Below are positions 1 to 64,000 of a stretch of DNA of 64,000 bases, piece after piece. The translations under genes and the position numbers were made by a program. The notes under the pieces were generated by a model. It was not told the origin of the DNA. It ran no database searches and was given only the letters and a program-made list of their open reading frames with translations. Numbering within the stretch: the first letter of the stretch is position 1; each line of letters starts with the position of its first letter. The stretch comes from Diplonema japonicum (lineage: Eukaryota; Protista; Euglenozoa: Diplonemea). Where the stretch lies: NCBI GenBank assembly GCA_964019335.1, contig OZ025717.1:1-64000 (forward strand), in the 5' to 3' direction.

Positions 1-265
1 CGGGTTTGCGGGTTTGCGGGTTTGCGGGTTTGCGGGTTTGCGGGTTTGTGCGGGTTTGTGCGGGTTTGCGGGTTTGCGGGTTTGCGGGTTTGCGGGTTTG
101 CGGGTTTGCGGGTTTGCGGGTTTGCGGGTTTGCGGGTTTGCGGGTTTGCGGGTTTGCGGGTTTGCGGGTTTGCGGGTTTGCGGGTTTGCGGGTTTGCGGG
201 TTTGCGGGTTTGCGGGTTTGCGGGTTTGCGGGTTTGCGGGTTTGCGGGTTTGCGGGTTTGCGGGT
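1..265 (+). repeat. Telomere-like tandem octamer (TTTGCGGG)n, ~33 units, two 10-nt variants (CGGGTTTGTG) at 41-60
   Basis: Directly visible near-perfect tandem repeat running off the window start; G/T-rich on the + strand; ends abruptly at ...cgggt|ccaacac. Confidence 0.95.
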
Positions 266-1178
266 CCAACACCCCTGCCTTCCCGTATCCAGGGATCGCA
301 CGGTCTATTATGTCCCACTCCCCGATGTCCTCACCCGGGGCCTCGGAGGGTTGCTTACCTGCCTTTTGTAGAGCTACCGATCGGGACTCATCAAGGAGCA
401 TCATCATCGACTCCTCCTCTCCGACTGCATACTCGTAGTGGTTGCCGTTGTACGCCAGCACCACCACCTTCTCGTGGTCGGAGTTGTACTCCCCTATCAT
501 CAGGACTGGGTTGTTCCCCCCAGCAACCACGAGTATCGTGCGGCCAAACGCTTGTGCTGCGGCTGCCAGGCACAAGTGGTCTCCCCACGTCGCTGCTGTG
601 CCCATCCCTTCCAAGTACCGGCCCCAACCCTCACTGCAAAACGGGGCATAGTGCTCCTCCCGGTGTTTCATCCATTCTACAACCTCGCTCCTGATGTGGG
701 TGTGGTCGCCGTAGGCTTCCCCGAGCGAACCGGCCAGGGCGTGGAACATGCAGTTCCCGTCCTTCTCCGTCGATCCCCTCGTCAGCTTGAAGCTCTTCAT
801 GATCTCGTCCACTGACTTGCCGGCCCTGGGTTGTTTGTCGGGGTTCACAGATTCCGCTGCCTGTGTAGTGCACAGTGCGTCTGGTTCGACGAGCACGCAG
901 CACACGTTCCACAGAGGTTCACCTTCATGCTCCTCGCCTGCTCTTGTTTCACAAAATGATGGTGGACCGCATTGAGGTGTTTAACTAGACAGCTTGCCAC
1001 ACTGGTGCGGAAAGAGCAGTCTTCCATCCGGCATTGATGTTTGTCTGATCCTTCTTTTTCCCCCTCCTTCTGCGCCTCCATGTGCTCATCATCCAAATCC
1101 ATGGGGGGAGGGTCACCACCTCCTTGCAACGCGTCCCCTGCCAGCGTCAAGTCCGCAAAGGGGTCCAGGTGTTCGGCC

Positions 1179-1183
<5 letters not shown>
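266..1183 (-). mobile_element. Retroelement segment C: C2H2/CxxC zinc fingers plus OTU-like cysteine protease, frameshifted, cut off by the octamer repeat
   Basis: ORF 845-1321 has CRMEDCSFRTSVASCLVKHLNAVH and CGTCAACSSNQTHC. A third minus frame, open into the repeat and absent from the ORF track, reads ...EKDGNCMFHALAGSL...IRSEVVEWM...YLEGMGTAATWGDHLCLAAAAQAFGRTILVV...LAYNGNHYEY (OTU Cys and His motifs at ~732-761 and ~429-443). A 1-nt frame change is needed near 860-880. Assignment to the retroelement family is inferred from context. Confidence 0.7.
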
Positions 1184-1228
<45 letters not shown>

Positions 1229-1241
1229 TTTTTTTTTTTTT

Positions 1242-1303
<62 letters not shown>

Positions 1304-1315
1304 TAGTTTTTTTTT
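1184..1315 (-). repeat. ~130-nt poly(A) tract on the element sense strand, candidate poly(A) tail of segment B
   Basis: Near-pure T run on + strand, preceded on the sense strand by a 6-bp stem-loop (1318-1334). Homopolymer runs are common in this genome, so the tail interpretation is tentative. Confidence 0.55.
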
Positions 1316-2900
1316 CCGCACCCAAAAGGGGTGCCAAAATGGGGCTGGACGGACGCAGATGCCTACAGGGGGTTTTTGTAAGTTTGAAAACCGAAAATTC
1401 CGGATGCAAATTTGGCTCCGCGGTGTTCTTGGTGTTCAGGCTCCCTGTCTGCCAGGGCTGGCCCACCATGGCTGTTTTCACCGCCTTCCTTGGGGCCATA
1501 GGTCTTTTGTTATTTCCCTAAACTCCTTCTCCTTGGCTTTTTTTTTTCTTGGCGTCCGCCGTAAAATTGGTGATATTTTGATAAACAAGAGAGGTATGTA
1601 TGGGGGAAAAAGTGCATGCTCAGTGTTGGGGGGGGTCCGGAATAGTGGTTTTATCCGCCTCTTTTCACCCATGGGACGGAAAAGCCCCCGCCTTGCCGAT
1701 CGCGATGGAAGACACGGTTTATGGTTCCCATGCCCCCCACCGGATCGTCTTCTACTCCTCTTTTCACTTTTTTTATTTTTTTACTAGTAAATTAAAACTT
1801 CTCTAACAAGGCGGGAGAAAAAAAAAATCTGGCATGCACAAAAAAGTGGTGATAAAGATTCGAGTTCGTGAATCACTTATCGATAGAGGAGAAAAAGGCC
1901 TCTTTCTTCTCTTTAATTTTTCTCTTTTTCAAACCTCCTTTGATGATAAAATAAAAATTTAAAATTTGGTTGCCGTTCTCTTTCCTTGTTTTTCCTTTTA
2001 TTTTCTCGGCGAACCTGATGCAAAATATAATAAACTAGGGAGGAATGAATCTTTTCTTTTCTTTTCTTTTTTTTTTTCGAGGGGGGGTAGGGTTGGGAGA
2101 AAGAAAATAAAGAAAAGAAAAATAAAAAAAAAGTCGCAGACGGCAGAAAAAATTTTTGAGAAAATAAATAAAAAGGGGGACTTGAGAAAATAAATAAAAA
2201 GGGGGACTTGAGAATGTTTTTTTTTTTTTTTTTTCTTCAAAAGACACACAAGGCACGATAAATCTTAAGAGAAAATAAAAATATTCCAAAACAGACAATC
2301 AAGTTCCAACCTGGGAGGAAGGCATGGGTTTCTCTTTTTCTTTATGGGAGGGAGAGGGGAAGAAGAAGAAGCAACTCCAAATGATAAAAATTCAAAAATA
2401 AAAATCTCAAAAAAGGCTTAAAAGAAGAAGAGGCAAATTCAAAAACATACTAGGGAGGAATGAGTGGGGCAGGGGGTAAAATTTAGGAGGGGGAAAGAGG
2501 GAGAATCAAAAAAGGGGAAAGGGGCAGAGTGACCAATGTCCATGCGAAAAAGCATAGAGCGGGGGAAGAAGAAAATCAAAAACAGGAAAAACACATCACC
2601 ACAAAAGAAAAAAGAAAAAAAAAAAAAAAACGTCGACCGAGATGGTTCCACTTCAAAAAGAAAAAGAAAAAGAAAAACAGAAAAATAAAAAAAAAAAAAA
2701 AAAAAAAAGGAAAAACAAAAAGAAAAAAAAAAAAAAGGAAAAAAAAAAAAAATCTAAGTGGTTCTATCTAGCCTGGCCGTTGTAGCACCTGTTCCTATTC
2801 TTTTATTTTTCCCTTTTTTTTTTCTCAGAAAAAAAAAAAAAAAGTTTCACATCTTCCTATGGCGGGGGGGGGGAGAACAGCCCCCCACACCCCCGCTGGC

Positions 2901-5900
2901 CTATCTGGCCAGCGAGCCTTTGGACCTCTTCTTGTGGGGTATGGGCCCCACCCGTGCCCTCCCCGACTCGAGCTGCAGCCAAGCCACCGCACTGTTCACC
3001 GGGGCCCAGTTCTCCTTGTTGCGCACCTTGACCATGTCCCGCACCAGGTCGTCGCTCCCCAGCTCTTCCATCAACCTGTGCTCCGCCAAGAACTTGAACT
3101 GGGGCCCGGTCATCCCCTTGAGCTCACCCCTGCATATGTTGGCTTCGACCACGGTGCCATCCGCCCCCGTACCCTTCAGATAGATGTAGCCACCCTCCAC
3201 ACAATCCGAGTCAGTACTGGCCGATCGGGCCCGGGCCCGCTTCTTGTCCTTCTTGCTCCACTTCAGCTCTTCCAGGGTGGGGAGGTCCGTGGCAACCACC
3301 TCAGGCCGCCTCTCCCTGTCTTCCTCCTTCTTCCGGGCCAACAGCCCAAGGTACCTCTCAAAGGAGACGTCCTCGAACAACCCCGGGACCGTCACCACCG
3401 CTGACTGCAGGTCGACCTCTTCAACACCCATCTTCCGCAGATGGTCCTGGACAGTGCGCCTCGTCTCCTTCTCGCAGGGCCCCCTCCCCTCGTAGACGTC
3501 GAGGGTGACCTTCCTTCCATCCCTCACCCACGCCTTCACTTTGATCAGGTCCTTGACCTTTCCCACTGGGGCCCTTATCCTTGCGTCGCACCTCTCCAAG
3601 AACTCACGTAGTGTCACCTTGGTAGCGCCGGCTCCCGCCGCAATGTCCACTACCCCTTCCTTCCCCGGTGTCGGGTGGTGTCTGCACCCCCGGGTCTGCA
3701 ACTTGACCACCCTCCATGCCGTTTCCAGAGTCCCCTTGAGCACGCCACCCTTGAAACGAACAGGTTGCACCGCCGAACACCCACATGCGTACGTGATCTG
3801 GAAATCCTGGACCGTCCTCGGGAACTCGAACTCGCGGTATGTTTCCGACTTCTGCACCTCACAACCCACAATGCGGCTGCGGCGCTCTCCGTCCGACCCA
3901 CCCTCCAAGCTTGCGAAGTACTGCTTTACCATCATGTATCCAAGTCCAGCAATACCAATCTGGCCAGCCATAGCCACCTCCAGCGGAACACCCAGCGACT
4001 CGGCCTTCGCAAGAAGCATCTCCTCAGTCCTCTCCCTTCCAGGGTCCGTTCCTTCTTCAAGGATGATCTCCACCCGGCCCTCGAACTGGATGATGAACTT
4101 GAGCAGTCGGTCCCCCGGCCTCGCCCTCAGTGGCACCATCGCTCTCGGAATTGGGATGCCCATCACCACATCAATCGGGTCAAGCTGAACGAAGTCTCCC
4201 CCTACTTCCACCTGCTGTTCCCTTTCCGGTGCCCCGACTCCCATCAGCTGATCTCCCTCCGGCGTCTGGATCCCACCCCTAGGTGTGTCAGGCCCCGACT
4301 GGCTGCCTCCGCTCGGTGCGTTCCCGCCCTCTTTGGTCCCTTCGGGGGCGTCATCCGCCTGCGGTTTCAGAGTCCTCCCACCGCCCTGTCTCTTCGCAGC
4401 TTGTTCCCTACAGAATTCGCTCACGGTCATCTTCCTCGTAGCAGTTGTCGCACTCTGGTCCCCCTTGTTCGAGTCCCTCTGGGCCTCCGTATCCCCCTTA
4501 GGACACTGGTCCAAGGTCTGGTTCACCGCAGCGTCAGTCGCCCCTTGTCTCTTCCCATCTTCCTGGGCCTTCGGGTCAAGCTCCCCTCCCTGCCCAGCCC
4601 TCTCGCTGGATCCTGTTCCGACCATCTCCGTGTCTTCTCCTCCCGGCGAGGCTGCTTCGAGTCCTGCTCCCGCTTTCCCTTGTGTTCCACCCTCCACCGG
4701 TTCCGCCTTTCGCTGCTGCTGCATTCGGGCGTCCAGGTCCTTCTTCGTCTGCTCCAGAAGGGCATCCAGCTGGTGGGCCACCGTGATTGGGGGTCCGCCT
4801 CCCTGTCCCTTCACTTCCCTCTCGGACGACTCCTCAGCTTCGGTGGTTTTTTCATTGCCGAAGGAGTCCTCTGTGAGGTCAGTGTTGGATTCAGTGTTGG
4901 GTTCGTTGTTCGCTTCCTCGTTGTCCTTTTTTTCCTCTTCGCCGTCCGGTACCGGGGGCCCTGGATCCAACTGTACAGGCCCTTTGACTAACAGCGCCCC
5001 TGCTATCGATCTCATCATGGCCGTTGACACCTCTTGGACCACACGCCTGTGTATCGAGACTCTGTCCCCGTGAGCCCGCGCAGCTATGCTCCTGGACAGT
5101 TTCTTCGTGAGGTAGACTGCTGCCTCCCCGAACCCCCCAAAGGTCTCCATCGCGAAAGGTACAAAGGCCACGCGTGTCTTGGCGAGCTCCGCCTCATACT
5201 TCTGGCGCTTGTAGTGTTCCGCCTTCGCCGCTGCGTATCCCGCAGTCTTCGCCGCCTGGTTGACACAAGACTCGTTCCTCGGGTGCACGATGACCACGTC
5301 CATAGCCATTGGGCGGGAACCCCCCACCCCACCTGGGAAGAACACGTCCGCCGGGCGCTGGGACGACCCCGGGATCAGCCCCGTCTTCTCCATCGTTGCG
5401 CTCACCCCGGCCCACTGACAGTGTCTGTGGATGGTCTCCTTCACCCGGTCGTGCCTCGCAATCCTGGCGTTGCCGCATCCCTGGGCATGGTCACCCCATA
5501 CGTCCATCCCCTCAGTCTTGCACCTCGGGTCGTGGCAGCTCTCACCCTGCTTGTAGACCGGAGCCCCCAACCACCACTCCGTCTCAGCTCGTTCCTTCGC
5601 CGCTTGCTTGGCGTCCTCCTTCTTTTTTCTGCGTCTTGAGCTTCTAGGCGGGCCCAAGTACACCGGCCGGTAGTGACCTCTCGATCCGCGTCTTGTCTTC
5701 TTCAGCTTTACCGGTCCGAATCTCTGGGTCGGGCCAGCACCAGCTTTCCCCACCATCACTTCCACCATGGCCCAGAGCGACATCAGCCCCCCTATCCAAA
5801 CTGAAGTGCTTCCCACCAGAGTGCCCCCTACCGCTAGCCAAGCGAGCTCCCCGGCGGACCATTCATCCCCTCGGGGCCCCACCTGTACCCTTGACCTGCG

Positions 5901-7409
5901 GGTGGTCCTCCTGTCGCTCCCCGGCCTCTTCCACAACACTGCCGCATGCAGGAAGGAGGGGGCCATCCCGATGCCCGCCCCCAGCACCTGCCTCACCCCT
6001 GGGATCAGCAAGAGGGAGAACAGGGCGACCCAGGCCCACGCCCCCAGGTGCTCCCATCTCACCCCTTCCTTGCTGTGTCCCGTCCGTCTGCGGTGCCTCC
6101 TTGTGCCGGTTGCAGCCCCAGGTGCCGGGATTCTGGGTGCCAGGGGTTGGGCTCCAGGCGTTCCCACCTCGGTCCGCTTCAGCCCCATTGCAGGGTCATC
6201 TGGCTTCTGTTCCAGGGCGGCCTCGTGTTCCTCTCTGCGGGCCCTCCTCCTCCCTTCTTTCCTCGCACGACGGTGCCTTTTCTTCTCCTGTCTGGCAGCC
6301 TCCCTCGCCCCCTCCCTCGCCTTGGTCCTCTTCTCCCGACGCCTCTGAAGGGCCGCTTCGCTCCTGTGCCTCCTCCTGTTCTTCTTCCGCTTGGGCGCTG
6401 GCTTAGGTTCCCTGCCACCCATGGCAATCCAGGGGGCTCTTTTCTGTCTTCTCACAAGGGTGTGCAGTGGTGCTCTCACGTCGCTCGCAGCCTCCGCCCC
6501 AACCACACCTTGGCGGGCGGTGGGGGTGGGTGCTGGGTCCCCCTGGTTGTTTGAAAAGAAAAAAGGTTCCTCCTTGTTTGTTTTTTTTTTTTCTTTCCCT
6601 TCCACCCTCAAAAAAAGCCCCCGGCCCTTGGGGACCAGGGTGTACACCTCCGTAGAGGGTCCAGAAAAAATGGGGGGCAGAGAGGGAGGGGCACTACCTT
6701 CTCTCGGGCGTGCTGTCTCTCCCTCTGCCTTTTTTTCCTCCGAAGAGGGTCTGTTTTTCACCTCCGTGGAGGGTCCCTCTGGAGAGGGCTCTATAAAAGA
6801 AAAAGGGGGGGACAAATGGGGGGGAGGAGCACCACCCTCTCTCGGGAGTGCCACCTCTTCCCCTTTCTCTCTATTTTCCTCCGAAGAGGGTCTGTTTTCC
6901 TCCGAAGAGGGTTCTAAAAAAAAAAGGGGGGCGGGTGGGGCACTATCCTCTCTTGGGAGTGCCACCCCCCCTTGCCCACAAAAAAGGGGATCTAAAAAAG
7001 GGGGTTCGTCTGTTAACCCAGGGGATGGGTCTTCCTGGGGTGTGCGGGTGAGCTTGGGGCCTACCGCACGCAGGGTGATCGACACCCTGACACCAGTGGA
7101 CATCCCGGACGGGATGTGGTGCGTCCACTGGTGTCTCGCTTCACCTTCCAACAATGCCCATGAGAAGGGGGGCACCAGGTATTTCGCCACCCTGTCCCCC
7201 CTCCTCATGACCATTGTGGTCTCGGCTCCGTACGAGAGGACTAGGACAATCGGTCCCAGCCTCGCGTCGTCCTTGTGGGCGGCAATCCCACAACCAGACT
7301 TGTACTTGTTGACAAGTACCTGGTTGGGGACCACCTCGAGCCCTGCGGCGGCGGCCACCTCCCTCACCCACCCCTCCGCCCCCCCTGGGATCCCCGTGGT
7401 GGGGCGCAC
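2901..7409 (-). CDS. Retrotransposon polyprotein: AlkB-type 2OG-Fe(II) dioxygenase (~7065-7335), Pro-rich repeats, Arg-rich and hydrophobic segments, CCHC knuckle plus restriction-like endonuclease (~4990-5580), unknown C-terminal region; no RT core
   Basis: AlkB motifs VNKY, HKD, WTHHI, RVSITLR. RLE motifs CHDPRC..DHAQGC, RHDRVK, RPADV, DVVIVHP, KRQKY, FVPFAMETFGGFG. The leader ATG (7438) is out of frame with this ORF, so it may be a pseudogene. Confidence 0.8.
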   Translation of the reverse strand: MRPTTGIPGGAEGWVREVAAAAGLEVVPNQVLVNKYKSGCGIAAHKDDARLGPIVLVLSYGAETTMVMRRGDRVAKYLVPPFSWALLEGEARHQWTHHIPSGMSTGVRVSITLRAVGPKLTRTPQEDPSPGLTDEPPFLDPLFCGQGGVALPREDSAPPAPLFFLEPSSEENRPSSEENREKGEEVALPREGGAPPPHLSPPFSFIEPSPEGPSTEVKNRPSSEEKKAEGETARPREGSAPPSLPPIFSGPSTEVYTLVPKGRGLFLRVEGKEKKKTNKEEPFFFSNNQGDPAPTPTARQGVVGAEAASDVRAPLHTLVRRQKRAPWIAMGGREPKPAPKRKKNRRRHRSEAALQRRREKRTKAREGAREAARQEKKRHRRARKEGRRRARREEHEAALEQKPDDPAMGLKRTEVGTPGAQPLAPRIPAPGAATGTRRHRRRTGHSKEGVRWEHLGAWAWVALFSLLLIPGVRQVLGAGIGMAPSFLHAAVLWKRPGSDRRTTRRSRVQVGPRGDEWSAGELAWLAVGGTLVGSTSVWIGGLMSLWAMVEVMVGKAGAGPTQRFGPVKLKKTRRGSRGHYRPVYLGPPRSSRRRKKKEDAKQAAKERAETEWWLGAPVYKQGESCHDPRCKTEGMDVWGDHAQGCGNARIARHDRVKETIHRHCQWAGVSATMEKTGLIPGSSQRPADVFFPGGVGGSRPMAMDVVIVHPRNESCVNQAAKTAGYAAAKAEHYKRQKYEAELAKTRVAFVPFAMETFGGFGEAAVYLTKKLSRSIAARAHGDRVSIHRRVVQEVSTAMMRSIAGALLVKGPVQLDPGPPVPDGEEEKKDNEEANNEPNTESNTDLTEDSFGNEKTTEAEESSEREVKGQGGGPPITVAHQLDALLEQTKKDLDARMQQQRKAEPVEGGTQGKAGAGLEAASPGGEDTEMVGTGSSERAGQGGELDPKAQEDGKRQGATDAAVNQTLDQCPKGDTEAQRDSNKGDQSATTATRKMTVSEFCREQAAKRQGGGRTLKPQADDAPEGTKEGGNAPSGGSQSGPDTPRGGIQTPEGDQLMGVGAPEREQQVEVGGDFVQLDPIDVVMGIPIPRAMVPLRARPGDRLLKFIIQFEGRVEIILEEGTDPGRERTEEMLLAKAESLGVPLEVAMAGQIGIAGLGYMMVKQYFASLEGGSDGERRSRIVGCEVQKSETYREFEFPRTVQDFQITYACGCSAVQPVRFKGGVLKGTLETAWRVVKLQTRGCRHHPTPGKEGVVDIAAGAGATKVTLREFLERCDARIRAPVGKVKDLIKVKAWVRDGRKVTLDVYEGRGPCEKETRRTVQDHLRKMGVEEVDLQSAVVTVPGLFEDVSFERYLGLLARKKEEDRERRPEVVATDLPTLEELKWSKKDKKRARARSASTDSDCVEGGYIYLKGTGADGTVVEANICRGELKGMTGPQFKFLAEHRLMEELGSDDLVRDMVKVRNKENWAPVNSAVAWLQLESGRARVGPIPHKKRSKGSLAR
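6660..6975 (-). repeat. Three degenerate ~110-140 bp tandem units encoding (V/T)A(L/R)PRE.(S/G)APP...EPS/GPS
   Basis: Repeats VALPREDSAPP / VALPREGGAPP / TARPREGSAPP and repeated NRPSSEE in the translation. Confidence 0.75.
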
Positions 7410-7462
7410 CTTGGCGTTCGTCCCCTCCCCGGATCCATTTTTTTTTTTTTTTTTGTTTTATA

Positions 7463-7643
7463 GTGTTGGGGGGGAGGGGATCCTTTCGTTGAGCGGCGGG
7501 CAGGCCGACGGGCAAAACAACCCCCCCGGACGACGGCGACGACGGACGACGGACGCAGCGGCAAACCCAGGCAGAGGCGGCAGGCACCAGCAGAACACGA
7601 ACGACCAATAAAGTACAGAAACTGTAGCTTTAGAATCGTTGGT
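7463..7643 (-). repeat. 181-bp direct repeat copy 1 (SL + element 5' leader), identical to 8575-8755
   Basis: Base-for-base match at an offset of 1112 bp; both copies are followed by an A-rich run and ATGGATCC. Confidence 0.95.
7606..7643 (-). other. Spliced-leader exon copy (nt 2-39): ACCAACGATTCTAAAGCTACAGTTTCTGTACTTTATTG
   Basis: 38 nt with the euglenozoan SL core CAGTTTCTGTACT.TATTG and a diplonemid-type 5' end (A)ACCAACGAT; one nt short of the canonical 39. Confidence 0.92.
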
Positions 7644-8755
7644 ACACCCCCTTCCAGCCCATGTTCGTATTTGGGATTCAGCTCCTTGCACTGCTTCATC
7701 GTCGACGCCCTCGAAGCCATGTTGGCCGCGCGCAGGTGCTCCTGGCAGCTCCTCATCCCAAGCCCGCCGACTTTTACGGACAGTTTCGCCTGCTGCCATT
7801 CTTTCGACCCGTTCTCGAACTGCATGCCGCACACCTTCGACATCGTCTTCCGCACCATCTCGTCGAACCTGTGCATGACCCCTCCCACATGCGAGTCTGG
7901 GACCACTCTCATGTAAAACACCAGTTTGCTGTATGAGCAGCAATACCGGAGAAGTGTGTACCCTGTCTGCCTCCCCACCTTGGTCAGCATGTCGAAGTTC
8001 TCTTCCAGCACGTCCAAGCGTTTGTTCAGAAAGGCTTGCGTGTACTCCGGCGATCCTATCGGCGCCCCCAGGAGCATGAAGTTCCTCTCTTTGTGGAAAT
8101 TCTCTTCTGTCAGGCCATCGAAGCCTGTGTCCTCCACTTCAACAATAGCAGGGTCGGCTGCAGGGGTCGTGGTCGCGGCGGTCGTGGCTGCGGCAGGGGC
8201 GGCTGCGGCGATCGGGATGGCAGGGTCGGCTGCCTGGGCAGGGTCGGCTGCGGCGTTCAGGGCGGCCGGGGCTGTCGCAGCCGTCGTGCTTGCGGCTGGG
8301 GTGGCCGTGGCTGTAGCAGGGGCGGCTGCTGCTCCCTTGGTCGTGGTCAAAACCACGGTCTCTACTTGTATTTTTTTTAATGTAATTTTTTCTAAAGGGG
8401 AGTGGGGGGATCTAGGGGGTGGGGATTCATACTGCCCAACCAGATTGCCAGGTTGGGTGGGTCTCGGCGCCGTGTGCTGCGGGCTGCGGGCTTGCTCCTG
8501 CGGGCTGCGGCTGCGGCTGCGGTCACCTCCTCCTGCGAGTCGTCTTGGATCCATTTTTTTTTTGTTTATTGTGTGTGTTGGGGGGGAGGGGATCCTTTCG
8601 TTGAGCGGCGGGCAGGCCGACGGGCAAAACAACCCCCCCGGACGACGGCGACGACGGACGACGGACGCAGCGGCAAACCCAGGCAGAGGCGGCAGGCACC
8701 AGCAGAACACGAACGACCAATAAAGTACAGAAACTGTAGCTTTAGAATCGTTGGT
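7644..8755 (-). mobile_element. Retroelement segment A: SL-headed, internally deleted and 3'-truncated CRE-like element retaining only the end of the RT and the thumb
   Basis: ORF from ATG 8554: MDPRRLAGGG..., Ala/Thr/Pro-rich linker, then NFMLLGAPIGS..YTQAFL..RL...YTLLRYCCSYSKLVFYMR...QAKLSVKVGGLGMR, typical of the CRE-clade RT domain 7/thumb. It stops where the next SL begins. Confidence 0.8.
8718..8755 (-). other. Spliced-leader exon copy (nt 2-39), second copy
   Basis: Identical to 7606-7643 with a different upstream flank (GTTCC| versus GGTGT|). Confidence 0.92.
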
Positions 8756-8912
8756 GGAACTTCGCGATGTACTCCGCTTTCCTCGTCTCCCCGCCCAGCA
8801 CATCCAATACCTTCCTCTCCACAGTAGTGTTGTTGCTGTAGTCCAGGTACCACTGCACAGAGCGGCAGGGCTGCGAAAAAGCGTGGCCGTACAGGATACC
8901 GGTGGCGGGCAT
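8756..8912 (-). pseudogene. Glutathione S-transferase (theta-like) N-terminus truncated after ~52 codons by the SL-headed element
   Basis: Manual translation from ATG 8912: MPATGILYGHAFSQPCRSVQWYLDYSNNTTVERKVLDVLGGETRKAEYIAKF, matching the GST-N pattern LYG..SQPCRSV...GE.R..EY. Not in the ORF track. Confidence 0.78.
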
Positions 8913-9434
8913 TTTGTTTAGTTTTGAGGTGTGTATTATGTTTATCTATGAAATCATTGTTGTTGTTGTTGTTGTTGTTGGTGGTGGTGACTGGGGGGAG
9001 CAGAATACGCAAACAATGGGATGGGGTGGGGGGAGGACAAGCTACGTTTTTAATCACATCACAGGGAAAAAGAAAAAAGAGAAGGAAGATAAAAGACAAT
9101 CCTATAAAAAAGGGGGGACAGCAACCGAAAGGAGAACAGACGAAGAGGCCGAGACGTGAGAGGTTGCTTCTCTTGTCTCGCTGTCGCCGAGGTCTCCACT
9201 GCTGGCAAAAGCAAAATACGAGTTTACACGTGACATTCTTACCGCATAAAAAGAGACAACAACAAAAGCACTCTGTTCCATCACAGGGGAAAGGGGGGGG
9301 GGGGGGGGGGAGAAAGAGAAAGAAACAAAAATACAAAAAAAAAAACCACAACAGACAGCAAAAGAGGAAGACGAAGCGGGCGAGACGTGAGGAGGCTTCT
9401 CTTGTCTTGCCACGTCTCTTCTGGCTGGCTGTTT

Positions 9435-9468
<34 letters not shown>

Positions 9469-9575
9469 AACAAATCAGGAAAATATGGAGACATGTCTAC
9501 CGTTCTGAAATAAAGAAAAGACGTTGTTGGTTGTTCTTTTTTTAGTTATGTATTTGTTATTATTATTAGCTCCTT

Positions 9576-10931
9576 TCAAAGACCCGGCCAGTTCCCTGTG
9601 GTAGGATCGCACTTGGTGTAGACGGGAGCGGGACCCCACCTCCAGGTAGGTTTGATGATGTCGTTGAGGTTGGCGGCGAGCTCGGGGGCGAGCTTGGTGC
9701 CGTTGGGGTTGGTGGTGGGGCTCGGGTTCACGGACCACACGAAGGCCCCCAGGAAGCCGTTCTGCTTGGCGTAGGTGGCGATCTCCTTGTCGGCGGCCAT
9801 CCCCTCCCACACGCCGCCCGCCGCCTGCTCGCCGGGCTCGAAGCCGATGTTGATCTTCTCCTTCGGGACCTTCCCGTAGGTCACGAAGTTGTTCATGATG
9901 GTCGTGAAGTTCAGCTGCAGCGCCCCTGCAGGGGTCCCCGCGTCGTAGGCCATGATGTTCGCGGTGTCGAAGCTCGCCCCCGACTGCGGCCAGATCTTCG
10001 CCCCTTCGTTGTCCGTCGCGAAGGTCTGGTTCGGGCGCGGGCTCCCCGGGAGCAGGTAGTTCCAAGGGTTCCCTGCGGGGAGGAAGGCGTTGAAGCGCGT
10101 CGTCCACGACACCTCCAGGTGGTCCGGCCCGTTCTTCCCCACCTCGTCCATGAAGTTCATGTTGGTCTGGTAGTAGGGCTTCATGTCGGCCTGCTGCCAC
10201 GGCTGCAGGGCGTTGTACTCCGCCTCCAGCTGCTGCTTCCTCGTCGCCGCGAAGCTGCTCCACTGCGGCTTCACGTTGCTGTCCAGCTCCTCCCGCAGGG
10301 CCGCCACCAGCGCGTTGTACGCCGCGAACTCGTCGTCCCCGTTGATCGTCGCGAACGGCGTCAGGTGCTCGAAGTCCAGGTCCACCCCGTCCGCGAAGGT
10401 CCACAGCACCAGCTTCCCCATCAGCTTCGCGATCGAGCGCGCGTTCTGAACGCTCCCCACCCGCGCGAAGTCGCTCCACCCGCCGAGCGAGATCTTGAAC
10501 CTCTTCGGCCCGTCGGGGTGCATCTTCGCCATCCGCGACGACTCCGCGATCGACACGATCCCAGGGGTCGCCGCCGACGTCGACGGGGTGATCGCCGCCG
10601 CCCCGTTCTTCGACGCCGCCGCCAGGTAGATCGCCTTCCCGTCCCACACGGGGCACGGCCCTGAGGCCCCGCCAGAAGTCCCGTTCGGAGCGTTGCTGCA
10701 GCTCACCTGCGACGGTGTCGGGTTCTCCGTCAGGAAGGTGAACCCGTAGTTCACGCTCGAGTACGGCTTCAGCGACGTGATGTACGGCTGGGGTTCGAAG
10801 CACCCCATCAGGCAGTTCCCGGGGATGTTGTTGTCCCACCACTTCACGTTCACCCAGTCCTCAAGGTACCCCAGCAGCTCGTTCCCGCTGCACACTCCTG
10901 CAAGCAGCAGCACAAGGAGAAGCGTCTTCAT
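9576..10931 (-). CDS. Secreted glycoside hydrolase family 18 (chitinase-like)
   Basis: Signal peptide MKTLLLVLLLAGVCSG; KISLGGW; catalytic DGVDLDFE (DxDxE); IMAYD; GAFVWS. Start reassigned to ATG 10931. Confidence 0.88.
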   Translation of the reverse strand: MKTLLLVLLLAGVCSGNELLGYLEDWVNVKWWDNNIPGNCLMGCFEPQPYITSLKPYSSVNYGFTFLTENPTPSQVSCSNAPNGTSGGASGPCPVWDGKAIYLAAASKNGAAAITPSTSAATPGIVSIAESSRMAKMHPDGPKRFKISLGGWSDFARVGSVQNARSIAKLMGKLVLWTFADGVDLDFEHLTPFATINGDDEFAAYNALVAALREELDSNVKPQWSSFAATRKQQLEAEYNALQPWQQADMKPYYQTNMNFMDEVGKNGPDHLEVSWTTRFNAFLPAGNPWNYLLPGSPRPNQTFATDNEGAKIWPQSGASFDTANIMAYDAGTPAGALQLNFTTIMNNFVTYGKVPKEKINIGFEPGEQAAGGVWEGMAADKEIATYAKQNGFLGAFVWSVNPSPTTNPNGTKLAPELAANLNDIIKPTWRWGPAPVYTKCDPTTGNWPGL

Positions 10932-10997
10932 TTTGATGGTGTTGTTGTTGTGAGCGCACTGTCGATGCTGTTGTTGTGTTGCGCAGGGAAGGGACGA

Positions 10998-11089
10998 GGG
11001 GTGCTCAAATGAAATAGCTTGAAGAAAGTGTAATGCGACGAAGTGATGTCTTTCTCGTTCATTAAAAAGAAAAAGCAAAAGAAAATCGC
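10998..11089 (-). promoter_or_regulatory. Conserved upstream element shared with 12842-12923
   Basis: Near-identical ~85-bp block (GGGGTGCTCAA.TGAAATAG...AGTGTAATGCGACGAAGTGAT..TTTCTCGTTCATTAAAAAGAAAAA...GAAAATCGC) 70-100 bp upstream of two unrelated secreted-protein genes. Function is inferred. Confidence 0.6.
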
Positions 11090-11719
11090 GCGAATAAGGG
11101 AGAGGAGGGAGGGAGGGATGTAAAAAAAAGAGAGGCAAACAATTAGAGTTTCTGTTCTCTTTCTTTCCTTTTTATTACATTCTTCTTCTTCTTCTTCTTG
11201 TTCGTGCTATTTCTAACCTTTCATTCTTCCCTGGAAGGGGCTCCATCTAGCTCAGAAGATTCAATCTTAATCCCATTTGCACCAGGTGTTGGAAGAAAAT
11301 GAGAAGAGGAAGAAAAACAAAGAAGGCAAAGAAGAAAGGGCTAAAAGGACAGAAGAGGGGGAGGGGGGGGGGGGGGGGGGACTTAAAAGTGCTCCACAGA
11401 AAGGGGTACTTTTAAAAGAAAACGCAAAAAAAACCAAAAGAAAAGAAAAACAAAACCAATCGTGGCGCTCGTGTTAGTTGTGCACAGCAGCACCTTTAAG
11501 GTATGCAGACCATGCTTCCAACGAATAGTTTAGCAGAGTCATAGAAAAAGAGGGAGAGGGAAAGAAAAATGGAGAGAGCGCGAATACCGGCAAAAGGCGG
11601 AACAAGGAGGGCATTTATCGTGTCGAATACCTTTCCTTGTCTCTTAACCACTGCTTTGTTGTTTTTTTTTTCCCTCTCACCCTCGATTCTTTCTTTTTTC
11701 TTTTTTTAAAATTATTGTT

Positions 11720-12745
11720 TCAAAGACACACACACGGCCTGTTCGGCCCTGTGGTGCCTGGTTTCACATTGTTCTTGGCAGGACACCAGTCCTCTCCCAC
11801 ATTTTGGGAGGTGGAGAAGACCGCGACGTGAGGGGCATCTGTGGAGACAGGGATGTCGAGGGTCTCGCCTGCTTGGAGGGTTTTGTGGAAGACGGTCATG
11901 GTCTGGGTCTGCGAGGAGCCTGCGGGGGTGAAGATGGGGGCGCACGAGGAACCCCTCCAGGACTGCGAGAGGAGGAAGCCGGGGATCCCACCGTTCTTCC
12001 CGCGGGAGCAAGGGGGGCAGTGGTACACCGCAACGAAGAAGTTGCAGGCTTCACCCTTCTGAGCACAGCACTCCAGCTTGATCTCGTCACCGGGGGCAAG
12101 AGGAGGCAAGCTGTACACAGCAGCGGCCTCCAGGACCCCGGGAGGGTTCGCGAGCGTCCTCTCCGCGGACACCGCCTTCCTGTCCACGAACGATGAGGGT
12201 GGGTGCCTCGTCTCCGTCCCGCTCTTCACAGTCGTCGCCCCACCGCACGTCGCGCAGCAGTCCGCCCTGCCCCTGATCAGGAAGGGGTTGACCCCCGGGT
12301 TCAGCTCCCTGCAGTTGTTTCTCCCGCACACCAGACCATCCCCGCACTCCGAGTCGTAGTCGCAGTCCCCTTCGCCGTGCTTGCACCCAGGGTTCAGGAA
12401 GCAGTAGTTGCGGTGGAAGGGCTGCATGTTCTCGCAGCAGTCGTATGACCTGCGGTACACGTGATCCATACCAGGGTGCATCTCCCTGCAGTTATTGTAC
12501 CCGCACACCAGGTCCCCCTTGCACTCCCGGTCCCTGTCGCAGTCACCGCCCCCATGCCCACAGGGCCCGTTCTTGCAGTAGTGTCTGTTCCCCGGCGACC
12601 CGAAGGTCAACCCTTGGACCACGGGTTCCGCATCCTCCTCCGTTTCCTCTTCGGTGCGGTCCCATTCATCCCCAGGCTGCTCCCCCTCGATGGCCCCCAT
12701 CGAAGCAACCGACATCGTCACCACCACCAGGGCAAGTGTCTTCAT
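11720..12745 (-). CDS. Secreted cysteine-rich protein with two C.HG.GDCD.D.EC...LVCG.NNC repeats
   Basis: 341-aa ORF, hydrophobic N-terminus, tandem Cys-rich repeats, Cys-containing C-terminal domain. Confidence 0.8.
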   Translation of the reverse strand: MKTLALVVVTMSVASMGAIEGEQPGDEWDRTEEETEEDAEPVVQGLTFGSPGNRHYCKNGPCGHGGGDCDRDRECKGDLVCGYNNCREMHPGMDHVYRRSYDCCENMQPFHRNYCFLNPGCKHGEGDCDYDSECGDGLVCGRNNCRELNPGVNPFLIRGRADCCATCGGATTVKSGTETRHPPSSFVDRKAVSAERTLANPPGVLEAAAVYSLPPLAPGDEIKLECCAQKGEACNFFVAVYHCPPCSRGKNGGIPGFLLSQSWRGSSCAPIFTPAGSSQTQTMTVFHKTLQAGETLDIPVSTDAPHVAVFSTSQNVGEDWCPAKNNVKPGTTGPNRPCVCL

Positions 12746-12841
12746 TATTTCTTCTTTTTTTTTTTTTTTTGTTGTTGTAAGCTGTTTATGTGGTGTGCAC
12801 AGCAGGCGTGATCAAAAGCAGAAGAAGAAAGAAGAAAACCC

Positions 12842-12923
12842 GGGGTGCTCAATGAAATAGAAAAACAGTGTAATGCGACGAAGTGATCTTTCTCGTTCAT
12901 TAAAAAGAAAAAACGAAAATCGC
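12842..12923 (-). promoter_or_regulatory. Conserved upstream element, second copy
   Basis: Matches 10998-11089. Confidence 0.6.
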
Positions 12924-13479
12924 ACGTGAAAGTCTCGATTGTTGACACATCGCTCCAAAAATATGAAGCAGGATAAAATAAATACTGCATACAACAGAGA
13001 AAATCGAATAAGAAATCAGATCGTTGGTTGACTGTAGCAGGCGGCAGCAGGATGTTCTCTGCGACGGAGACATTCGGGCACCTTCAGCCCAATACTCGCT
13101 CAGTTCACGCCTTTCTCACATCTATTCTCCACAAGACCCTAAAAATAAATAGGGAAGGAATCCCACTAGTCCATTCATTCATATGTAAAGACTCGATGAT
13201 TTAAAGGAAGCCGGTGGGGGCACCCTGCACAAGCACCATTTACTTGATTACAGGGGGCGCACCTCGGCCTAGCTGTAGCTTCTTCTGCGTTCCGCGTCGT
13301 GTCCTTAATGCGTGCGGTGTGCAGCTCAACCCCAGCCGGGGCGCCCCGGGTAACCAAGATTCTGAGCCCGTGTAGTTTGCTGCCTGTTCGCCACCCAGAG
13401 CATCTGCTTCTTCCACTTGGGCGCTACCGGTGATGACCGACGGGGAGGTCAACAGCGAACAACACATCTGATGTACTTC

Positions 13480-13577
13480 TTTATATTTCCATGTTATCCC
13501 CACCACCTGAAAAAAAAAAAAAAAAAAAAAACCTTTATCTTCTTTTTCAGGTGGTGGGGATAACATGAAAATATAAA
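13480..13577. repeat. Inverted repeat, 35-bp arms (1 mismatch), 28-nt A-rich spacer
   Basis: TTTATATTTCCATGTTATCCCCACCACCTGAAAAA (13480-13514) pairs with TTTTTCAGGTGGTGGGGATAACATGAAAATATAAA (13543-13577). Confidence 0.9.
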
Positions 13578-13735
13578 AAGTGTAATGTAAAGATGTTCAT
13601 TTCACAATGCTCATATGTCTGTTAACTGAGTGCAGCTGACAAACTCATTTCACACCTGTTGTGAGGTATATTAAATAATAAAAAAGCAAAAACGACAGAA
13701 GAAACGTAACGTAGTTAGGGTACAAACAGTCACAT

Positions 13736-15593
13736 TCATAACACCTTGCTGTGACGGACAGAAAGTGCGGGTGATAACAAAGGCCTTGTTGGTGGGAATT
13801 TTTGAATTTCTGGTGTTTGGAATGGGGATGAAGTTTGCAACCCAGGTGGCGTCAACCAGTAAGGAGTACTCAAGGGATACGTGCGCCTTACTGGGTATGC
13901 TGTATCACTGCGGGTAGGGGTGGCCGTGTCGCTGCTGTAGGCGGTGTCGCTGTGGATGCGAGAGGGTGTCACGCAGGGTCCAGACAACCGTACTGCTTCA
14001 TCTGACGGGTGCGTTGACTTCTTTTTTGATAGGGCGTCGTCCGCCTCATTACGCGGACCACATGGCCCGCCCACAGAGAGAGAAACGTCAAGCGACCGCT
14101 TCCGGGGTGGTGACTCATGCACTGGGTCCTCATGCACAGGTTCCTCATGCACTGGGGGTTCTTTCTCTTCTTCTTCAGCTTGCTCTAGCAAATCGTCGTC
14201 ATCCTTTTCCTCCGTGTCGCCATTGGTATCGTTGTTTTCATTGTCCAACGCCAAGGCGTAGGGGATTTCGATATTCTCGCAGTCAACATGCGTGAAGCTT
14301 TTCTCCTCAGCTGAACGGGTCTGTGGGCTCTTCAGCTCTAAGTTGGATCGTGCTTTTTCTTTATACGATCTTAGTTTTGACCGCACTTTAAGGAACATGA
14401 AGGACAGGTTTGTCCACTTCCTCTCTGTGAATGCGTTAGCTATCTCCTCTGCAGAGACAGTGATGGTGTCGACTGCGCCAAAGCGGTCCCTGTCGATGCC
14501 CTTGCTGCTCTGGAAGAACTCGTGTTGCATGATCTGTTCCAGAGTGAATCGCGTCTCAGGGTTCTTGTCCAACAAACCTTCAAGCAGAGAGATGGTCGGT
14601 TTGTCAGTAAAGGTGTCAGGTATGTGGAAGGGCGACTTGAGAATACGGGAAGTCACTTCTGGGATGGTGGTCGCAAAGAACGGCAGCCGTCCGAAGAGCA
14701 TAGCGTAAAAGGTCACCCCGACTGCCCAAATGTCCACAGCACCAGCGTCTACTGAGGACCTGCCCTCGACTACCTCAGGAGAGAGAAACACTGGTGTTCC
14801 TTCGAAGAACTTCATTTGCGAGGCATCCTCTTCGGTGTCGAAAGAGATCGAGACACCGAAGTCGGACACTTTTACTGTGCCGTCGCCGCCAAGGAGTAAG
14901 TTCTCGGGTTTTATATCCCTGTGGAAGATGAGGTGCTGGTGGAGAAAAGAGATGCCGTTAATGATGTCAAGCATTGCATTGCGAGCCTCACTTATGCTGA
15001 AGACCTTCCCGCCTGTGGTGCCGTCGTCTTCGATCTTAAGGAGGTTTCCCTTCTCCAAGTACTCGAGCACCATGTACATCTTGTCGTCCTCCGCGTCGTT
15101 GATCACTTCGTACAGCTTTACTACATTCTTGTGATTCATTTTCTTCAGCAACGCCAGCTCTCTTGCCACATTATCCATTGCACTCCCACTGCTGGACCGG
15201 GTCTTGTTCAAGATCGTCTTCTTCATCACCTTCATCGCACGCACCTCGTCAGTCTCGTTGTCAACTGCAAGCTTGACTTTTGAGTAAGCCCCCTGTCCCA
15301 GATCGCCTACAATGGAGTATTGGTTGATTGTCTTGTTTCCGTCATCGTCTTCACCTTGGCGCTTTTGAGTGGTCTCTTTCACACTGCGAATGGTTATCAT
15401 GGCTGTGTGCATACCTGCCACCAAGTTCATAAAAGGATCCATTGCTGGAATTGGAGAAGGGTGATACTGATGTCAGAGGGCTGTTCGGTGGCTTCATTTT
15501 CTTTTTAGGTATGCTCGTCTCAGTCGGCGTGATGGCTAGGACGCTCTCTGTCCTGTTGGCATCGATGTCGTCGTAGCCTACGGACGAAGTCAT
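13736..15593 (-). CDS. Ser/Thr protein kinase, CAMKK-like; 31-nt intron 15384-15414
   Basis: GQGAYSKVK, RAMK, HRDIKPEN, DFG, GTPVFLSPE, DIWAVG; INQY and EVIND...KMYMVLEY are CAMKK-like. The intron GTATG..CGCAG joins upstream ORF 15351-15617 in frame. Confidence 0.9.
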
Positions 15594-15682
15594 GCTGCAT
15601 GAATGGTAGAGATGCAAAGAGTGACAAAGGAATAAAAAAAAGAAGAAGCGAAAAGTGATAAACTCAATTCAACTTGAAAGCC

Positions 15683-16087
15683 CTAGAATCGGAGCTGCTG
15701 GAAGAACCATTTGTTTTTGCCTGCGGCGTAGCGGGACTGGAACACCTGACGGACCAGCTTCTTGGAAGCAACTTTCTTCGACTCCTCAGCAGCACTGATC
15801 TTCCCCTTGGCGTCGCTCGGGAGGTCGAGGTTGTAGCGGGTGGGCATCATGTGGTTGTGGTTCACCACTTTGATGAAGGGACGGACACGCGACCTGAAAG
15901 CCATCCTCTTCTTCGACATACCCTTCCTGATCTTCAAGGGGGATTTGTCAACACCTGCCACCAGGGCGTGACCGTACGACCTCTCCTTGGTCCCAGCATC
16001 GCTGTTCTGAACAATAACAGCCTTCCTCCCCGCAAAACGCCCGTGAAGGAGCAGCACCACCTTTCCTGTCTTGAGGAACTTGCCCAT
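15683..16087 (-). CDS. RPL27: 60S ribosomal protein L27 (eL27)
   Basis: MGKFLKTGKVVLLLHGRFAGRKAVIV...NHNHMMPTRY...GKNKWFFQQLRF. Confidence 0.97.
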   Translation of the reverse strand: MGKFLKTGKVVLLLHGRFAGRKAVIVQNSDAGTKERSYGHALVAGVDKSPLKIRKGMSKKRMAFRSRVRPFIKVVNHNHMMPTRYNLDLPSDAKGKISAAEESKKVASKKLVRQVFQSRYAAGKNKWFFQQLRF

Positions 16088-16305
16088 TTTTTCTTTTTTG
16101 TTAACTGATTCAACCTGAAATTGGCAGATAAGCAAACTCACAGAATGCTCTGTTGGAAACATGAATACAATTTAACAATTTAACAAAAAAATCTAATTCT
16201 TTCGTGTGCTTACAAATGTGTTCTTTGTGTGCGCTCCCTGTAAGTGGAAAGAGCTTCACTTAGCTGCTGCATCTGTTTATGTTTTATATTTAATGTTTTT
16301 CATGA

Positions 16306-17304
16306 TCACACCTTCCGGGTCCTGTCTGTAGCCAAAGGGCTCGATGTTCCGAAGGGTGCAACAGTTTTGTGACTGATCTTCCGAGGTTGGTTTGCATCAA
16401 TTATTTTTGTGTGCTGCGTCTGTGGGTTGGGGAACATTTTCTTGTGCACGCGTAAGGCACCAGCACGGTCGTTTTCCTGCATTGATTTCAAACCATCTAG
16501 TTTACGCTGCTGATGGCTGCTGTCACTTCGAGCTTTGCTGACCTCCTGCTTTCCGTGTCTCCTTGGGATGTTGGGGCTTGTCATGTTCAGCGGCTTTCCC
16601 CTCTTTCTATTTGGCGTTGACGGGCAAGAAGCTGCCTCACTGCCTACGCCGCCGAACCACAGGTTTCCATGGTGGTGCGAAGCCTCCTGCAACCTCTTCG
16701 AGTGGATAGCAATGCCCTTAAGCGGCTTGCTGCAGCTGTCAGTGACTCCTTTCAGCTTGTCGTTGTGCGCCTTGTGCAGCTGATACTGTTGCTCGTTGAG
16801 CATCTCTTTGTACTGATGCCCTCTCCGCTCCAATTCACGCTTCAGAGTCTCTTCCTGGAATGCTTCTACGGGAGTGCTCTTGAACCACTCACCTTCAGTC
16901 CCCTTCAAGTGCGGGGGGTTGGGTCGCTGCAACGGAGGTTGGACATCTGTATGGATTGCTCTTTGGGCAGGGTGGAGCTCTTGATGGCGCTTTTCGAGAG
17001 CAGTAGGGCGCGGGAGATGTCCGCTTTGAGCTGGGTTGTAGCCACGTAAAGAGTCGCTTGTTTGTGCGAACCACAGGGGCTCGTGGTAGACAGATGGCGC
17101 TGCCGCTGGTTGGAACGAGTGTCTTCTACTTGCCGAAGGTGACTGGCTGGCTATACTACCGCTTCTCCTCCTCCCTGTAGACCTAGCTGGGGTACCTCTG
17201 TCGCCACCTCCAATGATCCAGTTCGTGCTGCCCCCAGGTGTCACTGACCGCTTCCTCCCCCTTACAGGCGTAGGACTCTCGTACCTGTCTACTTCGACCA
17301 CCAT
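16306..17304 (-). CDS. Hypothetical protein (basic, low complexity)
   Basis: ~332-codon ORF co-oriented with the cluster; no motif recognised. Confidence 0.65.
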   Translation of the reverse strand: MVVEVDRYESPTPVRGRKRSVTPGGSTNWIIGGGDRGTPARSTGRRRSGSIASQSPSASRRHSFQPAAAPSVYHEPLWFAQTSDSLRGYNPAQSGHLPRPTALEKRHQELHPAQRAIHTDVQPPLQRPNPPHLKGTEGEWFKSTPVEAFQEETLKRELERRGHQYKEMLNEQQYQLHKAHNDKLKGVTDSCSKPLKGIAIHSKRLQEASHHHGNLWFGGVGSEAASCPSTPNRKRGKPLNMTSPNIPRRHGKQEVSKARSDSSHQQRKLDGLKSMQENDRAGALRVHKKMFPNPQTQHTKIIDANQPRKISHKTVAPFGTSSPLATDRTRKV

Positions 17305-17847
17305 TGCACACCTGGATGATTGAAAAGAAGAAACAGGCGATTGATTACACGAATAGAACATTACATAGAGGGAGACAACAGAAACACCGCCCTTCGTTCT
17401 TTCTTACACCCATGATGCACTTCATAGCCAGCGCACCTTTGTTCTGTTGATGCCTTTGGTAAAAGCATCTCAAAGTAGCGAAGTGCGAAAACAAAACAAG
17501 TACATAAAGCAACAGGATGCTGGGCTGTGCCTTCCTTTCTGGCACAGAAAAAAAAGGTGCTTCAGGATTGCACTGCTTCCTGCGTTGCCTCTCGTGAGGT
17601 TGGCGGCCATGCGTGTATCTAATACTTTGACCTGCGGAGCCAATCAAAACTATAAAGACAACTAACCTTTGATGAAAAGCGAGAGCGAAGAAGAAAAGAA
17701 AAGCAACAAAGCGTTAGTGACCATGGTCGAGTACAACGCAACAGGCGTACCATGGTCACCGTGATATATAACAACTAACCTGTAATGTGCTGCCGTAGAT
17801 AGGGACCACTGGTTCGTGGTGGCTGCCTACCTTGACTGTGTAAACAA

Positions 17848-19764
17848 TCAGTCTATGGGGATGGCCAGAGACTTAAACTCTGAGGGCGTGAGGCCGATAA
17901 CCTGGGACCCCTTCATGTCGCGAGTCCAGTATAGGCTTCCTTTTGAATCAAGGCCAACAACGATGCCCCTCTGGTAGCTAGGTGGGAGGGCCACCTGCTG
18001 CCCGCTGTACACCCCGTACTTTTCATAGACTGCTGCTGATGTGTCAAACATCTGCTCTCCAGGTGGGCTAGATGAGTAGCAGTGGAACGTTACTATGGAC
18101 TGCTGTGCCTTCTGGTGAGGTGTGACCCGTGTCACCACAACCGAGGCCGACGGTGGCGAAGGTGAAGGAGAGGCGGGCGGGAGTGCCTCGTCCGAGTCCA
18201 TCGCTACCAACGGCGGCGGTTCCAATGCTTTCCTCTTCTGCTCCCAATTGCTGTTGCACAACCAGCACCACACACCAGGTACCAGCCTGCCACAAGAGTC
18301 GCACCACCAAACAGTGCCCTTCGCATCAACAGTTTCCTTGCATTGTACAACTTGCAAACTCTCTACTGCTGCTGCACCCAACGACGCAACACGGTTCCGG
18401 ATTGTCACCACGTATAGAAACCCATCCCTGCAACCCAGTACCACACAAGTTTCATAACCATCCTCCAAGTTAACTCTTGCCTCGGTACCGCATTTCAGCC
18501 TCTTATCGAACTTCTGCAATACCTTCCTGCTCCCATCATACTCATCACTCCCTACGCAGGCAACGGTTTTATGGGGTGCGTTGACCCACCTCATTGTATC
18601 CCACTCCATCATCTGCGCCACAAGAGGCACCTCAGTCTGACAGTTCAGTAACTTCATCTGCCAGGCCACGATGCTTACCCTTCTTCTAAAGGGTCTGCTG
18701 TAATACGCATGGTACTTGGGTTGCCACAGCACCACAAAGTCTTTTACAAGTTTGTATAGCGCAGCGCTCAGACACTCGCTGGCATTGCATGTTGCCAAAA
18801 CGCAATCATCGTGTGAAAGCAGTACAGGTTTCCAGTAATCAAGTGTATTGCTCAAATTCTTGTGCTTTCTATAATCCGAGTGGTGCTGTACTGCTAGGAG
18901 TGCGTCTTCATCCGACCTTGAGAAGCATGAATATCTGGAGTACATGATCAGCTTCAGGATCTCCGTCCTACTTTCGACAGAAGCCACTTCTGTCCCCATG
19001 GCACGCTTGCAACACAGCAGCGCAAGTGCGATGAAAGAGTTACAATTTACAGGAGGCAAAGGTATGCCATGCTCTGCTAGTAATGCGTCATCAACACCTA
19101 TGCCACGGCCCACCGAGCTGTTGACTCGTATCCTGTGGAATCCTCGAAAAGCGGTAGCTGCGAGTAGGCACTCAACACCCGCCACATCTCCGTTCAGCAC
19201 AAAGATAGCCAGTGCGAGCCGTACGCTGTCGTTGTCCCACCGGTCCTCTGGTAGTAAGGCCTTCAGCAAATCGAAATTGCGGTGATTGATGACCACTAAG
19301 GTGAACAGCAAGTTCCTGCTGGGAAATACGCAGTCCTCGATCCTCTGTCTTGCATCAGCCTCGTCACCCATGATCGTGTCGCACGTGGGTGCGAGGGGTG
19401 TCACTAGGTTTGGTAATACAGTTGGTGTTAGAGGCTCAGGTATTAGTACAGGGTCTGGATCACACGTAAGCAGAGGTGGGACGTACCCAAAATAAGGAAC
19501 GCTCTCCTTCGAGAGCGTCATGGCCAAGGGGGGGGAGTACTTGACGGTGGTAGCACTCGCTTCATCTAGCATCCACTTTGCCACCCCCTTGGGTTCGAAG
19601 GACAGCTGCCTGCCTCCATTCTCTGTTGGCCAGTCTACCCCAGGAGGCGAAGGCGACACAGGCCCTGGAGTCCAGCCACCCGTACTTCCATTTGAACAAG
19701 GCGATGTCCCCTGCTTCGGTATCACCTTGTCACGAGGCGTACTCGGTCCACTGCAGTGCGACAT
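17848..19764 (-). CDS. Hypothetical protein
   Basis: 638-aa ORF; CDSC...CWLC possible zinc site near the C-terminus. Confidence 0.7.
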   Translation of the reverse strand: MSHCSGPSTPRDKVIPKQGTSPCSNGSTGGWTPGPVSPSPPGVDWPTENGGRQLSFEPKGVAKWMLDEASATTVKYSPPLAMTLSKESVPYFGYVPPLLTCDPDPVLIPEPLTPTVLPNLVTPLAPTCDTIMGDEADARQRIEDCVFPSRNLLFTLVVINHRNFDLLKALLPEDRWDNDSVRLALAIFVLNGDVAGVECLLAATAFRGFHRIRVNSSVGRGIGVDDALLAEHGIPLPPVNCNSFIALALLCCKRAMGTEVASVESRTEILKLIMYSRYSCFSRSDEDALLAVQHHSDYRKHKNLSNTLDYWKPVLLSHDDCVLATCNASECLSAALYKLVKDFVVLWQPKYHAYYSRPFRRRVSIVAWQMKLLNCQTEVPLVAQMMEWDTMRWVNAPHKTVACVGSDEYDGSRKVLQKFDKRLKCGTEARVNLEDGYETCVVLGCRDGFLYVVTIRNRVASLGAAAVESLQVVQCKETVDAKGTVWWCDSCGRLVPGVWCWLCNSNWEQKRKALEPPPLVAMDSDEALPPASPSPSPPSASVVVTRVTPHQKAQQSIVTFHCYSSSPPGEQMFDTSAAVYEKYGVYSGQQVALPPSYQRGIVVGLDSKGSLYWTRDMKGSQVIGLTPSEFKSLAIPID

Positions 19765-19859
19765 CTATTTAGTGTGTAGCATTACCTGTGGCTCTGTAGT
19801 GTGGAAAAAATATACAAGAAATACACGAACCAAAAACGTTTACTCGCCCCACCGGACAC

Positions 19860-21248
19860 TTACAAACAAGCGTCACCACCCTGCACTGCGGTGGTAGTAG
19901 TATACCTGTCAGCGGAAACGGTGGTCACCTTATGAAAGGCATGAGCTGGGTCTTGTACTGTTACAGTAATATCGAAACACAGGGCGCCTGTTGCCTTGCC
20001 TGTGGTGTAGTCAACACAGGTAGGTTTGCTACCCACAACCACTGATACAGTGAAGATATCTTTGTAAGTGGAAAGTGCTGCCTGCACATCAGCAGCATTG
20101 CAATTGGTGCTGTTGTTGCAGTACTTGCTCGTCGCTAGGAGGGACGGGTCGTTGCTGTATGCCTTATTCTGCAAGTAGTACGAAACTTGTGCCCTGTACA
20201 GCTGGTGTGCGATGTACCTACCGGGCCACTCTGATGTCAAGCAGGCAGCTGCCTTGCTGTTGCTTGTGAACTGGACAACACCCCACATCTCAGGGTTGTG
20301 CATGTACTTCGTATTTCCCAAATTATTCCATACGAACTCCCAGTAGCATCCCCACGCGTCAGTACCCAGCAGCGAGGGGTACTCTTTCTTGATAACTGCG
20401 CACATGTCGTCGTAGTCTTTGTCGAAGAAGTTAATGCCTAAAGGGTCGGCACCAATCGTCAGCAAAGGGTGCTCTGCGCGAGCAAAGTTCACCCACCAAT
20501 AAGTCTGGTTGTTGCTGTTTGGGTTGTGTGCTGAGTAGTCGTGCGAGCTGTCTGCGTCCAGCAGTCCACCATGTCCGCTTCCAGCGGCGATTGGGAAAGC
20601 AATTTCAGCCGTCCAGCTTTGTTTGCTAAAGGGCGTCAAGGCAGGGGGGACAGACACGGCCGTCTTCATCCCGTTGTTCCCACCATACATAGTCCACTTC
20701 TGCCCGGCGTTGAAAGTGCTGTTCTGGCACCATAGGTTGGGGTCACCAGCCTCGCAGGGAACCCCGATGCTGTTCATGCCGCCGTCGGGCACCCTCCACA
20801 GCACGTCGTAGGTGGCGTTCCTTGCGTTCATCTCATACTCCTTGTAGTAGTGCGTGCTCCCTGACACATCCACGAATACCTCAAAGTCATTATTCCACCA
20901 CGGCGCTCGGCCTGCCGTCAGCTCGTTGTTGTGTCCTGTGACGTTGCCCCAAACCACAGGCTCATTGAGCTCTGCTGCGATGTACATGTACTGTGAGTCC
21001 CACCGCACTTTCAATTTTGCCTGGTAAGCCTCCGGAGGTGCCAAGTCGGGGTACAGCACAGATGCAATATCCTCGAATGGCTTAGTCGTCCATGGTACCT
21101 GCTCCCAAGCAGCCTCATTGATGTTGCCATCGATGGTGATCGTCTCCTGACTCCCCAGCTTTGCAGCAACGTACTGTGGGGGGTACTTGTCGAGGAACTT
21201 CCATCCGTCGCTCGCTCCGAGTGTTATGCTGGCAAAGAGCAGCAACAT
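19860..21248 (-). CDS. Secreted CBM9-like/DOMON-like carbohydrate-binding protein
   Basis: Signal peptide; ITIDGNINEAAW...KVRWDSQYMYIAA...NDFEVFVD...YKEYEMNA...WTAEIAFP...WWVNFAR pattern of CBM9-like proteins. Confidence 0.78.
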   Translation of the reverse strand: MLLLFASITLGASDGWKFLDKYPPQYVAAKLGSQETITIDGNINEAAWEQVPWTTKPFEDIASVLYPDLAPPEAYQAKLKVRWDSQYMYIAAELNEPVVWGNVTGHNNELTAGRAPWWNNDFEVFVDVSGSTHYYKEYEMNARNATYDVLWRVPDGGMNSIGVPCEAGDPNLWCQNSTFNAGQKWTMYGGNNGMKTAVSVPPALTPFSKQSWTAEIAFPIAAGSGHGGLLDADSSHDYSAHNPNSNNQTYWWVNFARAEHPLLTIGADPLGINFFDKDYDDMCAVIKKEYPSLLGTDAWGCYWEFVWNNLGNTKYMHNPEMWGVVQFTSNSKAAACLTSEWPGRYIAHQLYRAQVSYYLQNKAYSNDPSLLATSKYCNNSTNCNAADVQAALSTYKDIFTVSVVVGSKPTCVDYTTGKATGALCFDITVTVQDPAHAFHKVTTVSADRYTTTTAVQGGDACL

Positions 21249-21552
21249 TTTATTTTTCTACACCTTGTGGACTCATGTCATGTCGAAGGTACGGTGTTTG
21301 TGGTAACAACAAAAATCAGAAGGTGAGGACACCACTTATATAAGCTTTATATCATAAGGGTCAAATCGTTGTCATCCCTTGGCACCCACTTCGCACGAAC
21401 AAAACTACTAAACTAATCTCCGTGAACAGACGAATGAAAAAAAGAGAGGGGGGAAGAAGAAACGAATTTCTACCAACTACTACTTGATGAATATGTTACA
21501 CATAGCACGCACGACACAGACCGTCATCGGAGGGGGCAAAAGGTCATAGTGT

Positions 21553-24500
21553 CTATACATCTTCTTCTATCGCTTCGCCACTCTTTAGTTTAGCGATGAT
21601 GGCTTTGAGCCTGGCTATTTCTTTTGACTCAACTGCTTTTGAAGCGTCGTTTGTGATGAGTTTGGTACGTGCAGCATACTGTGTGTTGGTGGGATTAGTG
21701 TGGGGTACATACCGCCAGTGTGTTGACTGTCTCGTCAGTGTTATAACTTGCAGGCGATACAGCTGCGATCATCATGGTCTTAGCGTTTCCGCCAAGCGAA
21801 TCGCTCATGAGCAGCGTCAATTTGTTATTCCTGTACGGAATGAAGCCGCCCGGATCTGTCGACAGTGCGGAGATGACATCCCCCAGTGCTGTGAGTGACT
21901 TGTTGATCGACTTCGCTTCCTTCTGACCCGCTTCATCTTTGATCCCTGTCTTGTCCATCCTCTCACTCCCAGCAAGGTCCACTAAACTCATCTTACCCGA
22001 TGTCACCTTGCCCGTATTCTTGTTCTGCGTCTCAATCAGTACCCCGAACACCAAATGCGACCTGCTGCTCGCCTCGTTCATCCCCGTCGTCCTCGTGTGA
22101 CGCTGTTTGCATCCTTCCATGTATTGCTTCGCAAGCTCCTCGCGCGTAGCGACAGGCATTATGGTTGACCCTTGCACGAGAACCATGCCCTTCGCGTCTT
22201 TCTTGATGTCCAAATGAGGTGCGTCCTTCTTCTTCGCCTTCGGCAGCAGCAGGTCGTACAAGTTGTCGGTGTACAGTTCCAACATGTAGCAGCTGACGGA
22301 GTAGGTGTATTTACTTTTTATTCCTTCAAGGGTTTCGAACACCTCATTGATGCACCTGGGCGTGATACCAGGGTGATCGGCACTGCCCTCCATGGTGAAG
22401 GTCTTTCCGCTCCCTGTCTGGCCGTACGCGAAGATGCATGTGTTGTAACCGTCGACAGCGGACTGCACAAAGTGCTTGGACTCATCCCACACTTGTGACT
22501 GGGCGGACTCGGGGTTGAAGACGTGGTCGAAAAGGAACTCTTTCTTCTTCTTCGGGACGTCTATCCCATACTCGTCTGGGAACTGCACCACGATTTCGCT
22601 GTTCTTGGACTTTTCGATAGAATTCATAGGCCTGCATCTTACCATCACACGAATCTTCCCCTTCAAGTCCTGGATTTCGTTGAAGTACTTCTTCCTGAGC
22701 TGTGCCTCTTTCTTCCACTGTTCTTCACACTCAGTAGCATGCTTGTTAAGTTCCTTATTCTTCCCCCGTAGTGCGATGGTTTCTTCCTTCAGACCTTCCG
22801 CTTCACCAGCGGCTGCCTTCAACTCTGCATACTTCTTCTTTTGTTCTTTCTTTTCTTTGTTGTGTTCTTCTTGGAGCGTAACCATCTCAGCATCTTTAGA
22901 TTTTATCTCTGATACTTTCTCCTTCACAAGCTTCTTAGTTTTCTCCAGCTCTTTGGATATATCGTTGGACTTGCCCGATGCCTTTTCGAGTCGGGCTATT
23001 TCATTCCGTAATTCTTCTTCTTTAGCAGCGGCCTCCTCTTGACACTTCTTTTCTTGTTCCTGCTGTGCGAGTAGCGCAGCTGCTGCAGTCTCTTCTTTGA
23101 GCTTTGCTATTTCGGCAGCAGATTCCTTCAGTTGAGCAGCTAACTTCTTCTTTTCGGCAACTAATTTGTCGTACTTGGCTTTGAGCTCAGGGTCCTGGCC
23201 GGCGCCTGTCGCCATGACTACTTTATCACCGTTCTTCTCAGCAATGACCTTCTTAAGACCCTTTATCTGGCTCTCTAATTCCTGCTGCTCCCGCATCATG
23301 TCCGACATGGCCACCAGATCGCTGTGCATCTTCGCCTTGTTCTTATTCAGGGCTTCATGGGCTTCCATATTGGAATTAACACACTCATCCTCCTCGGACA
23401 GCTTGTTCTTCAACTTCACAACCTCATCACCATCCTCCTCCTGCGTGTTGGTCAGTTGGCCCCTGAGCTTCTGTTGCGACAGCTGCGCCACTTCCTGCTG
23501 TTGGCTAGTTTCTTGCACCTTAGTCATCAGCACTGCGTGGTGTGCCACCTGTTCCTCGTCGTGCTCCGAGAATTTCGACGCCAACTGCGCCCTCATGATA
23601 TCTTGCTCGTTCTCAAGCTGTGAGGCCTTCATTCGCAGGGTTTGTATCTCTGAGGTAGCCTCGTCCATCGCATCTTCCTTCGCTTGCAGGTCAGCACGCA
23701 GCTGCTCTACCTCTTCACTCTCTCCCTGCTCTTCTATGGCAGCTTCGATTTGCTGGATCTCTTCTTTAAGCTTCTTCACCTTTTCATCCTCTGATGTTAG
23801 CTTCTCCTTCAAGGGGGCCAGCTCTTCCTTGTGTTTTGCCTCTCGCTTCTCGATTTCCTTGTTGTAAAGGATCAGATTGTCTCGTATTTCAATAGCTTTC
23901 TTCTCCAGCTCTTGTTGTTGCTGCTCTTGTACTTCTCGCAACCTGGCAACTTCAGCGTCTTTGCTATCAAGCATCTGCATTAGTTGCTTGCTTTCATCGT
24001 TCCCTTCAACTGCAGATGCCAAGGTCTGTTGCAGCTCGTGCCTGCTCTTCTCTGAAGCTTCAAGGTTCGCAGCCGTAGTCTTGAGTTCGCCCTCAAGTCG
24101 TGCTTTGTCCTCTTCGTAGACTTCGCGTTTCTTTTCTTCTTCATCTTTCATTTCTTTCATCCGTGCAGCCAATTTCTTTTCGTGTGAATCCAAATCAGCC
24201 TTCTTCCCGTCCAACGTCAGCGACGCCAACTTCTTAGACTCCTGCCTCGTCTGGTGATGTTTGGCAACTTCCTCGTTCAGCTTGCCCTGCAACTCAAGGA
24301 TGCTGTCGTTAGAGGTTTTGACCTGCTGCTCGAGCTTCTCTTGCACTTCTGTCACTTGCGTCTCTAACTTCGCGCAATGTCCTTTCAGGGTCGCATGTTG
24401 GTCTTTCTGTTTTGTGTATGCCTCCAGCTTCTGCAGTGTCTCGGCTTCGAAGGTTGCATGTGCCTCAGCTGCTGCCTGCCGCTGTACTTCTTTTTCCTGC

Positions 24501-26356
24501 GACTGTCTCTCCAGCTCCTCGACCTGCTTCGTGAGCTGTGTTTTCGTTTCCTCCCACGTTGCAGCAGCCTCCGCATGTTGGGTCACTTCCCCTTCCTTGC
24601 CTGCGAGAACCTCTTCCCTTGCCGCTAGCTCTTTCCTTGTCGCTTCGACAGCTTCCTCCAATTCCTTAACGTTCCGCAGCAGCGGTTCCTTTTCGAGCGC
24701 AAAGCTCTGTGCCAGGTCCAGTGATAGCATCATGCCAAGCTCTGTTTTCTGCCGCTTCACGCGCTCTACCATCTTTTGCATCCTTGCAACTTTTGTCACA
24801 GCGGTGGTGCTCACGGTTTGTGCTTCTTGGGCCTCTGCTTGAACTCGTTCTTTCTCTATCTTCAGTTCGCTTTGTTTCACGCTCGCTTTCAGTTCCAGTT
24901 CTTGCATTTTCTGAGTCAGTGTCTGTTCCCTTTCTGCAAACTTTGCGTCTGCTTCTGTTTGCAATTTCTTTTCTTGCTCCCGCTTTGCATTCTCAAGCTC
25001 TATCGCCGTTTTATCTGTTGTCTCTTGCAACTCTATTTTGTGCTTCTCGCGCTCTTCTTGTAGTGCTTGTTCAGCATTACGCTGCTTCTCCGTTGCAACC
25101 AATTTCAAATCTTCTGCTTCCTTCTTCGCCGCGACCTTCTGCTCCTCGAGAAGCGTTTTCTCGTGTGATATCTTCATTTCTGCTACTTGGTTGCTCTGTT
25201 TTTGCTCATCTTCCAGCTTGAGGATCATGTCTCGTGCTGCTGCTACTTCCCCGTCTACATTCCCCAACAGCTCAAGCCGCACCCTGCGCATCTTCTCACT
25301 GTGCGCCTTTGCTTGCTTCTCCATCTCTGCTCTATGTTTCTTCGTCAGCACAATAACGTACTCTGTGAGTCATTACAGAGATTGCACACAACATACCTTT
25401 GATCTTTGCTTCAGCTGCCGCTTTCATTTTATTGTAGTGCGCCTCGACCTTATCAACCGCCTGTAGGGTGTCGAGGGGCACATCGCATACCTCTAAATGT
25501 TTGGCTTTCATCTGAGCCATTTCAGCGCACACATGCTGGAGTTTATCCCTAGCGACTCGAACAGGAATATATTCTTCACGTGCGACAAGCACAGGTGAAA
25601 GTCCGTTCAGGCCGTTCGGGTCCTGGTGTGCTGCAGGGGGCTCCCATGTGTCTAGTTCATCGAGTTCCTTTGGGTCTGCTAGGATATCAACAGCGTGCTG
25701 TGAATTCTAAAATTGTGTTGTTACAAGCATACATGGCTGCCGTCCTGCACTCGCTGCTCAGCTGCAATGGGGCCAGCGCTCTTCTTGCTCCTCTCACTGC
25801 GTGGTTCGCTCGCGGCACTGCCTGCGTTCGAGGGGGGTTTGGGGCTACTCGGGGAAAGAACTGGCTCAGCTTGTTCTGGACCAAGGCCCTTTTCAGCGGC
25901 AGGCAATGCCGGTCCTGTTTGGGGTGTGGAGACGGCAGAAATAGAAGCTGGTGGTAGAGATGCGCTGTGCAGGTGTCGCTGGTTCTCCTCGTACTCTTTG
26001 AGACGTTGCCGCCGCTCGTTCGAAAGCTTGGGAGATGCGGACAGTGGATGAGTTGCTTCGTCTGCACTGGTGCCACCTTCGGGCTCAGGCAGTTGTTGTA
26101 TAGACGGTTGAAGGATAGGAGACGCATTGAGTGGCGGCAGGGGAGGGGATTTTATCGCACCCGGCATAGGCGGCGCCACAGAAGGGAGCCCCAGGGGCGT
26201 GCTACGTACAGATCCCTCCTCAGAAGCCTTTTCGCTAACCTCTGCTGCAACATCTATTACACCATTACCATTACCATTTGGTGTCCAACTTGGCCTAACT
26301 GCCGGAACGGAAACCTTCGCATTTATAGGTTGCAAGGTCCCTCCTCTCCCAAGCAT
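21553..26356 (-). CDS. Kinesin-14 (C-terminal motor, long coiled coil); introns 25698-25732, 25461-25490, 25363-25396, 21679-21712
   Basis: KGKIRV, AYGQTGSGKT, NEASSRSH, LVDLAGSE, IPYRNNKLT. Four 30-35 nt GTATG..CAG introns join the ORF fragments into one frame (the 30-nt one is frame-neutral and less certain). Confidence 0.92.
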
Positions 26357-26443
26357 TGGGAGCCTGTTATGACGTGAATAAGAAGACAATACTAACAAAA
26401 GCAGCTAGAAAAATAAAGCACTGGTAGTAGGTGGTAACCTACT

Positions 26444-27091
26444 TTAGTATTCCAACCAACTTTCGTCGAAGTCGGGTTGTTTTCGCAAACCTGCAACATG
26501 GTGCCGCTTGCAGGCAACGAGGATCACAGAAAGGACAACAAGAGACCACTGGAAGATGTTGAGAAGCCGGCTTTGGGTGTACCAAGAACCACAGGAAGAT
26601 TCTGTCGTTGTAAAAATGGCGAGCGTTCCGAGAATAGTGCCGATTGCTTGGAGGATGAGGAAAGAGACGGCAGTGTAGAAGGTGCAGGTGGTCTTCTTAA
26701 AGGCATTATAGTGATAAAAAAAGAGCGTGCAGAGGAAGAGAGTGGGCCACATGACAAGCCAATACTTTATAAGTGAAGTGCATGAAGAGTACGTCCCTGT
26801 ATTCTCACTATGGATGACATACGAGAAGACGGCAAGCTGCAAAAAAAGAAGCTCCAAAATATACTCCACTGTAATGAAGCCCTTCAAAGAAAGCGGCAAA
26901 GGCATTTTGCCTCCCAATACGCCTGTTACCAGCAGCAAAGCTGCTACAACTGCTGTTGCACTCCCGATCCCCTGCGGCAGCTCTTCCCTCTGTTTTTCCT
27001 TCGCCATGCCCTGCAGTTCAATACTCTCAATCTCGATGCTGTCGTCTTGGCACTCATTGCTTATTAACATCTCACCTTCGCAGTGGGGCAT
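26444..27091 (-). CDS. Hypothetical multi-pass membrane protein
   Basis: About five hydrophobic segments. Confidence 0.65.
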   Translation of the reverse strand: MPHCEGEMLISNECQDDSIEIESIELQGMAKEKQREELPQGIGSATAVVAALLLVTGVLGGKMPLPLSLKGFITVEYILELLFLQLAVFSYVIHSENTGTYSSCTSLIKYWLVMWPTLFLCTLFFYHYNAFKKTTCTFYTAVSFLILQAIGTILGTLAIFTTTESSCGSWYTQSRLLNIFQWSLVVLSVILVACKRHHVAGLRKQPDFDESWLEY

Positions 27092-27311
27092 CTTGCCTGG
27101 GTGTGAATTGTAAAAAAAAAAAGCCTTGCAGATCAACAAGCAATGTGATATATGATATTTGCAAGGGTATGGGGGTGCCTCGTGGGTTTCAAGCAGCAAC
27201 GAGGCTCGCAGGGTAACGGTGAATCCGCAAAACACTAGCTTTTGATTTTATTATTAACTGTTTTGAAAAGAGAATGAGGAAAAGAAAAAAAAGAGTGTTT
27301 GTTACCTCTAA

Positions 27312-29840
27312 CTACTCAGCGAGCGGCGGTATCGCGGGGGGCTCATTACAGAACAGAGGGATGAGGTGCAGCTGCTGCTGCAGGAGGCGAAGTCGATCGT
27401 GGTGACGTGTGCCGTAGCTGAGAAGGGCTTCAAGCGACCTCCTAATTTGCGGATTGTCTGAAAGGAAGGTGATGTGCAAAGTACTGAGCAGTGTGCGGAC
27501 ACTAAGCGCAGCAACATCGGCGTGCAGGGCATTCAACATCCACTTCTTTGTGTATCCGATGAGCTTTTCTATCAAATCAGATTCGCAGGATTTGATGGCT
27601 TTGGCAAGGTGTTCCTCAGCAATACCTTCCCTCTCCAGTTTCACAAGCGCCTCCCGCAGGTCCCTTGGGTGGTCCAGCTTCAAGCAGAGCTCAATGGCTT
27701 CCCCATACTGTTTCAGCCTCATTCTGTCTTCAAGCAACTGTTTCTCCTTGACTCGCAACACCTTCTTTGCGGTAGCCTGCCTCACGTCCTCGTCAGTGTA
27801 ATCCTTCCACACGTTCACGACACCATCCGACCCCCCAGTGATGAACCCCATCTCGTCCTGCGCCACATCGATGCTCCATATCCTCTCCTTGTGCTGCATA
27901 AGCGACGCAACGCACGTCTGCAGCTTGATTCCCCAAACCTTCACCATCCCGTCACTCGAGCAGCTGATGATTTGTAACCCTTTGTTCACAAAGGCCAGGT
28001 CCAGTACTGGTGATGCGTGTCCCTGGAAGGTTTTTAGACAACCTTCCCCTGCGTTGGTGGACCACAGTTTCACAGTGTTGTCACCACTGCCACTTGCCAC
28101 CACCTTTTCATGAGTGCTGAACCTGACACAGTGAACCCTTTTTCTGTGACCCTTCAAAGCCACCAGCAGTCTCAGCGCAGTCTTATTCACACCCCATACT
28201 CTCACTGTTTTATCCTTACTGCACGACGCTACCATCTCAGCGGTGGGGCTGAAGCACACCCCGTTGATGTCCATCTCGTGTGCACGCGGCATAGTATCGT
28301 TGGGAGAGGATTCGATGACGACGGGCGTGTCGGGTGTCAAACCCTGCTCCTGCTGCAGCTTCGAGTGCCTCTTGCTGGACATGACATCCCTCATGGACCA
28401 CATTTTGATGCTCAGATCAGCTGAAGCAGATACAAGCATTGGCGGTGCCGACGAGCCTTCAGGGGCGGTGCCGATGGACACGCTTGTCACGTCGTGGGAG
28501 TGACCCTTCAGGATAGCAAGGCATTTCAAGGACTCCATGTCCCACACCCTGATTGTGCGATCCTTGCTGCCCGAAGCCAGGAACTTCTTACATTTGCTTA
28601 CAGCTAACGTAAGCACGACGTCTGTATGACCAATCATAAGGTCGCAGAAGGGGTTCGTGGTATGGAAGACGCGAAGGCTTGCGCTATTGCTTGCCGCCGC
28701 AATCTGGTCTTCAAGACCGTACTTCGCATCCACCACCTGGTCGATGTTCCCCACGATCAGCCTCTTCCTCTGCAGCGTCGGGGTGAAGAATTCAAGGTCG
28801 TGGTCGGCAGTGGCAATCATCAATTCGTTCTGCTGTTTCACACCAAAGATCTTCAATAGCCTCGGCAGTGCTTTACCTGTTTGGAGGCTCTCATTTTTCA
28901 ATTCTTTCTTGCACTTTCGAGCACGGCCTGTTCTCTCCAAGTAGAAGTACTTCAGCTGGCCTGTTTCACCGCCCATCACTATAATCTCCTTGTCCACTTC
29001 GGGGTCGTCCACAACGTCCCCGTAGTAGGAGCCGAGCAGCGCTTTGGTCACCCTGCTCATGCAGGACACCTCCTCGAGCACAGTAAAACTGTGTGAGTTG
29101 GTGGCCTCGAACGTGAGGTTTGACGAGCGTTTCCTCTTCTTGTTGGACGTGCCCTCCACCACAGACAGCCTGTACACGTTGATCTTCCCGTCTCTTCCGC
29201 CCGTGGCCATCATCGCACCATCATAGAAGAAGGTAGCACACTCCACAGCACCAGAGTGATCCGCGAGTTTCAGCACGTGGTCCTTGGACTCCAGATCCCA
29301 CACTGATACACTACCCGAGAAGCACGTCGCCACCATAAAGATACGCGAGCCGATGGTAACAAAAGAAACCGACAGGATAATACCTCCATCATTGGGGAGG
29401 GCATGCGTCTGGCTGTGTGAGGAGCACTCCCAAAGCCTCACAGCACCATCGGTGCACGCCGTAGCCACCCACGTTGAGTCCGGACTGAAGGAACAAGCAC
29501 TGATGGGGTGTTTGGAAGTGAACCAAGTTCTTTCTTTCTTCAGAGACACCTCAAAGAACTCATCGGTAACTACCCGCCACAAGTATCCCTGAAGAGACCT
29601 CGATGCCGCAAACACCCACTTCCCGTCACTGCTGCAGCACACGTTGGCCACTGTTTCTCCATCACCCGTCCCAGTTGTGCACAGAATGGCCCCCGTGTCG
29701 TACTCTAGAAGCACGATCTTGTCTTTGGTCGCCGACACTATGAACTGCCCGTCCCCAGGAATGTCCACACCATTGCCAGAGTATACTGTCTTGACGGCTG
29801 CTTCTACTCGGTAAGCAGACCTCAGCACTGCGCTAGACAT
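27312..29840 (-). CDS. UTP13: WD40 protein TBL3/Utp13 (SSU processome)
   Basis: Many WD40 repeats, including AHEMDINGVCFSP and KGHRKRVHCVRFS, then WKDYT and a helical Utp13-type C-terminal domain. Confidence 0.85.
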   Translation of the reverse strand: MSSAVLRSAYRVEAAVKTVYSGNGVDIPGDGQFIVSATKDKIVLLEYDTGAILCTTGTGDGETVANVCCSSDGKWVFAASRSLQGYLWRVVTDEFFEVSLKKERTWFTSKHPISACSFSPDSTWVATACTDGAVRLWECSSHSQTHALPNDGGIILSVSFVTIGSRIFMVATCFSGSVSVWDLESKDHVLKLADHSGAVECATFFYDGAMMATGGRDGKINVYRLSVVEGTSNKKRKRSSNLTFEATNSHSFTVLEEVSCMSRVTKALLGSYYGDVVDDPEVDKEIIVMGGETGQLKYFYLERTGRARKCKKELKNESLQTGKALPRLLKIFGVKQQNELMIATADHDLEFFTPTLQRKRLIVGNIDQVVDAKYGLEDQIAAASNSASLRVFHTTNPFCDLMIGHTDVVLTLAVSKCKKFLASGSKDRTIRVWDMESLKCLAILKGHSHDVTSVSIGTAPEGSSAPPMLVSASADLSIKMWSMRDVMSSKRHSKLQQEQGLTPDTPVVIESSPNDTMPRAHEMDINGVCFSPTAEMVASCSKDKTVRVWGVNKTALRLLVALKGHRKRVHCVRFSTHEKVVASGSGDNTVKLWSTNAGEGCLKTFQGHASPVLDLAFVNKGLQIISCSSDGMVKVWGIKLQTCVASLMQHKERIWSIDVAQDEMGFITGGSDGVVNVWKDYTDEDVRQATAKKVLRVKEKQLLEDRMRLKQYGEAIELCLKLDHPRDLREALVKLEREGIAEEHLAKAIKSCESDLIEKLIGYTKKWMLNALHADVAALSVRTLLSTLHITFLSDNPQIRRSLEALLSYGTRHHDRLRLLQQQLHLIPLFCNEPPAIPPLAE

Positions 29841-29901
29841 GACCCCCCTGTCCTGTGTGTGATAAGAAAGAGTACCTAAAAAGGGGAAAAAAGAATTACA
29901 G

Positions 29902-31326
29902 TCACTTGCCTGTTAAGTCAATTTTTCTACTTGTAGGGTTATAATCCGTGTTTACGAATATTTGGTCTTCCTTCTGTAGGAGCAAAGGCTGTCTTGCTGA
30001 AGGGGACCGCCAGTTGAGCAAGAGAGACAACGTTGGTTTGAAGACTGAGACAGGCATTCCTGTACGGCCGCGAAGGTCGTCTTTCGACATAGTGTCAGTA
30101 TGAGCAAAGGAGAGGAGGACACAGGCAGCAGGTGTTGGCAGCATTAACGTTACGGGGTGCGCTTTGTTAGGAATGGTGTACTTCATCTCTACACTGCCGT
30201 ACAAGGGAAGGAGGTCGAGGTGCTTACCCTGGTTCACCGGGAGGTCGATATGGTCAGTGAGTGCAGCTGGCACCGGCCACGAATCAGATCGCAGCGTCTC
30301 ACCCCACGTCGCCGAGCTGAAGGTTTGCAAGTTGCCCGTCTGGCTGCAATGCTGCGACAGGACGTCCACAAGCCTTGCCTTCAGCACTGTAAAGGTTGCA
30401 TTCTTCATCAGTAATATGGCATCGCGCATGCGCTGATGCACAGCATTGCTCTGCTCACTGCTGCTCGGCGTCTTCACCTTTAGTACATCCATCACAGAAG
30501 ACAATCCTCTCCTTCCAAAGAACAACACTTCCTGCAGCCCTTGCAGAAGGCTGTCATCGAAAGCCTTTCTGTTGTCGCCTGGCAACAGCTCAACGCAGTC
30601 GATGACAGTCTGTAGCTCACCCGAGTCCGCTTGCAAAAGATACGTGATCAATGCGTCTGTGTGCAGCATGAGGCATTGGGAGAAGCCCAACTGGAAAGCT
30701 CGTACATAGGAGTCCACCATAGTTGGATAGGGTGCCTCCTCAGCGCTGCTGGCAACACCTACGGACAGCTTCGAAGTAAGCACATCTGCCGTGACAGTCC
30801 CTTCAAATGAGGCAAGACATGTCTGCCCGCCACGGTACAATCTGCGCCTGTCTGCAGAGATGGACGAGGGGCGAGAAGGAGAAGGAACCTTTTGAGGCCG
30901 CAGCTCGGGCAAGATGCTCATGTCGACAGAGACGCTTCCGTGGGTTTCGTAATCGACCACACCAAGGCGGTAGAGGGCTGTCTCGGAGGGCATGCAAGGC
31001 ATTGCATTAAGTACTTCCACTAACGCTTCTCGCAGAGTGTGCCCTCTGCGCTTTATGAGGTAGACACACAGCGGCTCCACCACCAACGACTCATCGTTAT
31101 GATAAACCACACACTTCTTCCCCGGGCATGCAGCGCCAAGTACCCTCTGCACACCCTCCTCGTCGGTGCTTGCCACCACATCGAAGAGTCTCTTGTAAAA
31201 GGTATCCACGCCACATGCCACCATCAAGCCCACGCCTTCCCCTGCTAGCCATTCTAAATCAGCGGCCTTCAACTGCTTAGCAACGATGGTGCTACCATCG
31301 AAAAGCTCATATTGTTTTGGGTTCAT
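29902..31326 (-). CDS. Hypothetical protein with a divergent cullin-homology-like C-terminus
   Basis: C-terminal AACVLLSFAHTDTMSKDDLRGRTGM...LSLL...IFVNTDY resembles the end of the cullin homology domain. Confidence 0.55.
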   Translation of the reverse strand: MNPKQYELFDGSTIVAKQLKAADLEWLAGEGVGLMVACGVDTFYKRLFDVVASTDEEGVQRVLGAACPGKKCVVYHNDESLVVEPLCVYLIKRRGHTLREALVEVLNAMPCMPSETALYRLGVVDYETHGSVSVDMSILPELRPQKVPSPSRPSSISADRRRLYRGGQTCLASFEGTVTADVLTSKLSVGVASSAEEAPYPTMVDSYVRAFQLGFSQCLMLHTDALITYLLQADSGELQTVIDCVELLPGDNRKAFDDSLLQGLQEVLFFGRRGLSSVMDVLKVKTPSSSEQSNAVHQRMRDAILLMKNATFTVLKARLVDVLSQHCSQTGNLQTFSSATWGETLRSDSWPVPAALTDHIDLPVNQGKHLDLLPLYGSVEMKYTIPNKAHPVTLMLPTPAACVLLSFAHTDTMSKDDLRGRTGMPVSVFKPTLSLLLNWRSPSARQPLLLQKEDQIFVNTDYNPTSRKIDLTGK

Positions 31327-31943
31327 AGCCTGTCAGCATTATAAGTGGGACAAACCAGTTCCAAAATCAACCACGCAAGGCAAGAGTGCAGAACACTGTA
31401 TTTTGGGAGAAAAAAAGAAGACACAACCACTAAGTAAAAAAGGTCTACCAAGTAAGCTTGAGCTGTACTTCATCTTGGTAAGTATGGAAATCAAAAAAAA
31501 ATGGACCCCAGAATAAATAAAGGGGAAGCTAAACGTTGCTCCCCCCATTGGTTTTTTTTTTTTCGACTTGGAAAAAAACAAAAGGAAAAAAAAGAAGAAA
31601 AAAAAAACAAAAAATAAACGAGGAAAACTAACATGCTGCACAAACGAATGCCGCAGAAGGCAGCACCTATACCTGGAGGTTCCCTTCCAGTTATAGATAA
31701 CATGCTGCAAGCTTGTGCTGCAAGGTTAGGTAACATCATATGTATCCAAAGACCAACCGCCTCCTCGGGTTGAGCAAAATCCTGAGTTGCCGGTCGAAGC
31801 GGGGTTTCAAAAAAAAAAAAAGAAAAAAAAAAGAGAAGGGCCTACATGCGTGGCCTTGGATACTATGAGTTTGTGTATTCCTTTTTTTTTTTTTTTATAT
31901 TGTCGTCTTCTCCAATGCAATTAAGAATATCGAGAGGTGCACT

Positions 31944-32499
31944 CTACTTGCACTGCGAGCATGCGAAGATAACTGTGAGGGTGGTGTGGGTGAAGGTGGT
32001 GTGGTATAGATAACAACATACACTGGCTCATGTTCATGTTGACCATGCCAGACCTCTGGGTGTCGAATGACATGAAAGTCCTGCTAGCAAGCTCGAGATA
32101 GGCACAGAACGCCATGTACTCAGCACGCGACATGGTACCGTTGTTGTCAGGGTCGTAGGCCTTCGTTGCTGCGTAGAAGGCGTGCTGATCGAGGTTCAGC
32201 ATCGGGAACCCCTGCTTGATTGCGTTGTAGACCTCAGCGTGGTTCAGCGACTGAGACCTGTCGAGGTCCACCTGCATGAAGCACGCGTCCTTAGCCTGAA
32301 TCCACGCGAACAAGTTCCTGAACTCCGGAAGGCTGATCCTCCCACTCCTGTCAGGGTCGAAGCACCTAAGCATCATGTTGCAGGTCATGGGGGAGAAGTT
32401 CAGCCCCGCCTGCTGCAGTGCTCCCTTGAGCTCCTTGTAATCCAGCTGACCCGACCTGTCGGTGTCAACGTAGGAGAACCACTGTGCCATGCTGTCCAT
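31944..32499 (-). CDS. Penta-EF-hand calcium-binding protein (ALG-2/peflin-like); 49-nt intron 31973-32021
   Basis: DTDRSGQLDYKE, DPDRSGRISLPE, DLDRSQSLNHAE, DPDNNGTMSRAE, FDTQRSG; splicing restores the SQFIFACSQCK* end. Confidence 0.9.
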
Positions 32500-32682
32500 C
32501 TTGCTTTGTTTTGTTTGCTGGAGGCTGGGGCGGCTTAATAAAACACGGGAAACCGGAAAAATGCTGGAATAACAAATTACAAACAACACCCCACCCCACC
32601 GGATGGGAGGTACAGTGCTACTCTACAGAGAAAAGTACAATTAATTAGGAAAGAACGACTCGGAACCACGACGGATTATAGC

Positions 32683-35277
32683 TTAGCTTTCTTGTGGCAT
32701 GCTGCCACCTCTCTGGGGGCTTCCCGTTTTTCGTAGGTGCCTAACATCGCGGAGTGTGCGGGGGGACAGAGCTGTGTGGAGTGAAGACATGGTTTGGTGC
32801 ATACGATTGTCTAAAAAGTTTATGACGCCTTTGATCTGGTTGGACAACTCGCTGTAGGCTGTGGGTGGTGATGTACACAAGAGGAAAGCATACCGATCAG
32901 AGTGTCGTCACCTGCTGTCAAGGCGGGGCTCCCTTCACGGACGATGCCTGTGGGTGTAAATACGCCCACACAGTGCATACCTCGATTCGCCTTCTCTGCA
33001 TGCGACAAGTAAATGGAGACGATTTTCTTCCAATTCTTCACGATCTTCCCCTTACTGAGCGTGGGTTGGAACTCAGCAATAACTGTGTAAAGCGACTCTG
33101 GGTCGGACTCCTGGTGTCGATACTTAAAAGATTTCTGTACATACATAAAGCGCTTCAGCAACTTCCATGAGGCCCTTTGAAGCATGCACATGGCTCATGC
33201 CTTTCCTAAACCTCTGGACAAGCGTGAGATCGTCAACTACCACGACTTGCATGGCATTCGCCTTCAAGGCATCGATCTCTTCCTTCAATCTTTTTGCCTC
33301 TGCGTAGTCCTCCCTCAGTGCCGCTTCTTCTTTAAGCTTTGTGAGGAGATCTATTTCTTGCAATGTCTCCTGGCGCCTCGCGTTCTCTTGCTGTCTACTA
33401 AGCAGCGCGTCAATTGCATCCTTCAACCGCTTCGCTTCCTCGAAGTCCTCGTTGCTCACCGCTATCGCCTTTAGCCCCATCAGCTCATCGTAGGTAGCCT
33501 CGCCAGCTCTCGCGGGGTCGCAGTTCTCATAGGTAGCAGGAGTTGCCGATTCATAAACAACACTGCTGTGTAGCAGCATGAGGTCATCCTTGAAGTAGAT
33601 GAAAGAGTCTCCCCTTGGCCCTTTCACAGTGATAGGCAAAATGGCCTCTTCGGTATGGTCGGAGGTTGCGGAAGGGGGTTGCGTGATAATACCCATCTCC
33701 CCCTGCTTCAAACATCCAGTAGTCAGCAGCTCTGGAGCATGACCAGGGGCAAGCATCACCCTGTCCCCGGCATTTGGTTTGTCCCTCGCTGTTGTAAGCT
33801 GGACGAACAAGTTGCAATTCTCCGTGAGCTGCCTCATGGAGTACATGTCGACCCACCCAGGGATGCCCGGGTCGTGGATCTGCAGCAACTTTGTCTTCAC
33901 AGACTGCCGCCACACGTCGTCCATCACAGGATGCGGAATGTGTCTCTTTGCTTCTTCGATAAGCAGCTGCTCTAGCTGCTTCCCCAGTTGCTCCAAGGTG
34001 CTGTCTGGTTCGACCATTGCGGAGAAAGTTGCGACATTGCCATAAAGATGGGCAGAAGCAGAAACAGGGATAGGTGCGGCACGTAACTGAGGCACGTTGT
34101 GCTCTGGGACAGGTTCTGGCACATGAGGGGCCAGAGGAGGGCGTTCGTGGTACTCGGGCATGACTGAGTTGTAGGTGAGGTACTTCTTGTCGATGTAACC
34201 AGTGCGCCCATCGACTTCCACGTACCTCCAGATGCCGTCAGACGGAGCCAGCTCGCTGACAACTGTTCCATCTGGTACCCACATGATACACGCAGTGAGC
34301 TCTGACGGCCTGTCCCTGAGAGGGACTGTGCCGCCCCTGTAGTGTACTCTGTACTGACGAAGGCTATCTTGCTTAAGAGCAGGCTGCTTTGGAGGTTCGC
34401 GGGCAGCAGTCGGCGGTGGGATTGCTTGCGGGGACGGTGCCGGCCCAGGGTGTTGCCATATAGAAGGAGCTAGGAAACCATACATCTGCGCGAAGTCTTT
34501 TAACTGGTCGCTTGTGATAAGGTCACACCACGTGCCCGCAGTGTCGTTGTACACCTGCAGACGGATGAAAGTCATATCGAGGTATGGGTGTTCGGGCTGC
34601 TTTACTGCGGCAGCTTCGTTGCCAAACACCTCCTCCGCTTTCATTTTGACTCCCTGCATTGTCGGTTTCATGTCGAAATCCAGCTCCAGGTTTGTTTTCT
34701 TCCCATACACCTCAGCGCACATCAGCAAGGTGAATCCCGTGACAGTGCCAGTGGGCGAAGCCTCCGACACTTCATATTCGTTTGCTTGCAGTGAAGCAGC
34801 AGCGGCAGACACGGGGGGAATAGGATCGGGTATGGGCAAGACTTCGGTGGCACGCTCTTCATTGGTATTGGCTCCTTCGTCTTGGACGGTTTCAGGTGCA
34901 TTACTTTTGTCCTCAACAGGGAGGGGTGCGGGTGTCTCGATGCGTGCCGGCGATGGGATCGGTTCCTCACTGCGGCTGCCCAGTTTCCCAATCACTGCAG
35001 TTTTGCACTTGTCGTACTCCTCCTGTGACAGCTGTCCTGCGTTGAGAAGCTCAGCAAGGACCTTGAGATCTCCTGCGACGTTGCCCTGGTTCCCATGATT
35101 GTGGATAATTTGATGCTCAGGTACAGTCTCGCCCCTCCTTGGTGACTTCATCATTGTGGTCACTTCGCCAGTTGGCGCAACGTAAGTGGTGATGGCAATA
35201 GGGCTCCCAGGCCGCTCTGGAAATTGCCAGTTAGGATCACCCATGATACCTGTAGGTTGTTTAGTAAGATGCTGCAT
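32683..35277 (-). CDS. Multidomain protein: SHOCT-like, two BILBO1 N-terminal-like domains, SH3-like, two UVR-like coils; introns 33111-33144, 32859-32893
   Basis: FTLLMCAEVYGKKTNLELDF..KPT...AEEVF...LQVYND...WCDLITSDQLKDFAQMY resembles BILBO1-N; WRYVEVDGRTGYID (SH3-like); EDFEEAKRLKDAI and EDYAEAKRLKEEI (UVR-like). Introns join three ORFs in frame. Confidence 0.72.
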
Positions 35278-35322
35278 TAGTTTCCAAATCTACAATAACA
35301 AAGTAGGATGTACAACATCTAT

Positions 35323-37412
35323 TTATAACTGTGGATGAGGCGCGTAGGCCGGTGCGGGAGCGACACCGTCGGGCTCGCTAGAGGCGGCGTCGCTGTAGCC
35401 CTCTTCGTCGTACAAAGTATGAGACATGGGTGTGATGGACTGAGGTTGGTGGGTGCGCACGCGTTGTGGTGGTGGCCGCTGAGGCGCCGCCTCGCCCATC
35501 GGCACGTGGTCCCTGGCCTCCATCACTTCCTCCACGTCCCAAGCGTCGTCCTTACCCCACCTGTATGTGGAACCTCTGCCAGTGGCATCCCAACGCACGG
35601 TCACCCACCCAAGCATCTTATCCACCTTCGCCACGGTACCGAGGTTTCCAGGTCCTCCGTCTTGGTTACCCCACTGCCAATAGGTGTTATTTCTCCTCAC
35701 ACGGGCACCCACTCTTATCGAAGTCCTGCCTGTGTTGTTTACGGTGCCAATTGTGTGGCTTGTGTAGCCAGAAGCCTCAGAGCCTGGTGAGTCACCCCTT
35801 CTGATGGACTCCTGCCTTCTGACTGGGGAATCATTCGTCCTCCGAGGTGACTCCGGCGCCCAAGTCCAGCTCCCCTCACACCCGACGAGCTCCCTTCTAG
35901 GCGACTGGCCCTTGTCCGACGATGCTCTCCGAGGTGACCTTGCTGGAGAGTTGCTGCTGCTCCCTCCGCTGCGGGGTGTACCAGGGGGGCTCTGCCGCAC
36001 GTCGTCATCTTCGTATATGGAGTGCAGTTTGCCGTTCTCGTCGTAGTACGATCCCTTCGGGGCAGCCAGCCTGCTGATATCCGTCTCGGGCTTGTCGTCA
36101 CGCGGAAGCCACACGAGCCTCTGGAAGGCGTGCCCTGGGACTTCAGTGGAGGCATTGGGGACTATCTTTACTGTGCTGAACTGCTGGTTCCTTTCGATCA
36201 AGATGCTGAGGGCCTCTTTAGGAGGAAGGTTGGTAAGAATTTGTCTGAACAGAGCAAGATCGGGAGTCTGCTCACCGTTAATGGCGCACACCGTATCTTC
36301 GGGGAGGATGCCAGCTTTCTTTGCAGGCCCACGCACGCCCACTACCTTGATACCGTCCTCTCTCTTCTGCCTTCCTACCTTCTTCTTTCCCTTGAGGGGA
36401 CGCGGGAGGGTGTCAGTCAAGCATAGACCCAACTCGGGATAATTCTTCGGGGACACCTTTTCTGAGACAGTTTTCTTGGTAATGGTTTCACGCTTGGGAG
36501 GTGACCTGCTTCTGTTTTGCATTTCAAGCTGCAGCTGTTTGGCCTGAAGTTCTTTCTGCAACTGCTTGTTTTTTAGCTCCTGCTGCAGCTGCATTTCTTG
36601 TTGCATTTGTTTGGCCTGAAGTTCTTGTTGCAGCTGCTTATTCTTCATCTCTTGCTGCAGCTGTTTGTTTTTCATCTCTTGCTGCAGTTGATTCATGGCC
36701 TCCCGCTCCCTGGCAGCCTCCTTTCCGTTGGTTTCCGCCACTCTTTTCAAGTACTCAAGCTCCTTGTTAGCAGCCACGGCATTGTTCTTCAGCTCCATGT
36801 TCTGCTTCCGCAGCTTCTCCTGCTCGGCAAGGAGGCGTTCGTTCTTCTCACGTTCTTCGCTGGCGACGTCCTCTAATTGCCTGTGGTGTGTGTGTGTTGT
36901 CAGTGGTGATACCTTCTCATTGAAGTTTCATTGTCTATATCACGCGTCAGATTGTGCTGCTTGGCTTGGACGGAGTTCATGTCTGTTCGTAACTTGTGCA
37001 GCTCTTCCCGCAGCTCTTCGTTCTCGTCGTTCAGATTACGGATCTCTCCTTTAAGTGTGTTGCGCTCAAGCTTCAACTTCTCTGTGACAGGCATCAAGCT
37101 GTCGTACTCCTGAAGATGAGATGACTGCCGTAAAGGAAACCATACCTTGTGCACGCTATTTGTCGTAGCAAAGAGCCTCCACTTGATGTAGTAGCAGCTC
37201 CTCACACGCTGTATAAATATCCCTGGGGTGGAGTGGAACGAAGAAATTATATACATACACTCAGATGTGGTAACCGCCGAGCGCAGTGCTTCGGCCTCCC
37301 AGTATGTCGCAACCCTGCCCTGCCGTTTGCGGTCTGTCCTTTGCGTGCGGGGGTCGCACACATCACTGTCACGTGTGAAGTTGTCTCTTAAGCCTGGTGG
37401 CTGCCTCCGCAT
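35323..37412 (-). CDS. Coiled-coil + PDZ + MIB/HERC2 domain protein; introns 36881-36912, 37110-37145, probably 37223-37258
   Basis: GIKVVGVRGPAKKAGILPEDTVCAING (PDZ); VGARVRR...WQWGNQDGGPGNLGTV...VRWD...YRWG (Mib-Herc2). The 5' exon structure is less certain. Confidence 0.78.
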
Positions 37413-39049
37413 TTCTTATTTATTTATGTACCCAACCTCCGCACCTGGCAGCGGGATGTTCTATTGACACGCAAGGGGTTCATTAAATAGAGAGGGAGGT
37501 GGGGAATATGGTCAAAATGAGTGACTCGCGCAGTTCCTCACTGCCAAGCTTTCTGTCATAAGCGGTGGTCGATGGTAGTGTGTCACATGGAATAAATAAA
37601 TAAAAAAGGGTGCGCGGAGGGGAGACATCCTCTGGGGGGGGGGGGGGTTGTTTTTGCTTTGTTTTTTTTTTCTACTTTTTTTTTAAAAAAGAAAACCATT
37701 CAATACTGGCCCCTTCTTTTTTAAAAAAATACCCCCCAGATGGAGGTGCTGGTGCGTTGACTTACTTTTAAAAAAAATGAATCTCATCTCAAAGACGGGT
37801 AAGGGGACAGGGGGATTAGGAGGGGAGGGGAACAATGAAATAAAAGGGAAATTTTAAAAAAAAAATCATCATAAAAGGAGTTGACAGTACCACAGAAGAC
37901 ACGAGAGACATGGCCCACGGACCCCTCACGGGGGGGAGAAGGGGCGAAGAATTCTTTTTTTTTTTTCATGAGCAGGGAGTTTAAAATGGGAATGAAAAAA
38001 AAAAATAACTAAGGAGCAGTATGGGTTGGGACATCAAAAAGAAAATGAAATGAAGAAATGAAACGAAGCTAGGTGGCAACAAGAGGGGTGGAAAATCAAT
38101 GGGGAAATCTTTCCATCAGCACAAACCACAAATCAAGCCAGATGTTGCGTTGTGCACACAGGAAAAGTTTGATGGATAGCATAATCTTGCTGCTTAAGAA
38201 CAAGAGAAAAGAAAAGAAAAACAGAGATGAGGTAAAAAAGGTGGAAGTGGGCATTTTTTTTTCTTCCGGTAATAAAAAAAAGGGCAAAAAAGAGGAGAAC
38301 TTAGAAAAAAAGACCTTCTCTTTCTTTTTTTTTTTTCCCTTTTTTTTTCCCCCCTCCGTTCTCGTTCAGAAAGAAAGAATGAAGAAAAAAGGGAAAAAAA
38401 AAAAAAAAAAAGCAACAAGCAAAAAAAATATTTATGAACTTTTTTTTTTGGAATTATTTCAACAAAAAAAAGAGGGGAAAAAAAAAATTAACAAATGTTT
38501 TCTTCGTAATAGCATGTTTTCTTTTTTTCTTTTGACGCAAAATAGCTTCTTTTTTACGTCTTTCAATTATTTATGTTCCAAACCGCAGCAAAACCCCATT
38601 GTATTGTACTTCACGACACCCTGGTCGAAGGAGGTGCAGTTGGATTCTGTATGTTCTCATTTCTGTTTGTAGTGCGACAAGGAAAAACCACAGAAGGGCG
38701 CAAAGATGAGCAAACAAAAAAAAAAGGAGGAGAGAAAGGGAAAAAAAAAGACGGGGAACGGGTAATATAAAAAAGAGTAATAAGTAGAGAATACAGCACT
38801 AAACGACACCAAGCAAGACTGCAACAAAGGATATGAATTATAAAATGGATCTGCTGAGCGCTCTATCTTCCCTTCGGTCTGAAGATGGGAAGTTGGCACG
38901 TAAATAGGGGTTTACTACCCAGCAGCCAACCATGTCCTCTGTAACAACATCTCTCTCATGCCTTGGGGAACTGTTTATCTGGTTAAGGGGGGGGGGGGGA
39001 TCTCGTTCTTTTGCACTCCATTCTGGTAATCCTTGTCATATGTATGGTT

Positions 39050-40633
39050 TCACGCCTCGGACATGAGCGTCTTGCAGTGAGCACGAAGCCTCCTGGGCAT
39101 GGCCTCCGTGACAGGGATAGACAGCTCCTTGGCATCAGGGTGTGTCTTCAACACCTTGAAGGAGGCACCGATCTGCTCGTCGGCAGCCACAGGCAGCACC
39201 AAGCCAGACAGGTTCTTCGTGAAGAGCACCAGCATCGACGACATGTCCTCCGCACCGAAGGCGTTGTCCATGAAGAGCGACACGCCCAAAGCCAGCAGGC
39301 AGCTGTACACCATGAGCTCTCTGTTGCCAGCGTCCTCGACGTGCTCTGCCTCCTCGTCGCACATGAACTCATCCACTTCCATCACGTTGACGCCTTTCGC
39401 GATGCGCTCCCTCACATCAGCACCCACCATCTCCTTCATCTCGTGGTGCCCGTCGAGGATAGCACGTACCTTGTCATTGCCGGTGCTCACGCTGACACCC
39501 ACCAGTGCCTTAGACACCACATCGTCATCGTCGGTCAATGTCTTTAGGTTTGTGCGTTCGCCCCTTGACACCTGCTGCTCGATCATGCTCACCAGGCGCT
39601 GCACATCAGTTTCGATGTCCGTCCCACCGCTGCTGGGTGCGGGTGTTGATTCCATGCTGCTGCTGACCTCGTCTTGGTCATAGAGTGGGAGTGTTTGTGA
39701 ACGGCTCATGAAGGATTTTGCGGAAGGGTTGAGGTAGAAGTACGGCTGCTGGCCTTCCTCTTCGTCGTCGTCGAGAACCTCCTCACCTGCCTCGCCGTCG
39801 TCCTGGTAAGTGGGCTCCACAAGCGTCTGGTAAGGCCCCGTGCCGTAGTCGGTCCCCCACCAGCCGTAGTTGTTTGTTGACGGCTGCTCGTAGTACTCGG
39901 CGTCGCCCTGGTAGCTGTTCTCGTAGCTTACGGAGGGCATCGACATTGCCATCATGGCGGTCATGCAGAACATACGTGCCCTGGATGCGGCAGAAGGGAG
40001 CCTCTTCTTGCCACTGTTGCTGCCGCTGCTGTTGGCGTTGCTGCCGCACTCGCTGCCGCTTTCGGTGTTTTCATCCTTCCTGTAGTAGGCTTGAAGGTTC
40101 ACGTTGCCTTCTTCGTCGCACTGGGCATTGGTGTCGAGGGGGATGGCCCCAGGTGACTTGTATCCAATGTTGCCTTTCAGAATCTCCGTGTGCACCTTGT
40201 ACTCCACGCATTCCTTGTGCCTGCTGCCTTGGCTGTGGATCACATACTGTGCGTACGAGTTGCACACAACATCGCACTCGCTGCACTTGAAGCGCTGTGC
40301 CTTCACATTGGATTTCACCTTGGACTTGGACTTGGTTTCTGGCCTGATGGGGTACTCGCCCACCCACTCAAGCTCAAGGTTCTCCGTCAGGAAGTCAGCC
40401 AACCTGCTCGGGTGCACCCAGTGGCAGATGTGCTCCCATTTGTCGCTGAACTCGTTGCACAGCCTGTGCCACTCACCCCTGTCCATGGGCTGCGTGGTTT
40501 CCGACTGCTTAACCAGGGCCATGAACTCCTCCTCGCACTGAAACACGTCTGCAGGGCATCCCTGGTGCCTCCTCTCCGGGCGGTAGGCCTTCCTCAACAA
40601 CCTACTCGAGAACATCAATTGTGTTGGTTCCAT
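39050..40633 (-). CDS. Matrin/U1-type C2H2 zinc-finger protein
   Basis: FKCSECDVVCNSYAQYVIHSQGSRH; 527-aa ORF. Confidence 0.8.
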   Translation of the reverse strand: MEPTQLMFSSRLLRKAYRPERRHQGCPADVFQCEEEFMALVKQSETTQPMDRGEWHRLCNEFSDKWEHICHWVHPSRLADFLTENLELEWVGEYPIRPETKSKSKVKSNVKAQRFKCSECDVVCNSYAQYVIHSQGSRHKECVEYKVHTEILKGNIGYKSPGAIPLDTNAQCDEEGNVNLQAYYRKDENTESGSECGSNANSSGSNSGKKRLPSAASRARMFCMTAMMAMSMPSVSYENSYQGDAEYYEQPSTNNYGWWGTDYGTGPYQTLVEPTYQDDGEAGEEVLDDDEEEGQQPYFYLNPSAKSFMSRSQTLPLYDQDEVSSSMESTPAPSSGGTDIETDVQRLVSMIEQQVSRGERTNLKTLTDDDDVVSKALVGVSVSTGNDKVRAILDGHHEMKEMVGADVRERIAKGVNVMEVDEFMCDEEAEHVEDAGNRELMVYSCLLALGVSLFMDNAFGAEDMSSMLVLFTKNLSGLVLPVAADEQIGASFKVLKTHPDAKELSIPVTEAMPRRLRAHCKTLMSEA

Positions 40634-40856
40634 TTTTATGTTTAAACTACCGGTCGGTCCTGAGGGGGCGTCTTGTTGTAAGTTAGAAAATAAAATGCTC
40701 TAAACCACGTTAGTCAGCAATAGTGTAGTATGGTACAAGATTGGCTGGGCTGCACTGGGCAGCGGCCCTGATCTAAGAACGGTGTCTTCCTCATCTTCAA
40801 GGCAAGCTGGGTGCTGAGCATGGCATAGCACCACGTTACGTGCGGCAAGCCATCAA

Positions 40857-41543
40857 CTAGCAGGTGATGTTCGCTGGGAGAAAGTAATAAAGATCATTTA
40901 GCTCTTGGTCATCTTTTCGAGCATCGCACGAGGAGCCTTCTGGGCTATCGTACTTCAGGATGTCTTGATAGCTGTCTTTCGTGTCGTTGCTCCCTTCTGA
41001 GCTAGCATTGCGGATGTAGTACGCCTGCACCGTGTTACTAACTGCGGTGTCTAAGGGGATGGCCCCAGACGACTTGTATCCGACGTTCCCCTTCATGAGT
41101 TCTGTGTGTACCTTGTACTCCACGCATTCCTTGTGCCTGCCCCCTTGGCTGTGGATCACATACTGTGCGTACGAGTTGCACACCACTCGGCACTCGCTGC
41201 ACTTGAAGCGCTGTGCCTTGACGCTGGAACGAGCTTTGTGCTTCTCATCGCCTCGCGAGGGGTGTGCCCCAGCCCACTCTAACTCAAGATTTTTTGTTAA
41301 AGAGTCTGCCAGCCGCCCTGGGTGCACCCAGTGGCAGATGTGTTCCCATTTGTCGCTGAACTCGTTGCACAGCCTGTGCCACTCACCCCTGTCCATGGGC
41401 TGCGTGGTTTCTGCCAGCTCAATCAGAGCCATGAACTCCTCCTCGCATTGAAACACGTCTGCAGGGCATCCCTGGTGCCTCTTCTCCGGGCGGTAGGCCT
41501 TCCGAAGCAACCTGCTCGCAAACATTGCACGGGTCGCCTCCAT
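40857..41543 (-). CDS. Tandem, C-terminally shortened paralog of the zinc-finger gene (possibly decaying)
   Basis: First ~165 aa are highly similar to 39050-40633, followed by a short degenerate tail. Confidence 0.7.
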   Translation of the reverse strand: MEATRAMFASRLLRKAYRPEKRHQGCPADVFQCEEEFMALIELAETTQPMDRGEWHRLCNEFSDKWEHICHWVHPGRLADSLTKNLELEWAGAHPSRGDEKHKARSSVKAQRFKCSECRVVCNSYAQYVIHSQGGRHKECVEYKVHTELMKGNVGYKSSGAIPLDTAVSNTVQAYYIRNASSEGSNDTKDSYQDILKYDSPEGSSCDARKDDQELNDLYYFLPANITC

Positions 41544-42098
41544 GTTGTGTTTATTCTTCAACACTAGTGAGCATGAAGCATTGCACGTCAAGCTGCATCG
41601 AGTAAAAAGAAGAAGAAAAAGTGGGGCGGGAGGGTTGTGGTATTGGCAAGGCTGTGGTGAGGATGGGGTGGGGTGGGGGGAGCTTCCTTCTCTCTCGATG
41701 TATTTCATGCTCCCACGCTCGAGTGGAAAGGCAGAACAAAAGGAGGAGGTGCAGCACATCCGCAGCTGTACGCAGCTTGTTGAGAGAATGAGAGCAGTGC
41801 TCTTGAGATTCAAAGGGAGAGGTGAAATATTCATGTTTTCCCAAAAGGAATGTTGAGTAGTAGGTACTTGTGCTAATGGTACCTTCTGGGACCTCCTCCG
41901 TTTGTTAAAAAAATAGATTCTAAAAAAGAAAAATTGGTGGGGGGGAAAGAAGGTAAAAGAAAAAGACTCCAATCTCGTGCCGCTCAACAAAAATGGAGGA
42001 AAGGGTGGGAGAATGGGAAAAAAAAAAAACTACACTTTTAAAAAAATTGTATCAAAGGAGGGTGGGGGGATATAAAATAAAAAAAGAACGGGAGGTGC

Positions 42099-42136
<38 letters not shown>

Positions 42137-42333
42137 AGAAAAAAAAAAACTAACAAAGGGAGGGGAGGGAACCATGTTGTCTTGTATTTATTTTATTTTT
42201 TTTCATTTTTTAAAAATTGTTTTTTATTTATTTATTATTGTGTTTTTTTTATTCTTATTTTTAAAAATTTTTACCGCTTTCTGGTTCAGAAGCCCTTTAG
42301 TAAAAAGCTTTTTTTTTTCGGGATTCTACTATC

Positions 42334-43287
<954 letters not shown>

Positions 43288-43572
43288 CTATGTGATTTGT
43301 CTCTCACACAGAAATGCGTGGCAGTACGAAACTGGAGACCACACAATAAAAGAAGGAGTCAAAATGTCGTCAGGACCCATAAGAAGTGCTTATCTTCTGG
43401 AGTGAGCTATCACTATTTATCGCACTGCAGTGCAGGTGGTGAGAAGGTCAGAAGGGATACTAGGCTAGCCGCCAGCCGGGTGGGCCGACAATGGGTTGGG
43501 AGACTTCCAACACTAAGAGGGGAATGGAAGTTCAAAGGGGTTTTAAGTACACAAAATATAGTCATGATCATT

Positions 43573-44253
<681 letters not shown>

Positions 44254-44313
44254 TCACCATAAAGGATATGGTGATGTCTCTGCAGTGATAGAGGTGGTCT
44301 GTGTCCTGTCTCC

Positions 44314-45040
44314 TCAGACAAGGGTGTGGCGGTCCTTTTTATGCCGCACAGACATCTCCGACGCCACATTGTACTCAAGAAGTGCTGGGACGAGGCTCCC
44401 GATGAGCCAAGGTGCATTTTCTTCAAGGTAGGACTGGCCGTCCTTTTGGCCGTCAGGGTGGGAGATGATGGCTGCTGAATAGAAAACCTGCCCGAGAATG
44501 CAAAGGTAGTGGTGGGCGAGCGGCGGGGAGGGTTTGGGAAAACGCCACAACCTGGCGGAAATGTTCGAAAGGGCAGAGATGATGCCCATTTCAATAGCAA
44601 GTTCTCGGCTCGACACCTACCGGGGGGGGGGGGGGGGGGGTCTTCTTTTTTCTTTCTTTTTTCTTTCTTTTTTCCCATACCTGCCGCACGACGGTGCCGA
44701 AAAGGAAGAAAAATGCAATCGTTGCAATAACACCACAAGCACGCTTAAGGGAGACTGTAGTGAACTCTGTTACCGAGGCAGGCAGTACTATAATCCCATA
44801 TGCGTGCACCATGTCCTGTATGATGAACAGCATGGCGACTGCCATCTGCCACCTTGGAGCCTCGCCCAGAACTGTTCCAGAAAGGTTGCTCACGTCAGCC
44901 ATCACAAAAAGCACCGTCACCATCCCCGAAGGCCGCGTTACTGGCGGCTTCCACATGTTGTGCATGGCCATACTGTTCCCTAACCAAAACACCATGACCC
45001 CTACCCAGCCCAGGCAGTTCGATATACTTTCTAACTCCAT
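44314..45040 (-). CDS. Multi-pass membrane protein, possibly PQ-loop-like; 64-nt intron 44617-44680; 3' end uncertain
   Basis: Hydrophobic helices; SNCLGWVG...DVSNLSGTVL...WQ pattern reminiscent of PQ-loop transporters. Confidence 0.5.
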
Positions 45041-46057
45041 CGTTTTGTCATATTTCGCCTTCCCCCACCAAGGACGCCTTTCTTTTTTTTTTTGTTGTTG
45101 TTTTATTATTACTATTATTCCCCCTTTTTTCTTTTTGCAAAAAGGTGGGGTAAAAAAAAATGTTTTTTTTTCTTCTTGCAATTTCCCCCTTCTTCATTTT
45201 TCTTTCCCTCCGTTCAATATTTGTCCCCAAGTGGGGGGTAAAAAAAGGGGGGAGACAATGAACAGGGAAACAGGGGTTTGTTTTCCTCGTCCCCCCCCCC
45301 CCCCCCCTCCTTCTAGGTGCGGAGTAACAAATATAAAAGAAAGACGAGGAAAGAGAAAAAAAAAAAAGAAAAAGAAGAAAAAGAGGTCTGACAATGTACT
45401 GCGGTTGACAACTAGGGGGGAAAAAAAGAAGAAGAAAGAAGGGGAAAAAAAGGAACCGTAATAAAAAATCAGAAAAGTAAGGTGTTGGTGGCGGTGGTAT
45501 AGGGGGGGGCAATGGCCTCACCTTTTTCTTTTTTTTTTAAAACACCCCTTCTCCTTTCGCCAACCAACATTTTCTTTTCCCTTTTCTTCCCCCCCTTCTT
45601 CTTGTTTCGTGACCATTTCTGAGGCATCTTTTTTTATCCCACAAAACAAGGAAGAAGAAAGAAAAAAGAGAAAAAAAAAAACTAGTGATGTGCAGCAACA
45701 CAAGGCATCAGCGTGTTTGAGTGCTAGGAGCACCACACGCCCTCCAGGCTTTCCTTGTTTTTCCTTCTTGGGTCAGCCTGTAAGCCTGAAACTCGTATAT
45801 TTGATAATTAGAAAGTACCTGTTAGACAAGTATTACGGATAGACACCTTCACGGTGCCTCCTCTCCTATATGCGCACACTTTTCTCATTCCCTTCTTTTT
45901 GATAAAAAAAAAACAAACAGCATCCCAGTTGCACAAGGAGGGTATGGTGGTGTGTGGGAGTAGGGTGGTGGGGGGGGATCATAAGATTACATTTTCATAT
46001 TTCTTTTTATTGCCTCTTTTTTTTTTTTTTTTCTTCTATAAAAGTCGTTTCCTTTTT

Positions 46058-47139
46058 TTACTTTCGATCGCCAAGTAGGGAAGGCTGCGCCGTCTCCTTA
46101 ACTGTTGATGTCTCTGTTTTTTGTAGCTGCTGAGGTGCTGGACGGGGTTCGTCGCTGAAGTTGGTGAGAAGGTAGTTCGAGATTGACTCGTAGGAGAGGA
46201 AGATGACTAGGGCATTGGGAACTGTGCGCACAAGGGTGGGGATGAGGCCCCTGTAGAGCCCTCCGAAGCCTTCCCTTTGGACGATGATGGTGAAGGCGTG
46301 CCAGATGGACCTGTAGGTGACCTCGACACCCTCCATGGCGTTGCGGGGGTCCTGCACACGTATCCGCAGCACCACCAGTGGGGTCGTGAACATGGAGGCT
46401 ATGCACTTCGACGTCAGCGTCGCGACGCATATCTCCCACGTGGACAGCCCGCCAGTGTTGTTCATGCGCTTGAAGCCGTCTTTTATCCGCTCATATAACG
46501 TCATCTGCACAGACCCATGAGACACCATCATCAGGCTGGGCACCAGGCTGGGGGGTGGTTTGTAATTTGACATGAAAAAACATACCCAGAATACCACCCG
46601 CGGAAACCCTCTGTTCGCAGGATGGACCGCAGCCCGTGTAAAGTCCCCCTGTACCGCTCCACGTGCGGGCCCTGCGGTGTCGACGCGCCTCGCTGCAACT
46701 GCATCCTAGTCTTGACCAGCCACAGCGGGCACGTAATAGAGGTTGAGATAAAGCCGGCGAAGGTGGCAGAACAGAAGTTCATCGCCGACGTGGGAGTCGA
46801 GTTGTGCCGTGCGTGGAGTGTGCCCTGTATGTACCGGTAGGTCCCGAAGTATATACCCCACGACAGGGACGACGCCTGCAGCGACACCCCCATCCCCTTG
46901 TACATGGGCAGCAGCCCGTTCACATTGTACGACTTCTTGATGGCATGCATAATGCCCTTGAACCGTGCTACTCCGTCCAGTGCCCGCGACCCTGACCCGT
47001 CCTGTGCGATGTACCGTACCTTCACGAAGTCCAACGGGTACGTCAGCACGTTTGCGATCATCCCACTCACAAGCCCCGCTGAGCTGTGCAACAGGGGAGT
47101 CGGTATTCCGACCTTCTTCCCCCTCGTGGGTGACGTCAT
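46058..47139 (-). CDS. Mitochondrial carrier family protein (folate/FAD/NAD carrier-like); 38-nt intron 46548-46585
   Basis: Three carrier signatures PLDFVKVR, PLWLVKTRMQ, PLVVLRIRVQ and EGF.G.Y.GL.P motifs; the intron joins two ORFs. Confidence 0.9.
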
Positions 47140-47302
47140 AGCGACGGGCCTCCCCCTCCCCTTCCCTCCCTGTGTGAGTGTGAGTGTGCGAGTGGAGGGT
47201 GATACAAGAGTGCAAGAAGCTCAGGATAGGGAAACATGGGGGGATCCTTGCAGAAAAAGAAAGAAAAAAAGAAATGGTGTAGGCAAACGTTTGCAATATG
47301 TT

Positions 47303-48640
47303 TCACTCCTCGACCTCCCCGCAGTCTGCGGCAGCCTCTTTCGCTTTGAGGGTGAAGTTGTAAACACGCAACACAGCGTTCCATGAGAGGAGGACCTTCT
47401 CATCGTCGAAGTCGATGGAAGAGACAAAAGGCTTCCTTGGGTGGGGGGGGTTGCGGGCGTTGGGCTGCAGGGAGCCTCCCAAAACGCTGAAGAGTTTCTT
47501 CCCAACCCTCCCAACGGAGAAGACCTGCGCCGTGCCATCGGCAGAGCCTGTCACGAGCCTGCTGTTCTTCAGCTTCACGTCGTTGACACGCTTGGCATGC
47601 TCATTGAGCGTCTGCTGGCGATGTATCGTCGTGTCGCCTTTGCCGAAATAGTTCACAAGGAGCAGCTCTCCCTTCTTTGTGCCCACCACAGCGTGTGTCT
47701 CAGACCTTTCCACGCATGCCACCGCGCCTGTGAGCTGTGGTAAGTTGGCATCGACCACACCCATCTTTGAAGAAAAAATGCAGGTGTTGCCGTCGCTGTG
47801 CCCGATGACTATGTCGTCAGTGGTGTAAGACCACTTCACTGCTGTGATGTCAGCCGGGTAAGGTGCGTCGTACTCGTGGGCAGCGGCATCCGAAGAGCGT
47901 ATGTCGTACACAGCTACCTTCGAGGCTGTGCCGGCTGTGATCGAGTACCTCTTGTCAAACATCGCTTTCACGTACGTCACAGGCCCCCTCAGCCCCTTTA
48001 GCACATGCACATTCTTCCCGCTGCGCACGTCGTACACAGCAGCCCACTCATCACCCCCTACCACTACAAGGTCATTGTCTTCGTCCACGCTCATAGACAC
48101 AGCCCCTTTCTCGGTACGGGTTTTATTCTTCACCAACCCGCTGCCCACATCGCACTGATACCACATCCCATGTCCGGCTGCGTAGATCGTGTCGCCTACC
48201 GCCTCAATGCACTCCAACGGCCCCCCGAGCTTGAACACACCCACTTCCTTACTCCCTTCGGCGCTTGCATACTTGTACAGTCTTAAACTACCGTCTGCAG
48301 AGGCACTCCCTATCCGCTCGCCGTCCTCCGACAGGTGGATCCCCGTGATGTGCTTGGTGTGCCCTCGCAGAGCTTGCATCTTGAAGTGTCTCGGCTTGCC
48401 CTGTTCCCAGTGCTGCTTTGTGAGGGACGTGCGGACGAAGTACTGTTTCCAGTTTTCATCGCATGATTTGTCGGAACCTGCGAATGCGAGGCGCTCGAGT
48501 GTGATGTCCCGCCACAGCCTATCCCTGCACCCCACGTCGTGCCACTGGCTGCGGACCTGCATGCACGTCCTCACGTCGGAGACAGTGCTGAATTGCAACA
48601 TATTCTCGATGACATCAGAAGGAAGCTCTGAGCAGGTCAT
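47303..48640 (-). CDS. F-box/WD40 repeat protein
   Basis: ELPSDVIENMLQF...CMQVRSQW...LWR (F-box); LRGHTKHIT, SASADGSLRLY, VTGSADGTAQVF (WD40). Confidence 0.85.
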   Translation of the reverse strand: MTCSELPSDVIENMLQFSTVSDVRTCMQVRSQWHDVGCRDRLWRDITLERLAFAGSDKSCDENWKQYFVRTSLTKQHWEQGKPRHFKMQALRGHTKHITGIHLSEDGERIGSASADGSLRLYKYASAEGSKEVGVFKLGGPLECIEAVGDTIYAAGHGMWYQCDVGSGLVKNKTRTEKGAVSMSVDEDNDLVVVGGDEWAAVYDVRSGKNVHVLKGLRGPVTYVKAMFDKRYSITAGTASKVAVYDIRSSDAAAHEYDAPYPADITAVKWSYTTDDIVIGHSDGNTCIFSSKMGVVDANLPQLTGAVACVERSETHAVVGTKKGELLLVNYFGKGDTTIHRQQTLNEHAKRVNDVKLKNSRLVTGSADGTAQVFSVGRVGKKLFSVLGGSLQPNARNPPHPRKPFVSSIDFDDEKVLLSWNAVLRVYNFTLKAKEAAADCGEVEE

Positions 48641-48760
48641 CTTGCTGCAGGCCTGTGATGACCTATGCTGCTGGGACAACTGGGAGCTAAACTAAAGAAG
48701 TTAAACTTGAGCAGTTTGAAAAAACCGACAATGCGAACTTAACGACTACCGCGCTGCATG

Positions 48761-49700
48761 CTACCCCCAGTGCTGCATACTGAAGATCATGTTGCTCGGC
48801 GCGGGCTTGATCCTCTTATTCGACCTCAAAATGCACCTCTTTGCCTGTGTCACTGCACTGTCTTCATCTTCAACAGGCCGCTCACCCTCTTTTTTTTTCT
48901 CGCCAGCCAGCGTCCTGAGCGTGTAGTTTATTCCCGTGATGTCCAACATCACGAGGGACATTGTGCTGTGCTGCTTGAACGCTTTTTTGCCTTTCCCTAT
49001 GTCTTTATCACCCGTCGCTGGCAGGGCCATTGGGGCTAGAACCTGCCCCCTCATAATACCTGGGTTAATAGCCAGAAAAGACATCTCCAAAAGAGAGAGG
49101 AGCGAAGAAATAAGGGAATAAAAAAGAATACGAGTCACAAAAAAAAAAAGAGCCACATTTTTCTCCATACTTCGGAGCGGGGTACTCGTAGGAAGTAATC
49201 CGCTTCTCCATCACTATGACTGGGAGCGAAGGGTTAGCAACAATTTCTCCAGCTACATTTGCGAGTTGGGGTGGAACGTTGTTAAGAACAAGTATCAATT
49301 CGTAATGCTGCTCTGGTGCGGCGAACAAGTATCTCGGTAGCCTTTTATCACCAAGCGCTGCACAAGAAGGAAATAAGACTGCCGAGCCAAAGCCAGCAGA
49401 GACAAGTGGGGTTCAGGTATTGGTTTGTCGAGCCACAGAGCAGAAGATTTTAAAAAACTCGATCTATATTTGGTGCAGGTTGGGTGCCCACTGTGGACTG
49501 GGATCCTACACGTCGTGCTGGCTGTCGGAGTTTGCCTGTCAGTCATAAATGGCATCTGCGCCAACATCGGTTGCAGCCTCTCCAATAAGGAGCTGTTGGG
49601 TAAACGGGATAAGGATCTCTTGTCGACACGCACCGCTTCCTCAAGGAGTGTACTCTGGTCTTCCTTTCTCCCTTCGGTAGCAGAGGTAGATTGAAAAAAA
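48761..49700 (-). CDS. Probable intron-containing hypothetical gene; exon structure unresolved
   Basis: Three staggered minus-strand ORFs separated by short T-rich gaps. Confidence 0.35.
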
Positions 49701-49804
49701 AAAAAAAAAACGCAAAATAGAACATTGGACACAAACGATAAGAAAGACAACACGAGTTTGTTATTACATAGTAACTGTTAGTGTAGATCGTTCGAAGGGC
49801 ACGC

Positions 49805-51101
49805 TTAGCAGGCAGTGACAGTAGCGCAGAGTACAAGCACAGCAGCCACGCTTGGACCCGCAGTGAGAGAGCACATCAGTAACGCATCGAGCCCAGCAAG
49901 GGGGTCGGTGTACTTATCATCCGCAGCTGGGAGAATGCTGCCCTGCTCCGGGAGCTGCGACTTGATGCGACTCCGAAGCCACCCATAGAACGGGCTCTTG
50001 GGGTGGTTGTAACGGGACTTGTAGTCCTCATGCGAGGTGAGCTTCACAGCATTCCTTATCTGGTACAACAGCAGGAACGCCATGTTGCGGAAGACCGCGT
50101 CCAGCAGCCACGAAGGAAGGGTCTCGATCTTAACGTCGATCCTGATGAGGAACTGGCAGTACGTGCGGAGGGGGTTGTTCTCATAGTACGGCGTCAGGAA
50201 GCATCCGCTCTCCTTCACATGCGCACGCACCACGCCATTCCTGGGCGGAGGTGCCTTCTGCGAGTCCTCAATCAGCAATGCCACCTGCTTTTTCTCCAAG
50301 TCCAGCGCATCTATTGCTTCCACATACAGGCACAGGTCCCTGTTGCTCAGCGGCCACGGTAGCGACAGCTCGCACCCCATATCAATTCTTGTCCTCTCCG
50401 GTACATGAAGTGCCTCGGAACTCTGCAGGCCTACCCCCAACACCTTCGGAATCCATTTATGCCACAAGTCTGTCTCCCGCAGCAACGCCACCAGCTCAAA
50501 AGCAGGTGCGTCAACAGCCCCTTCTATCTTCGCAGTGTGCCAACCACCTCCTTCCTTTCGATACCAAGTTGTGATCTGCTGCACGTCCGACAATCGCTGT
50601 GTTGTGGTTTGTGCTGTGGCAACCTTTGCATACCTTCCAGTTCGCATCAGATGCAATCTCCTTCCTCACTCTCTCGCTGGCGGTGTACTTCCTTTTCAAC
50701 TCCTCGATGCCGTACCTGTGGTAGTGCCGCATCACAAGGTAGTCGTCTTGCACTTCACGCGTGTGTTGCTTGTAGGCCGCCTCTGCTTTCTCGAAGACTT
50801 CCCTTGCCTGGAAAACTCTGTCCGAAGCTACATCCTCCATAGCCTTTGTCAGCATCACTCTGGGGTCCTCCTCCTCGCTGACCTTCCCATCCTTCATCAC
50901 CGGACCACTCCTCTTCCACCCGTAGTAGATAGGGTTGCTGCACCCCGGCTGTCTGATCCTCCTTCTTCCGTTCTTCCTTTCCTGAACCCTTATTGCGTCT
51001 GTAACCTTCTCGATGGCACCATGCAGACCTTTTGTGCCCTCCTCTTGTGCCCTCAACAACCTTATCAATTGCTGTTGCAATGCGTTGGTGTTAATCACCA
51101 T
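49805..51101 (-). CDS. START/SRPBCC-like lipid-binding domain protein; 37-nt intron 50597-50633
   Basis: KIEGAVDAP..LVALLRETDLWHKWIP...LPWPLSNRD...IDVK..LPSWLLD; C-terminal hydrophobic anchor. Confidence 0.75.
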
Positions 51102-51193
51102 GTCCCCCGATCTGTGTAGTGGTTAAAGTCAGTGGTTGAAATCAAAAGAAAAAGACAATGCACGAACGTAAGTGCGTCTGGTTGCAACCGCTC

Positions 51194-52354
51194 TTATTTC
51201 CAGAAGTGTATGACACCGAAGTCTCCGCTGCAGCCCCACTTGGGCCATGGCTGGAGCGCTTCGAGCCTGTCCTGAACTTCCTTGGCGATGCCCACACAGG
51301 CCTCAGACTTTGCGGTTCTCAACGAGCACAGCGGCGAAGGGAAATAGGAAACGACTTCGTCAAAAGGGTGGTCCCTTGCCCAGTGCCGGTCGCCAACCAG
51401 CTTGCGGTAGTTGAGATCGCCTTTGATGAAGGTGAGGTGAGAGGCTGCGATGAGGGACTTCACTGCAGCGGGCATGTCCGTAAACTCCAAGGGAGCGGCC
51501 CAGAACGGGTTGGTAGCGAGCTTCAAGGCACCTGATTCTAAGTAACTCTGAATCCTCTTCCCGAACGTTGCGGTGGCCTCGTGGGCCTGCTCCGCCAAGA
51601 AGGCAGCAAAGCGAATGACGTCCTTGACGAGCGTGTCCGACACGAAGTACGGCATGTCTTTGCAGTGGATGGTGCACGTTTTGCCTTCCTTTGCAAGATG
51701 GTCGATGAGCAGAAGGTCGTTGAACAGCTCGTAGCCATAGTTGTCGGCAATGAAGTGGACGTCCTTCACGCTGGACTGCTCCACGTGAGTCACGACCTCA
51801 GCCACGTTGTTCACAATGATGTCTGCATCGTCTGTTGCCTCCATACGCGAGGTGTCGCTGTCAGAGAACAAACAGAGGTCCACCTTATTGCCCCACAGCG
51901 AGCCCTTAATCAGTGTTTCTGTTGTCGGAGCGGCCTTGGCAATGCCCTCACATGCCGTATGGATGGCAGGTAGGCATACCTCCACAGACTTGTCCTTATT
52001 TTTTGTGAAATAATCAACATTGTTAGTCTTCCACTCCATGATTTCCGCCACCACATGGTACATATAGCACTCTCCGTGAAGCCAGGGAGTCTTCCTCCAC
52101 ATCTTCCCCCAGTACTCTTCCATGACCTTGTATCCATCGTGGTCAAGGGGCGTACTGGGCCCCTTCACCTTCCCTTCCCCTTCCCCTTCAAACTCCAACG
52201 CCAGTCGCTCTAACTTCTCTGCCTTCTCTCCCGTCAGGTTATTGTCTGTCACCACTCCACGAATCAGTCCAGGGACCCTCTTTACTAAGGTGTAGTACCT
52301 GAAAGTGTCCTCATCATCGTCCATGATCATCAGCTTAGGTCGGGAGCTCGCCAT
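51194..52354 (-). CDS. Damage-control phosphatase ARMT1/DUF89 family
   Basis: PWLHGECYMY, SLWGNKVDL, ADNYGYELFND, PYFVSD, FIKGDLNYRKLVGD, LRTAKSE. Confidence 0.9.
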   Translation of the reverse strand: MASSRPKLMIMDDDEDTFRYYTLVKRVPGLIRGVVTDNNLTGEKAEKLERLALEFEGEGEGKVKGPSTPLDHDGYKVMEEYWGKMWRKTPWLHGECYMYHVVAEIMEWKTNNVDYFTKNKDKSVEVCLPAIHTACEGIAKAAPTTETLIKGSLWGNKVDLCLFSDSDTSRMEATDDADIIVNNVAEVVTHVEQSSVKDVHFIADNYGYELFNDLLLIDHLAKEGKTCTIHCKDMPYFVSDTLVKDVIRFAAFLAEQAHEATATFGKRIQSYLESGALKLATNPFWAAPLEFTDMPAAVKSLIAASHLTFIKGDLNYRKLVGDRHWARDHPFDEVVSYFPSPLCSLRTAKSEACVGIAKEVQDRLEALQPWPKWGCSGDFGVIHFWK

Positions 52355-52423
52355 TTTGAGATAAGGGACTGTGTGATTTCGTTGATTAGTTTTAATACAA
52401 ATCATAACAACAGCAATCTAGGT

Positions 52424-55039
52424 CTACAAGACTGGCTCTTGGACAGAGCTCATGGGAGGTGGGTTTGGAGGGGGTGTGAGCTGCCACCAGTCAACATAAG
52501 GTTGGTTACTCATCTTGCACGATGTGATGAAATCGATGATGTATGCACGCATGGCTTCATCTGTGCAGGGCTTGGGCGGGGACAGGTTGTTGGCTTTCAG
52601 GAAGCCCAGAGAACGTGCAGTTGGTGTCGTGTCGTCTAACGTTTCTAAACTAAGGTTGTCATGGTCCGAAGCAGACCACTGCACTGCGGGGGTGAGGTGG
52701 CCTCTGGATAGTCCTCGCACCCCGACTGTTTCGGTGGGCATGGTGCCATCCTCTGAAGGTGTGATGACCGCCTGCTGCACACCGCTCTGCACTGAAAAGC
52801 ACATCAGGATCTCTGGTTTAAAGTAGCAAGGCCTTTTCATCAATCCGACAGCAAAGGAAAAACATCTACAATCCACCTTCAACACTATCTGCGAAGTTTC
52901 AATGTCCCACAAGCTCACGCCATCAGAGCACCCAGTCACGCACAGACCATCGTCTAGGCAGGCAACCTGCACATCGCCGTCGCCATGGTGCACACCCACG
53001 TCCTTCCACTTCACGAGGTCGGCCTCGTACACACGGATGAGCCCCGCCACGCCCACCACCACCACCTCGCCCTTGGGTGTCACTGCCATGCCCGACACGA
53101 ATACATTACGCACTTCCTTCAAGACGGTGGGTGGCAGCCACACAATGAGGCGCCCAGCGGTGTCTGAAATCACGATCTCGTCACCCCTGATAGCAGCGCA
53201 GCACAACGCAGTGGGTTTAGGTATGCTGTAGGCGGCAACAGGCACCATTGGAGGACCGTTCCATACATGCACTGTGTGATTGCTCCCCACTACCACATTC
53301 CCATTCTCTGTGATATCTAAGTACGTGACTGTGATGTCTGACGGGAGAGGTACTTGCGTGGTGTCTCTTGTGCGCAGATCGATCAGCGCCAAGTGAGGTG
53401 TCGTATCCTTGATGCCGTAGGCAGCTAGCCTGTCACCTTTTACAGCAAACATTACAACAACAAGAAATTGTAAATATGTCTCGCCCGTGCGCACAGTAGT
53501 GATCCCTTCTTCGTTGCACCCGATAAGCCCTCGCTTCGAGTCTATCTTGATGTGGTGCAGACGAGGTGCACCAAGCAGCTCACTTCCGAAATCGCACATC
53601 AGAGCTTGTTCCCACACCAGACCGCCGCCGTTACTTTCCACACCTTCATGTAGGGGTGTCATAAAGAGGGGGTCAAGACACCGTACTACTTCACCTATTC
53701 TCGGAATCACACCGCTGGGTGGCACTACGAACCTCTCATTTCCAAGGTACGCGTGGTGGGGCTTTGTGCCGGTGAAGTTAACGTCGTGTTTCGTGACCAC
53801 CACAGCAGCGTCGTTGCGCTGGATGTAAACCTCGAACGTTGCAACGACGCACAATGAGGGCAACAGTGCTGTCACGCACAGCTGCACACATGTGTCCGGG
53901 CTGGTTGAGACCACTACTTCACTGAACAGAGCAGACGTCTGGCGATAAGGGATCTTCGAGGTGAGCTGCCCAGTAAGGGTGACTAGCGGTGAGGTGGGGC
54001 AGATAGTGAGCGTCGTGTCAGACTCCGTAAGGGTTTCAGCCTCAAAGAGAGTGACAGTGATGGGGGGGAGTACCGTGTTGTTGGCAATGGAAGGCCTCGA
54101 AGCAGGAGTGTACGAAATTGCGAGGTATGGGGGCTGCACTGGCGGTTGAAGAGCTCGTATGGAATGGGGGTTGGGGACCTCCGTAGCGGTGCTGTCCGAT
54201 GCGATGGATGCCCCATCGTCCTGTTTGCTGAGGGAGAGCTTTGCCTCTTCCGCGCGTTGCAGCATCTCGTCGCACTTGTTCATCACCACGTCAACGTCAC
54301 TGTCTTGAAGCTCTTTTCTTGTATTCACGATGACCTCCTTTCTGCTTGAAGCTACTTGCAGGGTACGGACCTTGTCTTCAAGAAGGTTCGCTTTGCTACG
54401 GAGTGCGGCAACCTCAGCATCAAGGTCCTCCTGTGAAGCAACGCCTGCGTGTTGGAGCACGTCTGTCATCTCCTCGTCGAGCTTGATGGCGAGCTCGGTC
54501 AAGCGCTCTGTGTGGCGGAGGTGGCTAGCAGTGTTTAGGGAGTCCCACGAAGTTTCTCTTTTGTTGGAGACAAGCTGCAGACGTTGCGCGTAGTCTACAC
54601 GCTGCTGCTTCTGTCGCTCGCGCTGCTGCAGCACAGCCTGCAAGCGTTTTTCGAAAGTCGTGTACCGCTGTTGGTGCCGGTCCACTTCAATCTTGCGCTT
54701 CTCTTCCACAAACCTAGCGCAATCCTCCTCCCTGGCTGCCCTCCTTTCATCTGCTGTTCGTCGTTCATCTTCAAGTACCGCCCTTTGTTCCTCCCACTCC
54801 CGTTTCATACGCCCGAAAGCCATCACCTCGCTCTGAAAGTGGATCATCTCTTCATTCCGTTCCTGCACCTCATGCGTCCATTCGCATTCTTCAGCAGCGT
54901 ATTTCACAATCACCCTGTCGTGCTCGTTCAGCTCCTCCTTCGCTTGTGCTATCGACTGCTTCATGGCCATCAGCCTCTTCGCTGTGCTCTGAGACATCAG
55001 CCCCACTTCCATCAGCTTCTCGTACAATGTCTCGTCCAT
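52424..55039 (-). CDS. Hypothetical protein: N-terminal coiled coil, C-terminal beta-propeller-like region
   Basis: 871-aa ORF; VHVWN, LIVWL, VSLWD strands. Confidence 0.7.
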   Translation of the reverse strand: MDETLYEKLMEVGLMSQSTAKRLMAMKQSIAQAKEELNEHDRVIVKYAAEECEWTHEVQERNEEMIHFQSEVMAFGRMKREWEEQRAVLEDERRTADERRAAREEDCARFVEEKRKIEVDRHQQRYTTFEKRLQAVLQQRERQKQQRVDYAQRLQLVSNKRETSWDSLNTASHLRHTERLTELAIKLDEEMTDVLQHAGVASQEDLDAEVAALRSKANLLEDKVRTLQVASSRKEVIVNTRKELQDSDVDVVMNKCDEMLQRAEEAKLSLSKQDDGASIASDSTATEVPNPHSIRALQPPVQPPYLAISYTPASRPSIANNTVLPPITVTLFEAETLTESDTTLTICPTSPLVTLTGQLTSKIPYRQTSALFSEVVVSTSPDTCVQLCVTALLPSLCVVATFEVYIQRNDAAVVVTKHDVNFTGTKPHHAYLGNERFVVPPSGVIPRIGEVVRCLDPLFMTPLHEGVESNGGGLVWEQALMCDFGSELLGAPRLHHIKIDSKRGLIGCNEEGITTVRTGETYLQFLVVVMFAVKGDRLAAYGIKDTTPHLALIDLRTRDTTQVPLPSDITVTYLDITENGNVVVGSNHTVHVWNGPPMVPVAAYSIPKPTALCCAAIRGDEIVISDTAGRLIVWLPPTVLKEVRNVFVSGMAVTPKGEVVVVGVAGLIRVYEADLVKWKDVGVHHGDGDVQVACLDDGLCVTGCSDGVSLWDIETSQIVLKVDCRCFSFAVGLMKRPCYFKPEILMCFSVQSGVQQAVITPSEDGTMPTETVGVRGLSRGHLTPAVQWSASDHDNLSLETLDDTTPTARSLGFLKANNLSPPKPCTDEAMRAYIIDFITSCKMSNQPYVDWWQLTPPPNPPPMSSVQEPVL

Positions 55040-55228
55040 GATGGCACCAGCCCTGACGAACGTGACAACAGCAGAAAAAGGTATAAATGGTTACGAGTGG
55101 AAGGGGGGTAAGGGTTAAAGCACACTACTCAAGATCCTCAAAAAAAAAAAAGTGGAAATAAAAGTAAATAAAGCGTACGAACCCCACCGTTCCCTTTATT
55201 GTCTGGCAGTCATGTTCAGCGCAGATCC

Positions 55229-58200
55229 TCAATCAGTCCCTGTGACAGTGCCGACCACAGTAGGGTCCAATCCCTGTTGTTTGTTGTCTTTCACAGTCTA
55301 CATACCTTCAGCCACTGAACTAGCTTCGCAGGGTCCCACACATGCATGAAGAAATTCTTCGTGCTGTTGTCAGGCAGGCCTGCCACCTTCACAAGAGCAT
55401 CGATGAAAGTCTTCAGCTCGCTGTGCATCTCAACGTATGCCTACGTGCAATGGTTGTGAGTTGACGTGGGCATACCTCAATAATGTTCCCTTTCACAGGC
55501 TTGAAGAGGATGCCCATAGTGTGCTGGTTAGAAAGGTAGAACTTCATCTTCTCCATGAGGGCAGGCATCCCCACCTCGAACCTCTCCAACACAGTCCTGT
55601 ACTCTTTGACCACCTGTTGTGCATGAAGGAGAAAATAAACCAAAACAATACCTGATCCATCTTCGCCATTCCTTTCGAAAGGCGCTCACTATCCTTCTTC
55701 GACATAGAGGAGCTTGTAGGCGTGGAGGGGACTGGTGCGAGGTCTGATTCAGGCGCAAGGTCTGTAGCAGCTGCCTCGGGTGCGAGATCGTGCTGCGCCG
55801 CAGGGGCATGCGGGGGTGTGGATGGGACAGGTGCAAGATCGTTCGTAGGTGTAGCTTGCTCAGGCGCTGGTGTGGATGTCAGCGACGGGGCTGGTGTGCT
55901 CACAGGTGCACCAGGCGTACCGGCAGTGGCTGCCGTTGCTGGGGTTCCAGGAGTTGGGGGGGCGAAGTTCCCCATCACTGTCTCAATGAGCTGCTCCAGG
56001 GGCTCTGTAGTACCCAGGGGGTCCGACACACGCTGTTTCAGCAGCTTCGAGAACTTCAGTATGCTCGACCCAACATGGTGAGACGCCACGAGGATAAACT
56101 GTTCGCAGGCCTGTTTCAGCTGTTGGTCCAATTCCTTCTTCGTGTCGTGCTGCGTGGCTGCAACAGAGATCTCGCTGTAGCGAATGTTTGAAAGGTCCAC
56201 ATGCTTCTCGACAAAGTTGAAGTTGACTTCGAAGGGAGAGATCTGCTCACGCAGCTGGAGTAGATGCATGACGAGGAACAGCTTGCTGTCCAGCTCCGCA
56301 TAAGGAATGATACTCTTCGGGGTCACCTTGATGGTGTGTGTAACCTGCACCAACGAAGCAGTACAGGATTTGATCGTCTCTTGCGCGATGGTGCTGAAGA
56401 CACCCTTGTCAACGACGTTGTACAGTGCCGACATGAGGTTCAGCGCGTTCTGCAAGGTCGGGAAGTAGCGGCTCTTGAAAGTCCTGCGCAGATTCCCAGG
56501 GGCCTCATTCCCAGGGCCGCCCTTGGCCACAGACTGACTGACAGCGCCCAGTATGTGGTTGATGAGCGCCTCCTTGCTGTGAGCTGCGTCGCCCTCCTTC
56601 TTCGCAACACTAATACCTTCCTTATCAATAACCTCTTGCAGCTGAGCAAGTGACATCTCAGAGAGCTCCTTCTTGCTATACGCCGTCTCGCCTGTGTGGC
56701 AGTACTTCAGGCATTCGCTCTGCGAGTAGCTGAACGGGGTTATGACGTCCTTAACGTAGATTGACGCCCTGAAGATGAGCCTCTCCTGCGCATCTTGGCA
56801 CATGTGGCTCATGATCGAAGCCAGTAGCTGGCCTGCTTCACCTGAGGTCTGCAGCCTGCTCAGGATGGCGTTATTCAGTGTGTGGATAATGGTGCACAGG
56901 TTAGATATGTCGTCTTCACACAGCACAGTGGACCTGAAGGCATCGTACAGCACCAGAGCCACCGTGTCGATAATCTGCTTGGGCACTGCCTTGCTCTTGG
57001 TGTTCTTCCATAAGTGCTGGAAGAGTTCTGCCTCATCAGTGGCCATTGCCAGCAGGTATGTCGTGCCGTGGGCCACCATGCTGTTCAAGTCCTTCTTCTC
57101 GCTGCCGTTCAGGTGGGGTGCCATGTAGTCCGTAAAGATAGGTGTCAGCAGATTGAGCCTTACTTGCACATAGGCATCAAGCACGTCCTGCAGGAACACC
57201 CTGCTGTTGTCGTCATTGCACCTTTGCTCCAGCGACTCGAACAGCGGGAGTGTGTCGTTTAACTTTGCTCGGAACTCGATGCTCAGCACGCTGCCCAGAC
57301 CAAAGCTCCCAGGAGGCACAGAGCCACTCACATTAAGCTCATCAGCTGAGGCCTCTGTTGTAGGCCCCTCAGAGCGCAGAGACGATTTTGAGGCGTTCCG
57401 CGTGAGATCGCTGGACGATCCCCCGCTTTTGCCGCCCGTCAAGTACGCCCACCGGGACTGTGTCTTAGTCCGTGCCACGATGGCTTGGAACCTGGTGTCC
57501 TTGGAAACAGAACTCGACACTTTGTTGATGGAACTGATGCCGACATCTCTAATGAGAACCATAGCCTTCTGCTGCGTCACGTGCATCCTGCTCAGGTACT
57601 GCGAAGCGGATTTGAACTGCTTGTTGCTGGAGAGGAACTTCATAGTGTTGTCCATGTCTGCGAGCAGCTGATTGAAGTGCTTACTGGTGGGACTAAGGGA
57701 AGAGTTGCTGAACTCATTGCTGAGCCTGTCGACGGTGGCGAAGTGCTTGAGACGCTCTTCGATGCCGTTGCAGAGGGCCTGACAGTTCTCTGACGTAGAG
57801 ATCAAGGCTGACGCTTGGCTGGAGAGGAAGGTCGACTGCTGCTTCACAGCGTTGTTGATCTCAACCAAGCTGCTGAGCTTCTTGTTCAGCAAGCTGATGT
57901 CCGACGTCACGGTGCTGCTCTCCTGCATCCAGTAATTCACCCTCTTTATCCACTTCCCCAGCTTCTCCTTCTCAATTTCCATGCCCCCACTGGAAGCCTT
58001 CTGCACAAACTCCTCGCACCCGGTGTCATCCCACCCCTCAGTCACATCCACGGGCTCTGACAGCACTCCGAAGTACTCCTCTGCATCCCTACACCCCACA
58101 ACTTTTATCGCAAGCCTCCCCTGTGCGTCGTTGCTGTCAAGCTGGTTCTTCTCCTTCACCAGCTCCTGCCCCACAAGATACTCGGGCATTGGCCTCAGCT

Positions 58201-58258
58201 GCTTGCTTGTATCCTCTAGCAACGCAAGTGCCTGCAGCACCCCATCCTCCATCTCCAT
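55229..58258 (-). CDS. COG3: Conserved oligomeric Golgi complex subunit 3 (Sec34); introns 55614-55651, 55441-55475, 55274-55305
   Basis: DAQERLIFRA, YFPTLQNAL.LMSALY..VD..VF..IAQE, LFLVMHLLQLREQISPF, MKFYLSN..T..ILFKPVK. Confidence 0.88.
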
Positions 58259-58657
58259 CCTGACCTGTGTAGTTGCGGTTGCGGTTGCGGTTGGTGCAAT
58301 GGGGGACTAAATAAGGCTCTAGGCAAGAAACCAGGAATGAAAGATGCTTCCCAATTGTACTCCTTGGAACATTAGAAAAGGTTTCAGGAAGACAAATCGG
58401 GCAGAAATCTTATCTTAAAATTAACTTTTGAAACTCCTCAAGAATACAAGCTGGGTGACGTCCTCAGACGGGTTTACGTCGGGTGCAGACTGCCTGTCGT
58501 CCTCCTTCACCTTTGAAATCGATGTGTGCCAAGACAAGCCTTGCACGCCATGCGATCACCACTCTACATTGCCCTCCATGCTCTTATTTTTTTTCGTGTA
58601 AACTGCTTTAGTGTATCGGATGCACAGGGCAAAATGGTTATTTTTGTACATTCTACT

Positions 58658-59647
58658 CTAAAGTCCCAACCAGTCTGTTTCTGGTAGAGAGGAGCCTGTG
58701 GACACAAGATTTGGGTGGTAGTTCTTTCTTGAATCGGGCCAGTGCTGGCGGATGAGGTGCTCTGAGATGTCAGGAACGGCTTCCCCGCAAAGGGGGCAGC
58801 TGCCTCCGGTGCCTTCCGCCGAAGAGGTCCCGAGGCTAGGCTCATAGCGGGTACTGAAGTGAGGAGAGTGGTGTCGGTGGCGTGTGTCGAGGACGGTGGA
58901 TGACATCAGGTCATCTGCAGCTTGGAGCTCTGTTTCAAGGAGGCCGGCGAGGCCCTCGAGAGCGGAGCACGAGAGCGTGGCGGTGGCCCTGGCAGTGTGT
59001 TTGCACTTCTTTGTTTTGCAGACATCGCATGTACGCCGTGCGACGCAGCTCACGGGGATGAAGATGAAGTCTGTTTCCTTTGTCTGGTCCGCTTGGCGTT
59101 GGACGATGCCGGCGTGCGAGTCACGCATGCTGAGAATTTGCAGCTTCTGCCTGTTGGAGGTCACACCGTTGGCAGCATCCTCTTCAAGCCTCCTGATAGA
59201 CGGGAGGAAGTGGAACTGGTGGACAGAACGGAAGGGAAATCGCTTCTTCCGCGGGTGAGAAGGGTCCGGGGCTGTGAAAAGAATGTTAAGATTGATGCAT
59301 GTATTGTGCCACTCTACTATGTGTGCGGTGTTCTGCACTTTGTACCACCAGATGCCGTCGTGCTCGATGGGGCGCACGAAGTTAAGATGGACAGAAAGGG
59401 TGGCTGCGGGTCTTGGGTGGTGCCACAGCAGGATGTCAACACCTGGGGCAGGGACGCCCCCGCCTGGCACGGCCACCTTACCGTGTGGGGACACGGAGTA
59501 CTGACAGTCCCCTAAACAGTTCAAGTCCTCCAAACCCTCCATAAGCTCCCGTGCGAACCCCATCTTTCCGGCCATGTTCCAAGTTGTCTTGACATTCTCA
59601 CCACCCATCCCCTCTACCTCCCAGGTCGTCGGTTTCATGGCCCGCAT
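58658..59647 (-). CDS. Hypothetical protein with C-terminal C2H2-like finger
   Basis: CPLCGEAVPDISEHLIRQH; start taken at MRAMKP because the upstream part of the ORF is homopolymer-derived. Confidence 0.6.
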   Translation of the reverse strand: MRAMKPTTWEVEGMGGENVKTTWNMAGKMGFARELMEGLEDLNCLGDCQYSVSPHGKVAVPGGGVPAPGVDILLWHHPRPAATLSVHLNFVRPIEHDGIWWYKVQNTAHIVEWHNTCINLNILFTAPDPSHPRKKRFPFRSVHQFHFLPSIRRLEEDAANGVTSNRQKLQILSMRDSHAGIVQRQADQTKETDFIFIPVSCVARRTCDVCKTKKCKHTARATATLSCSALEGLAGLLETELQAADDLMSSTVLDTRHRHHSPHFSTRYEPSLGTSSAEGTGGSCPLCGEAVPDISEHLIRQHWPDSRKNYHPNLVSTGSSLPETDWLGL

Positions 59648-61309
59648 ATTGCGCCCTCTTTTCTCTTCTTTTCTTCTTTTTTTTTTTCTTTCCCCCTCCT
59701 TCCTTCTACAAGAGACAATGGAGGCGATAAAGCTATCCTCAAACTGCGTTGGACGGGCGGTACAGTCAGTTGTTCCCAGCGGATGGTCTGGGCGTGGGGG
59801 GGAATAGAAAAGGAAGAGGAGGTGGGAGAGAAAAAAGAAAAAGATAACACGAGAGAAAGAGAGAAGAAGAAGAAGAGAGAGAAACGAAAAAAAAAGGGGG
59901 GTGTGAGGGGATGGGGGAATAGGGGGAAAAAAAGGGGGTGGGAATAGAAAAACCATTGTGTGTGGATGTGGCACCGTGTTTGTAACTATTTTGAAACGGG
60001 GGGGGAATAAATAAAAGTCTTTCGAACCCCTTACCCACTCCCGTCGTCCCATTATCATCTGTGAAATGAATTTCTTCAAAAGCTGATGCGAAGATCCCTT
60101 AGTACTGCACATGGCATTAGGTGGTGGTTAACACGGGTCTGATAGACAGGCTTGGAGTGATATAATAATTACAAATACGGTGTGGAAGAAGAAAAGAAAT
60201 AGGAGGCATCGAGACAAGCATTATAGAGGAAATGAAATTAGTAAATAGAGAACAAAAATATCCCTTTTTCGTTCCTTTTCTTTTTTTTTTCGGATAAGAA
60301 CAAAAAAAAAAAAAAAAAAAGAGGGGGAAAAGAAAAGAGGGGAAAGGATCAGTGCTCGTTGTGCCCACATGTTCCTCCAGTGCCCGCCTCTTTTTGTTTC
60401 TCTCTTTTTTATTTTATTTTATTTTTTTTTTTCCTTTTCTTTTTTTTTTTTAAACTGTGGGCCGAAGGGCACCCCATCATCAAAGAAAAAGCCCTTTAAA
60501 AAAAAAAAATTCGTTATGAGACTTTTATACCGATTATTGGGTGGCAGCTCTGCTTTTAGCAGCAGGCACACCCTCCACGCTGCCTATCTTAACCAAGCAC
60601 TATAAATATCAAGAGGGTTTTCTTTCTCTCTCCCCCTCCCCCCCCCCATCCCTCACGCTTCGCTTTTCTGTTCCCTGACGAAACACGCATGAAAGCGACA
60701 GCGTCCTCCTTTAGAATAATAATAATAACAATAATAATAATAAGAATAATAAAAAAGCAGAATAAAAGAAAGTAAAAAAAAAAAATATCTTGTTGCAGGG
60801 GGGGATATGGGACAAGGACTGGGAAAGTGCTTATTACGTGTCCTGCTCCCTCCTTCTCATAAGAGGGGGGATTTCGCACAGTGGGGAGGGGGAGGGGGGG
60901 GATGAGTAAAAGGATTGTGGTAAGGCTTTTTTTTTTTTTTTTTTTTTTTCTTCTTCTTTTTTTTTGTCTTCTTCTAAACCTGTAACAGGAGGTGGGGTAC
61001 ATTAGTTTTGCTATTCTCCCGTGTCAAAAAAAAAAAAAAAATTGTATCCGCAAATAGGTGCACTTGAAGATCACCTCTTGCACCGCCGCATTGAATCAGG
61101 TTTATTTTCTTTTTTTTCTTCTTTGGAAAAAAAAAGGAGGGGGAAAAGAAAAGCTATGTTGCATTACCCTCTCTTTTCTTTTATTTTTTTTATTTCCCCC
61201 CCCCCGTACTCCCTCCTATTCTTCCTCCCTTTCGTTTACCCCTGGAAGGGTATTTTGTCTCTAAGACTTCAATCAGGGTAGGGCACGAAAGAGGGGTGTG
61301 GTTTGGTAT

Positions 61310-61361
<52 letters not shown>

Positions 61362-62407
61362 CCTTTCGCTCCAACGCTAAGAACGAAGATTTCCCTTTTT
61401 TTTCTTTTTTTTTTTTCTAAACTGCTAACTTTGATCCTAATAGTCGAGGATATGCATCAAAATCAACCCCCTTAGTAATACCAACTTTTATCATCTGGGA
61501 AGGAAAACTTTTCGTCCGATCCCGGTCCCCAAAGTTATAAATCTCAACATAGTGCCCATGTCTTCAATATCAAGGAACAAAGGAGTATTCCAAACAGAGA
61601 AATTTTAGAGACATTTTTGAAAACTTGGGGGTCAAGTTGGCACTCCACCCATTAAAAAAAAAAAAAAAAGAAAAAAAAAAAAACATGAGTACTCGAGGAG
61701 AATAAATAATAATGGGAAGAAAAAAAAAAAAAAAAAAAAAGGGAAATCCAGCTAGGGGCTGCACTGTCCTACTGTAGTTGTTACACCAAATTTTGTAAAA
61801 GGTATTGCTAAATACATGAAGGAAAAAAAGAAGGAAAAAAAAAGAAAACTGTAGTAACAAAAACAAAAAAAAAAGAGTAATAAAAACCTGTACCTTCGCA
61901 ACCTCCACAGGCGGGAAAGAGAAAGTTATACTTCGTGTTTTTTTTTTTTTTTTTTTTTTCCCGTGTATTTCCCATTCTACTCCGCTCTTTCTCTTTTTTT
62001 TTTTAAACTTTTTTTTTTCCCTCCACGAAAAGAAAAAAAAAAAAAAAATCGTTAGCAAGGAACAAAAAAAAAAAAAAGATAAAGGTGTAAGTGTTCGAGG
62101 AAATAAGGGCTGAGGAGAGTAGGAGGGGAAGAGAGGGGGGATAAATAAATAAATAAATAAAAGAGGGGAATTAGGGTAAAAGGGTAAGGGTATGTAGTGT
62201 AAGGGGGAGGGGGGAGATACCCATTTCTAAATGGGAAATTTGTACAATATTTCTTCTTGTTATTCTTTTTTTAGAATTTGCAAGGGGAGTGAGGAGGGGG
62301 AGGCGGGGGAGGAAACAAATAAAGAAGTGAGGAATAAAAAAAAAATAAAAAAAGAAAAGAGAGAGGTCTCAAATTCGTAAATTATGCCATTAGTGAGACT
62401 TGAACCG

Positions 62408-62438
<31 letters not shown>

Positions 62439-63396
62439 ATTTTCTGCGATTTTTTTTTTTTTAGGCAACATGTGTATAGCACCATGTGTAAAAAATGAAA
62501 AGAAAAAAATTTTTTGAAAAAAAAAATATTGGTAGGAGGCCTGTGGATCTTTAAGGAAAGGTTTTTTGTTGTTGTTGTTGTTTTTTTTTTTTTTTTTTTT
62601 CTTTTTTTTTTTTAAATTCATCTCTTTTCCTGAGGCATTTCCCCCCCCTTTTTTTTTTAAATTTACAGCTTTCTTTTTTTTTTTTTTGCCAATTGTACAC
62701 GAAGCGTGAGAAAAAAAAGGTACAAATACTACCCCCTCCCCCGCCCTATTATACCCGGGAATACAAAGGCGTAGAAGTACAAACAAAAGTTGCCCCCCCC
62801 CCCCCCCCCCCTGCTCAAGGGGGCATAGTAAGGCGGGGAAAAAAAAATTCTACTTAACAACTGGGCTTTATCACCACATCTGAGATTGGCTTGTGTATCC
62901 CAAGTGCTGGTGCATTCAGTTCCTGTCCTTTGGCGATGCTTAGGATAATAAGCTAAATGTGTCCGGTGTCCAGGGGGGGGGGGGGGGGTATAATAAGGCG
63001 GGGATTTATATATAAAAAAAAAAGAGAAAGAAAAAAAAACCGGGGAGGGAGGGAGGGTGGTATGACGCACACCACTACCATTTCTTTCGAAATAACATGG
63101 GGTAAAATAATTTACCCCTCCTCCTCCTCCCCCCCCCCCACCAAAAATGTGTACCCCTGCAATGAGGCACCGCCCTTTTTTCTTCTTATTTTGTTTTCTT
63201 CTTTTTTTTTCGGCAGGGAAAAAAAAGGGGTGGGGTGTGGTGTTGTTGGGGGGGGGGGGGGGGGGGGACACGGGTGACGGCTAGCTATCCACTAAAGTAA
63301 AAAAAAAAAAAAAAAAAAAAAAAGACCTTATTTCTAAAAATAACGTTTCCGCACCTCCCGCCCCCCCTTCTTTTCTTTTTTTACCCCCTACCCATG

Positions 63397-63501
63397 TCAC
63401 TCCTTGGGGTCTTTTTGGTGTATTTTGTAAGAATTGTACTTGCCAATCTCTTCCCACAACCCTTCCCGTAGTTCCTCAGATGTGAGGTCAGACGAGTCCT
63501 G

Positions 63502-63532
<31 letters not shown>

Positions 63533-64000
63533 CTCACCCACACCTTTTCCCAGTAAAATTTGTCCTCACACTCAGGTTCGTCATTTGGATCATGCAGCTG
63601 CCTAAAAAAGAGGTACTTTTCAATTAAGAATCCATACGCAAGGTAGGGGTGCTTCAGTGCCTCTGAAGCAGTGATACGCTTAGCAGGGTTGAATACCAGC
63701 ATGCTTTCAATAAAATCGATGGCTTGCTTGCTGTAAGGGGGATAGCTTTGAAGTGGGGGGGGGGGGGGGGGGGGCACACCTCGCACTCTGCACCAGTGTA
63801 GAGAGGGGGACGGGTGACTTCTTCTTCATGGACTTGAGGTACCTCACAGCCTCTTCGCTCTTGATGGCTGCCATGTCCTCTTCACTCGGGACTCCCAGCA
63901 CGTCCGTGATGATGTTGAGCTGGTTGATGTAGTCCCTCCCTGGGAAGAGCGGCTTCCTGTTGATGAGCTCCGCCAAGATGCAGCCGATGGACCACATGTC
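63397..64000 (-). CDS. MAP kinase, 3' portion; introns 63731-63779, 63602-63637, 63499-63543
   Basis: [60 protein letters not shown] (MAPK common-docking motif). Confidence 0.92.

Follow-up and report, generated by a model that had tools for sequence, protein, structure and literature searches.

The host spliced leader (SL) forms the genomic 5' end of more than 200 retrotransposon copies in at least six families of this genome, and these heads probably arose by reverse transcription of trans-spliced element RNA followed by fixation at or near a chromosome end, a reading to which a probability of about two-thirds is assigned. No report of retrotransposons with a host SL as genomic 5' end was found in the literature searched, Euglenozoa included.

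Three element copies at a chromosome end

The window, i.e. the whole 64,000-nucleotide stretch that was analysed, contains the left chromosome end of a euglenozoan that resembles diplonemids. In the terminal ~8.8 kb, one ~10.7-kb non-LTR retrotransposon is present as three defective copies chained head to tail, up to the terminal 8-mer array, with the following features.

1–265, plus strand: terminal 8-mer array (CGGGTTTG)n, 32.6 units (TRF)
263–1183, minus strand: copy 3, a fragment truncated at both ends, zinc-finger/OTU region (blastn, junctions, three-frame translation)
1184–1315, minus strand: copy 1 poly(A) tail of ~130 A, interrupted three times and seen as a run of T on the plus strand
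1316–2900, minus strand: copy 1 3' untranslated region, A/G-rich and of low complexity
2901–7409, minus strand: copy 1 long open frame, 1502 aa
5133–5537, minus strand: restriction-like endonuclease (RLE) region (motifs against the published SLACS/CRE/MoTeR consensus, PMC12857005)
7068–7370, minus strand: AlkB-type 2OG-Fe(II) dioxygenase domain (Pfam PF13532, E = 3.4e-9; motif positions)
7431–7462, minus strand: copy 1 leader end, A17 run and ATGGATCC
7463–7605, minus strand: copy 1 143-nt element leader, starting GTCGTT, not an SL RNA intron
7606–7643, minus strand: copy 1 DNA-encoded SL nt 2–39, the A of nt 2 common to the flank
7644–8546, minus strand: copy 2 body, low-complexity coding sequence of the N-terminal part followed by the RT thumb
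8547–8574, minus strand: copy 2 ATGGATCC, A10 run and leader end
8575–8717, minus strand: copy 2 143-nt leader, the same as that of copy 1
8718–8755, minus strand: copy 2 DNA-encoded SL nt 2–39, preceded by C
8757–8912, minus strand: gene fragment of 52 codons, severed by copy 2

The 38-mer has exact matches at 7606–7643 and 8718–8755, both on the minus strand, and none in 100 dinucleotide shuffles. With the leader it makes up a 181-nt block (38 + 143) that is 100% identical between the two copies (7463–7643 and 8575–8755, minus strand), followed by an A-run (17 A at 7438–7454 in copy 1, 10 A at 8554–8563 in copy 2) and by ATGGATCC (7431–7438 and 8547–8554, respectively); each of these elements of the initial annotation was confirmed. 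The two upstream flanks are unrelated, that of copy 1 being the RT-thumb region of copy 2 and that of copy 2 the 52-codon gene fragment (8757–8912), and the SL does move with the element, as had been proposed: 62 of 62 exact leader starts are directly preceded by it. Both copies had been said to start at SL nt 2, which stands for copy 2; at the copy 1 joint the flanking element sequence itself gives ...GTGTA, a 1-nt microhomology, so the SL start there is nt 2 or nt 3. Across the whole window no Rfam family reached its gathering score.

Copies 1 and 2 diverge directly behind ATGGATCC, and the cause is not that the elements differ but that copy 1, compared with full-length copies, lacks 527 bp internally; this deletion begins directly behind GGATCC (joint 7431/7429), and the ATG at 7436–7438 does not run on into the long frame. 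Besides AlkB and the RLE motifs, the frame contains a basic region of low complexity and ~740 C-terminal aa of no known family, the C-terminal part of OTU and the entire RT having been deleted (joint near 5577/5578). Copy 2 has internal deletions at ~8137/8138 and 7852/7855 and is cut on its 3' side where copy 1 starts. As a separate observation, public-run contigs part from the window sequence at 7643 and 8137/8138. Copy 3 has 98% identity to the reference copy L036 at 4061–4984 (blastn), with frameshifts inside; its 5' end is joined to the copy 1 poly(A) and its broken 3' end is capped by the terminal repeat. A second 5'-truncated copy joined to poly(A), an 18-nt fragment, lies in L031. The 3' end of copy 1, ...GGGTGCGG-A9-CTAC, is also the 3' end that adjoins the next SL in the tandem array of contig C24.

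On the sense (minus) strand of the element the terminal array reads (CAAACCCG)n toward the tip. Throughout the assembly the 8-mer is on the plus strand at contig starts and on the minus strand at contig ends (5477 four-unit matches), and it serves this genome as its chromosome-end repeat; no report on this repeat was found in the literature searched. At the inner side, the chromosome body meets the terminal element array at the 8757–8912 fragment, a member of a multi-copy family with a 100% identical copy at C70:72987-73286; the earlier designation of the fragment as a GST exon is unproven (23-residue Pfam match, E = 0.16). As every neighbouring gene in the window is encoded on the minus strand, the terminal transcription unit runs toward the tip.

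The complete element codes for AlkB, zinc finger, OTU (E = 1.3e-12), RT (RVT_1 E = 4.6e-17 in the full-length relative L033) and a C-terminal RLE, and ends in poly(A); within the window, RT is represented by the thumb region in copy 2 and is absent from copy 1. The AlkB motifs HxD, H and Rx5R are present in copy 1. The RLE, for which Pfam has no model, was called from motifs occurring at 5133–5537 in the order CX4CX10HX3C, RHD, E, RPAD and D, with the spacers C-C, C-H, C-RHD and D-D outside the published SLACS/CRE ranges (PMC12857005 consensus). Solved structures (PDB) matched by the element protein were R2 proteins only, and the C-terminal 499 aa of the window open reading frame gave no Pfam match and no usable Atlas match. 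The element, with its RT, RLE and poly(A), is an RLE-type non-LTR retrotransposon. The nearest named relative, at 44% identity, is labelled a Diplonema 'SLACS 132 kDa' protein, a label that is the only hint to its RT grouping and that hints at kinship with the CRE clade.

The host spliced leader and the starts of the heads

The identification of the 38-mer as host SL was borne out, in that it is nt 2–39 of the 39-nt SL, the same exon being found in the promoter-bearing SL RNA genes and at hundreds of RNA-like contig ends. The SL RNA genes, at six loci, have the full 39-nt exon from AACC with a conserved block upstream, an intron beginning GTACCC and a T-tract, and are adjoined by a 5S rRNA gene. 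The normal intron is in place behind each of the six promoter-bearing SL exons of the assembly, and the genes are intact and free of elements, which agrees with the earlier placement of the elements outside SL genes; the SL/5S array itself is unassembled, with contig C15 stopping inside it and an element copy at its edge. In two RNA-like public runs (Logan contigs, kind of library not stated) the SL was joined to varied sequences on 344 and 701 contigs, and one SL-bearing contig continued into an ATG. Whether mRNA ends might carry a different SL had been posed as a check, and these contigs bear the 38-mer SL. The 143-nt leader had zero depth in the RNA-like runs. The published Diplonema SL differs by 2 nt from the one found here (PMC3795323). 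The leader was also considered as an SL RNA intron, which was ruled out by the different intron of the true SL genes.

Among 41 distinct heads the SL starts from nt 2 in 30 and from nt 3 in 8, and the halt at nt 2 that had been described from the two window copies is hence confirmed and extended to nt 2 or 3. Demonstrable copying of nt 1 occurred in 0 of the 41; a flanking A imitates nt 1 in 7 of the 30 nt-2 heads, matching chance expectation, and the base at position 1 shows no inheritance within subfamilies. Stuttered partial SLs and arrangements of SL, partial leader and SL were present in 7 of the 41 heads. Within nt 3–23 of the SL, 30 young copies had one change against ~12 expected from leader divergence, and the SL was unchanged in subfamilies with leaders 10–30% different. 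The SL is renewed or constrained.

Seven copies carry the SL followed by SL nt 24–39 and the leader, all with the break exactly behind the internal AG of the SL (...ACAG). These relic-SL copies occur in at least two families genome-wide and amount to ~3% of copies, none of them in the window. In a second joint type the SL is attached after an AG inside the leader (SL|GATCC). Dinoflagellate retrogenes have DNA-encoded relict SLs from reverse-transcribed trans-spliced RNA, and their re-expressed copies are re-spliced at the AG inside the encoded SL, leaving a truncated relic behind the new SL (PMC5585692, PMC6050394, PMC12014239). By analogy, the break behind the internal AG is read here as the mark of repeated trans-splicing known from those retrogenes, and the relic and alternative joints together indicate that trans-splicing onto element RNA does occur. 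Among the 62 exact leader starts in the assembly there was no leader copy without the SL and none with an AG before the leader. The suggested master copy with AG in place of the SL was accordingly not found in the assembly, and a splice acceptor yielding the exact SL|GTCGTT joint was not seen.

The SL head had been regarded as a peculiarity of a CRE-like family, which is no longer tenable given that several LINE families with an apurinic/apyrimidinic-type endonuclease (APE) bear the SL too. In APE-plus-RT LINE families, the nature of which was inferred from the positions of APE and RT matches, the same SL lies 2–4 kb upstream of the domains on the same strand at at least 10 loci, and a G stands immediately behind the SL in all six of the SL-headed families compared. 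One LINE (L044, C2:150575) has the whole SL RNA, including its intron, fused to its 5' end, which is clearly a template jump.

Genomic position and comparison with known systems

The lifestyle, initially envisaged as not aimed at SL genes, is not an untargeted one: the family is clustered at chromosome ends in a single orientation. Of 40 scored copies, 36 lie less than 14 kb from a contig end, every one of them pointing 5' to 3' toward the terminal (CAAACCCG)n array; the exceptions are a C30 internal head-to-head repeat junction, a C24 tandem array 7–42 kb from the end and two internal copies. The 5' ends of the family abut 3'-truncated older copies, terminal repeats or broken unique DNA, with terminal repeats directly upstream of 5 of the 41 heads and most junctions lacking them. 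One of the poly(A) ends examined lies directly before terminal repeats and the others before 5'-truncated copies, and 8-mer repeats have been added at arbitrary break points within elements.

The SL heads resemble the dinoflagellate retrogenes in that polyadenylated retrocopies start with a DNA-encoded SL and that, in seven copies, a truncated relic SL lies behind a full SL. They differ in that autonomous non-LTR retrotransposons of several families are involved here and cellular retrogenes there, in the euglenozoan host with its 39-nt SL, and in the rarity of relics (~3%), stacks of several relics not being seen.

With SLACS, CZAR, CRE1 and CRE2 the family shares the order of RT and then a C-terminal RLE (CCHC, RHD, E, R/KPD, D/E), a euglenozoan host and an RNA whose 5' end is SL sequence. 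Elements of the CRE clade have their insertion site within the SL exon, in SL RNA genes, and bear the first bases of that exon only, whereas the family described here lies at chromosome ends, carries nt 2–39 and was not found inserted in any of the six assembled promoter-bearing SL exons. It also has extra AlkB and OTU domains and the ~740-aa C-terminal sequence, and at least three of its RLE motif spacers are outside published ranges.

Comparable in location are the telomere-targeted CRE-related elements MoTeR of Magnaporthe, FoTeR of Fusarium and Cnl1 of Cryptococcus (PMC7367193, PMC12857005). These likewise are RLE-type, nearly confined to chromosome ends in one fixed orientation, commonly truncated, joined to terminal repeats at their junctions and collinear in their sense strand with the C-rich strand of the terminal repeat. 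However, the tip is faced by the 5' end in the fungi and by the 3' end here, and the fungal elements have their own telomere-like end repeats and no poly(A), in place of an SL head and long poly(A). Terminal repeats flank both sides of MoTeR and FoTeR insertions, whereas 5 of 41 heads have them upstream here. The head-to-tail terminal arrays, in which one unit end is complete and the neighbour truncated by erosion, recall HeT-A, TART and TAHRE of Drosophila; there the 3' oligo(A) end is the complete one and poly(A) is proximal, while here the complete end at the joint is the 5' SL end of the distal unit. Unlike Drosophila-type telomeres, 8-mer arrays still cap contigs and heal breaks in this genome.

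Finally, U6/L1 and other LINE chimeras arise by RT template switching (10.1101/2025.02.02.635956). The L044 fusion and the stuttered SLs look like such 5'-end template jumps; the regular SL head differs in its exact joint and its lack of the SL RNA intron, and template jumps therefore do not explain it.

Origin of the heads and its implications

Under the preferred reading, element RNA would receive the SL by trans-splicing, like all mRNAs here, and the element RT would copy this RNA to the second or third base, failing at the capped and probably modified first base; the supposition of a hypermethylated first-base stop is drawn from the trypanosomatid cap 4. The cDNA would then be fixed at or near a chromosome end, a step for which there are candidate routes only. 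A nick in the T-containing strand of the terminal 8-mer may start target-primed reverse transcription, chains being formed by template jumps between RNAs, or an eroded chromosome tip may capture the 5'-end side of the cDNA. Breaks later arising inside elements would be healed by new 8-mer repeats. SL-bearing DNA copies could be re-transcribed by read-through of the terminal transcription unit running to the tip, and trans-splicing of these transcripts at the AG inside the encoded SL would give the rare relic forms. Counting against this model, relics should dominate if SL-bearing copies are the sources, yet they make up ~3%.

A master copy, in which one or a few full-length elements placed immediately after an SL exon use the SL promoter with no trans-splicing, is an unlikely source, even though the SL promoter does drive SLACS in trypanosomes and SL genes are the target of the CRE clade. 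The SLACS-like label on the best named relative of the RT/RLE protein, the invariant SL|leader joint in 62 copies without a single acceptor-bearing copy, and the unassembled SL/5S array, with C15 ending within it and an element copy at its edge, would suit it. Nevertheless, all six promoter-bearing SL exons have the normal intron behind them, the same head occurs on APE-type LINE families, for which there is no reason to aim at SL genes, and the relic and alternative joints speak for trans-splicing onto element RNA; the master copy inside an SL gene that had been proposed was not found in the assembly, the SL/5S array being unassembled. It is improbable that the SL is element-encoded mimicry, inherited and translatable without splicing, with an internal promoter in the leader that starts transcription at the first bases of the SL. 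The absence of SL-less copies is in keeping with this, selection could explain an SL conserved while the leader diverges, and internal promoters are common in LINEs, e.g. Pr77 of L1Tc (PMC1874656). However, unrenewed copying should wear the 5' end stepwise, instead of leaving sharp starts at nt 2–3, the position-1 base is not inherited within subfamilies, and unrelated families have an identical SL.

It is likewise improbable that the SL was gained during reverse transcription, by a jump of the RT from the 5' end of an unspliced RNA to an SL-bearing RNA or SL RNA. Such jumps are suggested by L044, with its whole SL RNA and intron, and by the 7 of 41 heads with stuttered SLs or SL, partial leader and SL; but SL RNA as the target would carry its intron along, which was seen once, an mRNA would carry its 5' UTR along, and an exact, family-specific SL|leader joint in ~100 copies would not be expected. 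That the 181-nt block is a plain SL RNA gene is hardly credible, despite the GT behind the SL and the possible pairing of SL nt 2–10 with leader nt 1–9, as in stem-loop I of SL RNAs. The true genes have another intron, upstream block, T-tract and 5S link, and the block lacks nt 1 and has unrelated upstream flanks with an A-run and open reading frames downstream. The anti-SL hairpin itself is unsupported, as shuffled sequences fold about as well as the 181-nt head (energy z = 0.17) and compensatory changes number 0 among four subfamily sequences.

It is a tentative and rather doubtful reading that the elements are a working part of chromosome-end maintenance and, jointly, that AlkB strips base methylations of the SL cap and so lets the RT reach nt 2. 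New copies would then join eroded or broken tips 5'-end-first, by the SL side, and this would be a mirror image of HeT-A/TART addition in Drosophila, the C-rich strand of the terminal 8-mer ending 3'.

The SL provides a built-in tag of complete 5' ends, and together with its relic forms it records repeated rounds of expression and copying, a tool so far available for dinoflagellate retrogenes only. The halt at nt 2–3 is an in vivo read-out of RT behaviour at the SL cap and, in combination with the AlkB domain, suggests that retrotransposition may be linked to cap base methylation. Among the few telomere-associated retrotransposons, the telomeric family represents a new arrangement, with the 5' end proximal and the poly(A) distal.

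Spliced leader heads in the window and the host SL RNA genes

In the window, which covers the first 64 kb of a 492,668-bp contig (C70, in an assembly of 62.5 Mb and 132 contigs), the 38-mer corresponding to nucleotides 2-39 of the host spliced leader (SL) was matched exactly twice, at 7606-7643 (minus strand) and 8718-8755 (minus strand), with 0 matches in 100 shuffles. Both matches are followed by an identical 143-nt leader, an A-run and ATGGATCC, beyond which the two copies diverge because copy 1 carries an internal deletion, and their upstream flanks differ. The initial annotation had both copies stopping at SL nucleotide 2; in copy 1 the start is ambiguous between nucleotides 2 and 3, because the joint shares one base of microhomology with the flank. 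The flank described there as a GST exon is a 52-codon fragment whose match to GST is weak (GST_N_3, E = 0.16). The left end of the window, with three element copies that are all defective, is organized as follows.

8755-7644, minus strand: copy 2, with two internal deletions, cut off in the reverse transcriptase (RT) thumb region
7643-1184, minus strand: copy 1, without 527 bp behind the ATG and without about 4.1 kb including the RT; 3' end complete, with about 130 A
1183-263, minus strand: copy 3, a zinc-finger/OTU fragment joined on one side to the copy 1 poly(A) and capped on the other by the terminal repeat
9576-15442, minus strand: first genes inside the array, encoding a GH18-like secreted protein (PF00704), a cysteine-rich secreted protein and a protein-kinase-like ORF, the last identified by eye from its translation

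These first genes share the minus-strand orientation, so transcription of the terminal unit proceeds toward the chromosome tip. The flank at 8757-9060, although unique-looking, is repeated with 100% identity 64 kb inward (C70:72987-73286) and has diverged paralogues on C70 and C35, suggesting segmental duplication at the chromosome end.

Genome-wide, the 24-mer core of the SL occurs 234 times, of which six sites are true SL RNA genes, a count covering assembled genes only since the SL/5S array is incompletely assembled, C15 ending inside the repeat. All six have a conserved upstream block, a full 39-nt exon starting AACC, an intron starting GTACCC, and a terminal stem followed by a T-tract; promoter-bearing loci lie at C15:777577-780223 (stretch L050), about 512.4 kb on C59, C4:650074 and C51:59127. 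The two genes on C15 adjoin a 5S rRNA gene (Rfam, 102.6 bits), and the contig stops there without a terminal array, with an element copy abutting the SL/5S array. Two positions of the exon are different in the published Diplonema SL (PMC3795323). Two RNA-like public runs yielded 344 and 701 contigs in which the SL is joined to varied sequences; in a DNA-like run the commonest sequence after the SL was the true SL RNA intron. The 38-mer is therefore the host SL, as it matches both the exon of the true genes and the SL-bearing contigs of the RNA-like runs. The 181-nt block (38-mer plus leader) was ruled out as an SL RNA gene, given that the true genes have an intron unrelated to the leader, the upstream block and the T-tract; thus neither of the two objections raised initially, that the block is the normal SL gene or that mRNAs carry a different SL, holds. 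Of the 234 copies, about 177 have GT directly after the SL, as do four of six families, and all families have G there; SL|GT in elements mimics the splice donor of the SL RNA.

Element architecture and position at chromosome ends

Comparison of the window with longer copies at the right end of C38 (L033) and the left end of C42 (L036) gave an element unit of about 10.7 kb, in agreement with a C24 tandem array whose period is 10,659 bp. At least four heads in that array (7178, 17837, 28496 and 39079) have a spacing of exactly 10,659 bp, indicating full-length units in tandem, and at two of the junctions (L038, L039) the unit's 3' end, ...GGGTGCGG-A9-CT, abuts the next SL without poly(A). From 5' to 3', the unit comprises the following.

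SL nucleotides 2-39, 143-nt leader, A-run, ATG and a low-complexity coding region
AlkB domain (PF13532, E = 3.4e-9), with HxD, H and Rx5R motifs present
Basic region and C2H2-like finger
OTU domain (PF02338, E = 1.3e-12)
RT domain (PF00078, E = 4.6e-17)
Restriction-like endonuclease (RLE), with motifs CX4CX10HX3C, RHD, E, RPAD and D
C-terminal region of about 740 aa, without any match
3' UTR of 1.6 kb, then poly(A)

The only solved structures matched by the element protein were R2 proteins, and among named relatives the best is a protein of Diplonema papillatum that carries the label 'SLACS 132 kDa' (44% identity). The domain behind the endonuclease is a feature absent from R2/CRE elements; the last ~500 aa of the ORF (window 2904-4400, minus strand) had no Pfam family and no usable Atlas match. 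An AlkB domain has been reported in orchid Ty3/Gypsy elements (PMC9289625). In the otherwise near-intact C38 copy, five reversed terminal-repeat units (CGGGTTTG) lie in the RLE coding region (L033 7943-7982, about 579.9 kb), with three bases replaced and the frame lost just behind.

Full-length matches to the 181-nt block were located within 14 kb of a contig end in 36 of the 40 scored, and in all 36 the sense strand runs toward that end. The other four are an internal site on C30, one C24 copy 42 kb from the end beside the tandem array, and two internal copies. The C30 site (L031 3648-4108, about 334.6-335.1 kb) lies in the interior of a 620-kb contig; two terminal arrays meet there head to head, and SL-headed elements on both sides point at the arrays. 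It is either an assembly join or the trace of an old end-to-end fusion. Contig starts read (CGGGTTTG)n and contig ends (CAAACCCG)n, such that the terminal 8-mer (window 1-265 and contig ends) has a reversed strand polarity, the C-rich CAAACCCG running 5'->3' to the tip; on the tip-directed strand this is also the repeat added to broken ends. No TTAGGG arrays were found in the genome, and the 8-mer motif was not found in the literature searched. Terminal arrays are joined at arbitrary positions within elements, which indicates breakage and healing.

Of the 41 distinct heads, at least 6 abut an older copy that is truncated at its 3' side and similarly oriented, 7 abut stuttered SL pieces, 5 abut terminal repeats, and the remainder abut unique or A-rich sequence. 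Stuttered partial SLs upstream of full SLs (L001, L004, L012/L035, L022) often end at SL nucleotide 22-23, and those of L022, several in number, are directly continuous with the terminal array.

Origin of the SL head

The initial annotation proposed that a CRE-like family obtains its 5' end either by trans-splicing or by transcription from a master copy inside an SL gene. Reverse transcription of trans-spliced element RNA is favoured by the sequence data, namely start positions, conservation, families with an apurinic/apyrimidinic-type endonuclease (APE), relic forms and other joints, and the SL head is not confined to a CRE-like family. The SL begins at nucleotide 2 in 30 of the 41 distinct heads and at nucleotide 3 in eight, with two further heads carrying point changes; a flanking A mimics nucleotide 1 in 7/30 nucleotide-2 heads, near the base-composition expectation. 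A stop at nucleotides 2-3 would fit a modified first base by analogy with trypanosomatids, the only group for which cap 4 with a modified first SL base is established. Over SL nucleotides 3-23 (24-39 being excluded as the search anchor), 30 young copies show one change versus about 12 expected, and subfamilies with a leader divergence of 10-30% show none; conservation is much stronger in the SL than in the leader.

The same SL also heads five or more further families. Ten or more of these loci have an APE and an RT domain on the strand of the SL, 2-4 kb downstream of it and within a single open frame. The elements concerned are ordinary APE-type LINEs without link to SL genes, and that they carry the same head makes a master copy in the SL/5S array less likely as a general explanation, even though the incomplete assembly of that array leaves room for one. 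In seven relic copies, from the telomeric family and another, a full SL is followed by SL nucleotides 24-39 and the leader, the break lying directly behind the SL's internal AG in 7/7. This is the expected product of read-through transcription of an SL-bearing DNA copy followed by a second trans-splicing, but were SL-bearing copies the main source, such forms should be commoner than they are. In some copies the SL is joined deeper within the leader, the joint lying just after an AG in one case (SL|GATCC). All 62 exact leader starts are SL-preceded, with none lacking the SL or preceded by AG, so the acceptor for the exact SL|GTCGTT joint is absent from the assembly.

In one fusion (L044, C2:150575), an APE-type LINE has its 5' end joined via AGG to SL RNA, which starts at nucleotide 2 and comprises the exon and almost the whole intron. 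The RT appears to have jumped templates onto SL RNA here, so such jumps do occur, but the fusion is unlike the regular SL head. Dispersed, chromosome-internal SL-headed LINEs (L043-L064) very often have a T-run directly upstream of the SL, which may reflect preferred target sites or provide a polypyrimidine tract for another round of trans-splicing.

Integration and comparison with known elements

The element lies with its 5' end proximal and poly(A) distal, which excludes first-strand priming by the natural chromosome 3' end. MoTeR/FoTeR elements have the opposite orientation (PMC12857005), and the comparison fails on this point; Drosophila HeT-A is likewise oppositely oriented. Two routes are compatible with the data, as proposals. 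Target-primed reverse transcription could begin where the CGGGTTTG strand is nicked behind its T-run, which can pair with poly(A), with chains built by template jumps and proximal repeats lost before the 5' end joins. Alternatively, cDNA could be captured at a chromosome end, where the eroded tip would prime the second strand on a full-length cDNA. The single poly(A) end that directly borders terminal repeats (L002), with 2.5 units between it and the next SL, fits the target-primed route. Joints to truncated elements and to a cut gene, which are numerous, are compatible with both routes.

SLACS-type elements are defined by insertion in the SL exon, a trait that the element here does not share. 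Dinoflagellate retrogenes carry relict SLs (PMC5585692, PMC6050394) that match the seven relic copies, and the literature searched contained no case of entire LINE families in a euglenozoan headed by the SL. By these comparisons, the element is best described as a telomere-associated RLE-type LINE with SL-tagging as in dinoflagellate retrogenes. Besides the SL heads, the mirror-image terminal arrays and the AlkB and OTU load are new.
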